The position numbers were made by a program, and so were the translations under genes. From Phoronis australis (taxonomy: Eukaryota > Animalia > Phoronida), in assembly GCA_002633005.1 (NCBI GenBank), contig NMRA01000114.1, forward strand, positions 120,724-184,723: DNA of 64,000 bases. The letters are read 5' to 3'. The notes beneath the pieces were generated by a model. That model did not search any database, was not told where the DNA came from, and saw only the letters and a program-made list of their open reading frames with translations. Below are positions 1-64,000 of this stretch, in pieces (the first letter of the stretch is position 1; every line of letters starts with the position of its first letter).

Positions 1-3000
1 GCTGTAGTATATAATTACCCAATCCTTTTGTGCATAATGATAGAATAATTTCATCTTCAGCTATTGAATATTTGAGACAAGATGTATGTAATTGTTGGTT
101 CTAACTTTGGCAGGCATCATGAAATCCACTTTTACAACTGTGTGTAGAGCTGTGATACAAAGAGAATAAATTATTAGAAATTTGGGTTTCATTTCATGCA
201 GTGTAGTTTATTTATGCATGCCATGGTCACCCATGTTTTGTTTGAGCCCGAGTGTGAAACATCTGCGTCATGGGCGTGCATACCCTGAATCTCTCTACAT
301 AATGGTTGGAGGGCGTCCTTATTTAAACTCGGGGACTACATAATTTCTATGTTAGAAAATGGGTGTTTGAGGCACTACCAAACAAGGAAAAACTTTGCCT
401 TACATTGTTCCCTGCCCGGCCGAATCTCACCCACCCTAATCACCCACAGGACCGCGTGGAAATTAAATGTAGTTAGGAGGCTACCCTGTCGGATTGTTCT
501 AAAACCCGCAACCCGCACCCCACATAATCATATTAGGTCGCTGAATGACTTTCCCATAAGACTTGCCTACACGCGAACCTGCTCTGGCTTAAGTCTGGTC
601 ACAGAAAGTCACGGGCATAAGAACATGATCTGAAATAGCGTGTTATTGTTGTCCTGGAAGTAGTTCCGCGAGCGATTACCAATGGCTCTGTTCTACTAAA
701 CTTGGGGAGGTAGTACGTTAACATGAATGGACATACAATCCTGTAGTTTCACATTTTCATTATTTGCTTTCTGTTGTATACTCGTTTACATACATGTACT
801 GCATGTAACGTTTAGATACTATTAATTGTAGTTAACACTTTGTTTTTTTCAAACTGCTACTGAGGCAATTACAATATTCGTCGGTTCCTCGCACATTTGT
901 CACGTTGGTAGGTCTTTGATTTGATTTGGTCGCGTTTTTTTTCTCTTTTTGGATTTCAAACTCGCCGAATCGACTCTCTTAATTGCAAAAATGGAGAAAA
1001 GCCAGCCGAGCTTACGGCCAGACTCGTTGGTCCTGCAGGTCAGCACTTATTCTATGTTCAGATCCAGTCGAACTTGTGTTAACTGGGTCGAGGGGAGAGT
1101 TGGTCGAAGGCAGTGGCAGATTTAGGGGATCGAGCACGGGACCGTGGCCCCCTAAAATTCTTCCAGATTCCATTTGGCAGTGCGGTGTGTGAATGTCTTA
1201 GTGACGGGTGAAGTGATCTTGGGAACACAGAGCTGAGAGTCGTGTTTACAGATTTCCCTTCCCCCTACTAGTCAAGCTGCGTCAAGGGTCTTATCAATAA
1301 CTCTACAGTGTCGACGTTCGCAAAATATCAAAGGTCCACCGTAATAGAAATTCGAACCACCCCCCTGCGCAATGCTGGCTACGAGCCTGCCAGGCCCGTA
1401 GCCACTCTCTCTCTCCGCGGAAAAGGTTCAGTCCCAGCCTTTCTGTTAAATACGGATACAGATGGACGACAAACTTGTTGCAGCTACTGGTACTACTCAC
1501 TACAATGATAACTGAGTTAGTAATAATTTTGAATTTGCTTCTGATTCAAAGCGCTTCACGTAATCATCGGACCGTCCCCGACCAACTTCGCCCGAGTCAC
1601 GGTGTTTGCGTAGATGACAGGATCGCCGTGCAGATGATTAGAAGAGACGGCTACATAGTAGGGTAACAAGGGAGTTTAGAAGTAAATGTCTATACGTGAC
1701 GTAGCTAAGTATACAGCTGGGAGCCAAAGAGCTCCCAAAAATTCACAGTGCGGTGTGAATGTCTTAAAATCGACCAAGAAACTAAAAAGCAGAAAATAGG
1801 TTTGTTACGTGATATTGCTTGCTGGCATAGCACGGTAAAGGGCAGGCGTTTTCAAATTCGGAATTAAGAGTGCTCGTTCAATACATGTGTGTTGCACCCA
1901 GCCTTCAAAATGGGGGGGCTCGAATTCCTGACGTTGTGGACCTTTTGCTAACAAAAGAGGGGGCGGACTAAAAAAAAAAACACTGTGAAGTGCGCGTTTG
2001 TGATTATTTAGTCCCATTTTCTTGCACTTTTTGTCTCTCTGGGGCGGACCTTCTTGCCCACNCCCCCCCCCCCCCCTGTTACGCGCATGTGTTGTTCATC
2101 CAGTTTCCACTTCGATTGTGGATTGGTGGATATGCGTGTCGGCAGTAAGTTAACTCAATAGGCAGTGCTCCGCTGTTGCTCAACTTAAACCAGAAATTAA
2201 CTGCAACCGTGTTCTCTTGCTCTGAGAAAACTCCGACGAGCATGCTCACATTTTTTTGAGAAAAGTAGATTTACTGGCCAATAAAAACTTTGGTCAATGA
2301 AGAAGGACTTCTCTTGTCAATAGTGTCAATGGTGCAGAGCCTCACAAACTTCATGCGAGCAACTAACTTGATGGAAAAAATTTCCAAGTTTAGATGCCGC
2401 TATTCCGAAGGTTTGCTACTCCGAATGTCCACTACTCCAAAGGTTCTTAATATATTGATTACATTATTAATGAGCTCAGTTCCAATCACTGCCAATCGTG
2501 ATTTTTAATCAAAATAACCATTCATTCTCAAGCAGGGACAACATCTGGGGCACGGGTCAAGGCTGTGGCGACCAACGGTTTTAAATTTAAAAAGACTGAA
2601 TGGGGCTCTCTGACTTCGTGGAGACTGGCACGGACAGGGTAGCTTCTTAACTACATTTCATTTCGACCTGGCCGTGAGCGTGGTTCCGGTGGGTAAGGTT
2701 CAGGCGCAGCAGCCCTAAACTTTTCAGTCGCGCTGTGAAATGATGCGACCTTGACATATGGCTTTGATGAATGTATCGTGGTTAACAATTCATCAATATT
2801 TCTACTTCATATTTTTTTAAAATGTAGTAACGTTCTCATTTTTCCGTGTTCGTATGACACGGGCAATCTTACGTGCGCATGAACTACCCGGGCGTTAATT
2901 GTTTTGGGTATAGGTACAACACTCAGTGTATCTAATAACCAAAGTATCATTCATTTTTGCATGTAAAAGTATAAAACTTTTATACTTTGACTTTCACATG

Positions 3001-4941
3001 AGTTGAAAAATTTAGATCTTTTCGTAGTAGTGAACCTTCGAAGAAGTGGCGGGGAGTAGTGGACTGTTCCCATTTCCGGCCAACGACGTAAGAAACTTTG
3101 AAACACGCAAAAATATACTAGGGAAAAAATTTCGTCAAGTCATTCTCCGACTAAATATTTCTGTCCCAGTAGGTATAATCCCTCATTTAAGCACGTCTGA
3201 TTTGAAAATTTGGTAGGAAGTAACGCGAGAACGGTTTGGACCACATTACATCCGAATTTGAGTCCCGTTCTTTGCGAGCATCCTCATCTCTCGCTGGTAT
3301 TACTAATTCCGTCTCACAGAGTTGAGAGTCATCGTTGTATATAAAAAATTCCCTTCCTCCTAATTAAACTGCGTCAACTGAGGGCTTTAATGAAAACTCC
3401 ACAGTGAGTGTCGACATTTGCAAAATATCAAAGGTCCAACGTTCGAGAAAGTTCGAACTGCACCCGGCCCCAGTGCGCAATGTTGGACACGGGCCTGCCT
3501 TACACATAAATATCGGATGGACCCTAAATATCGGGACGTTGCATAAAATCTTACTTGGAGCACAACACACAAGCTGGAATTTGGCGACAAGGTGCCTGCG
3601 GCCATTTCTTGGCAAGTCAGCTTTCCGCTTCCGCCATGATATGGCGGTGTGGCGTGTGCGGAAACATGATGTCTGATATTTAGGTTCTCCCGGCGAAGGT
3701 TTGCTAGTTGTGTTTTTAGTCAGTCAGAAAATAAATGTGGCTTTCGATGACAAGATATAGTAACTGAATAATTCCGTTTAGTTAAGTCTTTGTTTCAGCA
3801 AAAAAATTACACTGCAATGAAATATAATGCAAAATGTGCCAAAACGTCCGATATTTAAATCGTTTGACTATATCAATCACTGCAATCGCCGCCACTTCGC
3901 TAATTTACTCTGGTAATTAGGCACCGGCGTGCGGAGTACTCCCTAAACACTCGCACTTCACTCGCGTGATTTTGCGTAGCCGTGCGTGGTCCCGTTTTTG
4001 TTTCTTGCGTTTACGGAACGCACGTCATTTATCGTCCGTAGGCCAACTTTAAAATGTCTAGTTACGTTTGAAATTTGAATAAGTTATGAAAGATGAATTT
4101 GCAACGAAATGAATGACGGAGAAAAGGGAAATTACAATTGGCATTTAATTACAATGAATACCCGCTTGGATCGACTCGTCACGGTTATTCTGCGAGTCCA
4201 GACAGCTTATTTCCATATTGCAATTCCTTACAGAACTCGTCTTATCAGGGAAGGATAATTGAGCGCGTACTTTTTCCTGATCGAAGGCTGAAATATACTT
4301 TATTTCCACGTGTGTAAATTCAGTCATAGTGAGCTGATTTTTATTATTCGAGCACCGATACGTGTATATGTATATGTATAATAATTAATTGTGTGTAGTT
4401 TTTCAAAAAGTCGTTATATACTTCGGTAGGCAGAATTGTTCATTACAGTTTATGACCTTGCTTTCAACGCTCAGTTTATTCTGTGCCTGTGAAGATGAAT
4501 TATTATAGTTGGGAGATTTTAACCCGGCAACTCTGGATTTCAAAAAATCTATGTAGATGACAAACCCATGTAATTATAATGCCAAAGTGAATTCCGCGGG
4601 TAATTTTCAGTAAATCAATTTGAAATAGGGGTCGAGTGTCACAAGGAAAAAACAAGGGATATTATATACAATCAACCAGTATAGTAGGTCTAGTTTGTGT
4701 TCGCTGACTGATTTCTAATTAAAAGTGCTTGTTGGATGACATGTCAAGCTCTCGGTGAAAACGGCGATTGTTGACTTCGGGCATCTTGATGAAAAACTCA
4801 GTGTCGACAATTTGTAAGAATTTATAAATTTTAGACGAAAGGACGCCGAGCATAGACCGTCACCGTGTCTGGCGAGGATCGACTAACGCAACAGAGGCAG
4901 GTGAGATCTTGGTGAGCTCACAAATGGTCAACTATACAATA

Positions 4942-5985
4942 TCGGGTGTCCCAAAAACTGAGTAAGCCAAATTTCGACAAGTATTTTCTTAGCAACGATT
5001 AACCATATTTTTCAAATTTCCACTGTTGAACTTTAGGATATCATCAACAAATGTACAAAATATGAATGAGATCTGTGTCCAGTTGTGTGAGTACTGTCAA
5101 ATTCAAAACACCATGTCGAAAATATAATATCAAAGGGAAGCTCAATTATTTCTATGCTCAGTGTGGCCAGCTTCTTCCTACACGACTAAACGGAGTTGTT
5201 TCTTCCACTAAACCAGAAACGCTTTTCCGTATTTCTTCCATCGAGATTTCCTCCCATGACATAATTATCCTGCCTTTCAACTCCTGCTTAGTCAATTTGT
5301 TTCTCATTCTCCGGTAAATTTTCTCCTTCAGACAGCCACGTGTGTCATAGTCCATTGGACTGTAGTCAAAACTGAGCGGAGGCCACTCGTCCTTTTTGAT
5401 GAATTTTGGTGTGGCCTCCTCCAGATGAGCCTGGGTTATCTTTCTCGTGAGTGAAGGAGCCCCATGTTGTTGAAATACGTAATTGTTTCCAGGAAAGAGT
5501 CGACTGCAATACAGAGAAGATTTTCATCCAATAACGGCATGTAGCGTTGGCTGTTAACTTTGGCTCTATCAGTGTCAATAAAACGAATATTTGTTTTCCT
5601 TCCCAAGATACTCTAGCGGAAACCAATACTTGTTAGGAAAATCTGAAAGTCTCACGATAGAGTCGTGAAGGCTGAATTTCTCGTTTTTGTTTCTCATAAA
5701 CACGATTGTTTTGGCGATTTTTAGCGATTTCTATGGTAAAGTCTTTTTCATTAGTAAAAATAATTCTTTTCACATCAGTGGCTGAATAGTGGTCATGCAA
5801 GTAGCGGCATCGAGTTTTTCTTCCCTTCTAACGTTTTAGTCTCTCCGTGATACCCACATTCTTTTGGTCGAAGGGTTTGAACTCTAGTTTTTTTGCCATT
5901 GTTTGCACATAAAACTTGCTCACTTGTAAATTCCTTGGGACTTCTCTCAGAGATATGTGATTCCCGGGTTGTCCTCCGGGTACTG
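4942..5985 (-). mobile_element. Tc1/mariner transposon remnant (degenerate transposase, one terminus)
   Basis: Minus-strand fragments MDYDTRGCLKEKIYRR...ELKGRIIMSWEEISMEEIRKS and VSARVSWEGK resemble the Tc1 C-terminal (P.DY..WG.LK..VY) and mid-DDE regions; TA followed by TCGGGTGTCCCAAAAA at 4940-4957 resembles a Tc1 terminus. Frameshifted; right boundary approximate. Confidence 0.7.
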
Positions 5986-5989
5986 AATC

Positions 5990-6320
5990 AGTTCCTCAAC
6001 ACGATACTCGTTTTCTTTCGAACATGCAGTCCGGCTGGGGCATCCCACTACAGGCCCGTAGCCAACATCAAGCGGGGGTGGGGGTGGTTCGAATTTCTAG
6101 AACGAAATTTGTAATACGAGAAATCAGGCTGCCGTAAAGGTTGCTTGCAAAGAGCGTAGCTCAAATTCGGGTGTAATGTGGCCCAGAAAGTATCGTGGGC
6201 CGTACGGGTGAAAGCGTCGCGCGTAATTGCGACGGGACTTCGCTCGTATTTTATGACCGAAATCGTTATATCCAATGAGAAATTGCTTTGTTGGTTACGT
6301 GAGCTCTGAAGCAGTTGGCC
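5990..6320 (-). repeat. Dispersed repeat family; related pieces at about 1230-1400, 3180-3500, 54530-54860 and 56975-57330
   Basis: Shared blocks, e.g. GTCGAC(G/A)TT(T/C)GCAAAATATCAAAGGTCCA at about 1310, 3409 and 57255; CCACATTACA..CGAATTTGAG at 3241, 57098 and reverse-complemented near 6165. Confidence 0.75.
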
Positions 6321-6469
6321 AAACAACATACTACGATATTCTCAACCATTTGGAATTTGGTAAGGATTTGATATCACAACCTACATATGAACAACATACA
6401 TTTCCAACGCTTCTGCAATGAATTCACTGTCATCACTTTCATTAATTGTCATCATTAATTATCATTATC

Positions 6470-7479
6470 CAGTGGCGGATCTAGGATATCACAAGGGGGG
6501 GGGCCCAACATTTTGTCCGGTTAGAAGCATTTGCGCAAACTGAACCACGAATGTAGATGCGCATAGCACCGAATGGGGGGAGGTCGGGAGGGGGCAAACC
6601 CCCCTCCCGCCGAGGAAATTTTTCTGTTTTTACCTCTAAAAATCGAGCATTTTCCTTGATTCCTGAAGTATTATCCAAGAAAAAAGGCAAAAAAAAAACC
6701 AGAGAACGTGTCAAACAGGAAAAGTGCAAGGAACCAGAGACTCGAACTCACAACCTGGCGAATAGAGCGCGCGTGGTTTACCACTACACCACCACGATTT
6801 AACTACTACTTCTATACCTACTTGTTTACGGTCCACAGCGTTTGCGCGCGAAACCTACTTCTTTTTGTAATGCTTATTACACGTTTTATATTTTGTGCCA
6901 TCAATTCTTAACAAATTTGTCGTATTTGAAATAGTCTTCAAATGCCCAAAAGACCAAATCCATTTTTCGTGTTGGCAATAATGACGGGATTGCTTTGGAA
7001 ACCGTCTTAAGATAAGGTTTGACAAAGAGAGTATTGCGAGTTTCTGAGTGATTCACTAAGGCTTCGATTAAAATTCACATCTTACCAGCAGCTTCTGTTT
7101 TTTCATCGTCACTCAGGTTCCATTTTCTTTAAAAAATGAAGTAAATTTTCTTCATTGCACAGTGGAGCAGACGACGGAAACGGAGTCGTAGTGCGCAGCG
7201 CCGCTGCCGGTCGCCTAGGATATCGCGGGAGATTCTATACTTAGCCATAGTTCCGTTACGAACGCGCCGTGTTCCGAATTTGACACTTGAAATTGGATTT
7301 GAGCCCCCCCCCAACACTAAAACTGCACACATTTAAATCTTTTTTCATCCGTATAATTTTAATTACCGGGGTTAATTAATAAACTCACCATTTCCCTACG
7401 CTCTTACTGTTTTATTTTTTTTGCCGCAGCCAAGGGGGGGGGCCCGGGCCCCCTGGGCCCCCCCCTAAATCCGCCTATG
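6470..7479. mobile_element. GC-rich non-autonomous DNA element with 5-bp TSD, carrying a nested dispersed repeat
   Basis: Imperfect TIR CAGTGGCGGATCTAG / CTAAATCCGCCTATG; TTATC on both flanks; internal 6785-7225 recurs at 11605-11944 and 12423-12850. Confidence 0.7.
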
Positions 7480-7639
7480 TTATCCACATTGCAGTTCATC
7501 GTCATCTGTCACATGGAACGACACACCATGCAGTACTGACATCCACGTGCATGATAAAATGTCAACATTTTACATTAGGCTACACATTAATTTTTTAACA
7601 ACACAACGCACACTTTCTAGGTTTCTTCATCCACTCCAT

Positions 7640-9600
7640 CATTTATATCCTCATTATTGTCATCAAAATTTGTTTCTTGAGATCTCGTCTTCACACAATT
7701 TGGACAGTTACACAAATTAGGACATGGCATGCCAGACTTCAAACACTTTTGTACTACAATCACCCTTTTTACACTTGCAATTAACATTTTCATGACATTT
7801 CCTGGGGTGCTAAAGGCAGTGGAACTTCAGACTACCCGGTTCCAAAAGTCACCCGTTATCAACTGGAGGTGGTGCACTGACATGCTGTTGCAAGGCTCGT
7901 TTATGGTACACTGGTAGTTTGTTCGTATGGCATGTAACAGCGAACAATCATTTTAGGAGACACAGATGATCCCATCACAGATTTCAACCTGGATACATGT
8001 ATGTGGTAACGTGCTGTGTTAACTGTTGATGACGAGTCGCGGTACAGCTTGCATACACACGGTTCAAAGTCCTTCATGAGTTGACCTGGAAACACAAATG
8101 TTGAGCCCAACTTTAATGACAAAGTTTAAAAAATATCTCTGCAACCCTGCTCCCTACGGGAATAAAAACTTTTTGTCAACCTGAATACCGTATCATCTAA
8201 ACTCTTCAGCCTTGTTACAGTAATCCTTATTTATTACTGAAACACATAACCAAATGCTCTTCACTTTAGCACACAGTATGGTCGACAAGTGAAATATTAT
8301 TTTGTCGACGTGGTCAGCAAAAGTAAGCATTAAGAGAAATGAGCATCATTACTAGCATTGATTGTACTGTGCAGCTGCCTTCAAACAATTTAAGACATAG
8401 AATTTATTTTGTAGGTCAGCCTTTGAAAATAGAGGAATGGTACTTTTGGCAATAGTTTTTGTGTGAAATTGAAAAGCGTTTTATTTATCGTAGACCTAAA
8501 ATTTCTTTTGACGCTTCCTGTGTTAGGAAACTGAAAGAGTAAAAATTTCCTACGCTAAAAACTCTCCAATTCAAGAATCTCCAAAATGTGAGACACGGAA
8601 ATCTGAGCAACGTTTGAATTTTCAAGATAATGAATTACAGAACACGGGCAATATTTGCATTTTTATATTTCTCAAATTCCAAACACAGCTCACGTGTTTA
8701 CATAAAAGGGTCAGAAAATAGGCTTGGAAGTTATAAAAAGCAGTGCTGATCACTCATATGTACGTAAAAACTATTGGCAGTATCTTTGGACGGCTAATTC
8801 TTTAAATGTAACAAGCAAACTAATTCATTGACTTTGATTTGTGGCAAATGATACACTGAAGTGGCAACGCATATACATTTCTTTGAGCACTGTTAAATCA
8901 AAGATTTTATAGTTACCTGGATATAGTATCTATGGGTAAATGGAACTGACGGTATCGTTCATTCATCAGCCAAGTCTTTTTCTTTTTTAAGAGCTCTTTT
9001 AATTTTTGTTACATCCGTAAAGTTTCTGTAACGCTGCTTGAGATAGAAGAGCTCTGTTTTTCCACAAAAACTTAAAAAACTTCTCAGCACTAATACTTTT
9101 CTTGCACTCAATGTTGATCCATTTGTTTGCAGTAGCATTCGTTCACGTAATGTCTGAAAATTCCAGGACGTCAGAACTTTGAGCAGAATGTGGGACATGA
9201 ATGTCAGTCTATTGTGAATTCTCTTACTCGTTCAATAATTCACGTTATCAGCAGTGTACTAGCTGGCCCAAAACTGCTGCTTGCGGAAGCACAAAATGAT
9301 TCAAGAACACGCCAAGAATTGCATGCATGTCAGTATGATGACACTTGCCACTTGACTCAAACAGAATCTTTGCTTGACGTGGCTTTTCTCAATTCCTTGC
9401 TGCTGCCTGCAAGTTTATGAGCCTCGACCCTTGGTAATTGCCATATTACTTGCACACCCATCCAAGAATTAACACTTTTCAATGTAGACAGTAGCTGTAA
9501 ACAAGTTAGCCAATCCAACAGGATAACATAAGTTGGCTGTCCTCTGATGAATGCTGTCATGAAGCAGATAACTTGGGAATGGGAACAGTACGGACACAAT
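7640..9600 (-). mobile_element. Academ-like transposase remnant
   Basis: Frameshifted minus-strand fragments DFEPCVCKLY...VNTARY followed by a Cys-rich tail (VNCKCKKGDCSTK..KSGMPC..LCNC.NC), the C-terminal architecture I associate with Academ transposases. Boundaries approximate. Confidence 0.55.
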
Positions 9601-9834
9601 ATATTATTTTCGCGGCATTTGACAACATATTAGTGGAGGCTATTTTTCCAACTTTTTAGTGTATTCTGAGTGTTGCTCCCATGGTCACAATTTTGGTTGC
9701 TCCCCTGACCATTCACAACATATGCTGAGGTGGTGTATAAGTGAGAATATTTAGTTGTACCCAACTATTCCCAACTTAACCCAACTTATCTTGCCATCAC
9801 CACTAATGCAAGCCTGTTGCTGACATCATGATAA

Positions 9835-11480
9835 AGGAGCATGCCACCCAAAAAAAATCAATTTTGTATCAATTTAGGTCGAGTAGTTCTACTCGATAAA
9901 GGCACGTTCGGTTGCGTTACCTGACACCTGAAGGCAGACGAAGGTGTTGAAATTATCCAATGACGTCATTGGTTTCACACGCAGTCTGTTCAGCAGTTCA
10001 AAACACGGGTTACTGGTGTCAGCTTTTCGCTTCAATCCATTGTTTTTAAACGATAAGTCATGAAACTACGATGTAAAACCCTTAAAAATACACCGAGTTC
10101 TTATAAAAACGTGTTATTTTATTTTGCTGTTACGCATTTATTGGTATTTGGACACACCGTAGCCTACAACGTTCGGCAGGCCAATTTACCAAGGTCCGTA
10201 GCAGGAGTTTGGGTTCTGTTCGGAGATAAATTCGAAGTATTTTTCCCTGAAATACAGACAGGAGAACCTAGATCTGTGTTGTTTAGACTTGTGATTTTTT
10301 GAGTTCTAGACACACAAAACGCTTGTAATCCCGGCCAGTGGCTCGGAACCCGATCAGGCCCGTCGCGGCCGAACTGACTCGTTATCTCGGCCAGTGGCTT
10401 GGAACCCGATCAGGCCTGTCGCGGCCGGACTGAAGACATCACGAACATAAACCAGTCAAAGTTGGAAACTAAACTTCCAATCAAGAAAATACCATACTAG
10501 TGAGCCAAAGAAGTAATGTGCACGTGATTATTTTGGTGAATTAGCCATCTACATGTACTTACTCGTCGGGAGCCGCGAATTCAGAATTCCCTGGCCACAG
10601 AACCGTCAGGGCAGAAGCTGTACTTTGACAATCATTATTTGAATAATGTATACGTAAATAAAGATTCCCCTAACATCTGGCCGTGGGATAGAAAATCGAG
10701 CTATATAGTTTCTGTCAGCAAACACTGAATGAGCATGCGCTCACACAGCCTCGGTGGCCGGTCAATTAGTTTTACTGCATCCAAAGCCGGTAACGCACTG
10801 ATTTATTCATTGCTGGCTTCTCAAATCATTTGCACTCACGAACATTCCAAAGGCATTACAAATTGCATCTAATGAGAGAGACTTTGTTTCAGTTTTATAT
10901 AAGTATTGGTTAGGCTGAGAATAATTCTTTTGAAATACAATGCTCAGTAATAAATGTCCACATGGCAACTCGCAACCCCGACTTAGACGAGAGCTCAACC
11001 GACGAAGTTTTTGCAGGCTATCAGTTCGAACGGAATGCAGTGATGAAGAAATACTAGAGAGGCGCCGTGAACAAGCTCAGGCAACGGAACGTATGGATGG
11101 TTATTTGGTAAGCCGGCATTCGTCAGACTCACTGTCGACGACTGCAGGCCACAGACACGGAGATATTTCACAGCCTCATACTTGCTATTTACAGCGTACT
11201 TTTCATTCTTCACAACCGCGAGCCACTTCCTAAGCATTTCGGACTCTCGAGGAAGTCGAAAAAACGATATACCTGCTTTCCTCGCAGCGGGAGTGATGCA
11301 CTGCAACATAGCGGCATTCACTCTTTAAATGAACCACTGACGTCGCTGCGTCGTTTCTCACCTTCCTCAAAGGTCAACCCGATACCTCTCGGCAAGGTAA
11401 GGTCGACCGTATGCGAGGCTATGTGGATACAGACCGTTAAGACGGTAAAACATACTAATTAAATCGGCTGGCATTCTCCT
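9835..11480 (-). mobile_element. Kolobok-like non-autonomous element with THAP-domain remnant (copy 1)
   Basis: TIR AGGAG(C/A)ATGCCA / TGGCATTCTCCT, flanks ATAA / TTAA; ORF 10995-11321 has THAP-like SFFRLPRESEMLRKWL...LRVC; co-linear with 62152-63874. Confidence 0.8.
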
Positions 11481-11944
11481 TTAATGTTATCAAGCTGCTC
11501 CTGCAGGTGGCGCAGCGATTAGTGGGACTAGTACTGAATAAGTTAAAATGCGTGATTGGTGTCTCTAACATTGTGAGCCTTTGGATGACGTCATGTACGT
11601 TATCTACACCACCACGATTAAACTACTAATTCTTACTAAAAGACCTACTTGTTTATGGTCCACAGCGTTTGCGCGAGAAACCTACTCCTTTTTGTAATGC
11701 TTATTACACGTTTTATATTTTGCCGTGCCATCAATTCTTAACAAATTTGTCGTATTTAAAATAGTCTTCAAATGCCCAAAAGACCAAATCCGTTTTTCAT
11801 GTTGGCAATAATGACGGGATTGCTTTGGAAATCGTCTTAAGATAAGGTTTGACAAAGAGAGTATTGCGAGTTTCTTAGTGATTCACTAAGGCTTCGATTA
11901 AAATTCACATCTTACCAGCAGCTTCTGTTTTTTCATCGTCACTC

Positions 11945-12114
11945 NNNNNNNNNNNNNNNNNNNNNNNNNNNNNNNNNNNNNNNNNNNNNNNNNNNNNNNN
12001 NNNNNNNNNNNNNNNNNNNNNNNNNNNNNNNNNNNNNNNNNNNNNNNNNNNNNNNNNNNNNNNNNNNNNNNNNNNNNNNNNNNNNNNNNNNNNNNNNNNN
12101 NNNNNNNNNNNNNN
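11945..12114. other. Assembly gap (run of N)
   Basis: 170 consecutive n characters. Confidence 1.
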
Positions 12115-12762
12115 TGCACTGCAACATAGCGGCATTCACTCTTTAAATGAACCACTGACGTCGCTGCGTCGTTTCTCACCTTCCTCAAAGGTCAACCCGA
12201 CACCTCTCGGCAAGGTAAGGTCGACCGTATGCGAGGCTATGTGGATACAGACCGTTAAGACGGTAAAAACTACTAATTAAATCGGGTGGCATTCTCCTTT
12301 AATGTTATCAAGTTGCTCCTGCAGGTGGCGCAGCGATTAGTGGGAATAGTACTGAATAAGTTAAAATGCGTGATTGGTGTCTGTAACATTGTGAGCCTTT
12401 GGATGACGTCATGTACGTTATCTACACCACCACGATTAAACTACTAATTCTTACTAAAAGACCTGCTTGTTTATGGTCCACAGCGTTTGCGCCAGAAACC
12501 TACTCCTTTTTGTAATGCTTTTTACACGTTTTATATTTTGCCGTGCCATCAATTCTTAACAAATTTGTCGTATTTAAAATAGTCTTCAGATGCCCAAAAG
12601 ACCAAATCCGTTTTTCGTGTTGGCAATAATGACGGGATTGCTTTGGAAATCGTCTTAAGATAAGGTTTGACAAAGAGAGTATTGCGAGTTTCTTAGTGAT
12701 TCACTAAGGCTTCGATTAAAATTCACATCTTACCAGCAGCTTCTGTTTTTTCATCGTCACTC
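12115..12762 (+). repeat. Near-identical copy of 11297-11944 across the gap (probable false/allelic duplication)
   Basis: Both copies run from TGCACTGCAACATAGC to TCATCGTCACTC, differ only by scattered substitutions, and abut the gap exactly. Confidence 0.85.
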
Positions 12763-13245
12763 AGGTTCCATTTTCTTCATTTCACAGTGGAGCAGACGAC
12801 GAAAACGGAGTCGTAGTGCGCAGCGCCACTGCCGGTCGCCTGGGATATCCAAGTCCAGATTATCTCTTCTACCTTGGCTGATAAGCGTAGCTAGACTTCG
12901 CAACCATTCACTCTCGCTCCTCCCTGCCCGCAGTCACCATCAATTTGGTATCCCTGCCCCCAGGTCACCATCTAATTCCCCTTCATCCTATCGATCGCCA
13001 CCGATTTCAGCTCTCTTCTCTGTATTCTCAGTAGATGAGCCATTGAATGCTCCGCTGACTATTTTTTTCTTATTTTGCCCGAATGATTGTGATAGCGAAG
13101 GTCACGGGCTTTTGTTCAAGCAGGCTTTCATACTTTGTTGTCTGTCACAATCAAATTACACTAGCGTTACACATTTGTCTGCACTCTGTTGTTTAAAGAG
13201 ACGCTTTAGTATCATTCTGCATATTGTAGGCGTAAGTTCTTGACA

Positions 13246-14517
13246 ATGACTGGGAAAAAAGCAACACTTGGGCAGATGTTAGTGAGTGTCGCTGTTGGCC
13301 ACCAGTGTGCAATACTCTACAACTCAGTTACAACAGAGTCGCCTGTCCTGATCCAGAGACTACCTGAATACTGGGACTTGCCTGTGGTCTTAGCTGCGGG
13401 CTTCGCGATTGTGAGCGCACTGGTGTCGGGAATCCTTCTGGTACTGATGAAGGTAACAACTGGTATTGACCTTCTCTACAGACACAAGCCTACGGTGTTG
13501 TTAACTTTGGGGTGTCTCAAGGCCATTCTCATCGTTTTAATGATGACATACTGGGATGGCATATCAACTGTTTACGGTAAAAAGTACAGCATTGCGTTCC
13601 AAGTCATCTGGGTGTTGATGTTAGCGGTAGAAACGATGGACTTAACGTTTGGTTTACTTTTTGTCGGAACGTTTCCTCAAAAGTGTATATATGGGTTCTA
13701 CTTCGGAATGGGTTGTGCCGGCACCGTCTACGGGTTAATAGCGTTTTTGCAAGGTGCAGGCGAATTTTATTGCGTCAATAAAACACAAAATGTGACACTG
13801 TGGACCCTGCACGGGAACGCTACCACCAGGGTACACCATGTGAAATATTTGAATCTTAGCGACAGGCAAACAGTTGTTTTTAAACCGTTATTGTTTTCCG
13901 TGGAGACCAATTTTGGTATCGTAATGGGTATCTCTCTATGTTGCTGGGCTTCACTTCTTGCTTACGTGGTCTTTCTTCGTCTACGACCGGAAATTCCCGA
14001 GGCGGAAACCATACAACTCGTAACCCGGGACGATGCTAAGGCGAACACTGCCGAAAGAGTTTCTGAAGATCTAACAGAGCGCTGCACGTGTGCACGTAGC
14101 TCTAAAGAGCTAAAATGCCGCACGTGTGAAACAATTTCTCAAGAATCAGCAAAACAGCATGATCCGAAAATATCAAATCGAGAAGAGAACCCCACCAACT
14201 GGAAAAAGAACGTCATTTTAGTGACTGTGTTCGCGTGCATTCTAAAGGCATTGACATATGGTGCGTCCCAACCGCTGATGGCGTATGCAACGTTGCCGTA
14301 TGGTACCTTAACGTATAGTCTAGCTCGAAGAATTTCTTCTGGCGTGGAACCTCTTGGAAGTATTGTATGTGCGTTTCTCCCAATTCAGTCAATACTGGCG
14401 TTGACCTTGACATTGTCCGCGTGCGTGATACTGTGTCTATACGTGTGTGCAGTTGGTCTTATGAGTCCTTCTCCTCCTTTTGTTTCCACTTATCCGGAAA
14501 TCGGTAGTGGCTTAGTG
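13246..14517 (+). CDS. SLC52A: SLC52-family (riboflavin transporter-like) membrane protein, coding exon 1
   Basis: Multi-TM ORF with SLC52 landmarks ESPVLIQRLPEYWDLP (cf. ELP..V..LPEGW.LP), FYFGMG....GLIAFLQGAG...C, AYATLPYG..TY.LA and LMSPSPPFV; ATG at 13246; phase-0 donor GTG|GTAAGT at 14517/14518; a candidate upstream acceptor AG at 13228-13229. Confidence 0.9.
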
Positions 14518-16106
14518 GTAAGTACTTTCAGTACCTGTGGTCATTTCATTGTTTTTAAATACAGCTTAAGCTTTTAAATTCAACTATGTGATAATGGAAT
14601 AAAAGCGTAACAAAACGAAATGGAGCCCGTCTGAAGACACTGTGTATACAGAGACTTTGTAAGAATGAACTCGGTGACATACTGATACCTTTTTCTTTTG
14701 TTATTTGTTTTTTCAGTCTCTAGACTAGGAATGTTGTTTGTCCTTTGAACTTTGAATTCGAGTGTGAGAAACTGAGCTATGTGGTGTATGCCGCTTGCTC
14801 AGGCAGGTGTATTAGCTTTTCGCTCTGCTGGACAATGGACCCGTAGGCTTGTAAAATCATTTCTGAAACAATTTTTTACTTGGTGAAATGAATTGGAATG
14901 CCTGTTGTTAATCATGCACCCATCGACAAGTGTTGCTAAGTAACCTGAAATATTTTAGTCAAATTTTCTATATGGAGCAACTGTTGCACTTCCACCTACA
15001 GCACGGCCATGTTGAATTTGCAGGATATGGAGGTACAGACAATATAACACGCTTTGCTTCAAATGTTTTTACAGTAAACTTGGACAGAAAAGGTGAATTT
15101 GTTTGGTTTAGACCCTGTCGTGTTTGATTATGGTTATCACTGTCATAATTCACCGAGTCAATGCAGTGTTGAGAGAATCACCTCGTTGATTCCTGAACCA
15201 TGTCTTATGGCGTCAAAACATAAATAAAATAAAAATATCAGATAGGTGTTTCAGTAATAGAATATAGAAAGATGAAATTTGCTCCTGAACTCCTAAAGAT
15301 AGTAGTCTACATGAAAATTGTACCAGTTTACTTTTCAGGCCAAAATTTTCGAATGTTTTCCAAGTAAAGCATATTCATGATTACTTATCTTGAGGTTAGA
15401 AAAACTTAGAAAAATTCCAATTTTGGCCAACTTCGGAGCATCGTATCTCAGAAAAACTATGCTTTACACTGCACACTGTTCTCCAAAATCCCTTAGGCAT
15501 CGTTTTTTAAATGTTCCACTTTTGCTTGCAAGGCTATCAGACCAGGACTGGTTTACGATTTGATGAACAAAATTTAAGTCACACTACGATAAAGCGAAAA
15601 CGAAACAATGATTAAGATAACTGCAACAGCGTTTTTAAGAATATATCTTCAAACAGTTTCACGAGGATGATGAATACCAATTGACGTAGGGATTTTTTTT
15701 TCCACTAAAAAGTAGTAAATACCTGCAGGCGGTGACTGCTACTAAAAAATTCAGCAGAGGCACTAGAAAAGCTTCGACGCCAATTATCCTCGCTCGTGAC
15801 TCGATGAAGAGAGCACCTTGGCGGCATCCCTTTGATCGTGAGCCGAGCGCTACTCAGCCAAGGTGAATACGGTCTAGTTCAATTTTCCAAACCCCCGTTT
15901 ACCTTGACAAGCGGGGTTAGGACCAATCTTATTTAGTGGGAATGTTTATCGCATGAAGCGTGTTTAATGAATCTGCAATCACAGACTATGAGGTAGAGAA
16001 AAGCACATCATTGGCGGGTCGGGTGCAACTATCATGGATAGTGAGGCCAATGATCTAAAGAAATAAGAAAGTCGATCCACATCAGGAAAGAGGTCACCAA
16101 TGAACG

Positions 16107-16249
16107 CATGGGCGGCGCACCATAGGGGGCTGGGGGGGCTATAGCCCGCACCTTTTTCAGTGCTACGCCTCACATGGTCTATAGGCGATGAAACACTGGG
16201 AGCTGAGAGGGCTTTAGCCCCCCACTTTTTCAGCGTTGCGACGCCCATG
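16107..16249. mobile_element. GC-rich MITE (related copy at about 53430-53576)
   Basis: TIR CATGGGCGGCGCA / TGCGACGCCCATG; flanks GAACG / GAACC. Confidence 0.7.
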
Positions 16250-16657
16250 GAACCGTGACGAGGGCGGATATAAAGTCAGCGCAACGTGTAACATCCTGTG
16301 TATAGCGCCACCTGGTATGCAAAGAGGAAGACATCAGGACGGAGTGACGTCAAAAATTTCTGCAAGCATTTACCACTTTTTGGAGGGAAAAGTGAATTTC
16401 CATGTGTCAACGAGAATATGGTTTGAACATTTATATCGTCATGTTGTTAGTCCTGTTGTTCTGCTATGATTGAACCTTTCTTTTTTGCTAATTTTTCATA
16501 AAACGTTGACACGTGACTTAATCAATGGCTGATGGGTATAAAGTAATATATAAAAAGTGCTGGCCGTCTGGAACACGTTGTACCAGACGTGCGCAAACCG
16601 CGCATGTGGACCCATTGCACTGATCACCTGTAACTATTTTTGTGCTTTATTAATATA

Positions 16658-18105
16658 CTAGCCGTTACCCGTGCTTTCGCACGGGTAGCACTGAGCTAGT
16701 GGGAAACGCCGAGGGGAAATAGATACACCTGAGAGTGAACCGATCGAGTGTTCATCGCAAGAGACAGGAATGAAGAGACCGTGTTCAAAGCTTCAAGCAG
16801 AATTTCTGTCACCTGTCAGATTTTAGTAGGCAATTAAGGAGTGCAGCTGTGGGATTCTTCCCCTAGGCAGTACAAATTTCTTTCCAGAGCACTTGACCCT
16901 GCCGTAACTCAAAGCACGGTAATCAGATTTATTCTTCAGTTTAAAGTGAAAACTAAGAATGCATTTAAAATATTGTATAGTACGCAAAGTATATAGATGT
17001 CAGTGGCGGATTTAGAGGGGGCCAAGGGAGCCATGTCCCCCCCCCATAAAATTCTCCCAGTTCCATTTGGCAGTTCGGTGGTGCGAATGTCTGAAGGGCA
17101 AAATTCTGGCTAATACTCTATTAGTGCCGTCCCCCCAACTCAAAATCCTGGATCCGCCCCTGGATGTATTTACAAAAGTTGCATCATCAATGTACATAGC
17201 CTACTGAGGTAGAAAGCCAGCTAGCTGTATGAAAACTGTCGTCGACATACAGCTAGGTAGCCGTGTGGATAGCTCCGTTAGACACCGAAATTTCACACAA
17301 CCCCGGTACTCAGCTCAGTTGTGAAACTTAGAGCTAACAAGCTGTAAGGGTGCATGCAGAATCTGGGAATGAAACGACATTCACAGTGCCCGTTATAGCC
17401 GTTTATAGAAGTAAACGAAATCTAATAAACGTTATTTTTCGTAATTCTCCGCATTTTGTAACAAAGGAAAATCCTGCCGTCGTTATGAAAACAGTGCAAT
17501 CTCGTGACACGCGCACGTACGCGCCATTTCCCAAAACTGCGATATCTCTCGAGAGTATTTTCTGAAATTGTTTTTTTTTTTGGTATTCAAATAGTAAAAA
17601 CTTGTAACGAAATGACATCACTTCCGATTGTTATGACATATACGCAACCTACACAGTTGATTGAAGAACATGGAAATTGGTCCGATAGGTGACGCACTGG
17701 CGCCCAAAGAGCGCATCGCAATTTTAGCAGCAGAATAACTGAAGAATGCCAATTTTCCAACACCCTGATAAATAATTTAGTTTACTCAAGGAAGAGTAAA
17801 ATTTTTTTAATGATGCATCATTAATTTTGGCGGCGACATGCTCGATGAATTATTTTCGCGACAGAAGCCGGGGGGGAGTGAAATTAAGCTGACGAAGTGA
17901 CGTCACCCAAGCCAGTACGAAACTGGCCACCTTCCCTCCGCGTCCGCGAAAAAACGACCCGCGAGAAAAAATAGAACACCTCGAATCCAAGTAGGGGGCT
18001 GGTGCAATACCTGGGACCAAGGCGGTGCCGAAACGGGCGCAACAAAGGTCTGCAGTGAAGGGGGGGAGACGGAGTTTGTGCAAACGATGCATTTTGTATA
18101 ATAGA
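16658..18105 (-). mobile_element. Non-autonomous Helitron
   Basis: On the minus strand: 5' TC(TATTATAC), 3' hairpin ACCCGTGC-GAAA-GCACGGGT (16667-16686) then CTAG, inserted between A and T with no TSD; empty site visible at about 32130. Confidence 0.88.
17001..17162. mobile_element. GC-rich MITE nested in the Helitron
   Basis: TIR CAGTGGCGGATT / GATCCGCCCCTG, 5-bp TSD GATGT; relatives at about 1110, 43233, 44823 and 48680. Confidence 0.8.
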
Positions 18106-18395
18106 TAGTTAAAACCGAGCTGAGGAGCTAGAAACCTGACTCAAGGGTCTAGTAGGACTCGAACTCACGACCTCGAGTAAAGACTGAAGGCGGGCGCCTA
18201 TCACAATAGGCCACCTTGCCTCCTCTTCCGATGGGTATAAAGCCACAAACAAAACTTTACGGACTTTCTATTTTCGGAAAATTTGTACTTTTGATGAGTG
18301 AAATTACATAGTTTTGTAGACATTTGGCTAAATGTACAGACATGACAATAAGGTCATACATAACATTAAGCATTGCATTTCCTCAGTGTTGAACC

Positions 18396-18657
18396 GCCAA
18401 AACTTGGGAAATGAATTGATTAACTCATAAGGCCCGTTTTCTAATATCATTGAATCAAAAACCTTTTCAGAGTTTACTGACGTTGGCTTGCCCCGAGAGC
18501 TTGAATTCAGCTATGGCGAGCCTGCCAAAACTTGGGAAATGAATTGATTACCTTGAACTCATGAGGCCCGTCTTCTAATATCATTGAATCAAAAAGCTTT
18601 TCAGAGTTTATTGACGTTGGCTTGCCCCGAGAGCTTGAATTCAGCTATGGCGAACCT
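18396..18657 (+). repeat. Tandem direct duplication, unit about 130 bp, two copies
   Basis: GCCAAAACTTGGGAAATGAATTGATT...CAGCTATGGCGA starts at 18396 and again at 18524. Confidence 0.9.
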
Positions 18658-19094
18658 ACATAATAGGATTTGAGAACACTCGCTTTTCACTCTCGTGGTT
18701 TTGCGAGGTCTTGCAAGAAGATGTTTTTACATAATCAACTAGGTCTACGAAACGTTCTCCAGGATCTGTTTCATAAAATCACAAAAATGTGCTACGATCC
18801 CACAGCACACTTGTTAAAAAGATTTGGTCAAGTTAGTGTGAGTGCATGACAGAATATAAATAATTTACAGCAATTATGTCAGTAACTAGCAGTCACGTGT
18901 ATATTCTGGGAGAGTGTGCTTTTGTTCAATTTGAGATTTCATTATTTTTCAGAAATAGTTGTGTGAAGTGCAAAACCAAATTTCAGTCATGTGGTTTGCG
19001 TCATTTTTCGTGAAACTGGTCCCTGGGCTACATTAAGTACATGTACTGAGATCACGTTTAGTGCCAGAAAGGCAATGTCACTCAAGTTTGCATT

Positions 19095-19146
19095 TAGACA
19101 GTGACCACCAGAGCCAGAGCCAGCTAGAGACGGTGGTCACTGTCTA
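19095..19146. mobile_element. 52-bp micro-MITE with 9-bp TSD
   Basis: Perfect 15-bp TIR TAGACAGTGACCACC / GGTGGTCACTGTCTA flanked by GTTTGCATT on both sides. Confidence 0.8.
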
Positions 19147-19343
19147 GTTTGCATTGCAACTGAAGCAATGGGTGACAGCCACATGTAGCTTTAGTGGCGT
19201 CTTTGCTGGCGTCTAAAGTTTACGGAACACGCTCTTGGAGCATTAATTAAGTCTTGGTCAGGAGGTAGTTTGTTTAGACTTATCATTCATAACGGGAAGT
19301 ATTGAGCTCTATCACCTTACTGTTATTTATGATTCTTTTTCAG

Positions 19344-19541
19344 ATATCTTCGTACATTTTGTTTTCGGTGGTCAAGTGCTACTTGCGAGCTGCCTTGGCA
19401 ACGGTAGCTGCTGGACTAGGACAAAAAGCGCTGGTGTATTACAGCTTGGTGCCGGAGTTCTCTGTTGCTCTGTTGGTGTTGCCCTCATTTATATGCGTCG
19501 ACGTGCTGAAACTGTTGACTGATATCCCTCAATGTGTCTAA
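19344..19541 (+). CDS. SLC52A: SLC52-family protein, terminal coding exon
   Basis: Acceptor TTCTTTTTCAG| at 19343, phase 0 matches the upstream donor; ISSYILFSVVKCYLRAALATVAAGLGQKALVYY...LTDIPQCV* parallels the last two TMs and terminal Cys of SLC52 proteins. Confidence 0.85.
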   Translation: MSSYILFSVVKCYLRAALATVAAGLGQKALVYYSLVPEFSVALLVLPSFICVDVLKLLTDIPQCV

Positions 19542-20411
19542 CGTAAATTACAAATAACGTTGAGATGAGCAAACCATAAATGTGTGAACAGAATAAGATA
19601 GTTTTTTATTTTTATTTCTTCAATTCAGATAAGCATGAACAAGGGTGTGGGAGTCGACGTCGATATTAAGACAGACCTGACGTAGCATAGATGTCGCTAG
19701 CCGAGGTTGATTGTTGGGTGCATATGTTGTTGTTGTTTAGACGCTGATATTTCGTAGTGGTCTCCCGTCCACGAAATGTAGGAAATCGACGTCTGATAAC
19801 TGCCATTTTTAATGAATTTGCTACCACATCTCAACCGACGTGGTGACGTTATTTCAACGTGGAAACGATTCTGTAATGTCTGTCGGACTATGGATTCAGA
19901 CCAATGAAAGGGTGGGCTTATGACAGTTTTAAAGGAGACCTGTTCTTTCTCTTAGCCAGTGTATAAACCGGGAAAACCAGTGTCGTCGTCCGCTCTTGAT
20001 ATCAGGAAAGTTGGTCTAAAGGCCCTTTCATACTAGCGTCGACTCGGCGATGGTTTGGGGAGTTGCGGTCAGTATGAACGGTTAATTTCGGTCCTGGATG
20101 GAGTTAACAGCGCCACTTCACTTCCCAGTAAACAGGTGGATTTAACAGCAGATGGCAGTGTCGTCCCTAATATTTGCTTATACTTTCCTCAAATAATCAC
20201 CAATCGATTTAGAAATAAGTTTTATGTCAATTAGCACACGTAAATGGTCTCAAATTGCCACATTACAAAAATCTTAGCGCGCACGGGATGCATCAACGCT
20301 ACCTTGCGATTACTTCGATGACGACAGTGTCACCTACCCTTTACTTCGATGCTGTTAACGACCGAAGCTGGTATGAACGATTCGCAGTTTACATCAATGC
20401 TTACCTCTTAC

Positions 20412-23400
20412 TAGTCGGTGGGCCAGATTTTGTAGGGCCTCTAGAAAATGGTTTTTGTGAGTACTTTAGGGGGGCAATTTTATTTTGGTGTTATTTAATT
20501 CATTTATTAGAGTGTTTTCAAAATCTAAAAAGTTCCCACATATAAAGTTGCACATTTTTAAGAAATTTGAGTTTGAAGTTACATAATAATCACCAAAGAG
20601 CTTAGTAAACTTATATTTGTAAAAACAACAGTTTTGGTGACTTTTTTGTAAAACAAGTAATATGGTCCCATCAGTGCCATTGTATTGAACAATATTACAC
20701 TCACATTACACGTTTTACTATTGTAAATTAATTGTAAACAGTGAAATTTAAAAAACGTAAAGAGACACCTAGTGGCAAAAATACAAACTAAGTCTGAATG
20801 TTTCTAGGAAGTTATTCTGGCATTGTCAGGCAACAAAAATAACACAAAACACTTGGGACTGGGCAAAATTTGTGCCTCAATGACTAAAACATTGACTAAT
20901 GGTGTAAAATACAGCTTGTTTGCATAATACACCAGAAATACGTTATAGTACAAAAACAATATACAGGTAGTTGAATGATCTCTGTGAATGTGCACAAAGA
21001 CTGTATGAAAATAATAGATTATTCTGACAGCGTTTATCAAGCAGTATGAGACAAATACATGACAATGATCAAAGTATGTACTTTCTATGACTTAATCAAC
21101 AAATAAAATTAACTTTTTAATACAAAAAAGGAAATAACGGGGTTGGAGGTCTATTTAGGGTTGGCTTGTCAAAGAACTATCCAATGTTATGCAGTCAGTG
21201 TTGCTGATGTTACTACAGTTGTCACAGCTGCACATTTCTGTACAGTTTGACCCAGCATTGCAGCACAAACTCAGTTTCCCAGCACACATGTTCTTTTTGC
21301 ACTTGCAGCGTTCATCGTTTAGTACTGTCAATGGAGATGCGGTCATTGCCATACATATTAACTGCAAAGCTCCACTGCCAAGGAGCCAACTATGGTCGAT
21401 TAGAGAGGGTACAGCACTGCACACTGGTGATTAGCCCGCAGGCAATGAAGGGTCAAACACTAAGTCCTTGTTTGGAGGCGGGCACTATTTGGGCAAACGT
21501 TTGATTCAAAATATGTTATAATGGGCTGTGTTAATTAGAGTCAGCAAGTGAATTATTGAACACTAGCCTCAATTCACTTTCGTATCTCTTAGTCGGGCAC
21601 AAACTACAACAGTGAGTAGCTTCAACAATATTTCTTAAGATTGCCTGTCCAAATAACTTCATGCACACCAGCTTTCTGAAGAACAGCTTCAAAGTCTTGC
21701 TTTAGTTTTGAAAGGCAAATGACATCTCCTTGTGTTAGAAGCTTCGATTCAATGAACTCCAAACAAAACTGTAGAAAAACATCTCTGAAAACTGTGAATT
21801 CGTCACTCTTCACAATCGTTGTCTTTCTATTTTTTATAGCATGATGATCTGTGGTACTTGGCTTCTAAGACACAAGGTCTTTATCTTTGAATTTCATTTG
21901 CATATTCAGGGCTCTGGACTGAGCTGTTGCTTGCGATACAAGTCCAACGAAAAAAACCCAAACTGTTAACACTAACTTAACATTCAACTATGAGTGAGTT
22001 GGCATGCAACTTTTTCAGACGGACTTATCAGGCACTGATCCACCACCAGCCTAACAAATTTACATGCCGTCTGATCTGTAGCCTAATAATGTTGATCGTC
22101 TAATAATTAGATCAGTTGATGCAACTGAAAATAAATCAGCTGATATACCAGTGCAGTGATTGAAATTTAATTTTTTTAAATCAGATGCTCAAACCATAGT
22201 CAATCAATTTACACTTAAGGTAATCGACGTTTGACAAAATGAACAGTGGCTTCCATCGTCCTCAAATTTTGACGGCGACGATGGCCACTTAGGCACTTTA
22301 ATTTAATTATCATTGCACCTACCTAAGTAATTAATGTTTACAAAAAATTGAGACTACGGCAGGGGATGACGGCCACTTGGGCATGTTGTTTGCAACCATC
22401 TACTCCATTTAACCTTCTCAAAAATGTTTGACTTGAAGTGCTTTAAAATCACACCCACAGTATATAACGCCATAGGATTATTCCTTAGCGCAAGCAGTGT
22501 AGATGTGGCAACTGAATGAAGTGTTCGAAAAACAGGATTGCAGGAGTATTTGTTTAAACTGGGAACAAATGAAAACATTAGCGACCTCCTCAGAGGCATC
22601 TCTCTACGCGGTACTTCTAAACTTATAGGAACATAATTTGCCGAAAAGTATCCGGCATATGGAGTACCTATGGTATGATCATCGACTCTACTTGGTCAGC
22701 AGTATTGTCTAAGGCCTAGGCAGCCAAGGGGCTGAACAAGTTAAAAAACAACTGGTGATAATACTGAAACACACATGGAAAACACCAATATGTATTTTTC
22801 AAAAACACGTACCTGTTTTTGAAAGCTATACTTCTTTCTCTTTCTTGAAATGTGGCCCATAATGTACTTTTCCTGCTAACAAATGATGCACTCATGTTTC
22901 AGAATGTTCCTATCTTGTTCAGGTTAATTGGGTGTTTCAGATTTTGGAAATATAATTGATTTTCTTGAGAAATCTTGGATAACATCTGTATCACTTTCAG
23001 CAACTTCAGCTTTAGTACTACTGTTGGTGCCTTGAAACGTTGCTATGCCGTTCTATGTCCTTTCAATTTTCTGGTCTAACACTTGGTCTTCTAGTCTACA
23101 GCACTCAGCAGTATACTGTGTAGGCTACACCAGGACATGCAGCTGTTTTCTGCACAAACGTTTGTGACACCTCTTCTTCTTTTTGATCTACTGATCTACA
23201 GAGTTCCACAGTCAATCAGCTTTCGTCAGGAAGCTTTCCTAAGCTTCTTTAGGCTCTGACATCACAATTTTGTGCTGTTTGATAAACCTTGAATTATACA
23301 GGCATCACACTCCATGGGAGCAGCCATATTGAAGTAACTAAGCACAACAATACAATCTGGCTCTCTGATTGGTCAATTCAATAGAAAAGCGCCATCAAGT

Positions 23401-23585
23401 GGCAGGAATGTGCATCAAATTTTGTGCAACAAAAACACCTTTTTTTAAAAAAATGTGCAAGTGTAGACGTGGGAACTTTTTGGAATTTGGTTTATAGGTA
23501 TATTATCTAGCCACATAGAAAAAACTAGGTTGCCCCCCGAAAGTACTCACAAGGATGAACGCTATGAGATCTGGCCCACCGACTA
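20412..23585 (-). mobile_element. Internally deleted Academ-like DNA transposon
   Basis: Perfect 17-bp TIR TAGTCGGTGGGCCAGAT plus subterminal inverted GTGAGTACTTT(A/C)GGGGGGCAA; minus-strand fragments include a Cys-rich tail RCKCKKNMC...CCNAGSNCTEMCSCDNCSN (21155-21424). No TSD evident. Confidence 0.75.
21843..22590. repeat. Dispersed repeat nested in the Academ element; inverted copy at about 35495-36232
   Basis: For example TTTAAAATCACACCCACAGTATA (22442) vs TATACTGTGGGTGTGATTTTAA (35604), with co-linear similarity over about 740 bp. Confidence 0.8.
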
Positions 23586-26500
23586 ATTAAAACATAGTTG
23601 TCGTATTCAACTTCCATCAAGTGCGCAGCCATTTTACAGGCTAATGTGGCACTGAACAGTTAGGCTGCGGCTGCGGCAATTTGCAGTCCCAAAATATTAA
23701 AATCTAGGGGTAGCTAGGTTTAAAATCATTTTAGTTAGATATTGCATGTAGGTCAAGTGTGTTTGAGAACATGTTGAGAATGAAAAAAGACTGTTTACTC
23801 GGCTGTAGTTGCACTCTTCTTCAAGATGGCGTCCCCTCGTTAGTTTTCATAATTTATGCAAATTAAGACCGCCATCATTCAAAAACCTACTTGTGCTCAT
23901 AGCTAGGATAAAAGCACCAAAGGTAAACTATATTGATGTTTTCTCCTATGTTTCTATGGTCAATTACTTTAATGAAGTCATTGTGTGCAAGATGTTGCAT
24001 AATAAATTTGCATAATTTATGCAATTAACGCCCACCATAAAAAATCTGTTTCTATTTGTGGCTGCCATACGGGGCATTCATGTAAATCACTTTGACATTT
24101 GCACCCATGTTTTTGTGGTGAATGAACTTATGGAAATCAGTTTGCTGGCCATTACATCATAAATTTGTATAACTTATAACTGTAGCTCGTGATGTTAATT
24201 GCACTAACGTGAACTTTCGCATGATTGAAAGAGTGCATAGGAATAGAGAAATGACCACCTACGGTGGCCTAAAGATGACATCGCGCGTTTTTTTTTTGTT
24301 TTTTTTTTAATTATCTCAGGATCTCGAGATCCCTACTTAATTCTCTCGTGATCTCCATTCTATCAATATACTCTGTTTTGAGATGCATACCGCTCACAAC
24401 TAAAAAATTATCGTTTTCGCAACGAATAGTGGATAAAATTGAATGAATGGCAAGGGGCGTCGATAGGGGGTCTGCTATTTTGTCCCACACGGTCAATAGA
24501 GCTATCACGACGCATCAGTGCAACAAAACATTAATGAAAACGCTTATTTTTAGAACTTCCATATGTCAACTGTCCAGATAACGTGATCTGAGGGAAAGAC
24601 GGAACTTAGATTAATCAAAATACAACAGACTTACGTTTCTGATGTTAATGGAATGATTTGAAAGAAGCTCATTCCGCTTAAGATTTCAATATTACTAGTT
24701 TTGCTGGCTAGAAAACAAAATTAGAATTAGGCCTCTTACGGTTATACAATTGGTCTCACATGATAGGCCTTGTTTTCTGTTTAAGAATATTTTAATCTGT
24801 ATAGCATTGAAGCTGTTAGAGATGTGTTCAACAAAGGGCTGACACAAAAAGAATGTAGACATGCTCATTCCTTCTGCTATCGATCCAGATGCTGTGGCAA
24901 TGCGAGGAGCCAGAAGGCTGATTACGGTAAAGTCGCGTGATTTTCGGACACTGAAAATTAATTCCAAGAGAAAAAATCATTCTTGGACGAATCTCGCGAA
25001 ATATCATTTTGTGGTGTCCGAATTTGGCGGACCTCCAAATTTGGGTNTTCGTCACCGGCCCTAACCCTACCATGTTTATCTACCTTTTGATCGGCATACT
25101 TCCTTCCGAAAAACACTTAAAAAATATGTATACTTTACCGACGCACGAAAAAAATTCAATAAAAAAATTTAAAAAACCAACATATAATACAACTAATAGA
25201 CAAACTAAACCGTACACTAAAACATTGCTACAAATTAAATAAATAATAATTGAAAAATAAACTAATGAAATAAAAATAATAACAACAAAATGTGTTAAAC
25301 ATTTAAAACACTCGTGTAAATTGCTATCACATAATACTTTACATTTCGTTCTCTCGGCATAATTTAAACCTATTCCAACCGCGCTTAATTTACGGTAATG
25401 CGTCAACTTTTCTTTTCGTCTAGCATCGTGGTCGGGTATTTCCCACCAGGACGATTTTCGAATAGTCGGCTACTGTAGTGCCAGATAGGCGGACGTTATG
25501 ATCGATGAGATCACGTCTCACATGCCTGCTAAGTTGTCCACTGCCCAGGCGCGTATAGCTTAGTCATACGAAATCTGCGCTCGAGTGCCTCCAGAGCGAG
25601 GGCATGACCGGCTTAAGCTGTTTCCTTTAATTTTACGATTTTCATACACGTATATACTAGTCCATTTCGGTGTAATTAGGTCTAAGCCAATCACTCTAAC
25701 AGTTGTCCTTATCCGCTGAAGTAGGGTCGTTTTCATCTGCAACCCAGGATCCACTACACCCGGGCTATTAGTAGGCCTAAACAGTATCCATGTCACTGCG
25801 CCAAGTTTTTGAAAACGCGTCACTCACACTAGCAGGTTACATCTGCCCGTTTAGGCGTATAAATCATATCAGATTACCAGTAATGTCTGACATATTTTAA
25901 CACAAAATTTTTAATTTACGATTTCAAAATCTTGTAACCTTTCATTTTGTTAACCTATATTGCACGCAAATGTGCCTAACCTACTTCCTAAAATTTTGCC
26001 ACCAAAGCACACTGGGATCAGACTAGCCCAAATTCAGTTGCAGCGCTCATTGACCCAGATTTCATGGTAATGGACCAGCCTGTGGTTTCACTCTTATGTA
26101 ATTACATAATAACTTGTTGCATAGTGCTGATGACCTCGTGCCAGCAATGGAACTTTCTGGACTAAATTTTCATGATACCAGAACCCTAGGCTTAATTGCA
26201 TTTACTAAGTAGTTGTGACCATCTTTTCCTGACATCGACAGCACAAATGTTATTTGTCCTTTTGCTTAGCTCTAGGATATTCGTTGAACTCAATGATAGG
26301 GTGCTAGGCCTTTACTGCCAATCATATTTTGTAGACCAAGTTGCTTCCTGATTTGTGTACTTGATGTTGTCTATTTTATACAACTCGGGGTATCATTATT
26401 CCTGAGAGCCTGTTGCTCTCTCCTCTCTCGTATAGTTGTGTTCTGCAGGATTTTTATAGATATTTTATTTTTCTTAGACATATACATGTAGTAGACATGC

Positions 26501-26721
26501 AAGTTTCCGTATGAAGGTCTGTCTGTGGCAGATACCTTGATACATGGTTTTAATTAATGATTTTTATCAATCGGTCAGTTTTCATCTTTAAAGCACCAGC
26601 AAATAAATAGGACTGTTTGAATAATGATTTTAGATCTGTTCATAATATTTATATGAAATGACATCTCCCATGCTGATGGTCCTTTACCTTTCCTGCACCA
26701 TTACTTCTTTCCTAACTTATA

Positions 26722-27085
26722 TAAAAAATAAAAAAATAAAAACAAATCAAACTATTTTTAAAAAAACTAAATAACAAATATAAAAACTAAATAAAATATA
26801 TATTTAAAAAGTAAAATAATATTAAAAAATAAATAAATAAAATATTTTAAAACTTACATAAAATATTAAAAAAACACACAAATGAAAATATAAGAAATAA
26901 AAAATAAAAACCAATCAAACTATTTAAAAAATAACAAATATAAAAACTAAATAAAAACTGTATATTTAAAAAAGTAAAATAATATTAAACAAATCAATAA
27001 ATAAAAAAATATTTTAAAATTTACATAAAATATTAAAAAACACAAATGAAAATATAAAAAAACTAAATAAAAATGTTTTATTAAA
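26722..27085 (+). repeat. A-rich tandem repeat, unit about 170 bp, about two copies
   Basis: AAATAAAAA(A)TAAAAAC(A/C)AATCAAACTATTT at about 26726 and 26896; similar low-complexity tract at 25150-25310. Confidence 0.8.
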
Positions 27086-27459
27086 AGAAATCTGCAATCT
27101 TTCTGTTCTCAGTACAATTTTGCAGCGAGTTTCCCTAACAGCCCATGCTTCCGTGTGAGGTCACTCCCCAGCCATTGTCACAACGCTTACCTCTTCTGGT
27201 ACGCAAGTTAATTGTTCCACCGCAATACCAACACCTTCGCACATAGGAACCTGAACGTCAGTTCTCTTCGGCTGCTCTACCCTAGCTCATATATGTACAT
27301 GATGCATTAGATTCGTAATAATTGGGGGGGCACTAAACTTGGGGTACTAAAGTGTGCCCTAAACCGGCTGAATTTGGCTAGGATTTGCCGCGATATGAGT
27401 GAGGGTTAGTTGACCTTTGGGGGCGGCTTGGACCCGGGGAAAGCCCGGCCGGGAGTGTA

Positions 27460-27800
27460 GGGTGGTCCTGTTCCAAGCGATGCTCGGGTGGGAACCACCG
27501 CAGGTCCAGGTAGGTTTGTGCTTGCACCGTTATGAGGTGCAATTTCCCTTGTAGTTAAGGCATAGCAGTGTCTGCTAGGTGAGTGTGGTATGGGGTCAGT
27601 AGAGGTGCCTGTAATGTGCAGCAATCACAACTTTCTCTCGGCGACCAGGGTGTGGCTGGGCTTCGAGCTTGGCGGGAGCGGTACTGTTCACCGTGAGGTA
27701 TCCAATCTGTCCTCGTGTGCCGTGCCCCAAGTCTAACATCGTGCCTGCATCCCGGAGGGCGGGGGGGGGCAGCTTCACTGCATATGGAGTCAAATCCGGG
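27460..27800 (-). mobile_element. DIRS/Ngaro-type retrotransposon gag remnant
   Basis: Minus-strand reading HDVRLGARHTRTDWIPHGEQYRSRQARSPATPW (cf. W..YDEQFR...A..P...W), then a frameshifted zinc-finger-like CYA(F)NYKGNC..RCKHK...CGGSHPS. Confidence 0.6.
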
Positions 27801-28654
27801 ACTGGTATTAGTCCTTTTCTCATTGGTTGTGACTACCTTTTTCTCCCATCCCCTGTCACTCCCCTACCAGGGTCAGGGCCCCCACGTGAGTTGTGGCGGT
27901 GGACAGGATTGTTCATCCATGAACAACCCTGCCCATGTGGCACATACTGAGCCACAACACCACGTTCCTTACAATATCTCTTTTTATCACTCCGGCTGGT
28001 CTGCTCACTCAGCTTGTCCGGAACCTGCTTTGCAGGTTGTTATAGCCCAGTTGGCTGTTTGGTGTACCCACTTGGTACTTTATATGATGTTTGCCCCTTT
28101 GGCAGTTTGTACCCACTTGGTACTTGTTATTGAATTTGCCGCTTTGCTCGACCCAGTTGGTAGGCAATCGGCCAATACCCATTTGGTATTATGTACCCAT
28201 TTGGTACTATGCTAACCTGTGCCACTTAGTATCCGATACTCAGTTACACTTTGGGTATCGGAAATGTGTGTGTGTTATCTCTTGTAATTAAGGAACCCAT
28301 CTGGTTCCTTCTGTGAAATTTTTATTTGTAGAGCTGTGACCCTGAAATTCCCAATACAACTTAAAATATTGATTATTCTTGTTGTTTTATTTGTCCCCAA
28401 TAAGGTATATATTAACAATGACGTAACCTGAACTTTAACATGGTTGGCTCAACAAAGGAAAAACGAATGAATACGCTATGCATTATATTATACTATAAGA
28501 AAGATCACATTACAAAGGGTCAGAATAAATATTGATTAAGTAATTAGTAAGAATAGATCCATTTTGAGTTGTCCAGAATTTGTGCATATGTGCTTCTAAA
28601 TCATGGGGTCAAATGTGCTAACATGTGTTTTAACGGAAAATCTATTTTAAGACG

Positions 28655-31410
28655 GTGTTTACAACTTTGGGTTCTGGTGTCAAAGCACTCTAGAGACTCT
28701 AAAAATTTCTGAGAACAAATTGTAATAGCCAATGATATGATTAGATAAGATCATGCGGTTTTTATAAGCCAATCACTAATTAAATAAGTAGAATATTATA
28801 ATATGCGCTTAAGTCAAGAAGATATTCAGATGCGCTATAGTAGTTGAAGCATAAGGACTTGTTACAGTGTACACAGGAAATTGTACAACGTAGCCTTCCT
28901 GTGGATAATTCTAGAGAATATCTTGGCAAGGGCAAGGGTTAACGAACAGGAAGTTAACTAAGAGCTTGTCACTATCATCGTGGGTAGTAAGATGCTGCGT
29001 GAAGTGTTTCGTCACCAGAGACTGTGACCAGCAAGAAGAATCGTCGGTAGAAGAAATTGCCTGCAAGTGTTGCATCATCAGAGACGGCGACCAGTAAGTA
29101 CACGGTCGCAATACAGTGTGTGTAGTTCGAAGATTCACCAACAGGACAGTCATCCAACAAGCGGAGAGTCGTAACTTGGATAGCAGATAAGAAATTTCAT
29201 TATTTTATTGATTGATTGATTGATTGATTGATTAAAGTAATCTTTAAAGAAGGTGCTTGCGTAATTACTCTTCATTTAAGGTAGGTGTATACACTGATCA
29301 AATCTCCAGGTTCCTAACTAAAATGAGTAAAAAGGGAGTTTTAACTAGTTAGATATGACTCTGAAAGTGACAAAAATCGAAAAAAAAAGTTTTTTTGTAG
29401 TTCGTTTTTTTAAAAAATCGTATTTTTTAATTTTCAAAAAATCCAATTTTACCTCGAATTTTTATTCAAAATGCACAAGGATCATCATCAACCGTTTCCT
29501 TACGCAATATTCTACTCATCCATACCAAATATATGTACAAAATCATTATGGTCTTGATTTTGTTGCATTTTTTGTGTGTGAGTTGGGGCAAGCACGCCAC
29601 TTTTTGTCATTTGGTCACTTTCCGTCTAATAACTAAAAATATGGTCCATTTATCAAAAAAACCCTGGCACGCGATTTTACTTCAGTCCTAGAGGATTTCA
29701 AATTTGCAACTTTCGTAAAAATTGACCCACGTGTTGTGGAAAAATAGGCCCGAGAATCTTGTCACTATCCTGAAATCACGAGCCGAGAAAAACGGCTTTG
29801 AAGTTAAGCGGTCATCGAATGCCACTTGAAATCAAATTTCGTTCAGAATGCTTGGTCATTATGTTCCAATTTTTGTTGAAGTACTAGAAATAATGCTGAT
29901 ATTTACTTTATATTTAGAAAATGTGACATACCTGTTTGTTTACAGCGTAATTTTAATCATTTTTTCGAACTTGTGAAGCACGACAGACGACCAAAACAAA
30001 TATGGCTGTCACGTGGGCGGAGCTTAGCGTTGATCTATATTTTCTGCTGTACTTGTGTGCAGACCACACATTAAGACCATGTGTTGATTGTTTATACGAT
30101 TCATCTGAACTCTCCACTCAGTTAGTAAAAGACTCTCTAACTATATTACGCAGACCTATTTGTTACTATTCCAATATTGTCATCAACCAATATATGTGTT
30201 ATATCAAATCGCCGCGTTAATGCCTACATAACAATATTGGCGACAAGGATAAAGAACTACTTTCATAGTATTGGTTCAATATTTTTACGTGCCTGTACCG
30301 AATGGACTTCGGGATAAGAAAATATCACTTTCTGCGCAAATAGCGTCGCTTGGGTGAGATTCCCAAGTTACTAAAGTTTCTTATATTGCTTTCCTCTTAA
30401 ATCGTATAATATCATGAGTTTTAATTCAGGGTTAGGTTTGAATCTATGCACTAGAAAATTTTTGTTATGTTGAACACTGAGTCATTTCTCTAATTCTTTG
30501 GCTTACGGCCAGTGGCAAGTTAAAAAATCCTCTGGGTTTGACAGCCTAGTTTCTCCACGGCGTGTTCCCAGCACAGAAGCACAGTTATATCTGCGAAGAC
30601 TTTACTCTGACGGCATGTAGTTGTCCATGTGTCGCGCGCGCGGCTTGTCTTCACAGCGCGTGCATGCACTCTCACCGAATTGTGCAACACCACCCACGTC
30701 GACACTCAGCGTCCTCTCGCAAGACACCTGACCTTATATTACCGACTTCTGTTATACATGCACAATTTCTGCACGGACTCCTCAAGCTGAGTGCAGTGAT
30801 GGCTTCGGTAGGGCTTGGCGTACTCAACTTGATTTTTTTGCAGATAGACTAACAGGCTCAGCCTCGGAACAGGAGCTAGTTCACCATTTCACTACCAACT
30901 TCCACATGGTCAAAAATAGAATTATTTTATTCTTGGTCTTGCTTCAACACCAATATCAGCTGGTACAGCGCTATCGATTGCCCGGTTACGCAATGCTTGT
31001 TGACAGGGTTAGATTAGAGCTAGTGTCCTTGTATATAAGCTCCGCCCCAGTTGTCAATCACTGAGCTGGTGAGCACTTAAGCCATATGACTTACTGAGGC
31101 TTGGTCAAATATAGCTAAAAAAAACAACTTTGGATTTTGAGAATGATTTTATTTTTCTTCAGTATACTGTGCATCAAGAATTAAAGATAAGGATGACATA
31201 AAAATGTAAAAAACAGTCAAAATTAATTTTTTTGTGTATCCACCTACCTTAAGTTTGTAATTGATTATTTTATTAACAACAGGGTTCACTAGTCGAATTA
31301 GTGGTTATCATACAATAAATTAATTCCTGGATTTAATTATTCACTCTCCATCTACGCACAATCTCAGAGCATAGCTATCTTTTAAACAAACCCACTGTCA
31401 ATCTCTGACA
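28655..31410 (+). repeat. Dispersed repeat, copy A (copy B at about 36246-38230)
   Basis: Shared from GTGTTTACAACTTTGGGTTCTGG to AAACAAACCCAC.GTCAATCTC once each copy's private insertion is removed. Confidence 0.85.
29280..31248. mobile_element. TTAA-flanked Kolobok-like non-autonomous element
   Basis: TTAA|GGTAGGTGTATACAC ... GTGTATCCACCTACC|TTAA; absent from the paralogous position near 38070. Confidence 0.8.
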
Positions 31411-32399
31411 CAAAGTAAAGCAAGAACTAAAAATCAAGAATAAAAATGGCTAGGCAGGCGCAACTATATGGTTGTATGATTGAAGTTCATTATACAGCGC
31501 AGGGAAACAAGTATCGGGGATGAAAGGAAAGCCACATATCTCTGACACTTTTAAAATTTTAAAACTTTAGCGATGCTGAGGTGCACAGATTGACCATTTT
31601 TCTGAATATTTTTGTAACAGTGAATTTTTGTGGCTCAGGAAAAGGCGTGTATGGAGTGAGTAAATATCTTTTCAGTTATGTTTCGTGGAATAAATAATAT
31701 AACTATTAATAATTTTTGGAAGAAAGTTGCTTAGGCTCTTGGCTTGAGTTAGTGGTATTGGTAATAATGGGTTGAGCGGTGGAATTAGTACAAAAATTGG
31801 CGTATCTTGAGGAGACATTTCGTTTGGGTGAATCAAGATTGATATCATCATGAAAATCTGAGAAATATGGGGTAAGAGCTTATCACAAGACTTAAACAAA
31901 AATTTTAGACAGGATATATGAAAAATTTTGTTGAAGGAAAGAAGATTCAGAGACTAAAATAACTGGTCAGTGTGATCTAAGAAGTATGATGAGGTATATT
32001 TCGAACAGCACGTTTTTGTAATGCTTGTAATCGAAGACAGTTGTGGAAATACCAGCATGTTACATCAAAAATAAAGTGTGGTAAAATGAAAGCTTCAGGT
32101 TTGTAGCTCCTCAGTTCGGTTTTAACCATACATTAATAGAGCATAAAAATATTTCCAGATGATCAGTGCAATGGGCCCACATGCGAGGCCTGCGCACGTC
32201 TGGTACAACGTGTATCAGTCGCCTGCAATTATTTTTTAAAGCTTCATGAATCAAAACGAGAACATGTTGATGAAACGTTCCTTTTAACATGTGCAGTACT
32301 CCACATGTTTTATCAGTCTTGTAGATTCGTCCTCGTGCAACAATGGCAGGAAGTACAGTCATAAAGTCTTAGTCTTTCAAACACGGATACTACCCATTG

Positions 32400-34600
32400 A
32401 CACACAATGTTGACTAAAGCACAAGAAACAGCTCTATTTGCAACCTTGGAATCGGATGCTTTCAGAGACAAGTTACAACAAACTTAATGATTCTGGGCGG
32501 ATTTTCAAAAAACTCAACAATCTGTGAACAAATCCAGGAAAACTGCATGAAGTAGCGGCCAAAAAACATAGGACATTGACCAGCTAAATTACGAAAGGTC
32601 ACAGCTTCGCGAGGAATTTAACCAAGATGCGGCATATTAAATGTAGCTTTGAAAAGCAGCAAATGTCTACAACCCAACGGACTGGGATTATTACATGTAT
32701 TCCAAAACCGGACAAGCCGAAACAGTTTCTGAAAAACTGGGGACCAATAACTTTATTGAATAGTGTACATAAACTGGCTTTGGAATGCGTTACAATTTGT
32801 TTAAAAAAATAAGACAAACCGATTACAAATACCCAAACTAAATTTATTAAAGGAAGATTTACAGCTGAGAACACAAGACTAATGTGTGATATTATGAGTT
32901 ATACAGACAAACAAAACATTACAGGACTACTTGTGTTCTGGGACTTTGTGTTCAAAGTCATGAATAATTTCAATCTATTTCAAAGCCAATATCATTCGAT
33001 ATATCTGAAGATTTCATAATAAAGCAAGTGTCCGTGATATAGAAAAGAGGATTTCCGTCAGACAACTTCATACTCGAAGGCAGATATGGACAAGGTGATC
33101 CTCTCTCCGCTTATATCTTTATACCATGTGCGGAAATTTTGTCGATATTGTTTAAACATGATCCTGAAGTGAAAGGTATTAAAATCGACAACGAAGACTA
33201 CCAAATACGCAGAATACACAATCTTCACACTAGGCAGAACTCCAAGAACCCTGGCAGCACAACTTAGAGGTTGATGCATTGATATCAGGACTGGAGGAGT
33301 GTGAATTGGAAGTATAAAATTCAATCAAGTGTTTCACCGCACGCGTGGGGTGATGTTGATTTTAAGCTTCTGGGTATTAATTTCAATGTGAACTTGGAAA
33401 CTATGTTCAAAGATAACTTTGATGCAAAAATGATGGAAATGAAGAATCTGATTAACAAATGGTCTCGTAGAAAGCTAACTATCTTTAGAAAGGTCAGAGT
33501 ATTAAAAACACTCTTGTCTTTAAACAATTCATGGATTAGAAGGTTCTTTTTAACAAAAACTTCATGGACGCTCTTGTTCCAAAAAGTTATCGGGCTTACA
33601 AGAGATGGGATACTGAGGTATGGAAGCTACAGGTTAACTTGATTAGATACCTTTAATTCTTTTTGGAAAGGATTCTTCCAGTTTTGGAGCTTTTTAGTTC
33701 CCAAACAACTATTTCAGGACACGAAGATGCGGCATCAATTAATGTGTGGCCCAACAGTAATATTACGATGGAATACAGCCCTTAGATTTATGAGTCATTC
33801 GTTGAAAAATGTATAATACTTGTGAACGATTTTTGATTGGAATGGTTATTTATAAACCTTTCAAAGTTTCCAGACCATTCACCAGAATAATGCCAGCTTT
33901 CTCAACTACTACTCAATTGTTAGTGCAATGAATATATATTTGACTACGTTTAACAAAAAAATCATTCTAAAAAGGTATATGCACCACTTTTACCTTCTAC
34001 TATAAAAAAATTATTTTGGCGAAACAGGGATTTCTGAATTCTTACCATATTTTGTGCAAATTAACACCATCGGCAGAAAAAAGCCAAAATATTGGGATTT
34101 TCGCTATCAGAGAAGATGTGGAATTTCTGTTACAAACTTCTTCATGAATGTTTGAACGATATAAAATTACTTTCTTTTCAGTTCCACTTGCTGCAGAGAA
34201 TTCTACCTATTAACTATTTTAAGTAAGATTAGATATGTGCACTCAAATGCTTGTACTTTTTCTAAATACTTCCCTCGATACTTTAGAACATTTAATTTTT
34301 GAATGTGAATATGTTAACTCCTTCTGACATGGGTTACGTCTCTGGTTTATGACTGCAATGTAAGTGAATTTTAAAATCGAAAAAACCTCCAGCATATTTG
34401 GTTTTCAAACTGAAGAGAATAGAGCTGGTTCCTTTTACAAACTAAAATTTTCACTTTTAAATGAAATTTGCTAAGGTCAACCCTAATTTAATATGTTTAA
34501 TTTTTTGAGGTTGTGCTTTTATGTAGAAGTCACTGCTTCTTTAGACAAACGGAAATTTAATGATACAAACAAATGAGAGGATTGGAAATGTGTTTTTGAA
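32400..34600 (+). mobile_element. Decayed L1/Tx1-clade LINE ORF2 (reverse transcriptase and C-terminal region)
   Basis: QRTGIITCIPKPDKPKQFLKNWGPITLLN, FIKGRFTAENTRLMCDIM, QGDPLS.YIFI.CAEIL, KLLGINF, INKWSRRKLT and a terminal EHLIFEC motif; many stops and frameshifts. Confidence 0.9.
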
Positions 34601-34904
34601 ACATGAAGGGAGCCAGAGAATTCACCAGATGCCCGAGCAGAAAGTTAGCTCGTAATTTCTAAATGCATGGAACTTGGAAGAAACATTCAAATGTTTTCTC
34701 GTTTTTGCACATATGTTGTTCTTTTGTGCATATTTGTGTATCTCCCTGTGTTTGTAATGGGTGTACAAAAGATGAAAAATATCCTAGCCCAATGATAAAA
34801 TCAGACGATTTAGAACGGTATTTCCAATCTCTTCGTATTGCGTAAGTAATGTATCTGTAACAGACTGGCTCGCACTGTTATGGGCCTACTAACGTAAATA
34901 CCTA

Positions 34905-35235
34905 ATGATTCCTCAACCACACTGGTGCATTGATATCATCTGCCTCCAGGAATCCTGGTTAAGCGAAAATGATAACCCGAATTCATTTCAACTTTCGTGG
35001 CATTCTATTGTACCAATGCCATTTCATGCGTCCTGTTCTCGTCAGGAAGGTCTCATCATATATGTTAAAAACTACTTGGAAATTAGAAAGCTCACTGGAT
35101 TTAACAATTTTACTTCATGATCAGGACTAATAGCTCATGCAAGAACTCCTGAGAATAAAACATTGACTATTGTTAATGTTTACTGACCGCCCGCAAATGA
35201 CACGAAGACATTCTTCAATGAACATACAGTACAGC
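34905..35235 (+). mobile_element. LINE apurinic-like endonuclease fragment
   Basis: IDIICLQESWL...GLIIYVK matches the N-terminal D.I.L.ETWL / GG...YV motifs of non-LTR endonucleases. Confidence 0.75.
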
Positions 35236-36792
35236 AACTGAATTATTGGACTTCGTCTGTTCTGCCTCACGCCTGACCAGACCGGAGCGTAACCGTAACG
35301 GTCTTCTCACGTCTTCTCTTTTTTTTCAAAGTGATATATATTTATTGAAGAATACACAGAACATACAAAGAAATAATAACAAACCCAGAAACCGCGAAGC
35401 ATTATATCTGGGTCTTCTCTCCGTTAGCTCTCACGCTTACCTGTGGTTTGGTTAACGCCTTCCTCGCGTAGTACCTTTTCTTCATAAAGGGATTACTTAG
35501 GAAGCTGTCAATGTTTTGTCTTGTTTCCAGTTTAAACAAATACTCCTGTTTTTCGAACACTCCGTCATTCAGTTGCCAAATCGATACTGTTTGCGAAAGC
35601 TGTTATACTGTGGGTGTGATTTTAAGTGCTTGAAGTCAAAATTTTAGAAGGTTAAATGGACTAGATGGTTGTAATCAAAATGCCCAACTGGTCGTCATCC
35701 CCCGCCGTATTCCTGGGACAGGGGGAACCTCTTCTCAATTTTTCGTAAATTTAATTACTTAGGAGGCTGCAATGGTAATTAAATTGAATTGCCTAGGTGG
35801 TCAGCTTCCCCGTCGTAATTTGAGGACAAGGAAAAGCCCCTGTCCATTTGGTCAGACGTTGATTACCTTAAGCGTCAATCGATTTAACTATAGTATAAGT
35901 ACGTGATAAAAAAAATCAATTTCAATCACTGAACTGGTATATCAGCTGACTTATTTTCAGTCTCATCAACCAATCTAATTGTTGGAAAGTCAACATTTTA
36001 TGCGAAAGATCAGACGCATAAAAATTTGTTAGGCTGGTGGTGGATCAATTCCTGTTAAGTTGGTCTGAAAAAATTGCATGCCAACTCACTCGTAAATGTT
36101 AAATAAGTGTTAGCAGTTCGCGTTTTTTATCAGTTGGACTTGTTTTGCAGCTCAGTCCGGAGACATGAATATGCAAATAGAATATAAAGATAAAGACCTT
36201 TTGGCTTAAGAAGCAAGTACCACAGAACATGGATCTATTTTTATATGTGTTTACAACTTTGGGTTCTGGGTTCAAAGTACTTTAGAGATTCTAGAAAATT
36301 CTGAGAACAAAGTGTAACAGCCAATAGTACGATTGGATATGATCATGTGGTATTTATTAGCCAATCACTAAATAAGTAGAATGTTATATTATGGGCTAAA
36401 ATCAACAAGATAATCAGATGCGCTATAGTAGTTGAAGAATAGAGACTTGCTACGGTGTTCAGAAGCAATTGTACGACAGAGCCATCTCGTGGAAGACTCT
36501 AGAAAGGATCTTGGCAAGGGCAAGGGTTAACGAACAGGAAGTTAACTAAGAGCTTGTCATTTGCATTGTGGGTAGTGAGATACTACCTGAAGTCTTGCGT
36601 CATCAGCAAGAGACTGTGACCCGCAAGAAGAATCGCCGGTGGCAGAAATTGCTTGCAAGTGTTGCATCACTAGAGACGGTGACCAGCAATTACACTTTCG
36701 CTATACAGTGTGTGTAATTCGAAGATTCATCAACATGACAGACATCCAACAAGTGGAAAATCCTAGTTTGGATAGCAGATAAGACATTTGAT

Positions 36793-38020
36793 TATTATTT
36801 GGCGAAATAAATTTCGCCAAGTATGTTGCTCTGTCACTAAGTTTTTTTTTTGTTTTTCGTACGATACAGGTTGCAATTTTCGTCCGATCATCACGAAATT
36901 TACACATAACACGTAGTTTTGAAAGTACTAGAAGCCTGTTGTTTTTCATCATAATCGGATCCAATATGGCGGTTGTGGCGGCCATTTTGTTTTTGTTTTA
37001 AGATTCAAAGGCTTCTGGAGGCTACAATTTTTTACGTACAAAACTAAGAATCGGCACAGTAAATGAACTGGAAGTGTGCTACGAGTATACCGGAAATTGT
37101 AATTTCCGGTTAAAAATGGCGGAAATATAGGCGATCGCGCATGCGCATCTCGATTTTGGCCTAAAAGCGTTTTGTCCTGTAGAGGGCGCATCATAGGGCT
37201 AATTCCTTCAATTTTTTTCAGATATTAGTTTTTTATAATATGCTAATATATAAAGCCAAAAAACCGGAATTTGGTTTCAAGATGGCGGATCTGGCCCATG
37301 TTGACCCATTTTCAGTCGTGCTGGAGTGCGATTTTAAACGGGAAGAAAAAAGACGTGATTTTTTGCATGCGGATTCTTTGAGGTACACTCTTTCAAATGA
37401 CGTGTAATAATTTTTTTCAGACTTACCGTTTTCGAGTTATTTGACTTTGAAATTCTTAAAAAACGCAAATTTTTTTCGAAACATTTACGGAATTAGGCGA
37501 TACCATTAGTTAAGATAGAACTTTGAACGGGCTTTCAGAAGATTTTTCCATTTTTTTCCAGGACGTCTACATTTTGACTTATTTGAGGTTTTCTGATAAC
37601 GCTGTTCCCTGGTTGAGCGCTCTTGCTGCATTTATGTCGGTTTAGCTTTTATTGAACTGGAGTGTAGGCTATTTCTTATTGATTTATGACATCTAAGTTC
37701 GTCATATGAATGTTACTATGTTGTTCATCATCTCCACCACCATCATCATTTTTGTCATCTTCGTCATCATCTCCGACGTCTTCTTTTCTTCAGTTAATTT
37801 CGCGAAGTGTCGCTCAAGACTGTAGCCTATTTCTTAGTGATTTCTGACCTCTACATTCGTCATATGAATGATATCATAACTTGCATTGTCCGTCATCGCC
37901 ACCATCGTCGTCATAGCTGTTATCTTCGTCATATCTCTGTCGTCGTCTTTTCTGGTCATCTCTAACAAGGTTTTTTTGGTTAATTTCGCCAAGTTTCGCT
38001 CTTCGGAGCGCTTTCATTTT
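36793..38020 (+). mobile_element. Helentron-type non-autonomous element (HINE/DINE-1-like structure)
   Basis: 5' palindrome TTGGCGAAAT-AA-ATTTCGCCAA, 3' subterminal ATTTCGCCAA followed by hairpin CGCTC-TTCG-GAGCG, T-rich ends, no TSD; empty site near 29200; 3' portion tandemly duplicated. Confidence 0.7.
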
Positions 38021-38941
38021 GGTTGATTGATTAAAGTAATCTTTAAAGAGGGCGCTAGTGTAGTTACTCTTCTTTGTAGTTGATTAATTAATAAAAAGCA
38101 GGTTTCATTTGTCTAATTAGTGGTCATCATGTAATAAACTAATTACTGGGTTTAATTATTCACTCTCCATCTACGCACAATCACAAAGCATAGCTACCTT
38201 TTAAACAAACCCACAGTCAATCTCCGACAACCACATGGTTTAAAAGTACATACATGTATGCATAAATTTTGGGCAACTTAAAACGGAACTGCGTGTACTA
38301 ATTACTTAATCAATATTTATTCTGTCAGTGAATGTTATTAACCAGATGTCCTCAAAGCCATGTAAGTTTTTGTCATAATCGGATAAAAAATACATTTCTT
38401 CACAAGAGATGCATTCACGAAACTAACTCAAGTTCTTGTTAGAGGAACTGATGCAGAGTCCATGCTAAGTTGTCACTGCGTCAGCCTCGTTTTGAAGTTG
38501 ATATTCATAGGAGAGAGAAATGCAACAATAAAGACAAATAAGAGTCGATTTCACAGATCTTTATTTTGCTTTAGTCAGCAGTACACTTGTGTAAATGTCA
38601 GCAATGTCACTGGTCTTTCACTAGTCTGAAAAGGAAGTTTAAAACAGTCATTATGCAATTACAGTGGTGATATAGTCGAACACCGAATAAAAGACACTTA
38701 AGTACAGACTGACACAGAAGTATAGTAAAGAATTTTCAAAATACAACTGAGAGCTATACATGTAGTTTTAGTTCGAAGAATAGATTTCTGGCCACAGTGT
38801 CGACATGTCTCAGTGTCAAAAAAATCAATCACAACTTTTGCATCTGACTCAAAAAATCAATCACATCTTTTGGATCTGACTACAAAGTAATTTTCTTTCC
38901 GTTGAGAAGCCTCCTATGCCCATTTGCATGAAACAGTATGT

Positions 38942-39903
38942 CAGGGTTGACTGATTGATCGAGGAATTTTTTTGAAAACAAATACCAGGAAACTGATATA
39001 CTTCTGTTTTTGAATAAGAAGTTTTTTAGCCATAACCTACTTTTCATTCAAAACGGTGGCTGTCGTTTGCTTTCAACCCCTGTCGCCTGCTGTCCGAGAA
39101 ACCGGCTGCGATTCCAGGTGGCGGTCAGACAGATCAAAATTGCCAAAAATGTATCTTTTAAGGGGCATACTATGACCACAATTTTAGAATCTAAAGAGTT
39201 CGAGCACTCTCAATCTGTAGTCGGATTGTTCCTAGCACTTGCAGGGAAGTTGCAATTCTGGGGAGAAAACTATCAAATTTGGTGTTTTTGGTAATATTTT
39301 AGTGTGCCGGGATTTTTTGCCGATGCGAATTAACTGGTTAAAAATCTGTGGCGTAAATAAGTTTGAGTTGTCACGAGTAGTGCTTGTGAGTTACAAAACC
39401 CTTTGTTTTTTCAGATACTCGATTAGCACGTGAGGAAAGGGCCCATCTGTACTTTGATGTGTGTCGGCAGCCAAAAGTCTGTTGTACATGTAACTGTAGT
39501 TTGCCCCCTTGAGAACTGACTTATTTCCAAGGACTCGCAGCTTTCGTCTATGAACACCGGTAGGCAGTGACGAAATTTTCGCGCTAACCAGTCAGTCATC
39601 AATCTATAGTAGGAGGAGTAAAGCGGCTCTAACACGTCGAAAAAAACAATTTCGCAGAATATTCCAGAAGTGGTGATTTATATTTTTTCCATTTTAAACT
39701 AGTTATTCACCAGGACGAATCCATGGTAATCTTCGTCGTCAGAAATATCCCCGTGTTGATAATAATAGCATTAACGTTTAAAATGATGAACAGATATTTC
39801 TTAAAAAACGACAATAACTCTAAGTTAAAGTATTTTCAATTTATGGATCAGGGGAACTAACATCGTCTCAGACTTGGACTCTGAACTTAGTCAATCAACC
39901 CTG
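38942..39903. mobile_element. Possible hAT-like non-autonomous element
   Basis: Inverted termini CAGGGTTGA / TCAACCCTG; no TSD recognisable. Confidence 0.35.
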
Positions 39904-40672
39904 GCTGTTCAATAAGCCGCCACTAGATTCTGCACCACAAGATATGTCGTATGACTCCAAGGCTAGAGTTCAGTAACTCTCTCGGTGCTAAAGAAATCTA
40001 GCTAAAATCACGTGTTCTCATTTAAAGTACATTGCAATAGCCCGCATAATCTCGCTACGTCGTGGTTTTCCATCGAGGCCTAACGTTACATAACTCTACC
40101 CAGTATTGGAAAAGTAGAACCTTTAGTCGTATGTCCAAGATTTGGAAGGATCTTGGTTAGGCTAAAAAAGCGTGACAGGCTCTAGTCTGTGTTTTTGAGA
40201 TTTGATGCGGTTATACGGTATGCATGTAGTTTTACACGTTTAGAAGTCACATAATACGATGTACTGAGCCACAACACCACGTTCCCTACAATGTATTTTA
40301 TCACTCCGGCTGGTCTGCTCAGACGATGTGGTAAACTGACTGACAGGGGGTGATTGTGGTCGTGGGTGTGTGGTGCTGACTGCAACCCAAACCAAAAATT
40401 GTTCAAAAATTAGAGTCAAGTGAAGGAGCAGCCTCGTTATTTTATGCGCAACTGATTGCCGCGGCGTATAAGTAATCTGTGTTCTGCGATCGTGTACTTC
40501 GCAGAGACCTACTGCAAAGCTTAAATGTCCACATCGACGTGGCGAGGACTACCGACATTTGCCACCAGTGAATGACTGTTTGGGAGCCCTCTTCAGTCAA
40601 CATTCCTCTCCCCGCGATAACCACAAAGTATTTCAACCGAGTCACGTGAATTATGAGACAAAGGCTAGCACA

Positions 40673-43600
40673 CCCTTACAAAAATGAACTTAAGTTTTTC
40701 GCTGAAAACTTAAGTTTTTGGCAAAAAAAATTAAGTTTTTGGAAAATAACTTAAGTTTTAGAGGAAAAACTTAAGTTCTTCCGAAAAACTTAAGTTTTTA
40801 AAAGAAACTTAAGTTTTTAAAAGAAACTTAAGTTTTTAAAACTTAAGTTCTTCGCCAAAAACTTAGGTTTTTCAACACAATGTTAAGTTTTTCAGAAAAC
40901 TTAAGTTTTTCAGAAAACTTAATTTTTTTCAAGTGTAAAGTAAGTGTTTTTACAAATAAACTTAAGTTTCAAGTAATAACTTAAGTTTTCATGAAAACTT
41001 AAGTTTTTCAGAAAACTTAATTTTTTTCAAGTGTAAAGTAAGTGTTTTTACAAATAAACTTAAGTTTCAAGTAATAACTTAAGTTTTCATGAAAACTTAA
41101 GTTTTTTGTACTAACAAAACTTAAGTTTTTCTGATAACTTAAGTTTATCACAAAACTTAATTTTTTTGTAATTTTAAAAACTTAAGTTTTCCTGACTTCT
41201 TAAGTTTTTCAGAAAACTGGATTTTTTCATTTTGTGGAAAACTTGAATTTTATTAAAACTCTAAGGTTTCCATGCGATGAAAATTTACGATTTCAAATTT
41301 TTAAAATTTGAATATTGTGAGATATTTAATTTTTGGTTCGAAATTTTTCCCATTATTTTCCAACAAAAAATTATTGTTTGCTCATGCAAAACCCATCGTC
41401 TCATAAAAATGTTGCCCGAATGTTTCTTTAACATTGATATAAATACAAACCATAAAACGACGAAGTCAACCTGGTCAGTACAGAATTAGTGCAGTTATGT
41501 AATCATTACAGCACGTCTTTGTGAACTAAATGTAGACGAACATCCGGTGACCAAAAGCAGTAAGAATGCACCCAATGTTTATCCCGAGACACTGACTTGG
41601 TCAGTACAATTTAATCAATGGAACTCATGCAATTCTTAAAAAAACGTAGTTATTGTGCAAGTTTCCTTTGTGTTGAGTTGTATTCGTAAGGCAGTTTCCA
41701 CCGGAAGTCAACAGTTTGAATTTTATAACCGACAGTCAACTTCGAAGAAAAAGTCGTGTGTTGGCTAGCCCGCGACAATGAAGTTTATATTACTACGAGC
41801 AGAGCCAGCAAGAAGACATTTCAGAAGTTTTGGAAGTCAGGTTAGTGCCAGAGAGCGTTCTAAAATCGATTGGCCACAATCGGCGCTGTGATTTCCAACG
41901 AACGTGTTAAGTTCAGTTGTTATTGTCACAATGTCAGCGACTCACGAGTCATGCTGTCACACGGCATGGACTCATTCTGTGTGTGAATTATCTAAACTTC
42001 TAACGCGTAATATACATGTACTTCTGGAGGTCCATCAGAGGAAGCCATAACGTTCACATCAGGCTATCACTCTATTATGTTTCTGTCTTCTGAGGTTGTG
42101 TCAGTGTGATCAATGCAAGGGGGGGAACTACCAAGGCAAAATGTAATCATTTCCCAAGTTGGGTACATTTGGAATTGTGTGTGCTTATGTCTATGCTCGT
42201 AGTAATTCTTGGAAGCTCCTGATTTTGAAATCTCATATCACTACAGGTCAATGATTTGCAAGGTTCACTTGCCTCATCCACGCACCAATCCTAAAATATG
42301 GGGGGTGCTCAAATTTTTGGGAATGTTGACCTTTTACTAAAAAAACGTAGTATGTTCAGAGCTGTGCGCAGTGCATTCCTGAACTACAGCTTTTTAGTGG
42401 ACTCGTGTCTCGTTTTCTCAATTTTTTTTGTTTCTATGAGGCTGACCTTTTCATGCCCACTTCGGCAAGAGGGGGCTGCTCGTTCGAGCCTCCCCTGGGT
42501 GCGCGCATGTGCCTGGCTCTCAAAATTAAGAATAACCAATGTAACTATTGTATTGCCTATTTTGACTGATTTGCTCAGGTTTGTCGGGTGGATCTAGGTT
42601 ATTGAATGCGAAAGGACATCCCGATCCCACTACTAGTACCCTATCTGGAATACCCCCCGGCATAGGTCACAATGTACTCAAGTGAACTCTCACCAGTTAA
42701 CATGTTAACTATTGTTAAGCACAGTGAAACTTGCATAATTCCTATCTAATTGCACCAAATAATTAATCCAAATAAGGAAAATCTGTGTGACTTGACTTTG
42801 GGATTGAGTATGTGCTTTCGAATTTTTACCGGGTTGTGGAATACTAGAATGTCGCAAAAGTTTGCATATTCAGACTTAAAATTTTCATATTCAATGCGAG
42901 TTCGACTGGTTTTATTGAAATCAAATATTTCAGTGTCATGGTGAAAGTGATAGTTAATCTGGGTACAACTTTACCTAGGAGTTGAGTTGAGTTCAATATG
43001 GACTGACTAGAATGATCTCCTCATGTTTGTAGGGGCATATTCTTTTCCCTCTAGAAATTTGCTTGGAACCTCAATTTAATATCTTTGCAAATGTCAGCCA
43101 GTAAAGTGATTGGTAGGAGTACTGGATATAGTATTTTTATGTTTATTATTAGTACATGAGATAATAATTTTATTTTTACTGTAAACTATTATGGTTACGT
43201 AAGACTTCTCGTGAAGACCATGCCAGTAACTTCAATGGTGGATTCAGAGGACAGCTAAGGGGCCATGGCCCCGGCCCCCTAAAACGCTACAAGATCAACT
43301 GGCAGTTGGGGTGGACGGGGTGAATGTCTGATGGGCAAAACCCTACTCTGCCCTAACCCCCCAACTCAAAATCCTGGACCCTCCCCCCACCGCCCCTGAT
43401 CTTTACATGGATAACATTCCCTGTAAATGGGTTATGTCTGTATTCTTAAGAAGCTATCACATACTGTTATGTTTGCTTATTTCTCATTGTTTTCAGGTCT
43501 CTATTAACTTGGCGGAGTACTTGGAAGAACTAAACATCCAAACATTTGCATCGAAACAATCACCCAGGGGTGGTATTGGGCTGTCTACATCGACGTGGCA

Positions 43601-43719
43601 ACTTTAAGTTCGTTCCAAAAAACGTGTTCCAAAATACTTAAGTTTTCGCCAAAAGCTTAAGTTTTCGGGAATGAAAACTTAAGTTTTTCGATGAAAACTT
43701 AAGCTCATTTTTGTAAGGG
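40673..43719. mobile_element. CMC/EnSpm-like non-autonomous element with palindromic subterminal repeat arrays
   Basis: TIR CCCTTACAAAAATGA(A/G)CTTAAG at both ends, 2-bp flank duplication CA; many AAAACTTAAGTTTT units at 40685-41270 and a few at 43600-43705. Confidence 0.75.
42275..42509. mobile_element. GC-rich MITE with 5-bp TSD
   Basis: Imperfect TIR CATCCACGCACC / GGTGCGCGCATG; TGCCT on both flanks. Confidence 0.65.
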
Positions 43720-44595
43720 CAAGACTGAGCGAAGAGCGTGACCGGGCGCGTGACACTTGCAAAAATAGTATGGGACGACATCAAGTGAAATTTGCAAGAT
43801 TTGTTTCCCTTGGACTTTTTATGAGGATGTACTGTGGCCCCTGTGTGTCTTTGCGGTATTCAGGGCGATATAAATACCTAGTTCGGGTACACTTCCGATT
43901 TCAGTCCGTTCACAGCTTCGCACAACAGCAAAATCACCTTTTCTTTGTGCATTCACAGTTATTCCACGATCCATCAGCTAACTCTTAAGTTGTGGTAACG
44001 TTTTAAGTGTAAAATTCTTTATAAAAGCTCGCTAAGATTTCGCCCGTGTAGCAAAGACTCGGGAACAAAACTAGGGCAACATGGCGGGTTTTGCCCTGAT
44101 TCTGGTGACGTCATATCTAATATCTGGAAACTCGCAAGTGAGCTATTGTTTTCCGCCATCATCTTGCAGACGTCGCCTTGCTGTTCAATAAGCTGCTACT
44201 AGATTATGCACTAAAAATAGCGTAAATAGCGTGGTATGTTGGAATTGATGCAGTGATACTAAGTGCGTGTCGTTTTATAATTTTAGAGGTCGCATAGCAC
44301 GCGTTAAAGTGGGGTGCAATTTTCTCCAACCCCAACGATCCAGTGACGAGGAGGTGTACTGTGATTGACCGGGGGTAATTGTGCTCCTTGGGTAGGGGAG
44401 CTAGCCGAAAAAGACGATTCTTGCTAAGTTGCCATACATTGTTGTTTCATGCGTTTTTGTGGCTTTTGTACCAAAAATTGCCAAATTTACTGGCGTTGGG
44501 TACTGATTTTCTTTAAAGATTGAAGCGTCATTTTTGCAAAAAGTTTAGTCACAAACCGTAACCACTCATTCTATGTTCCTTTGTTTTGTATATTT

Positions 44596-44720
44596 TTACG
44601 TACAGCGACATGTACACCATAATCCCAGGCTGCAGTATCCGCCCTTTTTAGCGCCTTTTCCTTTGCAATCGTAGTAACAGATCCGTTCATAACAATGTGT
44701 GTACTCTCTTTCCTGTATAT
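44596..44720 (-). CDS. CS-alpha-beta defensin-like peptide, terminal coding exon (end of propeptide plus mature peptide)
   Basis: Acceptor CCTCTATTTCAG|, phase 1; reads (D)IQER-EYTHCYERICYYDCKGKGAKKGGYCSLGLWCTCRCT* with CxxxC, GGYC and CxC motifs; too short for the supplied ORF track. Confidence 0.85.
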
Positions 44721-44822
44721 CTGAAATAGAGGACATTATTCACTTGCAACACAGTCGTACTTCATTCTTACATTTCTAACGGTGAGTACGCATTTTCACC
44801 GATCATTATCAATTACATGTAG

Positions 44823-45000
44823 CAGGGGTGGATGCAGGATTTTGAGTTTGGGGGGCAGGCCAGATTATTATAGAGGATTTTTCCGCGGGAAAAACGCACC
44901 TTTCCAAACTGCCTTTTGGAATCTGGGGAATTTTTAGGGGGTGCATTGCCTTCCTGCCCCCCCCCCCCCCCCCNCCCCCCCCCCCTTCATTCCGCCACTG
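44823..45000. mobile_element. GC-rich MITE in the defensin intron
   Basis: Termini CAGGGGTGGAT / ATTCCGCCACTG; same family as 17001-17162, reverse orientation. Confidence 0.65.
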
Positions 45001-46140
45001 ATTACAGCATCCGTGCAGCTCGTGAAGCATACAAGTTGACTAGCACAGTGTTGAAGCTTTCACTGAATAAACGTGTCCATGTTACTCGGGAAGGTCACGG
45101 AATCTGCGATGGATTTTTTCGTTTTAGATTCTTGGTGTACGTAGACAACAGGTTTTATGGCTTAAGAAAAACCATCATTAATTCAATCTTAATTTGAAGA
45201 AGGTTTTGAACCTGGCAATTTTAACCAGGTGAACATCCGGTCAACATAGCTTACCATAGGTAATTAGACAATTTGTTATCAACTCGTAATTTCATGAATA
45301 TTTATTTACCTTTATAACGTAGGTGCATATCATTAATCGAGATTTAATAACCAACAGATATCATCACGTATGTTATATAACATATTTTCACATATACCCA
45401 AACGACTTTCTGAGGTGCAGATTCGCCTAATCTGTCAGTGATAGTGAAGCGACGATAATTTGTTTCAATTCTTTTTTAAAGTTTCTTCGAATTAATGAAA
45501 TAACCACAATCAATAACTTGTTTTAATTATTGACTGTTTATTCATTTTAAATTTTCAAACAGTGGCACTGTGTAACATTAGGCATTCTTTTTCCGTGTTG
45601 TCATGGTAACCTTGGATGTAAGATCAATCATTGTGTAAACAATATCTAGTACTTTTTTATGTTTTTATCATAATTTTTCATCACTTTTCAATTTCTATTA
45701 AAGTGTAGATTAAATGAGCGTCACGTGATATACCTTTTGAGTTTTTATTTCATTTTTCGTTATTCAGTATTTCAGTATAAAAAACTCTGAACACGTTTTG
45801 AGAAGTTGATGGCTTCGATATTTTAGTTTGTAGGGGTAAAAGATTTCCATCTCGGTCAGAAATATTCTGAAACCGATTTGATTTGAGAGAAAGTCCCAAT
45901 TCAGTTTTTGTTTTGGCCATCTATACCGTAGGACGGAATGCAGTTTTAAATTTGAACTGTTACCATTGTTTCACGTCATAAACTTGAAGAGACTCTTGTT
46001 CTTAAGACGCAAGGAACTAGCGAAAACGCGAAACTTCCCGAGATATCCCGAGGCATTACAAATAATGCCTGTGATCACTTTAACTTTACTTGCGAAATTC
46101 TTGCAGAACCCGCCCCAGAGCACTGAGTTATTGTTCTCAC

Positions 46141-46222
46141 CGACGTCTTTGCCATCTATCGGCAGCGCCTGAAGGCAGCCCACAGCCAGCATCAATATAA
46201 TGAATACCGCGATACACTTCAT
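46141..46222 (-). CDS. Defensin-like precursor, first coding exon (signal peptide and start of propeptide)
   Basis: MKCIAVFIILMLAVGCLQA-LPIDGKDV then G|GTGAGA phase-1 donor; acceptor TTACAG| 13 nt upstream of the ATG (exon starts at 46235); joins in frame to 44720. Confidence 0.82.
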
Positions 46223-46715
46223 GACTTCTGGTTTTCTGTAATTCAGTCAGTTTCAGATCAAGTTCCGAGAAACAAGTATGTAAAAGAAGAAACAAGTATG
46301 TGACATTAAAACAAAATGCAAATAAACGTTTGCAAATCTTTTGAAAATTACTCTTCCGTTTTATCACGTAGAAATTGAAACATATGCGGATACACAGTTT
46401 TCTGCATACCCTGTACCTAAGATTCAGTTGAAAAGTCAAGTATCTGCACGAGTCTCTGTGAACGGCCTACTTCCATCTTGTGAATTGCAGATTTGAAAAA
46501 CGCCTTGTAACTTAACAACAAGCAGTTAGTAGAAAATACATAATTTATGCTAGTGTAAAATAACCTTTTAGAAAGTTGGTATTTCGGAACCTTTTAAAGG
46601 AGGTGAAGAAATTTAGACAGTTTGCCTCGTCTGGTGGCAGCAACTAGAAAATCAAAATTCCCATTATTTAACATTTGATTCCCAATATGCAGCGTATCTG
46701 GGACCAAATACTCAC

Positions 46716-46817
46716 CTTTTCAAAGCCTACCCTTTTCAAACACAATCCTGGGAAAGTGAGCCTTCTCTAAAAGTGTGCTGCAACAATTGAATCTTAGCCT
46801 TAAGCCTACTTTTTATT
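46716..46817 (-). promoter_or_regulatory. Candidate 5'-UTR exon and core promoter of the defensin-like gene
   Basis: Strong donor AAG|GTGAGTAT at 46716/46715; Inr-like TCAATT near 46788 with an AT-rich AATAAAAA box about 29 nt upstream. The transcription start is speculative. Confidence 0.4.
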
Positions 46818-47630
46818 TCTCAAAATCGACGAAACTGACTGCAGTTTCCGAGACAGAGTGCCATCTATTCGCTCAAAGACGATACTGCTTTTCCCAGCAC
46901 TTCTTCGGATTTTGCAGCACTACACGGAGCTTACGGTTTGACGAAGCTGAATTAATTTACGCTCACACACTCCCTATTAATGCTTACATTCCCGCAGGTC
47001 TTGGTATGACAATCGCAGTAGGGTGCATGTGAGAAACTGCTGTCTAGGGATGTAATCGGTGTCTAAGGAGGTACAAGTAGAATCAAATCATCTGTGGCGG
47101 AAGCAAAACTGCGGTCGACGGAGGGAGGTTGCACTCACATCTACTTCGCCCTCATCCACTTGACACATGTAAAAGCAAATTTCCTTACGCCTGTACGTGA
47201 CTTATTCTGGCTACCATACTTACCCTGTTGTCTTCGCTCCTTACTGCAAGGTTATGGATTACTAATAATGTATCCCGTTGTATATTCTGCCAACTGTAAT
47301 GAAGTAGAATACAGTAATAGAATTACTAATGTGATGGCGTTAATAATGGTGTAATTTTGGTTGCATATATTGTCATTACCGGCTACACTTGACGATGTTG
47401 AGATAATTCCGGCTCATAAAGGTCCAAAAATTCAGCAGAACACATTCTGAATTTTAAATTTAGATATCAATATTTAAAACTGAAATTTAAACCAGTTTAT
47501 TACAGTAGTTACGCATCTTTCACATATATAACCAGATACCAACACACAAGACGAACATTTGGTTAGCTTCATCACCGAGTCCATACTTTAAACAATTAAG
47601 ACGGTAAGTTGATGAAAGCAAAAACGGCAT

Positions 47631-49409
47631 AGACCCTATTCACGCCGACAGGAGGCGCGTTCCAAAACGAGGCTCGTTACGATAGCTCTGATAGCTTATC
47701 CGCGTAGTTGTACTCCGCGTTGCTCGAACAGCTAGAAAAAATACGAACACTCTGTTTTACAATCCCTAACGACGCAGGGATTCGGAAGCGTTGAGTCCTT
47801 GCCATACACCGTGACGAAGGAAAATGTGTCCGTGTAAATTTCATAACTGTTTTCGAATCATAATTTGTCGCATTTCGGAATGGATGCCGCCATATATATA
47901 CGAGGACCGGAGAATCTTCGGCCAGCCAGGCTGTGTTTTCATGACTATGGGTTGAAGCGCGATGCATTTTTCTTTACAAAAAAGGACAGGGCCCTCAATC
48001 CCTCAATTTTGGGGCCAAATATCGGCCCTATTCTCCTCTCAAAAATATTGAAAAATCACGCGAAATTCCCGGCCACGCGGGCCTAAAAATCCCCTATGTG
48101 AAAATTTCTCTCCAACGGTTCAAATCACCTGTGACCACAGAGGTGACAATCTGAAAAAGTACAAAATCATAGGCGGATTTAGGGGGTTGGACAGGGACCC
48201 ATCCCTCCCTCTTGACTGCCGCAAGGAAAGTAAACCAGCAAAGCATGAAGCGAAAGGAAACTTGTACTCAGTGAGTTCGAGCTAGGACCGGCAGTGGACG
48301 AGGGGGGAAAACAGGTTCCGTTTTATTTTTTTTTTTAGTCCAACGACAGATTTCCTGGGCATAAGGTATACATCCTCGGCGCCCGCAACTTCCGAGCCGC
48401 CTGCGTGCATACAATCGCGCTTTGCCCGCTTCTCCGAGGATGTTGGGCTCCCCCTCACAGTGGTATCCTAGATCAGCCATTGAAAATGCTACTTGAGACA
48501 GAGCTATGGGAACTTGCAAAAGGGCGGGGTGCTATTGATGGTGATCGGGAGGTCAGTAGAGTTTCACTGACCCGTCACTCGGCAAAACGTTCCTCTCTCA
48601 GAAGGCTGCACACTTATGAGGCACCTTTCCCCTCGGATGTGAACGAGGCCTCTGAAGAAACATGATAACTATACTTGTTCCAGAAGGGATCCAGGACTTT
48701 GAGTTGGGGGGCACGGCAGAGTATTAGCCAGGATTTTGCCCGTCATAAATTCGCGCTCCTGAACTGCCAAATGGAATCTGGGAGAATTTTAGGGGGGGGG
48801 CTGGGGCATAGCAAATCAAAATATATATTTAATAACATCAAGTATTATTTCAGATCAATGACAAAACAACTGACAGTCCCGGTAGTGCCTACCTCACCAG
48901 GACCTAGACTATGCTTGAAGCTAATAGGCCTACTCTTCATCAACAAATTAAAGCAGATGAGACTAATTGCACATGACAGTAAAATGCTATGAGCCACCAC
49001 TGTCGAATATATCTTCAACTCCTCAACAATACGACCAGATGACCTGGTTCGTGTAGAAAGCGTTTTTATCAAGAATTTATTGGAAGAAACGTAACCCTGC
49101 ATTCAGCATGATACCTAATCCGTAACACTACGATCGCCGGAATTTGGTCATGTTTACTTTTCATGTTTCGAGCCTAGTTTTCCGGAAAAAACTATATCCT
49201 TTCGTCAGACAACTCTTTGGTGCATTGACTTGTTCTTGAACTGTATTATCTACGTCTCTGTGGTTAATTATTGACACATTTTTTTAACATTTGATATTCA
49301 TGTTGGACTCCAAAGACCGGTCATTTAACTCACACAATGTAAATTTCCGCTTTGTTTATCGCAGTGAGCCTCGCTTTGGATTTTAATGTCCGCCGCGTGA
49401 ATAGAGTCT
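47631..49409 (+). mobile_element. ISL2EU/PIF-like internally deleted transposon with THAP remnant
   Basis: AT|AGACCCTATTCACGC ... GCGTGAATAGAGTCT|AT; plus-strand fragments SCTPRCSNS and IPNDAGIRKR*VLAIHRDEG (THAP-like) at about 47703-47860; nested GC-rich MITEs. Confidence 0.7.
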
Positions 49410-49477
49410 ATATGCAGCAGTACCATTAATCAATCTTGATATTTGCGTTGGGTGAAGAAAAGACGTGTGTACATGTG

Positions 49478-49479
49478 TG

Positions 49480-49524
<45 letters not shown>
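49478..49524. repeat. (TA)n microsatellite
   Basis: Direct read of the sequence. Confidence 0.9.
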
Positions 49525-49660
49525 CCCATACGCGTTGAATCTGTCGAGAGAAATACGGCCATGTAATAAAGTTTTCCGTAATCATCTCCCGCATTACTTC
49601 AACAGTGAACTCAGACATGGAAAGTTCAAAAGGTAGGTCATATGTTGACTCGACGTCTTC
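49522..49660 (+). repeat. Dispersed repeat, second copy at about 54924-55060
   Basis: ATCCCATA...CCATGTAATAA.GTTTTCCGTA...ATGGAAAGTTCAAAA...ACTCGACGTC in both copies. Confidence 0.8.
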
Positions 49661-52004
49661 AGCCGGTTCAATACTCAAACTTTCCGAATATAGTTTAAAG
49701 TAATACAGTTGCGGCAGCGTAACTAACAGTCGCCATGCAACCAGGCCCTCAACGTAAAATCTGGAACAAAACTGTTAATTATAAAACACTTATGTCTCAG
49801 TTTTCAATTACTGAATACTATGTCGTCTGAAACTAAAACATCAAATGTTGTTTTTTAACTAGTTGCAGGTTACACGTTCACTGAACAGTTGCCGTTGTTT
49901 AAATCTTTGTTAACTCTTTTCAAGTAATAAATCGTTATTTTTAAAACTGTTTATTTTACAAGAGAAAACTTGCAACCTAACGCGCAAGTACATACATATG
50001 GGATGTGATCCGCCATGTGAACAGTCTGGGTGAAGTACATGTAGCTGGCTAGATAGGAAGGCTCTAGCTTCGAAAAATTTTTCACTGCGAAGTTGACAAC
50101 AATTTCAGAATGATGATGGATGATGGATTACACTATAAACCGATCACAGTCTTCCGTTTTCATGCGCCCATGATTTAATATCGGCGCTATGTTCAAACCA
50201 TTGTTTATATTGTTCCTAAAATAAACTTGGGTTCTATTGCTGTACCAACATATTAAGAAATTATACAGAAATAAACAACAATTATCTGTGGTAAAGCGCA
50301 ATATACAGCGTGACGAAGTGATGATCAAGAGCAATAACGGATGAGCGCAAATGCGTGCTGCTTGTTGAGCAATCCGCGGCATGAAAACATTTGAGGTCGT
50401 AAAATATCCAGTGTTGTATTCTGGTTTTTATGCAATTTTGCTGTAAATTTCAAATTTCGTGCTTGTTTTTATGCATAATGCACTGCATAAAAAGTCTGAT
50501 ATCTAAATTTAGAAATTATTTTTCCGCTATATCACTTAACTTTTGATTTTACCACGCCGTCATTAATTCAACATAAGGTATTCGGCTTGTGTAATGCCAC
50601 GCACTTCGTATTTGTAGGTTGATTCGATTTTACCTCCATTTAATAGTTGAACAAAATTTGATAAACCGATGTCAAGACCGGAGTTGCCACTGGTAAACGA
50701 ACAGCGAACAGTTAAATGTTTGTTTGTCCAAAGTTCACCCGCTAAGTCATAAAATGCTAATTGCCGACCAAGGACACGCTTAATCCGAATTGGTCGTCTA
50801 CGCTAGGCGACCAATTAGCCGACCCAAGTGCCGACCACAGAGGCGACTAAGCAGACGGCTCCTAGCCGACCGTTGTTGCTCGGCTGGTGGTCGGCTAGAC
50901 GACCGGTCGACGGCCGGTCGTCGACCAATTTCCGACCGGTCGGCCAAAAATTCGTGATGTGTGCTGTATTTGAAAAATCTGCCGAAAAATGTAAGACACT
51001 AAGGAATTCGAAGCGCATGGGATAAATACAAAACATACCTCGATTGGCGTACAAGAAGTAATATCCCACTCGACCTTATTCCGCGTATTGACCTCGACCT
51101 TCGCTCTCGGTCGATACGCGGAATAATGTCTCGTGGGACGTCACATAACTTCATGTACATGTACGCCACTCTCGGTACCTTTTGTGTATACATACTTTGC
51201 TGTGCAACGCAATCTACATATCACCTAAATAAGCATAGAGTACTTCGAACTCCAGTCAGCTGCTCATTCAAACTGGCTTTTTCAAACATTAGAAGCGACT
51301 CTAACGTTCGTAACCTGTGTACATCATTTTTAATGTATCTAATGACTGTATTGTCGACAATCTCCTGACGAGTCATCTTGCGACCATGGACGAAATGGGC
51401 TTTTATGGAGCCGTTTTGTAAATGCATTGAAAGTCGTCGTGACAAGGAACATACAGTGTGCCCAATGTAATTTCGTTTCTAATGAGGAGGGAAACATTCG
51501 ACCGCGGGACAAGTAAACTCATAAACAGCATTACATCAAGCAACAGTGCGGACCTACTCACTACTAATATTGTTTCTCATTACTAAATTAGAGGTCTTCA
51601 TATTCTTGTAATTCTACTGGCAAACTAGATGTAATTATATTATTACATAATGGTCTTATTTATTATTACTCTACTTTTATTTATGTAGTGAGTGTTATTT
51701 ATTAATTCATACTTACTTTATTAAATCTCTTTCAGCCCCAAAAGCAATAATATAAATAATACTTTTTAACTAAACATCATTCAAGAATGATTGGACTGTC
51801 TCCGGTCAGTCCAAGAGTTATTACCTCTGCTGCTTGGTTTAAGATCTTTTATAGGCCTAACTATCAGCAATTCCCGTACCAGGATGAATTTCAAAACTAT
51901 CTTGACTTGTTTGCGTCACACGTGATGTGCGACGTCTATATTGAAAGTGCGCCATATTTTTACGTTGATTTCCTTTGTTGGATTTCGGAAGAGAAATATA
52001 GATC

Positions 52005-52154
52005 ATTACATGGCGAAGTCGTCATCCCCCGTTATCTAGAGCCCGATTGGATTTTGGAGAATTATCGCCCGAGGAGCGTTAGCCCCGAGGGTGATAATTC
52101 TCCAAAATCCACGAGGGCCCTAGATAAGGGGGATAACGACTGAGAACATGTAAT
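52005..52154. repeat. Long imperfect palindrome (about 70-bp arms)
   Basis: ATTACATG..GTCGTCATCCCCC.TTATCTAG.GCCC..TGGATTTTGGAGAATTATC.CCC mirrored by GGG.GATAATTCTCCAAAATCCA..GGGC.CTAGATAAGGGGGATAACGAC..CATGTAAT. Confidence 0.85.
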
Positions 52155-52734
52155 AAACTATTCATACCACCATAGATTATAGACAATGATACCACATACT
52201 AAACGAGAAACATTGCATTGAATGGATATACCTTTCTCGACTCGCCTCGGCTTTGTAACTACTTTCTATGTCAGAGGCCCGGAGTCGGAGGTCGTGACCT
52301 TTTAAGAAAAGCCGAGCTATTTTTGTCAAAAAATGCTTGTACTCGAAACCTATTGGAAATTTAAACAAAATAGAAATGAAGTGAATCTGTAAATTAAGGT
52401 TTAGCAACAATTATAGCTTACTACACATTTTATCACGCCAAGCTTCGACCGGGAAAATATCGTCTGCTAAAGTAGGTTACCACTAGTAACTGACTATAAT
52501 ACTCAAGTCAAAATGATCCCGCGACACGATACCTGCATTCAAATTGGAGATCGGTGATTTACAAGTGAGAGAACACGAGAGAAAAATTTCACGGAATTAA
52601 AATATCGTTTTTATGGAAATTATGCGTCATATTTTTCATAGCGTATAAATGTCGATGCAATGTCCTTTGCTGAACATGCGATTGTTGCGCGTGCTCATTT
52701 AAGTATTCTATTTTCACGTTCGATGACGTCAGCC

Positions 52735-52803
52735 GCTGAGTGGTGTAGTGGTAAAGTCGGCGACTCGAAACTCTTGAGGCCCGGGTTCGAAAACGGCCTC
52801 GGT
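52735..52803 (+). pseudogene. tRNA-derived sequence (tRNA pseudogene or SINE head, Gly-like T-arm region)
   Basis: A box TGGTGTAGTGGT, B box GGTTCGAAAC, GAGGCCCGGGTTCGA as in tRNA-Gly; anticodon and T stems pair poorly. Confidence 0.55.
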
Positions 52804-55800
52804 TTCCCAAAATGTTATCTCAATAGTGAGATAATTTCTTCAATAACGTTTCCATTCAAGTCATTGTGAAAAACTAGCTTGATAAAGAAAACCTAGATTA
52901 TATCCACCATTATTCGAACACGTACTGTTCAGAAACCCGTGGTGGAACCCCAAGGCAGTGTTCTCTATGTATAACTCTTCACGAGGGCTTTAGGCCACGC
53001 TCATTTGACACAACTCGTAATTTTCCGTACCACGTTATTAAAACATGTAAGTTAAGCTTTAGAAACGAATTCCCTGCAAATGGAAATTTTGTCTTTTCTT
53101 CACTAGCCTAAAATCATGCAGCCGTATATAGTGAGCAGTAATGTTCTTACCTGCTCAGTCAGTAACCACTGTTGCGTAAGCTGTATGAAACAATCCTTAG
53201 ACGATGCTTTTATTTAAAGAATATAACCCCTCCTCCACTTTTTGATTGACTGATACTTGGAGCATCAATCCTAATCTAGGAAGCACATTGTTTAACCAAT
53301 CACACATCTCATTCATCATGAACGATTCAACATTTTCTCGACGTTATGCTTTTCATCGCTTCGTAAAGTTTTCTAGAAGTTTGAACATGTCACCCAAGCG
53401 AGTACCTTTCTATTGCCAAACGCACATAAATTGGGCGGCGCAGCACTGAAAAAAATGGGGACTAAATCCTCCCAGCCACCTTGTGGCGCACCGCCTAAAG
53501 ACCTTGGGCCACGTAGCACTGAAAAAGTGGAGGGGCTATAGCCTCCCCGCCCACCCCCCTATGGTTCGCCGCACATTCTTAATTTTGCAGTCCTACAGTC
53601 TAAGCAGCGCTTGATAAGTTGGTCATGTTCTTAGAGTGGCTTATTGGGTTGGTCGTGTGGGAAATTGGGAACACCGAAATAATATGAATTCTGACATAAA
53701 ACTTGAAAAATATGTCTTTTATCTGACCTTGTAAATATTGGGAAGAGTATAAAGCTTTGGTTTATTTATAGTCAAGATTGGTTGAGTTTCATCAGCTTTA
53801 GAAACACTCGATTTCAACCATAATTCAACTGAGATTTTTTTTCCAATCAGCGAGCTGCTAGGACAAGTGTGTGGTTCGAATTGTGTAAACTGGACAATCT
53901 CACAAGAATCTTTAATACAATCAACAGGACATGCGATGGAGACGATTGCAAATATGGCAGTGACTATCCACAGATCATCGAACTTTGGAGCGATAGCCCA
54001 TTTTATTTTGTTTCAGTTTATTTTCAAAGTATGGTTAACCCTCCAAGGTTTTAGCACACTCTGGTATTACTATATGGAGTAATGGTTACGGTAGCGTCGC
54101 ACTTTGATAGACGAACATTTTATTGAACGAGCTGGCGTTTGGCGGCCGTTCAACTATCCGCGCGTATTCCTTCCGGAATGGTGTGCAATTGATTAATCGG
54201 AAATAAGGATTTTAAAAATCGTTTGATACTATGAGGCAGCATGACAAAAATGATATGTCGTTTACCGGGCACGTTGTGTGTTGTAGCTAGTCACATTCTA
54301 TCGCAAGTTATGTAAGGACTCGGCTTGCCAACGTTAGTTCCTCGCAAGAGGATCGGGTGAGTTTTTAATTTGTATTACTCTGTTATCGAAATCTCTTGGA
54401 AATTTTAGTTTATCGAAGATTCCGCCAATTTTAAAAAGTTGCAAATATATACAATCAGATAAAATATTACTTCAAGTCATTTCCCGACTGAATAGATGTA
54501 TTTCCGTCTGAGTTTGTAATTATGTGAGCTCACTCACTTATAAGCACGCCTGATTTGAAAGTTCGGTAAGAGGTAACCTGAGAACGTTCTCTTTCTTATC
54601 ACGGGCCGCTCTGGTTACAATGTAGCGTGTAAGTACGCTCTCAATCAAGAACAAGACTTCGCTCGTGTTTTGTGACCGAAATCATTCGCCCCTAATTACT
54701 CTCGTGATCACGACCGAGACTTTGTTCGTGGTCACGACCGAGACTTCGCTCGTGTTTTACCACCGTAGTCGTTCGTTAATAGTTAAGCTCGTGATTACGA
54801 CCAAGACTCCGTGTGTTACGACCGAAATTTCTATATCCAATAAAGTAGTTTGTAGGTTACATGGGCTCTAAAAAAGTTTTACGCTCGCATTTTTCACTTG
54901 TAATTCGAGCAAGTAGTCATTTTATCCCATAGGCTTTGAACCAGTCGAGTGCATACTGCCATGTAATAATGTTTTCCGTATTCACCTTCCATGCTACTTC
55001 TACAGTAACTTCTGATATGGAAAGTTCAAAAATGTAGGCCAATGTCAACTCGACGTCGACCTTCGGTCTCAGACGAAACGCTGAATAATGTCTCTTGGGA
55101 TTTTTCTTCTTATCCCATATATATAAAAATATGGCCATTGTATATGTGACGTATTCAATTGTGATATACGGGAAAGTAGAGCCAATCTGTATATCGTGGT
55201 AGAAGCCGTATTCAACGGTAGAACCTGTATTTCACGGTTGGTGTGCAGTCTGCTGGTGGAGTAAATTCACGTGCACAACCCCAATTTTTATTGTGCTCTA
55301 TCATTTCGGTTACCTAAATCATTAATTCAAGGCATTGTTACTGCTCTAAAAACAGAAAACATTTAACGATGAAAATTGTGACGCACGGAGATCAGGCGGC
55401 TTTTATAGGGCCTCGCTGAAGTTTCAATCTGAGTATCACATATGTAAATATATCAAACTGAGTAACGTCACCGGCTAGTAAAATTTGCCAAACTCTAATT
55501 CAAATTCAACGTTTCGTTATGGATGCATACAATATATCTATCCTGGAATCTAAGGTCTTTACAGGAAATCAAGACCTAATAATGAGTATGTGTTTTTACT
55601 GAAGCAATCGTCTGCTCGCAGCGTTCAACTCACAGTCGCCGGCCGTGGGGTAAAACGTTTGCTTTGCGATAGTCCTTACCTCAAGTTCTGCATATCAGCA
55701 CAATTTCTGCTGTTATTTTCCAATGCTGTGATCAACACGAGGAAATGCTTCTATTGCTATGTACAGTCCAGAAGCTAAGACATGAAAATAGACCAAGAAA

Positions 55801-57639
55801 ACTAAGAAATTCATCGAAACTGACAACAAGTTGCTGCAGACTCAGTTCGGGGAATGTTTCAAACGTTATATTCCCGGACGGATTTTTTTAAGTTTCCGAC
55901 AAACTTTTGATATAATTGAATGGTTCAATGCTTTAACTTGTATACTTCACAATCGAAACATTCCGATGAATTTATTACGAAATAAAATTTTACTGATTAT
56001 TCAACACTTTCACAGATTGTCTTGTAGCTTAACCTGTTTTGGTACCGTATTGCCATACCTGTGACGTCATGTAGAAACAAGCCGTATCACACTCCAGCAA
56101 AGTATTGCCACGGTGGTTCAAATCTCTCTGGGACATTCCTAGATGAAATGAATTCTTGATAGGATATGACAATAGTATTCCTATGCATGTGTGATAACCT
56201 ATACATGTACGCTACTCTCGGTACGTTTTGTATATACATTTAAGTTCGAGTCCACGAGACCACCAGTCGTTAAATTAATAATCTTTTGACATTGTTTTTG
56301 TGATGCAAATGGTTTGTTATTAGAATGTCTTGAATAAAGAGTGTCGTGAGTGAATGAACACCAACATTTAGAGTTTCTACTGCATAACCCCCTAAAACAG
56401 TTATGAACCAGTGTTTTTTCAAATGTGATATGTCATCTGCAAAGTAAGAGAATGAAACCTAAATGCATGAAAAAGCATGGTTATTTTAACAAATAGTATA
56501 AAAGTGTCAGACAACCTGCTAGATATGCATTTAAACATATCAATATGTACTAAAACGAACCACCTTAAGATGCCTGGGATTGTCAGGGCAGCAAATAAAA
56601 GCATTTCATTCGGTCTTTAACAAAAATTAACTCCGAAACTAAAAGAGGCAATCCAGATCCTCTAAAGGATACAAATGTCTGTACAAAAGTACATATGTAG
56701 AATAAATGTACGTAAATAAAACAACAAGAATGGATCACTGAAATTCTCGGATGTAATAACATCCTTGACAATTGTCATCAAGTGATTCATTTTCTTGTTT
56801 TATTTGCGTATATTTAGTCAGTCTTTGATGTTGTTGACCTTTTGAAATTGTGCAGTTTGCACATGAGATCATATTTTATGAATATTTCATAACACGTGAA
56901 ATTACGAACGTGTAACTACGAACGAAAACTATGAGTGCAAAATTACGAGTGTGCAACTGCTTCAGAGCTCAAGTACCCAACAAACCAATTTCTCATTAGA
57001 TATAATGATTTCGGTGGTAAAATACACTGTACAAGCGAAGTCTCGGTCGTAATTACGCGCGATACTTTCACCCGTTCGGCCTGCGATATTATTGTGGACC
57101 ACATTACATTCGAATTTGAGCTCCTTTCTTTGCCTACAACCGTTACGGCATCCTGACGTCTGGTATTGAGAATTTCGTCTTATCTCAAGAACGTAGAGCT
57201 GAGAGCCTCCTTATTAAGCTGTGTCAAAGGCCATACTGAGAAATCTACAGTCTGTGTCGACGTTTGCAAAATATCAAAGGTCCACCGTTACAGAAATTCT
57301 AACTCCCCCTCGCAATGCTGGCTACGAGTTTGTAATAGTATTTCTCTAGAAGATCGTTACTAGGGGTTGTTGATAAAGAATACGCACATGTCGAACAGAC
57401 TGTTAGGACTACGATTTATGATGACCGTGCACATGTCGAATGGGAATACTTAAAAATTAGTCACTCGCAATCATAAACAAAGATTTTAGAGTTGTTTTGG
57501 GTTCAAGTTTAACTCCTTAATCGCTGTGGGTACCTCTAAAATGAACAAAAATACACCTTACAACCAATGCCCCATCTCGTGAGCATGCCTGTGGAAATTG
57601 CTTATAGCATTCTGTTTTGATAAAAAAATTCATCGGTTT

Positions 57640-59113
57640 CTGACTTACGTGCTTATGTATCTTCGAAAGTTGACAAATTTATAGATTTTTTTGACAATTA
57701 GAAGCTAATTTTGTAAGAATTAATGATGCTTCACTGAATTTAATTGCAGGCGGAAGCTGGAAAAATCTCTATAATCCGGTCTCCAAATAATCAATTACAC
57801 GTCTTTTGCTTATATCTAAAATAACTCTCAAAGACATAAACGAATTTCGACACTTCCCAAAAATACGCTTCCAATTCAAATGACAATAGTTGCATAGCTT
57901 TTAGGCTTAGGTACAACATTTGTCGTTTAAACTCACAAAAGGTGGTCAAAAAGGAATAAAGTCATTAAATCGAGGTAAAAGCATTGCTCATGGAATTGAT
58001 TTTAGGTTTCTGATTTAATTCCTTATGTAATCTTCGAAGATCGAATTATTGATAGATGATTTTTGACAATTAGAAGGTAATATTGTAAAAAATTACATTG
58101 CTTTACTAAACTTAGTAACAGGCTGACACTATTATCAGGTCCCTAAAATAGCAAACTATACTTAACGGTTTTTGTAAATCTGAAATAAATCTCATGGACA
58201 TTGATGAATGTCGGATAGATCTACAAGTGTCTCAAAATGTTCTCACGTATCAAATGACATTGAATTGTTAACTGACTAAGGAATTAGATTAGTGGTTTAA
58301 ACTGTAGATTTAAAAAGAAATTTAAGTCATTCAATAAATAACTCATTCCTCATTAACTTGGAAAGGTTTTCTTTGCGCTTCCTTAATGTTTTTAGTTTCT
58401 AGAAGTGTTGCACAATGAATTGTTGTTCTCCAAACTGCAATTTTCATGCTTACTACACAGACAGAGCACGTCATGACTGTCGCACTGGCGTTACAAATAA
58501 GGTGCAATCATGCAATAGGCCTGCGCAGAATCTCAGCCTTCCACGTCAACTGAATTTTAACTTCAAGCGTTAAGTGTGTACATTTTTGGGAAGCACTCTG
58601 TATCATTTTCTCCAGCCACCAGAAACTGGACTACCACCCATTTTTCAACAACGGATTTTAAAACAGCCCCAAAGGCATTATACCAGGGACATCATCTTTT
58701 ACAAAAAATCCTTCAACGAGTGATCATAATAAAATGAACTTTTCCCGAAACTGGATCATAATCAGACGAATTTTGACTTCAGACCCAGCGCAGACGGATA
58801 GGTACGTACGAGCTAAGCTGCCAGTCTCAAGTGAATCATAGCTGAGCTGACAAGCGACTAGCTTTATTTCATCGAATTTCATTTTTTTTACATTTACATC
58901 TCAGCTGCAGTTACTTGAAGCAACTCCCAGCTACTCGTCCATAAGCTTGCCCTAGGCCCATTCTTTCTCTCCGTGAAACCTTGTTCGTTCACGGTTACAT
59001 AAATCCTGATGGCTGCATCCTTGGGATTGCACCTCACCAATGGCGGATTCGGTACAAATATGGAGGCATCCAGAAAGCGAGGAGGATTAGGGGACAGAAG
59101 TGATAGGAAAGGG
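57640..59113 (+). repeat. Diverged local duplication, copy 1 (copy 2 at about 60555-61943)
   Basis: Each copy has two ~370-bp units (TTGACAATTAG.AG.TAA at 57691, 58063, 60604, 61128) followed by a shared block, e.g. CCAGCCACCAGAAACTGGACTAC at 58612 and 61592. Confidence 0.8.
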
Positions 59114-60694
59114 GCGTCAGATGGCACAGTCGAATTGATTTGTACCCCTAATAATTGTTTGCCTTCGTACGGACCGTAGGAAGCGGAGGACAGAGGTGCA
59201 CGTGCCCATCCCCAAAATCTGGCTTAAGCTGGGTTGCAACCGACATAGGAGTGGGAGAGGTGACAGTCTAGGAAAGAAAGACTGCTAATAAGGAGAAGAC
59301 GGGAAATTCAAGGGAAAATTTGACAACTCAGTATCAGTGCATAGTTTACCCTTTGAGGAGACTGGCCAAGATATTGGTGTTGGGCTGGGTCTCCGTTTCT
59401 TCAGTATAGGTCCACTAAACACACCTGAAAACGCGCACCTAATCATTCATACATATATTTCGAAATTTCGAGAAAATTGTAAATTCAATAAGACAATTTT
59501 GAGAATGCAAACTATATTTTTCCAAAGGCCCCTCTCTGGCAAAGGATGACAGTGACAATTGTAGCAGTATTTTTTTCTCAAAATTGTATATTACTTGAGA
59601 AAAATTATTGACCTGACACATAACATCAATTGCTGCGCGCTCTCTGATCTATGAAAATATTTATCTTTTCGCATATAGGGGCCCAGCCTACAAAGGGGGC
59701 CACTGATGACATACAAGTGGCCACCCGTTTCGTCTTTTTATTGATAAATTCTGAAAGAGCGGCTCACGGAGAGAGGGCCTAATGTTGGAATCAGTTTCCG
59801 TCTTTCATGTTGAGTAACTTCACTTCTTGCGGCGCCACACGGCGATGCAATGAGCTATTACATGTTTAGCCTTCTATCTTAATGTGTCCGACCACGGACG
59901 GGACCCTATCTCGGTGATTCGGTTGGGGCAATTGTCCCTTTGTCTCTCAATACATGTGAATTTTACAATGCCAAGTACTCACGAGGGGAAGCTGAGATTC
60001 CAAATTTATCAAAAAACAAAACATTCATTCACGGCACAGCAGTATTAATACATTCGACTCAAACAACCAAAAGTGTGAAAATACAATGGCAAGTGGCCGC
60101 CATCTTAAAGGTAGAATTTTTAAGTAAATGAAGACCAATACATGTAAATTACACTAAAGGATTTTTTCCGATTGGTTGTTTACCAGATATAAAATATTAC
60201 TTTATCCCAAAGTATCACAAGTACAATATTTCTTTTGAAGATCGTTACTTACGTGTCGGAGTTGTTTGTAAAGAATTCGCACAGGTCGAAAAGATAGCCG
60301 GGGCAACGATTTGTGATGATCTTTACCTTTCGTATGGGGGTACTCAAAGTGCTTGCAAACATATACAACGTTTACAGCGTTTTTAGAGTTCATCTTTAAT
60401 TCGTGAATTGTTATAGGTACCTCTGAAATGAGCAACAATTCACCTACATACGAATATCCCTTTTCCCATGTTTCTCCGGTTACCTGCGTCAAAAATCTGA
60501 GAGCAATCCCGCGGAACTTCCTTACAACATTCCGTTTTCATCCACAAATTTGTTGGTTTAGATGTTTATGTATCTACGAAAGTTAACAGCTTCGTAGAAT
60601 AGTTTGACAATTAGTAGCTAATCTTGTAAGAATTGGTGATGTTTCAGAGAACTTAAGGGGAACTTGAATAAGTCGATCCCTGAATAGTATTATA

Positions 60695-60853
60695 CCGTAA
60701 ACGTTCGGGTTAACGCCCATGCTCAGTTAACCGCCCACCCCCTACTTTAGGTGGATTTTCGATTTAACCGCCCACTGCTCGGTTAACTGCCCTCCCCCGA
60801 TTTTTCTGATTCGCCAATTTAACCGCCCAGGGCGTTAACCTGAACGATTACGG
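60695..60853. mobile_element. TA-flanked Tc1/mariner-type MITE
   Basis: TA|CCGTAAACGTTCGGGTTAACGCCC ... GGGCGTTAACCTGAACGATTACGG|TA with internal TTAACCGCCC repeats; absent from the paralogous site near 57790. Confidence 0.85.
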
Positions 60854-62151
60854 TAGTACAATTAGACGATTTTTGTCTATCTAAAACAAGTCTCAAGGAC
60901 TTTGGTGAAATTCGGACAGTTCCCAAAATATACTCACAATTCAAATGACAATGAAGTCATTGCTTTTTGACTTGGGTACGAGATTTGTCGTTATAACTCA
61001 CAAACAGAAAGTCAAAGAGCAATGCAGTCCTTAAATCAATGTAAACGCACTGTTCATGGAATCCATTTTTGGTTTAAGATTTACATGTTTATATATCTAC
61101 GAGAATCAAATGATTGAGAGATGATTTTTGACAATTAGAAGCTAATCTTGTAAGAAATTACGATGCTTCTATGAACTTAGTTGCAGGCTGACATTGGGAA
61201 AATTCGATATATCATCAGATCCCAAATATCAAAGTATACAAAGAATTTAACCCATAATTCAAATGGAAATAGATTGTTAAATGACTTAGGAACTAGATTA
61301 GTAGTTTAAAATCACAAAACGTAGGTCGAAAAGGAAGTTTTTAAAAGACCTTAAATAAGTAAATTAAAATCCACTGTTCATTAACTTTATGTTGTTAGCT
61401 TCCAGTAGTATTGCTTGCATTTCCCTTGCATACTACACAGACGGAGCAGGTGATGACTGGCGCGCCCAAGGTTAAAATACGGTTCAACAATGTAGTGGGC
61501 CCGAGCAGAATCTTCTTGATCCCAGGAACTCAATTTGAACTCTAGGCTTTGAAGTGTGTATATTTTTGGGACACACTCTGTATCATATTCCCCAGCCACC
61601 AGAAACTGGACTACGGGCCATGTATCAAGAAGGGATTTGGAAACAGCCCCAAAGGGACCTCACTTTTATTAAAAAAAAACATTCAAAGAATGACCACAAA
61701 AATATAAACTTTCCTCGAAACTGGATCGTAATAAAACAAATCTTGACCTCAGAGGAAGCTCCCAACTACTCGTCAGTGCGCTGGCCCCCAGTCCATTCTT
61801 TAACTCTTTGTGAAACCTTGTTGGTTCTCGGTTTCTCAAATCCTGATGGCTGCATTCTCGGGACTGCACCCCCGCCTATGGCGGCATTCAGAGAATGGAG
61901 GAAGGGCGTTTGGAGGGCTGAGGTGGTGGTGATAGGAAAGGGGTAGTCAAAGTTTGAAAACAGTCCTGCATGTCATTAATGTTCAACAAATTTTTGATAC
62001 CGTCTATCCAACCATTTCTACAAGGAGCAGAGTACTCCTATGGAATTTACTGTCATTAAAAATCTTCGCAACTACTCCGTTTTTCAACTGGAATTGCATC
62101 AGAGCCAAACTATTACAAAACCCTTACCAGAAACAAAATTTAATAATTTAA

Positions 62152-63874
62152 AGGAGAATGCCAACCAAAAAAACAACCTATTTTGTATCAATTTAGATCT
62201 AGTAGTTCTACTCCATAACGGCACGTTCGGTTGCGTTACCTAACACCTGACGGCAGACGGAGGTGTTGAAATTGTCCAATGACGTAGTTGGTTTCACACG
62301 CAGCCTGTTCAGCAGTTCAAAACACGGGTCAATGGTGTCAGTTTATCGCGTGAATTCTTTGTTTAACACCAATAAATCATCAAACGTCGATGTAAAACCT
62401 TTAAAAATACACCGAGTTCTTATAAAAACGAGTTGTTTTATTTTCCTGTTACGGATTTACTGGTATTTGGACACACTGTAGCCTACAAATTTCGGCAGAC
62501 CAATTTACCAAGGTCCGCAGCAGGAGTTTGGGGTATGTTCGGAGATAAATTCAAATTATTCTTCCGTGAAATACAGACAGGAGAATCTAGATCTGTGTTG
62601 TTTATACTTGTGATTTTTTAAGCTCTAAACACACAAAACCCTTGCTCTCCCGGCCAGTAGCTCGGAACCCGAACAGGCCCGGCGTCGCTGCCGGACTGAC
62701 TCGTTGGTCGGCCAGTGGCTCGGAACCCGATCAGTCCCGTCGCGGCCGCCGGGACTGGCACGAACATAAACCAGCTTGAGTTGGAAACTAAACCTTCAGT
62801 CACGAAAAGACTAAAATAATGAGCCAAAGAAATAATGTACACGTAATTATTGATGTGAAATAGCCACGAAACTGAACATCTACTGACTTGTCGGGGGCCG
62901 CGAAGTCGGGTTCCCCTTCCACAGACCGTCATGGCAAAGGTTGTACAGTAACAATGATTTTGAATAATGTATTTGTATTTCAAAATAAAGATTCCCCTAA
63001 CATGTGACCATAGCATATAAAATCGAGTACTTGTTTCACAACAGCTTTCTGTCAGCGAACACTGAATTAGCATGCGCTCACACGGCCTCGTTGCCCGGTC
63101 AATTACGTTTATTGCCGGCATCAAAAGCCGATAACCCATTGGTTTATTCATTGCTGCTCAACATTTGCACTCACGAATACTGCAAAGGCATTACAAATTG
63201 TATCTAATGAGACAGACTTTATTTCAGTTTTATGTAAGCATTGGTTAAGATGAGAAAAATTCATTTTGAAACATAACGCAGAATAATAAATGTCTACATG
63301 GCAACTCACCCGGCGCCAATCCCGACTTCGTTAGTCAAGAGCTCATCCGACGAAGACTTAACGGGTCGGATCGTTAGGTTTCACAGGCTATCAATTCCAA
63401 CCGGAATACACTGTTCGAAAAATACTAGAATGGCGCCGTGAACATCCATAGGAAACGGAACGTATGGATAGTTCTTTGGTAAGCCGGAATTTGTCAGATA
63501 AATCACTGTCGGCGAAATGCCGGTCACAGACACGGAGATGTTTCACGGTCCCATACTTGCTATTAACAGCGTACGTTTCATTCTTCACCACCGCGAGCCG
63601 TTTCCTAAGCATTTCGGGCTCTCGAGGAAATCGAAGAAATGATATACCCGCTTTCTTCGCAGCTTCGTAGTTCGGACAAGCGGGAACGATGCACCGCTAT
63701 ATAGCGGCATTCACTCTGCAGACGAACCATTGACGTCGCTACGTCGTTTCTCACCTTCCTCACAGGTTAACGCGACACCTCTTGGCAAAGTGAGGTCGAC
63801 CGTATAAGAGGCAATGTGGATATAGGCCGATTAAGACGGTAAAAAAGACTAATTAAATCTGGTGGCATTCTCCT
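62152..63874 (-). mobile_element. Kolobok-like non-autonomous element with THAP-domain remnant (copy 2)
   Basis: TTAA|AGGAGAATGCCA ... TGGCATTCTCCT|TTAA; minus strand at about 63391-63700 reads CIVPACPNY...SFLRFPREPEMLRKRL...LRVCDRHF (THAP C2CH pattern). Confidence 0.85.
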
Positions 63875-64000
63875 TTAATTCATAAGAATTATCATTAAAA
63901 ATACGTTTTGTTGTCAAAACCAAGAGTGCTATCAAAATGCTATAAATAACAGCGTACGCAACCTAAAAAGGATATGAAATAGAGAGGTTATATGAATAAC

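Follow-up and report, generated by a model that had tools for sequence, protein, structure and literature searches.

The window, by which we mean the whole 64,000-nucleotide stretch of Phoronis australis DNA analysed here, carries on its minus strand a transcribed four-exon gene that encodes the precursor of a small six-cysteine peptide (Table 1). Its structure and its transcription can be regarded as practically certain. The surrounding DNA is 36–45% G+C with many repeats, and apart from this gene a single clear host gene was detected in the window, a large open frame resembling SLC52 riboflavin transporters (13210–14577, plus strand, Pfam E 1e-39), which lies about 24 kb from the terminal exon and probably continues in further exons. 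When 148 of the 155 stop-to-stop frames of at least 72 aa were compared with Pfam, in addition to three others compared separately, nothing further rose above cut-off and no other immune gene was seen nearby. A THAP-domain repeat element is present in two copies that are 81% alike (9832–11485 and 62149–63879), with partial copies at 6784–7224 and 11297–12849. A 648-bp, 98% duplicate flanks an N gap at 11945–12114 and may be an assembly artefact. The segment 40677–41257, an array of partly palindromic units of 18–20 bp, matches itself in direct and inverted orientation; a short outlier lies at 43631–43719. A cysteine-rich frame on the minus strand (21158–21430), perhaps a transposon relic, gives a sub-threshold match to Tesmin/TSO1 CXC (E 0.001).

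Table 1. Exons and introns of the defensin-like gene, in the order of transcription, with the evidence for each.
Feature	Position in window	Strand	Evidence or remark
Exon 1, 5'-UTR only	47224..47296	minus	upstream edge approximate, at least 47296; joint 46235/47224
Intron 1, 988 bp, GT-AG	46236..47223	minus	RNA joint and splice-site letters
Exon 2: ATG at 46222 after 13 nt of UTR; predicted signal peptide (~19 aa), start of propeptide	46141..46235	minus	translation, hydropathy
Intron 2, 1420 bp, GT-AG, phase 1	44721..46140	minus	43 (X1) + 81 (X2) junction reads
Exon 3, 117 nt, phase 1 at both ends	44604..44720	minus	translation, read depth, loose ends
Intron 3, 5978 bp, GT-AG, phase 1	38626..44603	minus	reads leaving the genome at 44604; donor and acceptor context
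Exon 4: 2 nt completing a Tyr codon, TAG at 38623-38621, short 3'-UTR	38545..38625	minus	30/30 loose-end match

The RNA data consisted of three raw-read runs, of which about one fifth each was read, and one contig set; the runs were picked by species label and the four sets are called X1–X4. Reads were mapped to 43800–47800 and then again to 44250–44800. The 46141/44720 junction, which had been proposed from the genomic letters as the splice of a hidden gene with a canonical phase-1 intron, was present in two of the four runs: the reads counted in Table 1 come from 28 starts in X1 and 43 starts in X2, and none was seen in X3 or X4. Exon 3 has no reads in X3 and X4, which may reflect tissue, absence from the individual or filtering. 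Almost all exon reads have the orientation that a stranded library would give for a transcript of the minus strand, and intron 2 shows a GT donor and a CAG acceptor before 44720. Further upstream, the joint 46235/47224 was found in 100 (X1), 59 (X2) and 2 (X3) reads with a shorter side of up to 73 letters, and read depth in the exon 1 bin 47150–47283 is 63.5 in X1 and 45 in X2. Both edges of exon 2 are set by RNA joints; its coding part runs for 82 nt from the ATG to 46141 and ends in phase 1. Four X1 reads join 44720 to 47224 and skip the signal exon; the resulting transcript would be without a start codon. None of the 40 variants listed (8 more exist) falls within 44604–44719. The hidden spliced gene is thus borne out by RNA. 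The two-exon model, for its part, had missed the 5'-UTR exon behind the 46235/47224 joint and the terminal exon that begins at 38625. The misleading 83-aa read-through frame does exist, and the gene is, as had been anticipated, easily missed by automated annotation.

The 3' end of the coding sequence had to be revised. Read depth, 65–115 in the bins covering 44611–44724, falls below 10 under 44592. At 44604, where a GT donor stands, 64 (X1) and 52 (X2) reads depart from the genome with a single consensus (agreement 1.0). All 30 letters of this consensus agree with 38596–38625 (the runner-up site in the window has 11 mismatches), and a pyrimidine tract with CAG immediately precedes the matched 38625 end. 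Since the reads depart at 44604 and their loose ends match in full behind such an acceptor, 44603–38626 is a third intron. The 44604/38625 junction rests on this loose-end match, the read mapping having covered the region of exons 1–3 rather than exon 4. From 44718 the frame runs without a stop until 44596, formerly taken as the C-terminus, and contains seven cysteines when read that far; with 44603–38626 intronic, the seventh cysteine, the threonine after it and the TAA are intronic too, and exon 3 leaves at 44604. The predicted mature peptide ends in Arg-Tyr and has 35 residues, not the 36 first proposed. Exon 4 carries AATAAA at 38565–38560, 60 bases past the acceptor, from which its 3' edge was inferred. 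The total coding length is 204 nt, corresponding to a precursor of 67 aa.

Retention of intron 3 might yield a second real product, read through from 44604 to the stop at 44596 and bearing the seventh cysteine. Its frame is open and a few reads do enter the intron (depth 8–9.5 at 44573–44591), but this is about one tenth of the exon depth and close to the pre-mRNA level in intron 2 (up to about 5), and part of it bears other letters. Moreover, neither AATAAA nor ATTAAA occurs in 44600–43800, and an odd number of cysteines would leave one unpaired, so that we hold such a product to be most improbable. The correction has practical weight: synthesis from the first-proposed sequence would have given a wrong C-terminus and an unpaired cysteine. 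More generally, last exons with few coding bases escape genome-only mining of small peptides. The outcome, for a candidate antimicrobial peptide without a detected homologue, is a sequence model corrected on, and supported by, RNA reads.

The precursor has a Lys at position 2 and a hydrophobic N-terminus (Kyte-Doolittle means of 2.5–3.5 in nine 9-residue windows over residues 1–17). Hydropathy and inspection by eye served to place the signal and propeptide sites, with signal cleavage near residue 19, followed by a predicted propeptide of 13 aa with a net charge of −2 and an Arg at its end. Exon 3 contains the end of this propeptide (Arg codon 44709–44707), 34 of the 35 predicted mature residues and all six cysteines. 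The predicted mature peptide has a net charge of +3, in line with the value of about +3 given earlier, a Lys-rich loop, and a Tyr- and Ile-rich stretch between the second and third cysteines. Cysteine spacing is 4-3-10-5-1. The pattern C-x4-C-x3-C-x10-C-x5-C-x-C of the original prediction therefore stands and is cleaner in the corrected peptide, the reading from which it was drawn having seven cysteines. CxxxC, GxC and CxC occur in canonical order and spacing, with the gamma-core Gly-Tyr-Cys at the fourth cysteine. The n-loop (first to second cysteine) measures 4 residues, which falls inside the range of 4–16 given for six-Cys defensins (PMC5116183), at its lower limit. A scan of the window in all six frames finds this six-Cys CS-alpha-beta-type pattern a single time, and none of 100 Markov-resampled windows contains it.

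The corrected peptide was searched against Pfam at E up to 10. Only two families were returned, both of the CS-alpha-beta type and both below their cut-offs, namely Defensin_2 (PF01097; 13.0 bits, E 0.097, cut-off 20.4 bits) and Toxin_3 (12.8 bits, E 0.14, cut-off 21.5 bits). The sole match in the PDB sequence search was 6px8, 'Venom polypeptide' (37 aa, E 0.21, not significant), presumably an assassin-fly defensin-like venom peptide, with an alignment of 28 residues spanning CxxxC, GGxC and CxC. In Atlas, the ten best matches having a family fall in one clan (best 0.85, 174 of 256 features), where a score below 0.9 is a lead only and one third of shuffled proteins likewise give ten of ten matches in one clan. 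The nearest Atlas clusters are scorpion short toxins (the top three; best clusters 0.84–0.85) and gamma-thionins.

Homologues were sought with the uncorrected 40-mer, which includes two intronic residues: none of 1.84 billion representatives gave an E of 0.001 or lower, and none was found among proteins of 71–2000 aa, a range outside which precursors of 67 aa fall. The signal-exon DNA motif had no match in metagenome contigs, and a 9-residue motif of the peptide had none in the papers searched, so that the family may already be described elsewhere. Two single-sequence AlphaFold2 models, built without an alignment (pLDDT 70; pTM 0.43 and 0.36), each have three strands and are devoid of a helix. 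A low-pTM model of the uncorrected 40-mer gave no Foldseek match at E up to 0.001, and in VIA-align the best Z among 48,161 chains was 3.0, again with a low-pTM model; CS-alpha-beta chains were not listed there, which is no evidence either way.

Taken as a whole, the cysteine pattern, the Gly-x-Cys core and the weak Pfam and Atlas matches agree and point to a CS-alpha-beta defensin-like peptide. Judged from the motif, the CS-alpha-beta fold is highly probable. The order of signal peptide, acidic propeptide and CS-alpha-beta-type peptide, as first proposed, is supported by the RNA splice and by the motif, whereas the fold itself leans on the motif and on sub-threshold similarity. By its motif, we file the peptide in the widespread CS-alpha-beta defensin-like superfamily, outside Pfam Defensin_2, alpha-KTx and the eight-Cys bivalve families, because for each of these a tested feature fails.

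The signal exon is shared with many other transcripts. At position 46172 the letter of the window was found in 78 of 1564 reads in X1, 104 of 2296 in X2 and 1 of 2546 in X3; about 95% or more of the signal-exon reads come from other copies, which run into different mature exons. These reads enter at least four different exons (loose ends at 46141, 46143, 46144 and 46145), none of which was located in the window by motif and similarity scans. Read by eye, the four 30-letter loose ends, too short to display full cysteine frames, are all in frame, diverge past the predicted cleavage site and have an Arg or Lys near it (Glu-Arg, Glu-Lys, Gln-Arg and Thr-Arg). The eight listed coding substitutions examined in the signal exon comprise three silent changes, three changes of Ile to Val and two at charged propeptide residues. 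The window holds just one signal-exon copy and one CS-alpha-beta motif, and for this reason alternative mature exons of CS-alpha-beta framework at the locus are unlikely; mature exons with other cysteine frameworks are conceivable there.

The gene is probably a minor member of a multigene family, and the data suggest that a larger, well-expressed family sits elsewhere in the genome, outside the window. Some forms could be alleles; X1 alone has three forms, which means at least two loci if X1 is one diploid animal. In three X1 reads both flanks of the mature region match and the interior does not, and eight X2 reads leave at 44707 into a different cysteine-containing sequence (mixed consensus, agreement 0.69). 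These reads, over 44603–44707, suggest a paralogue in which the mature region has been replaced while the exon flanks are conserved, and the gene likely belongs to a fast-diverging family. With the signal exon as a handle, all members of the family could be retrieved from these RNA runs, and a family that proved hypervariable would offer a natural collection of small peptides stabilised by disulfides in which to study the diversification of defensins. A bolder reading would see the first known member of an undescribed, highly expressed and hypervariable family, where the mature exon, symmetrical with phase 1-1, varies freely and the one signal exon before it is conserved; its short-n-loop peptides would be ion-channel toxins or would have a non-CS-alpha-beta fold, in a lineage without a known arsenal of this kind; we consider it quite unlikely.

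We propose, with a probability of about 0.6, that the precursor is secreted and cut to a six-Cys CS-alpha-beta peptide that would act as an innate-defence antimicrobial. The antimicrobial role is argued by analogy and is, on the same scale, somewhat favoured. The hydrophobic N-terminus would take the precursor into the secretory pathway, where the acidic propeptide (13 aa, net −2) would keep the cationic peptide masked; cleavage after the Arg by a convertase would release it. Disulfides C1-C4, C2-C5 and C3-C6 would tie a short helix to a beta-hairpin, and the Lys-rich loop with a Tyr/Trp/Leu hairpin could attach to the envelope of bacteria, with lipid II, the ligand of oyster defensins, as a possible target. 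While the signal exon stays conserved, the mature exon would diversify across the family, a pattern known from oyster defensins and mussel myticins. Acidic propeptides with a basic last residue are found in fungal defensin-like peptides (PMC4165938), and defensins of the kind considered here are present even in amphioxus (PMC4165938 and PMC12373286), so that it would be no surprise to meet them in many host phyla. The net charge of only +3 counts against the antimicrobial reading. In the promoter region, taken as 1.5 kb upstream, kappa-B-like sites number 0 under the strict definition (0.14 expected) and 1 under the loose one (0.7 expected), and GATA sites number 3 (3.5 expected), in neither case an excess.

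Cysteine spacing is unable to separate toxins from antimicrobials (PMC5116183), and the same gene and fold could be imagined in a family of venom or defensive toxins directed at prey or predator ion channels, a role that CS-alpha-beta peptides took on in scorpions. The n-loop of 4 residues is very short, as in short scorpion toxins (same source). Scorpion short toxins make up the three best Atlas clusters, and a venom polypeptide is the sole PDB sequence match. A signal exon that stays constant, a mature exon that diverges and a high read depth across the family, all seen here, are likewise typical of venom gene families. The K-C-x-N motif described in PMC5004176 is absent, however, the letters at the fourth cysteine being Tyr-Cys-Ser-Leu, which weakens the 'toxin-like' part of the original prediction; according to the same source, Kv channel block is possible for peptides without the full motif. 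[quoted passage not shown] We regard a toxin function as unlikely.

A secreted peptide with a fold other than CS-alpha-beta was considered as well: a three-stranded, disulfide-rich protease inhibitor, a signal or gamete-recognition peptide, or one with another role. Such a peptide would suit the three beta-strands, and the lack of a helix, in both AlphaFold2 runs, the Tyr/Ile-rich stretch between the second and third cysteines, and the failure of any family to reach its Pfam cut-off. The models were made without an alignment, however, have low pTM and match no solved fold, and CxxxC, GxC and CxC stand in their canonical order and spacing. This possibility appears improbable, and the candidate CS-alpha-beta defence peptide is the reading that we prefer.

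The preferred CS-alpha-beta defence peptide can be compared with several known systems. Like the six-Cys invertebrate defensins (ancient invertebrate type with a short n-loop; PF01097), the phoronid peptide has the cysteine motifs in order, an n-loop in range, a cationic character, and a predicted signal peptide with an acidic propeptide ending in a basic residue. It differs from Defensin_2 (PF01097) in its score (13 versus 20.4 bits), in an n-loop at the lower limit and in that no sequence homologue was found for it. It is also without the N-terminal Gly-Phe-Gly that we take to be the start of many six-Cys invertebrate defensins. [quoted passage not shown] An exon-shuffling idea is reportedly due to Froy and Gurevitz.

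In the oyster Cg-Def genes (Crassostrea gigas) the last intron likewise severs the final mature residues, the last two of which lie on a separate exon, and there, too, a multi-copy family with tens of gene copies combines a conserved signal peptide with a variable mature region; lipid II binding is also described (PMC2823732 and PMC3390580). Cg-Defs have eight cysteines, a mature peptide of 43 aa and no propeptide, whereas the phoronid gene has six cysteines, 35 aa and a 13-aa propeptide. As no sequence link to the Cg-Defs emerged, the common position of the last intron may be convergent. Mytilins resemble the phoronid gene in having four exons (PMC7168163), and myticin C in a mature region more variable than the signal peptide (PMC3164099). 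Mytilins and myticins, however, have eight cysteines and a C-terminal extension (anionic in mytilins), whereas the phoronid gene has six cysteines and its acidic part is N-terminal. The mytilin-type anionic extension is absent, exon 4 giving one residue and then a stop, and six cysteines are found in place of the eight that PMC5116183 gives for bivalve defensins, myticins and mytilins. The architecture of the gene has precedents among these systems.
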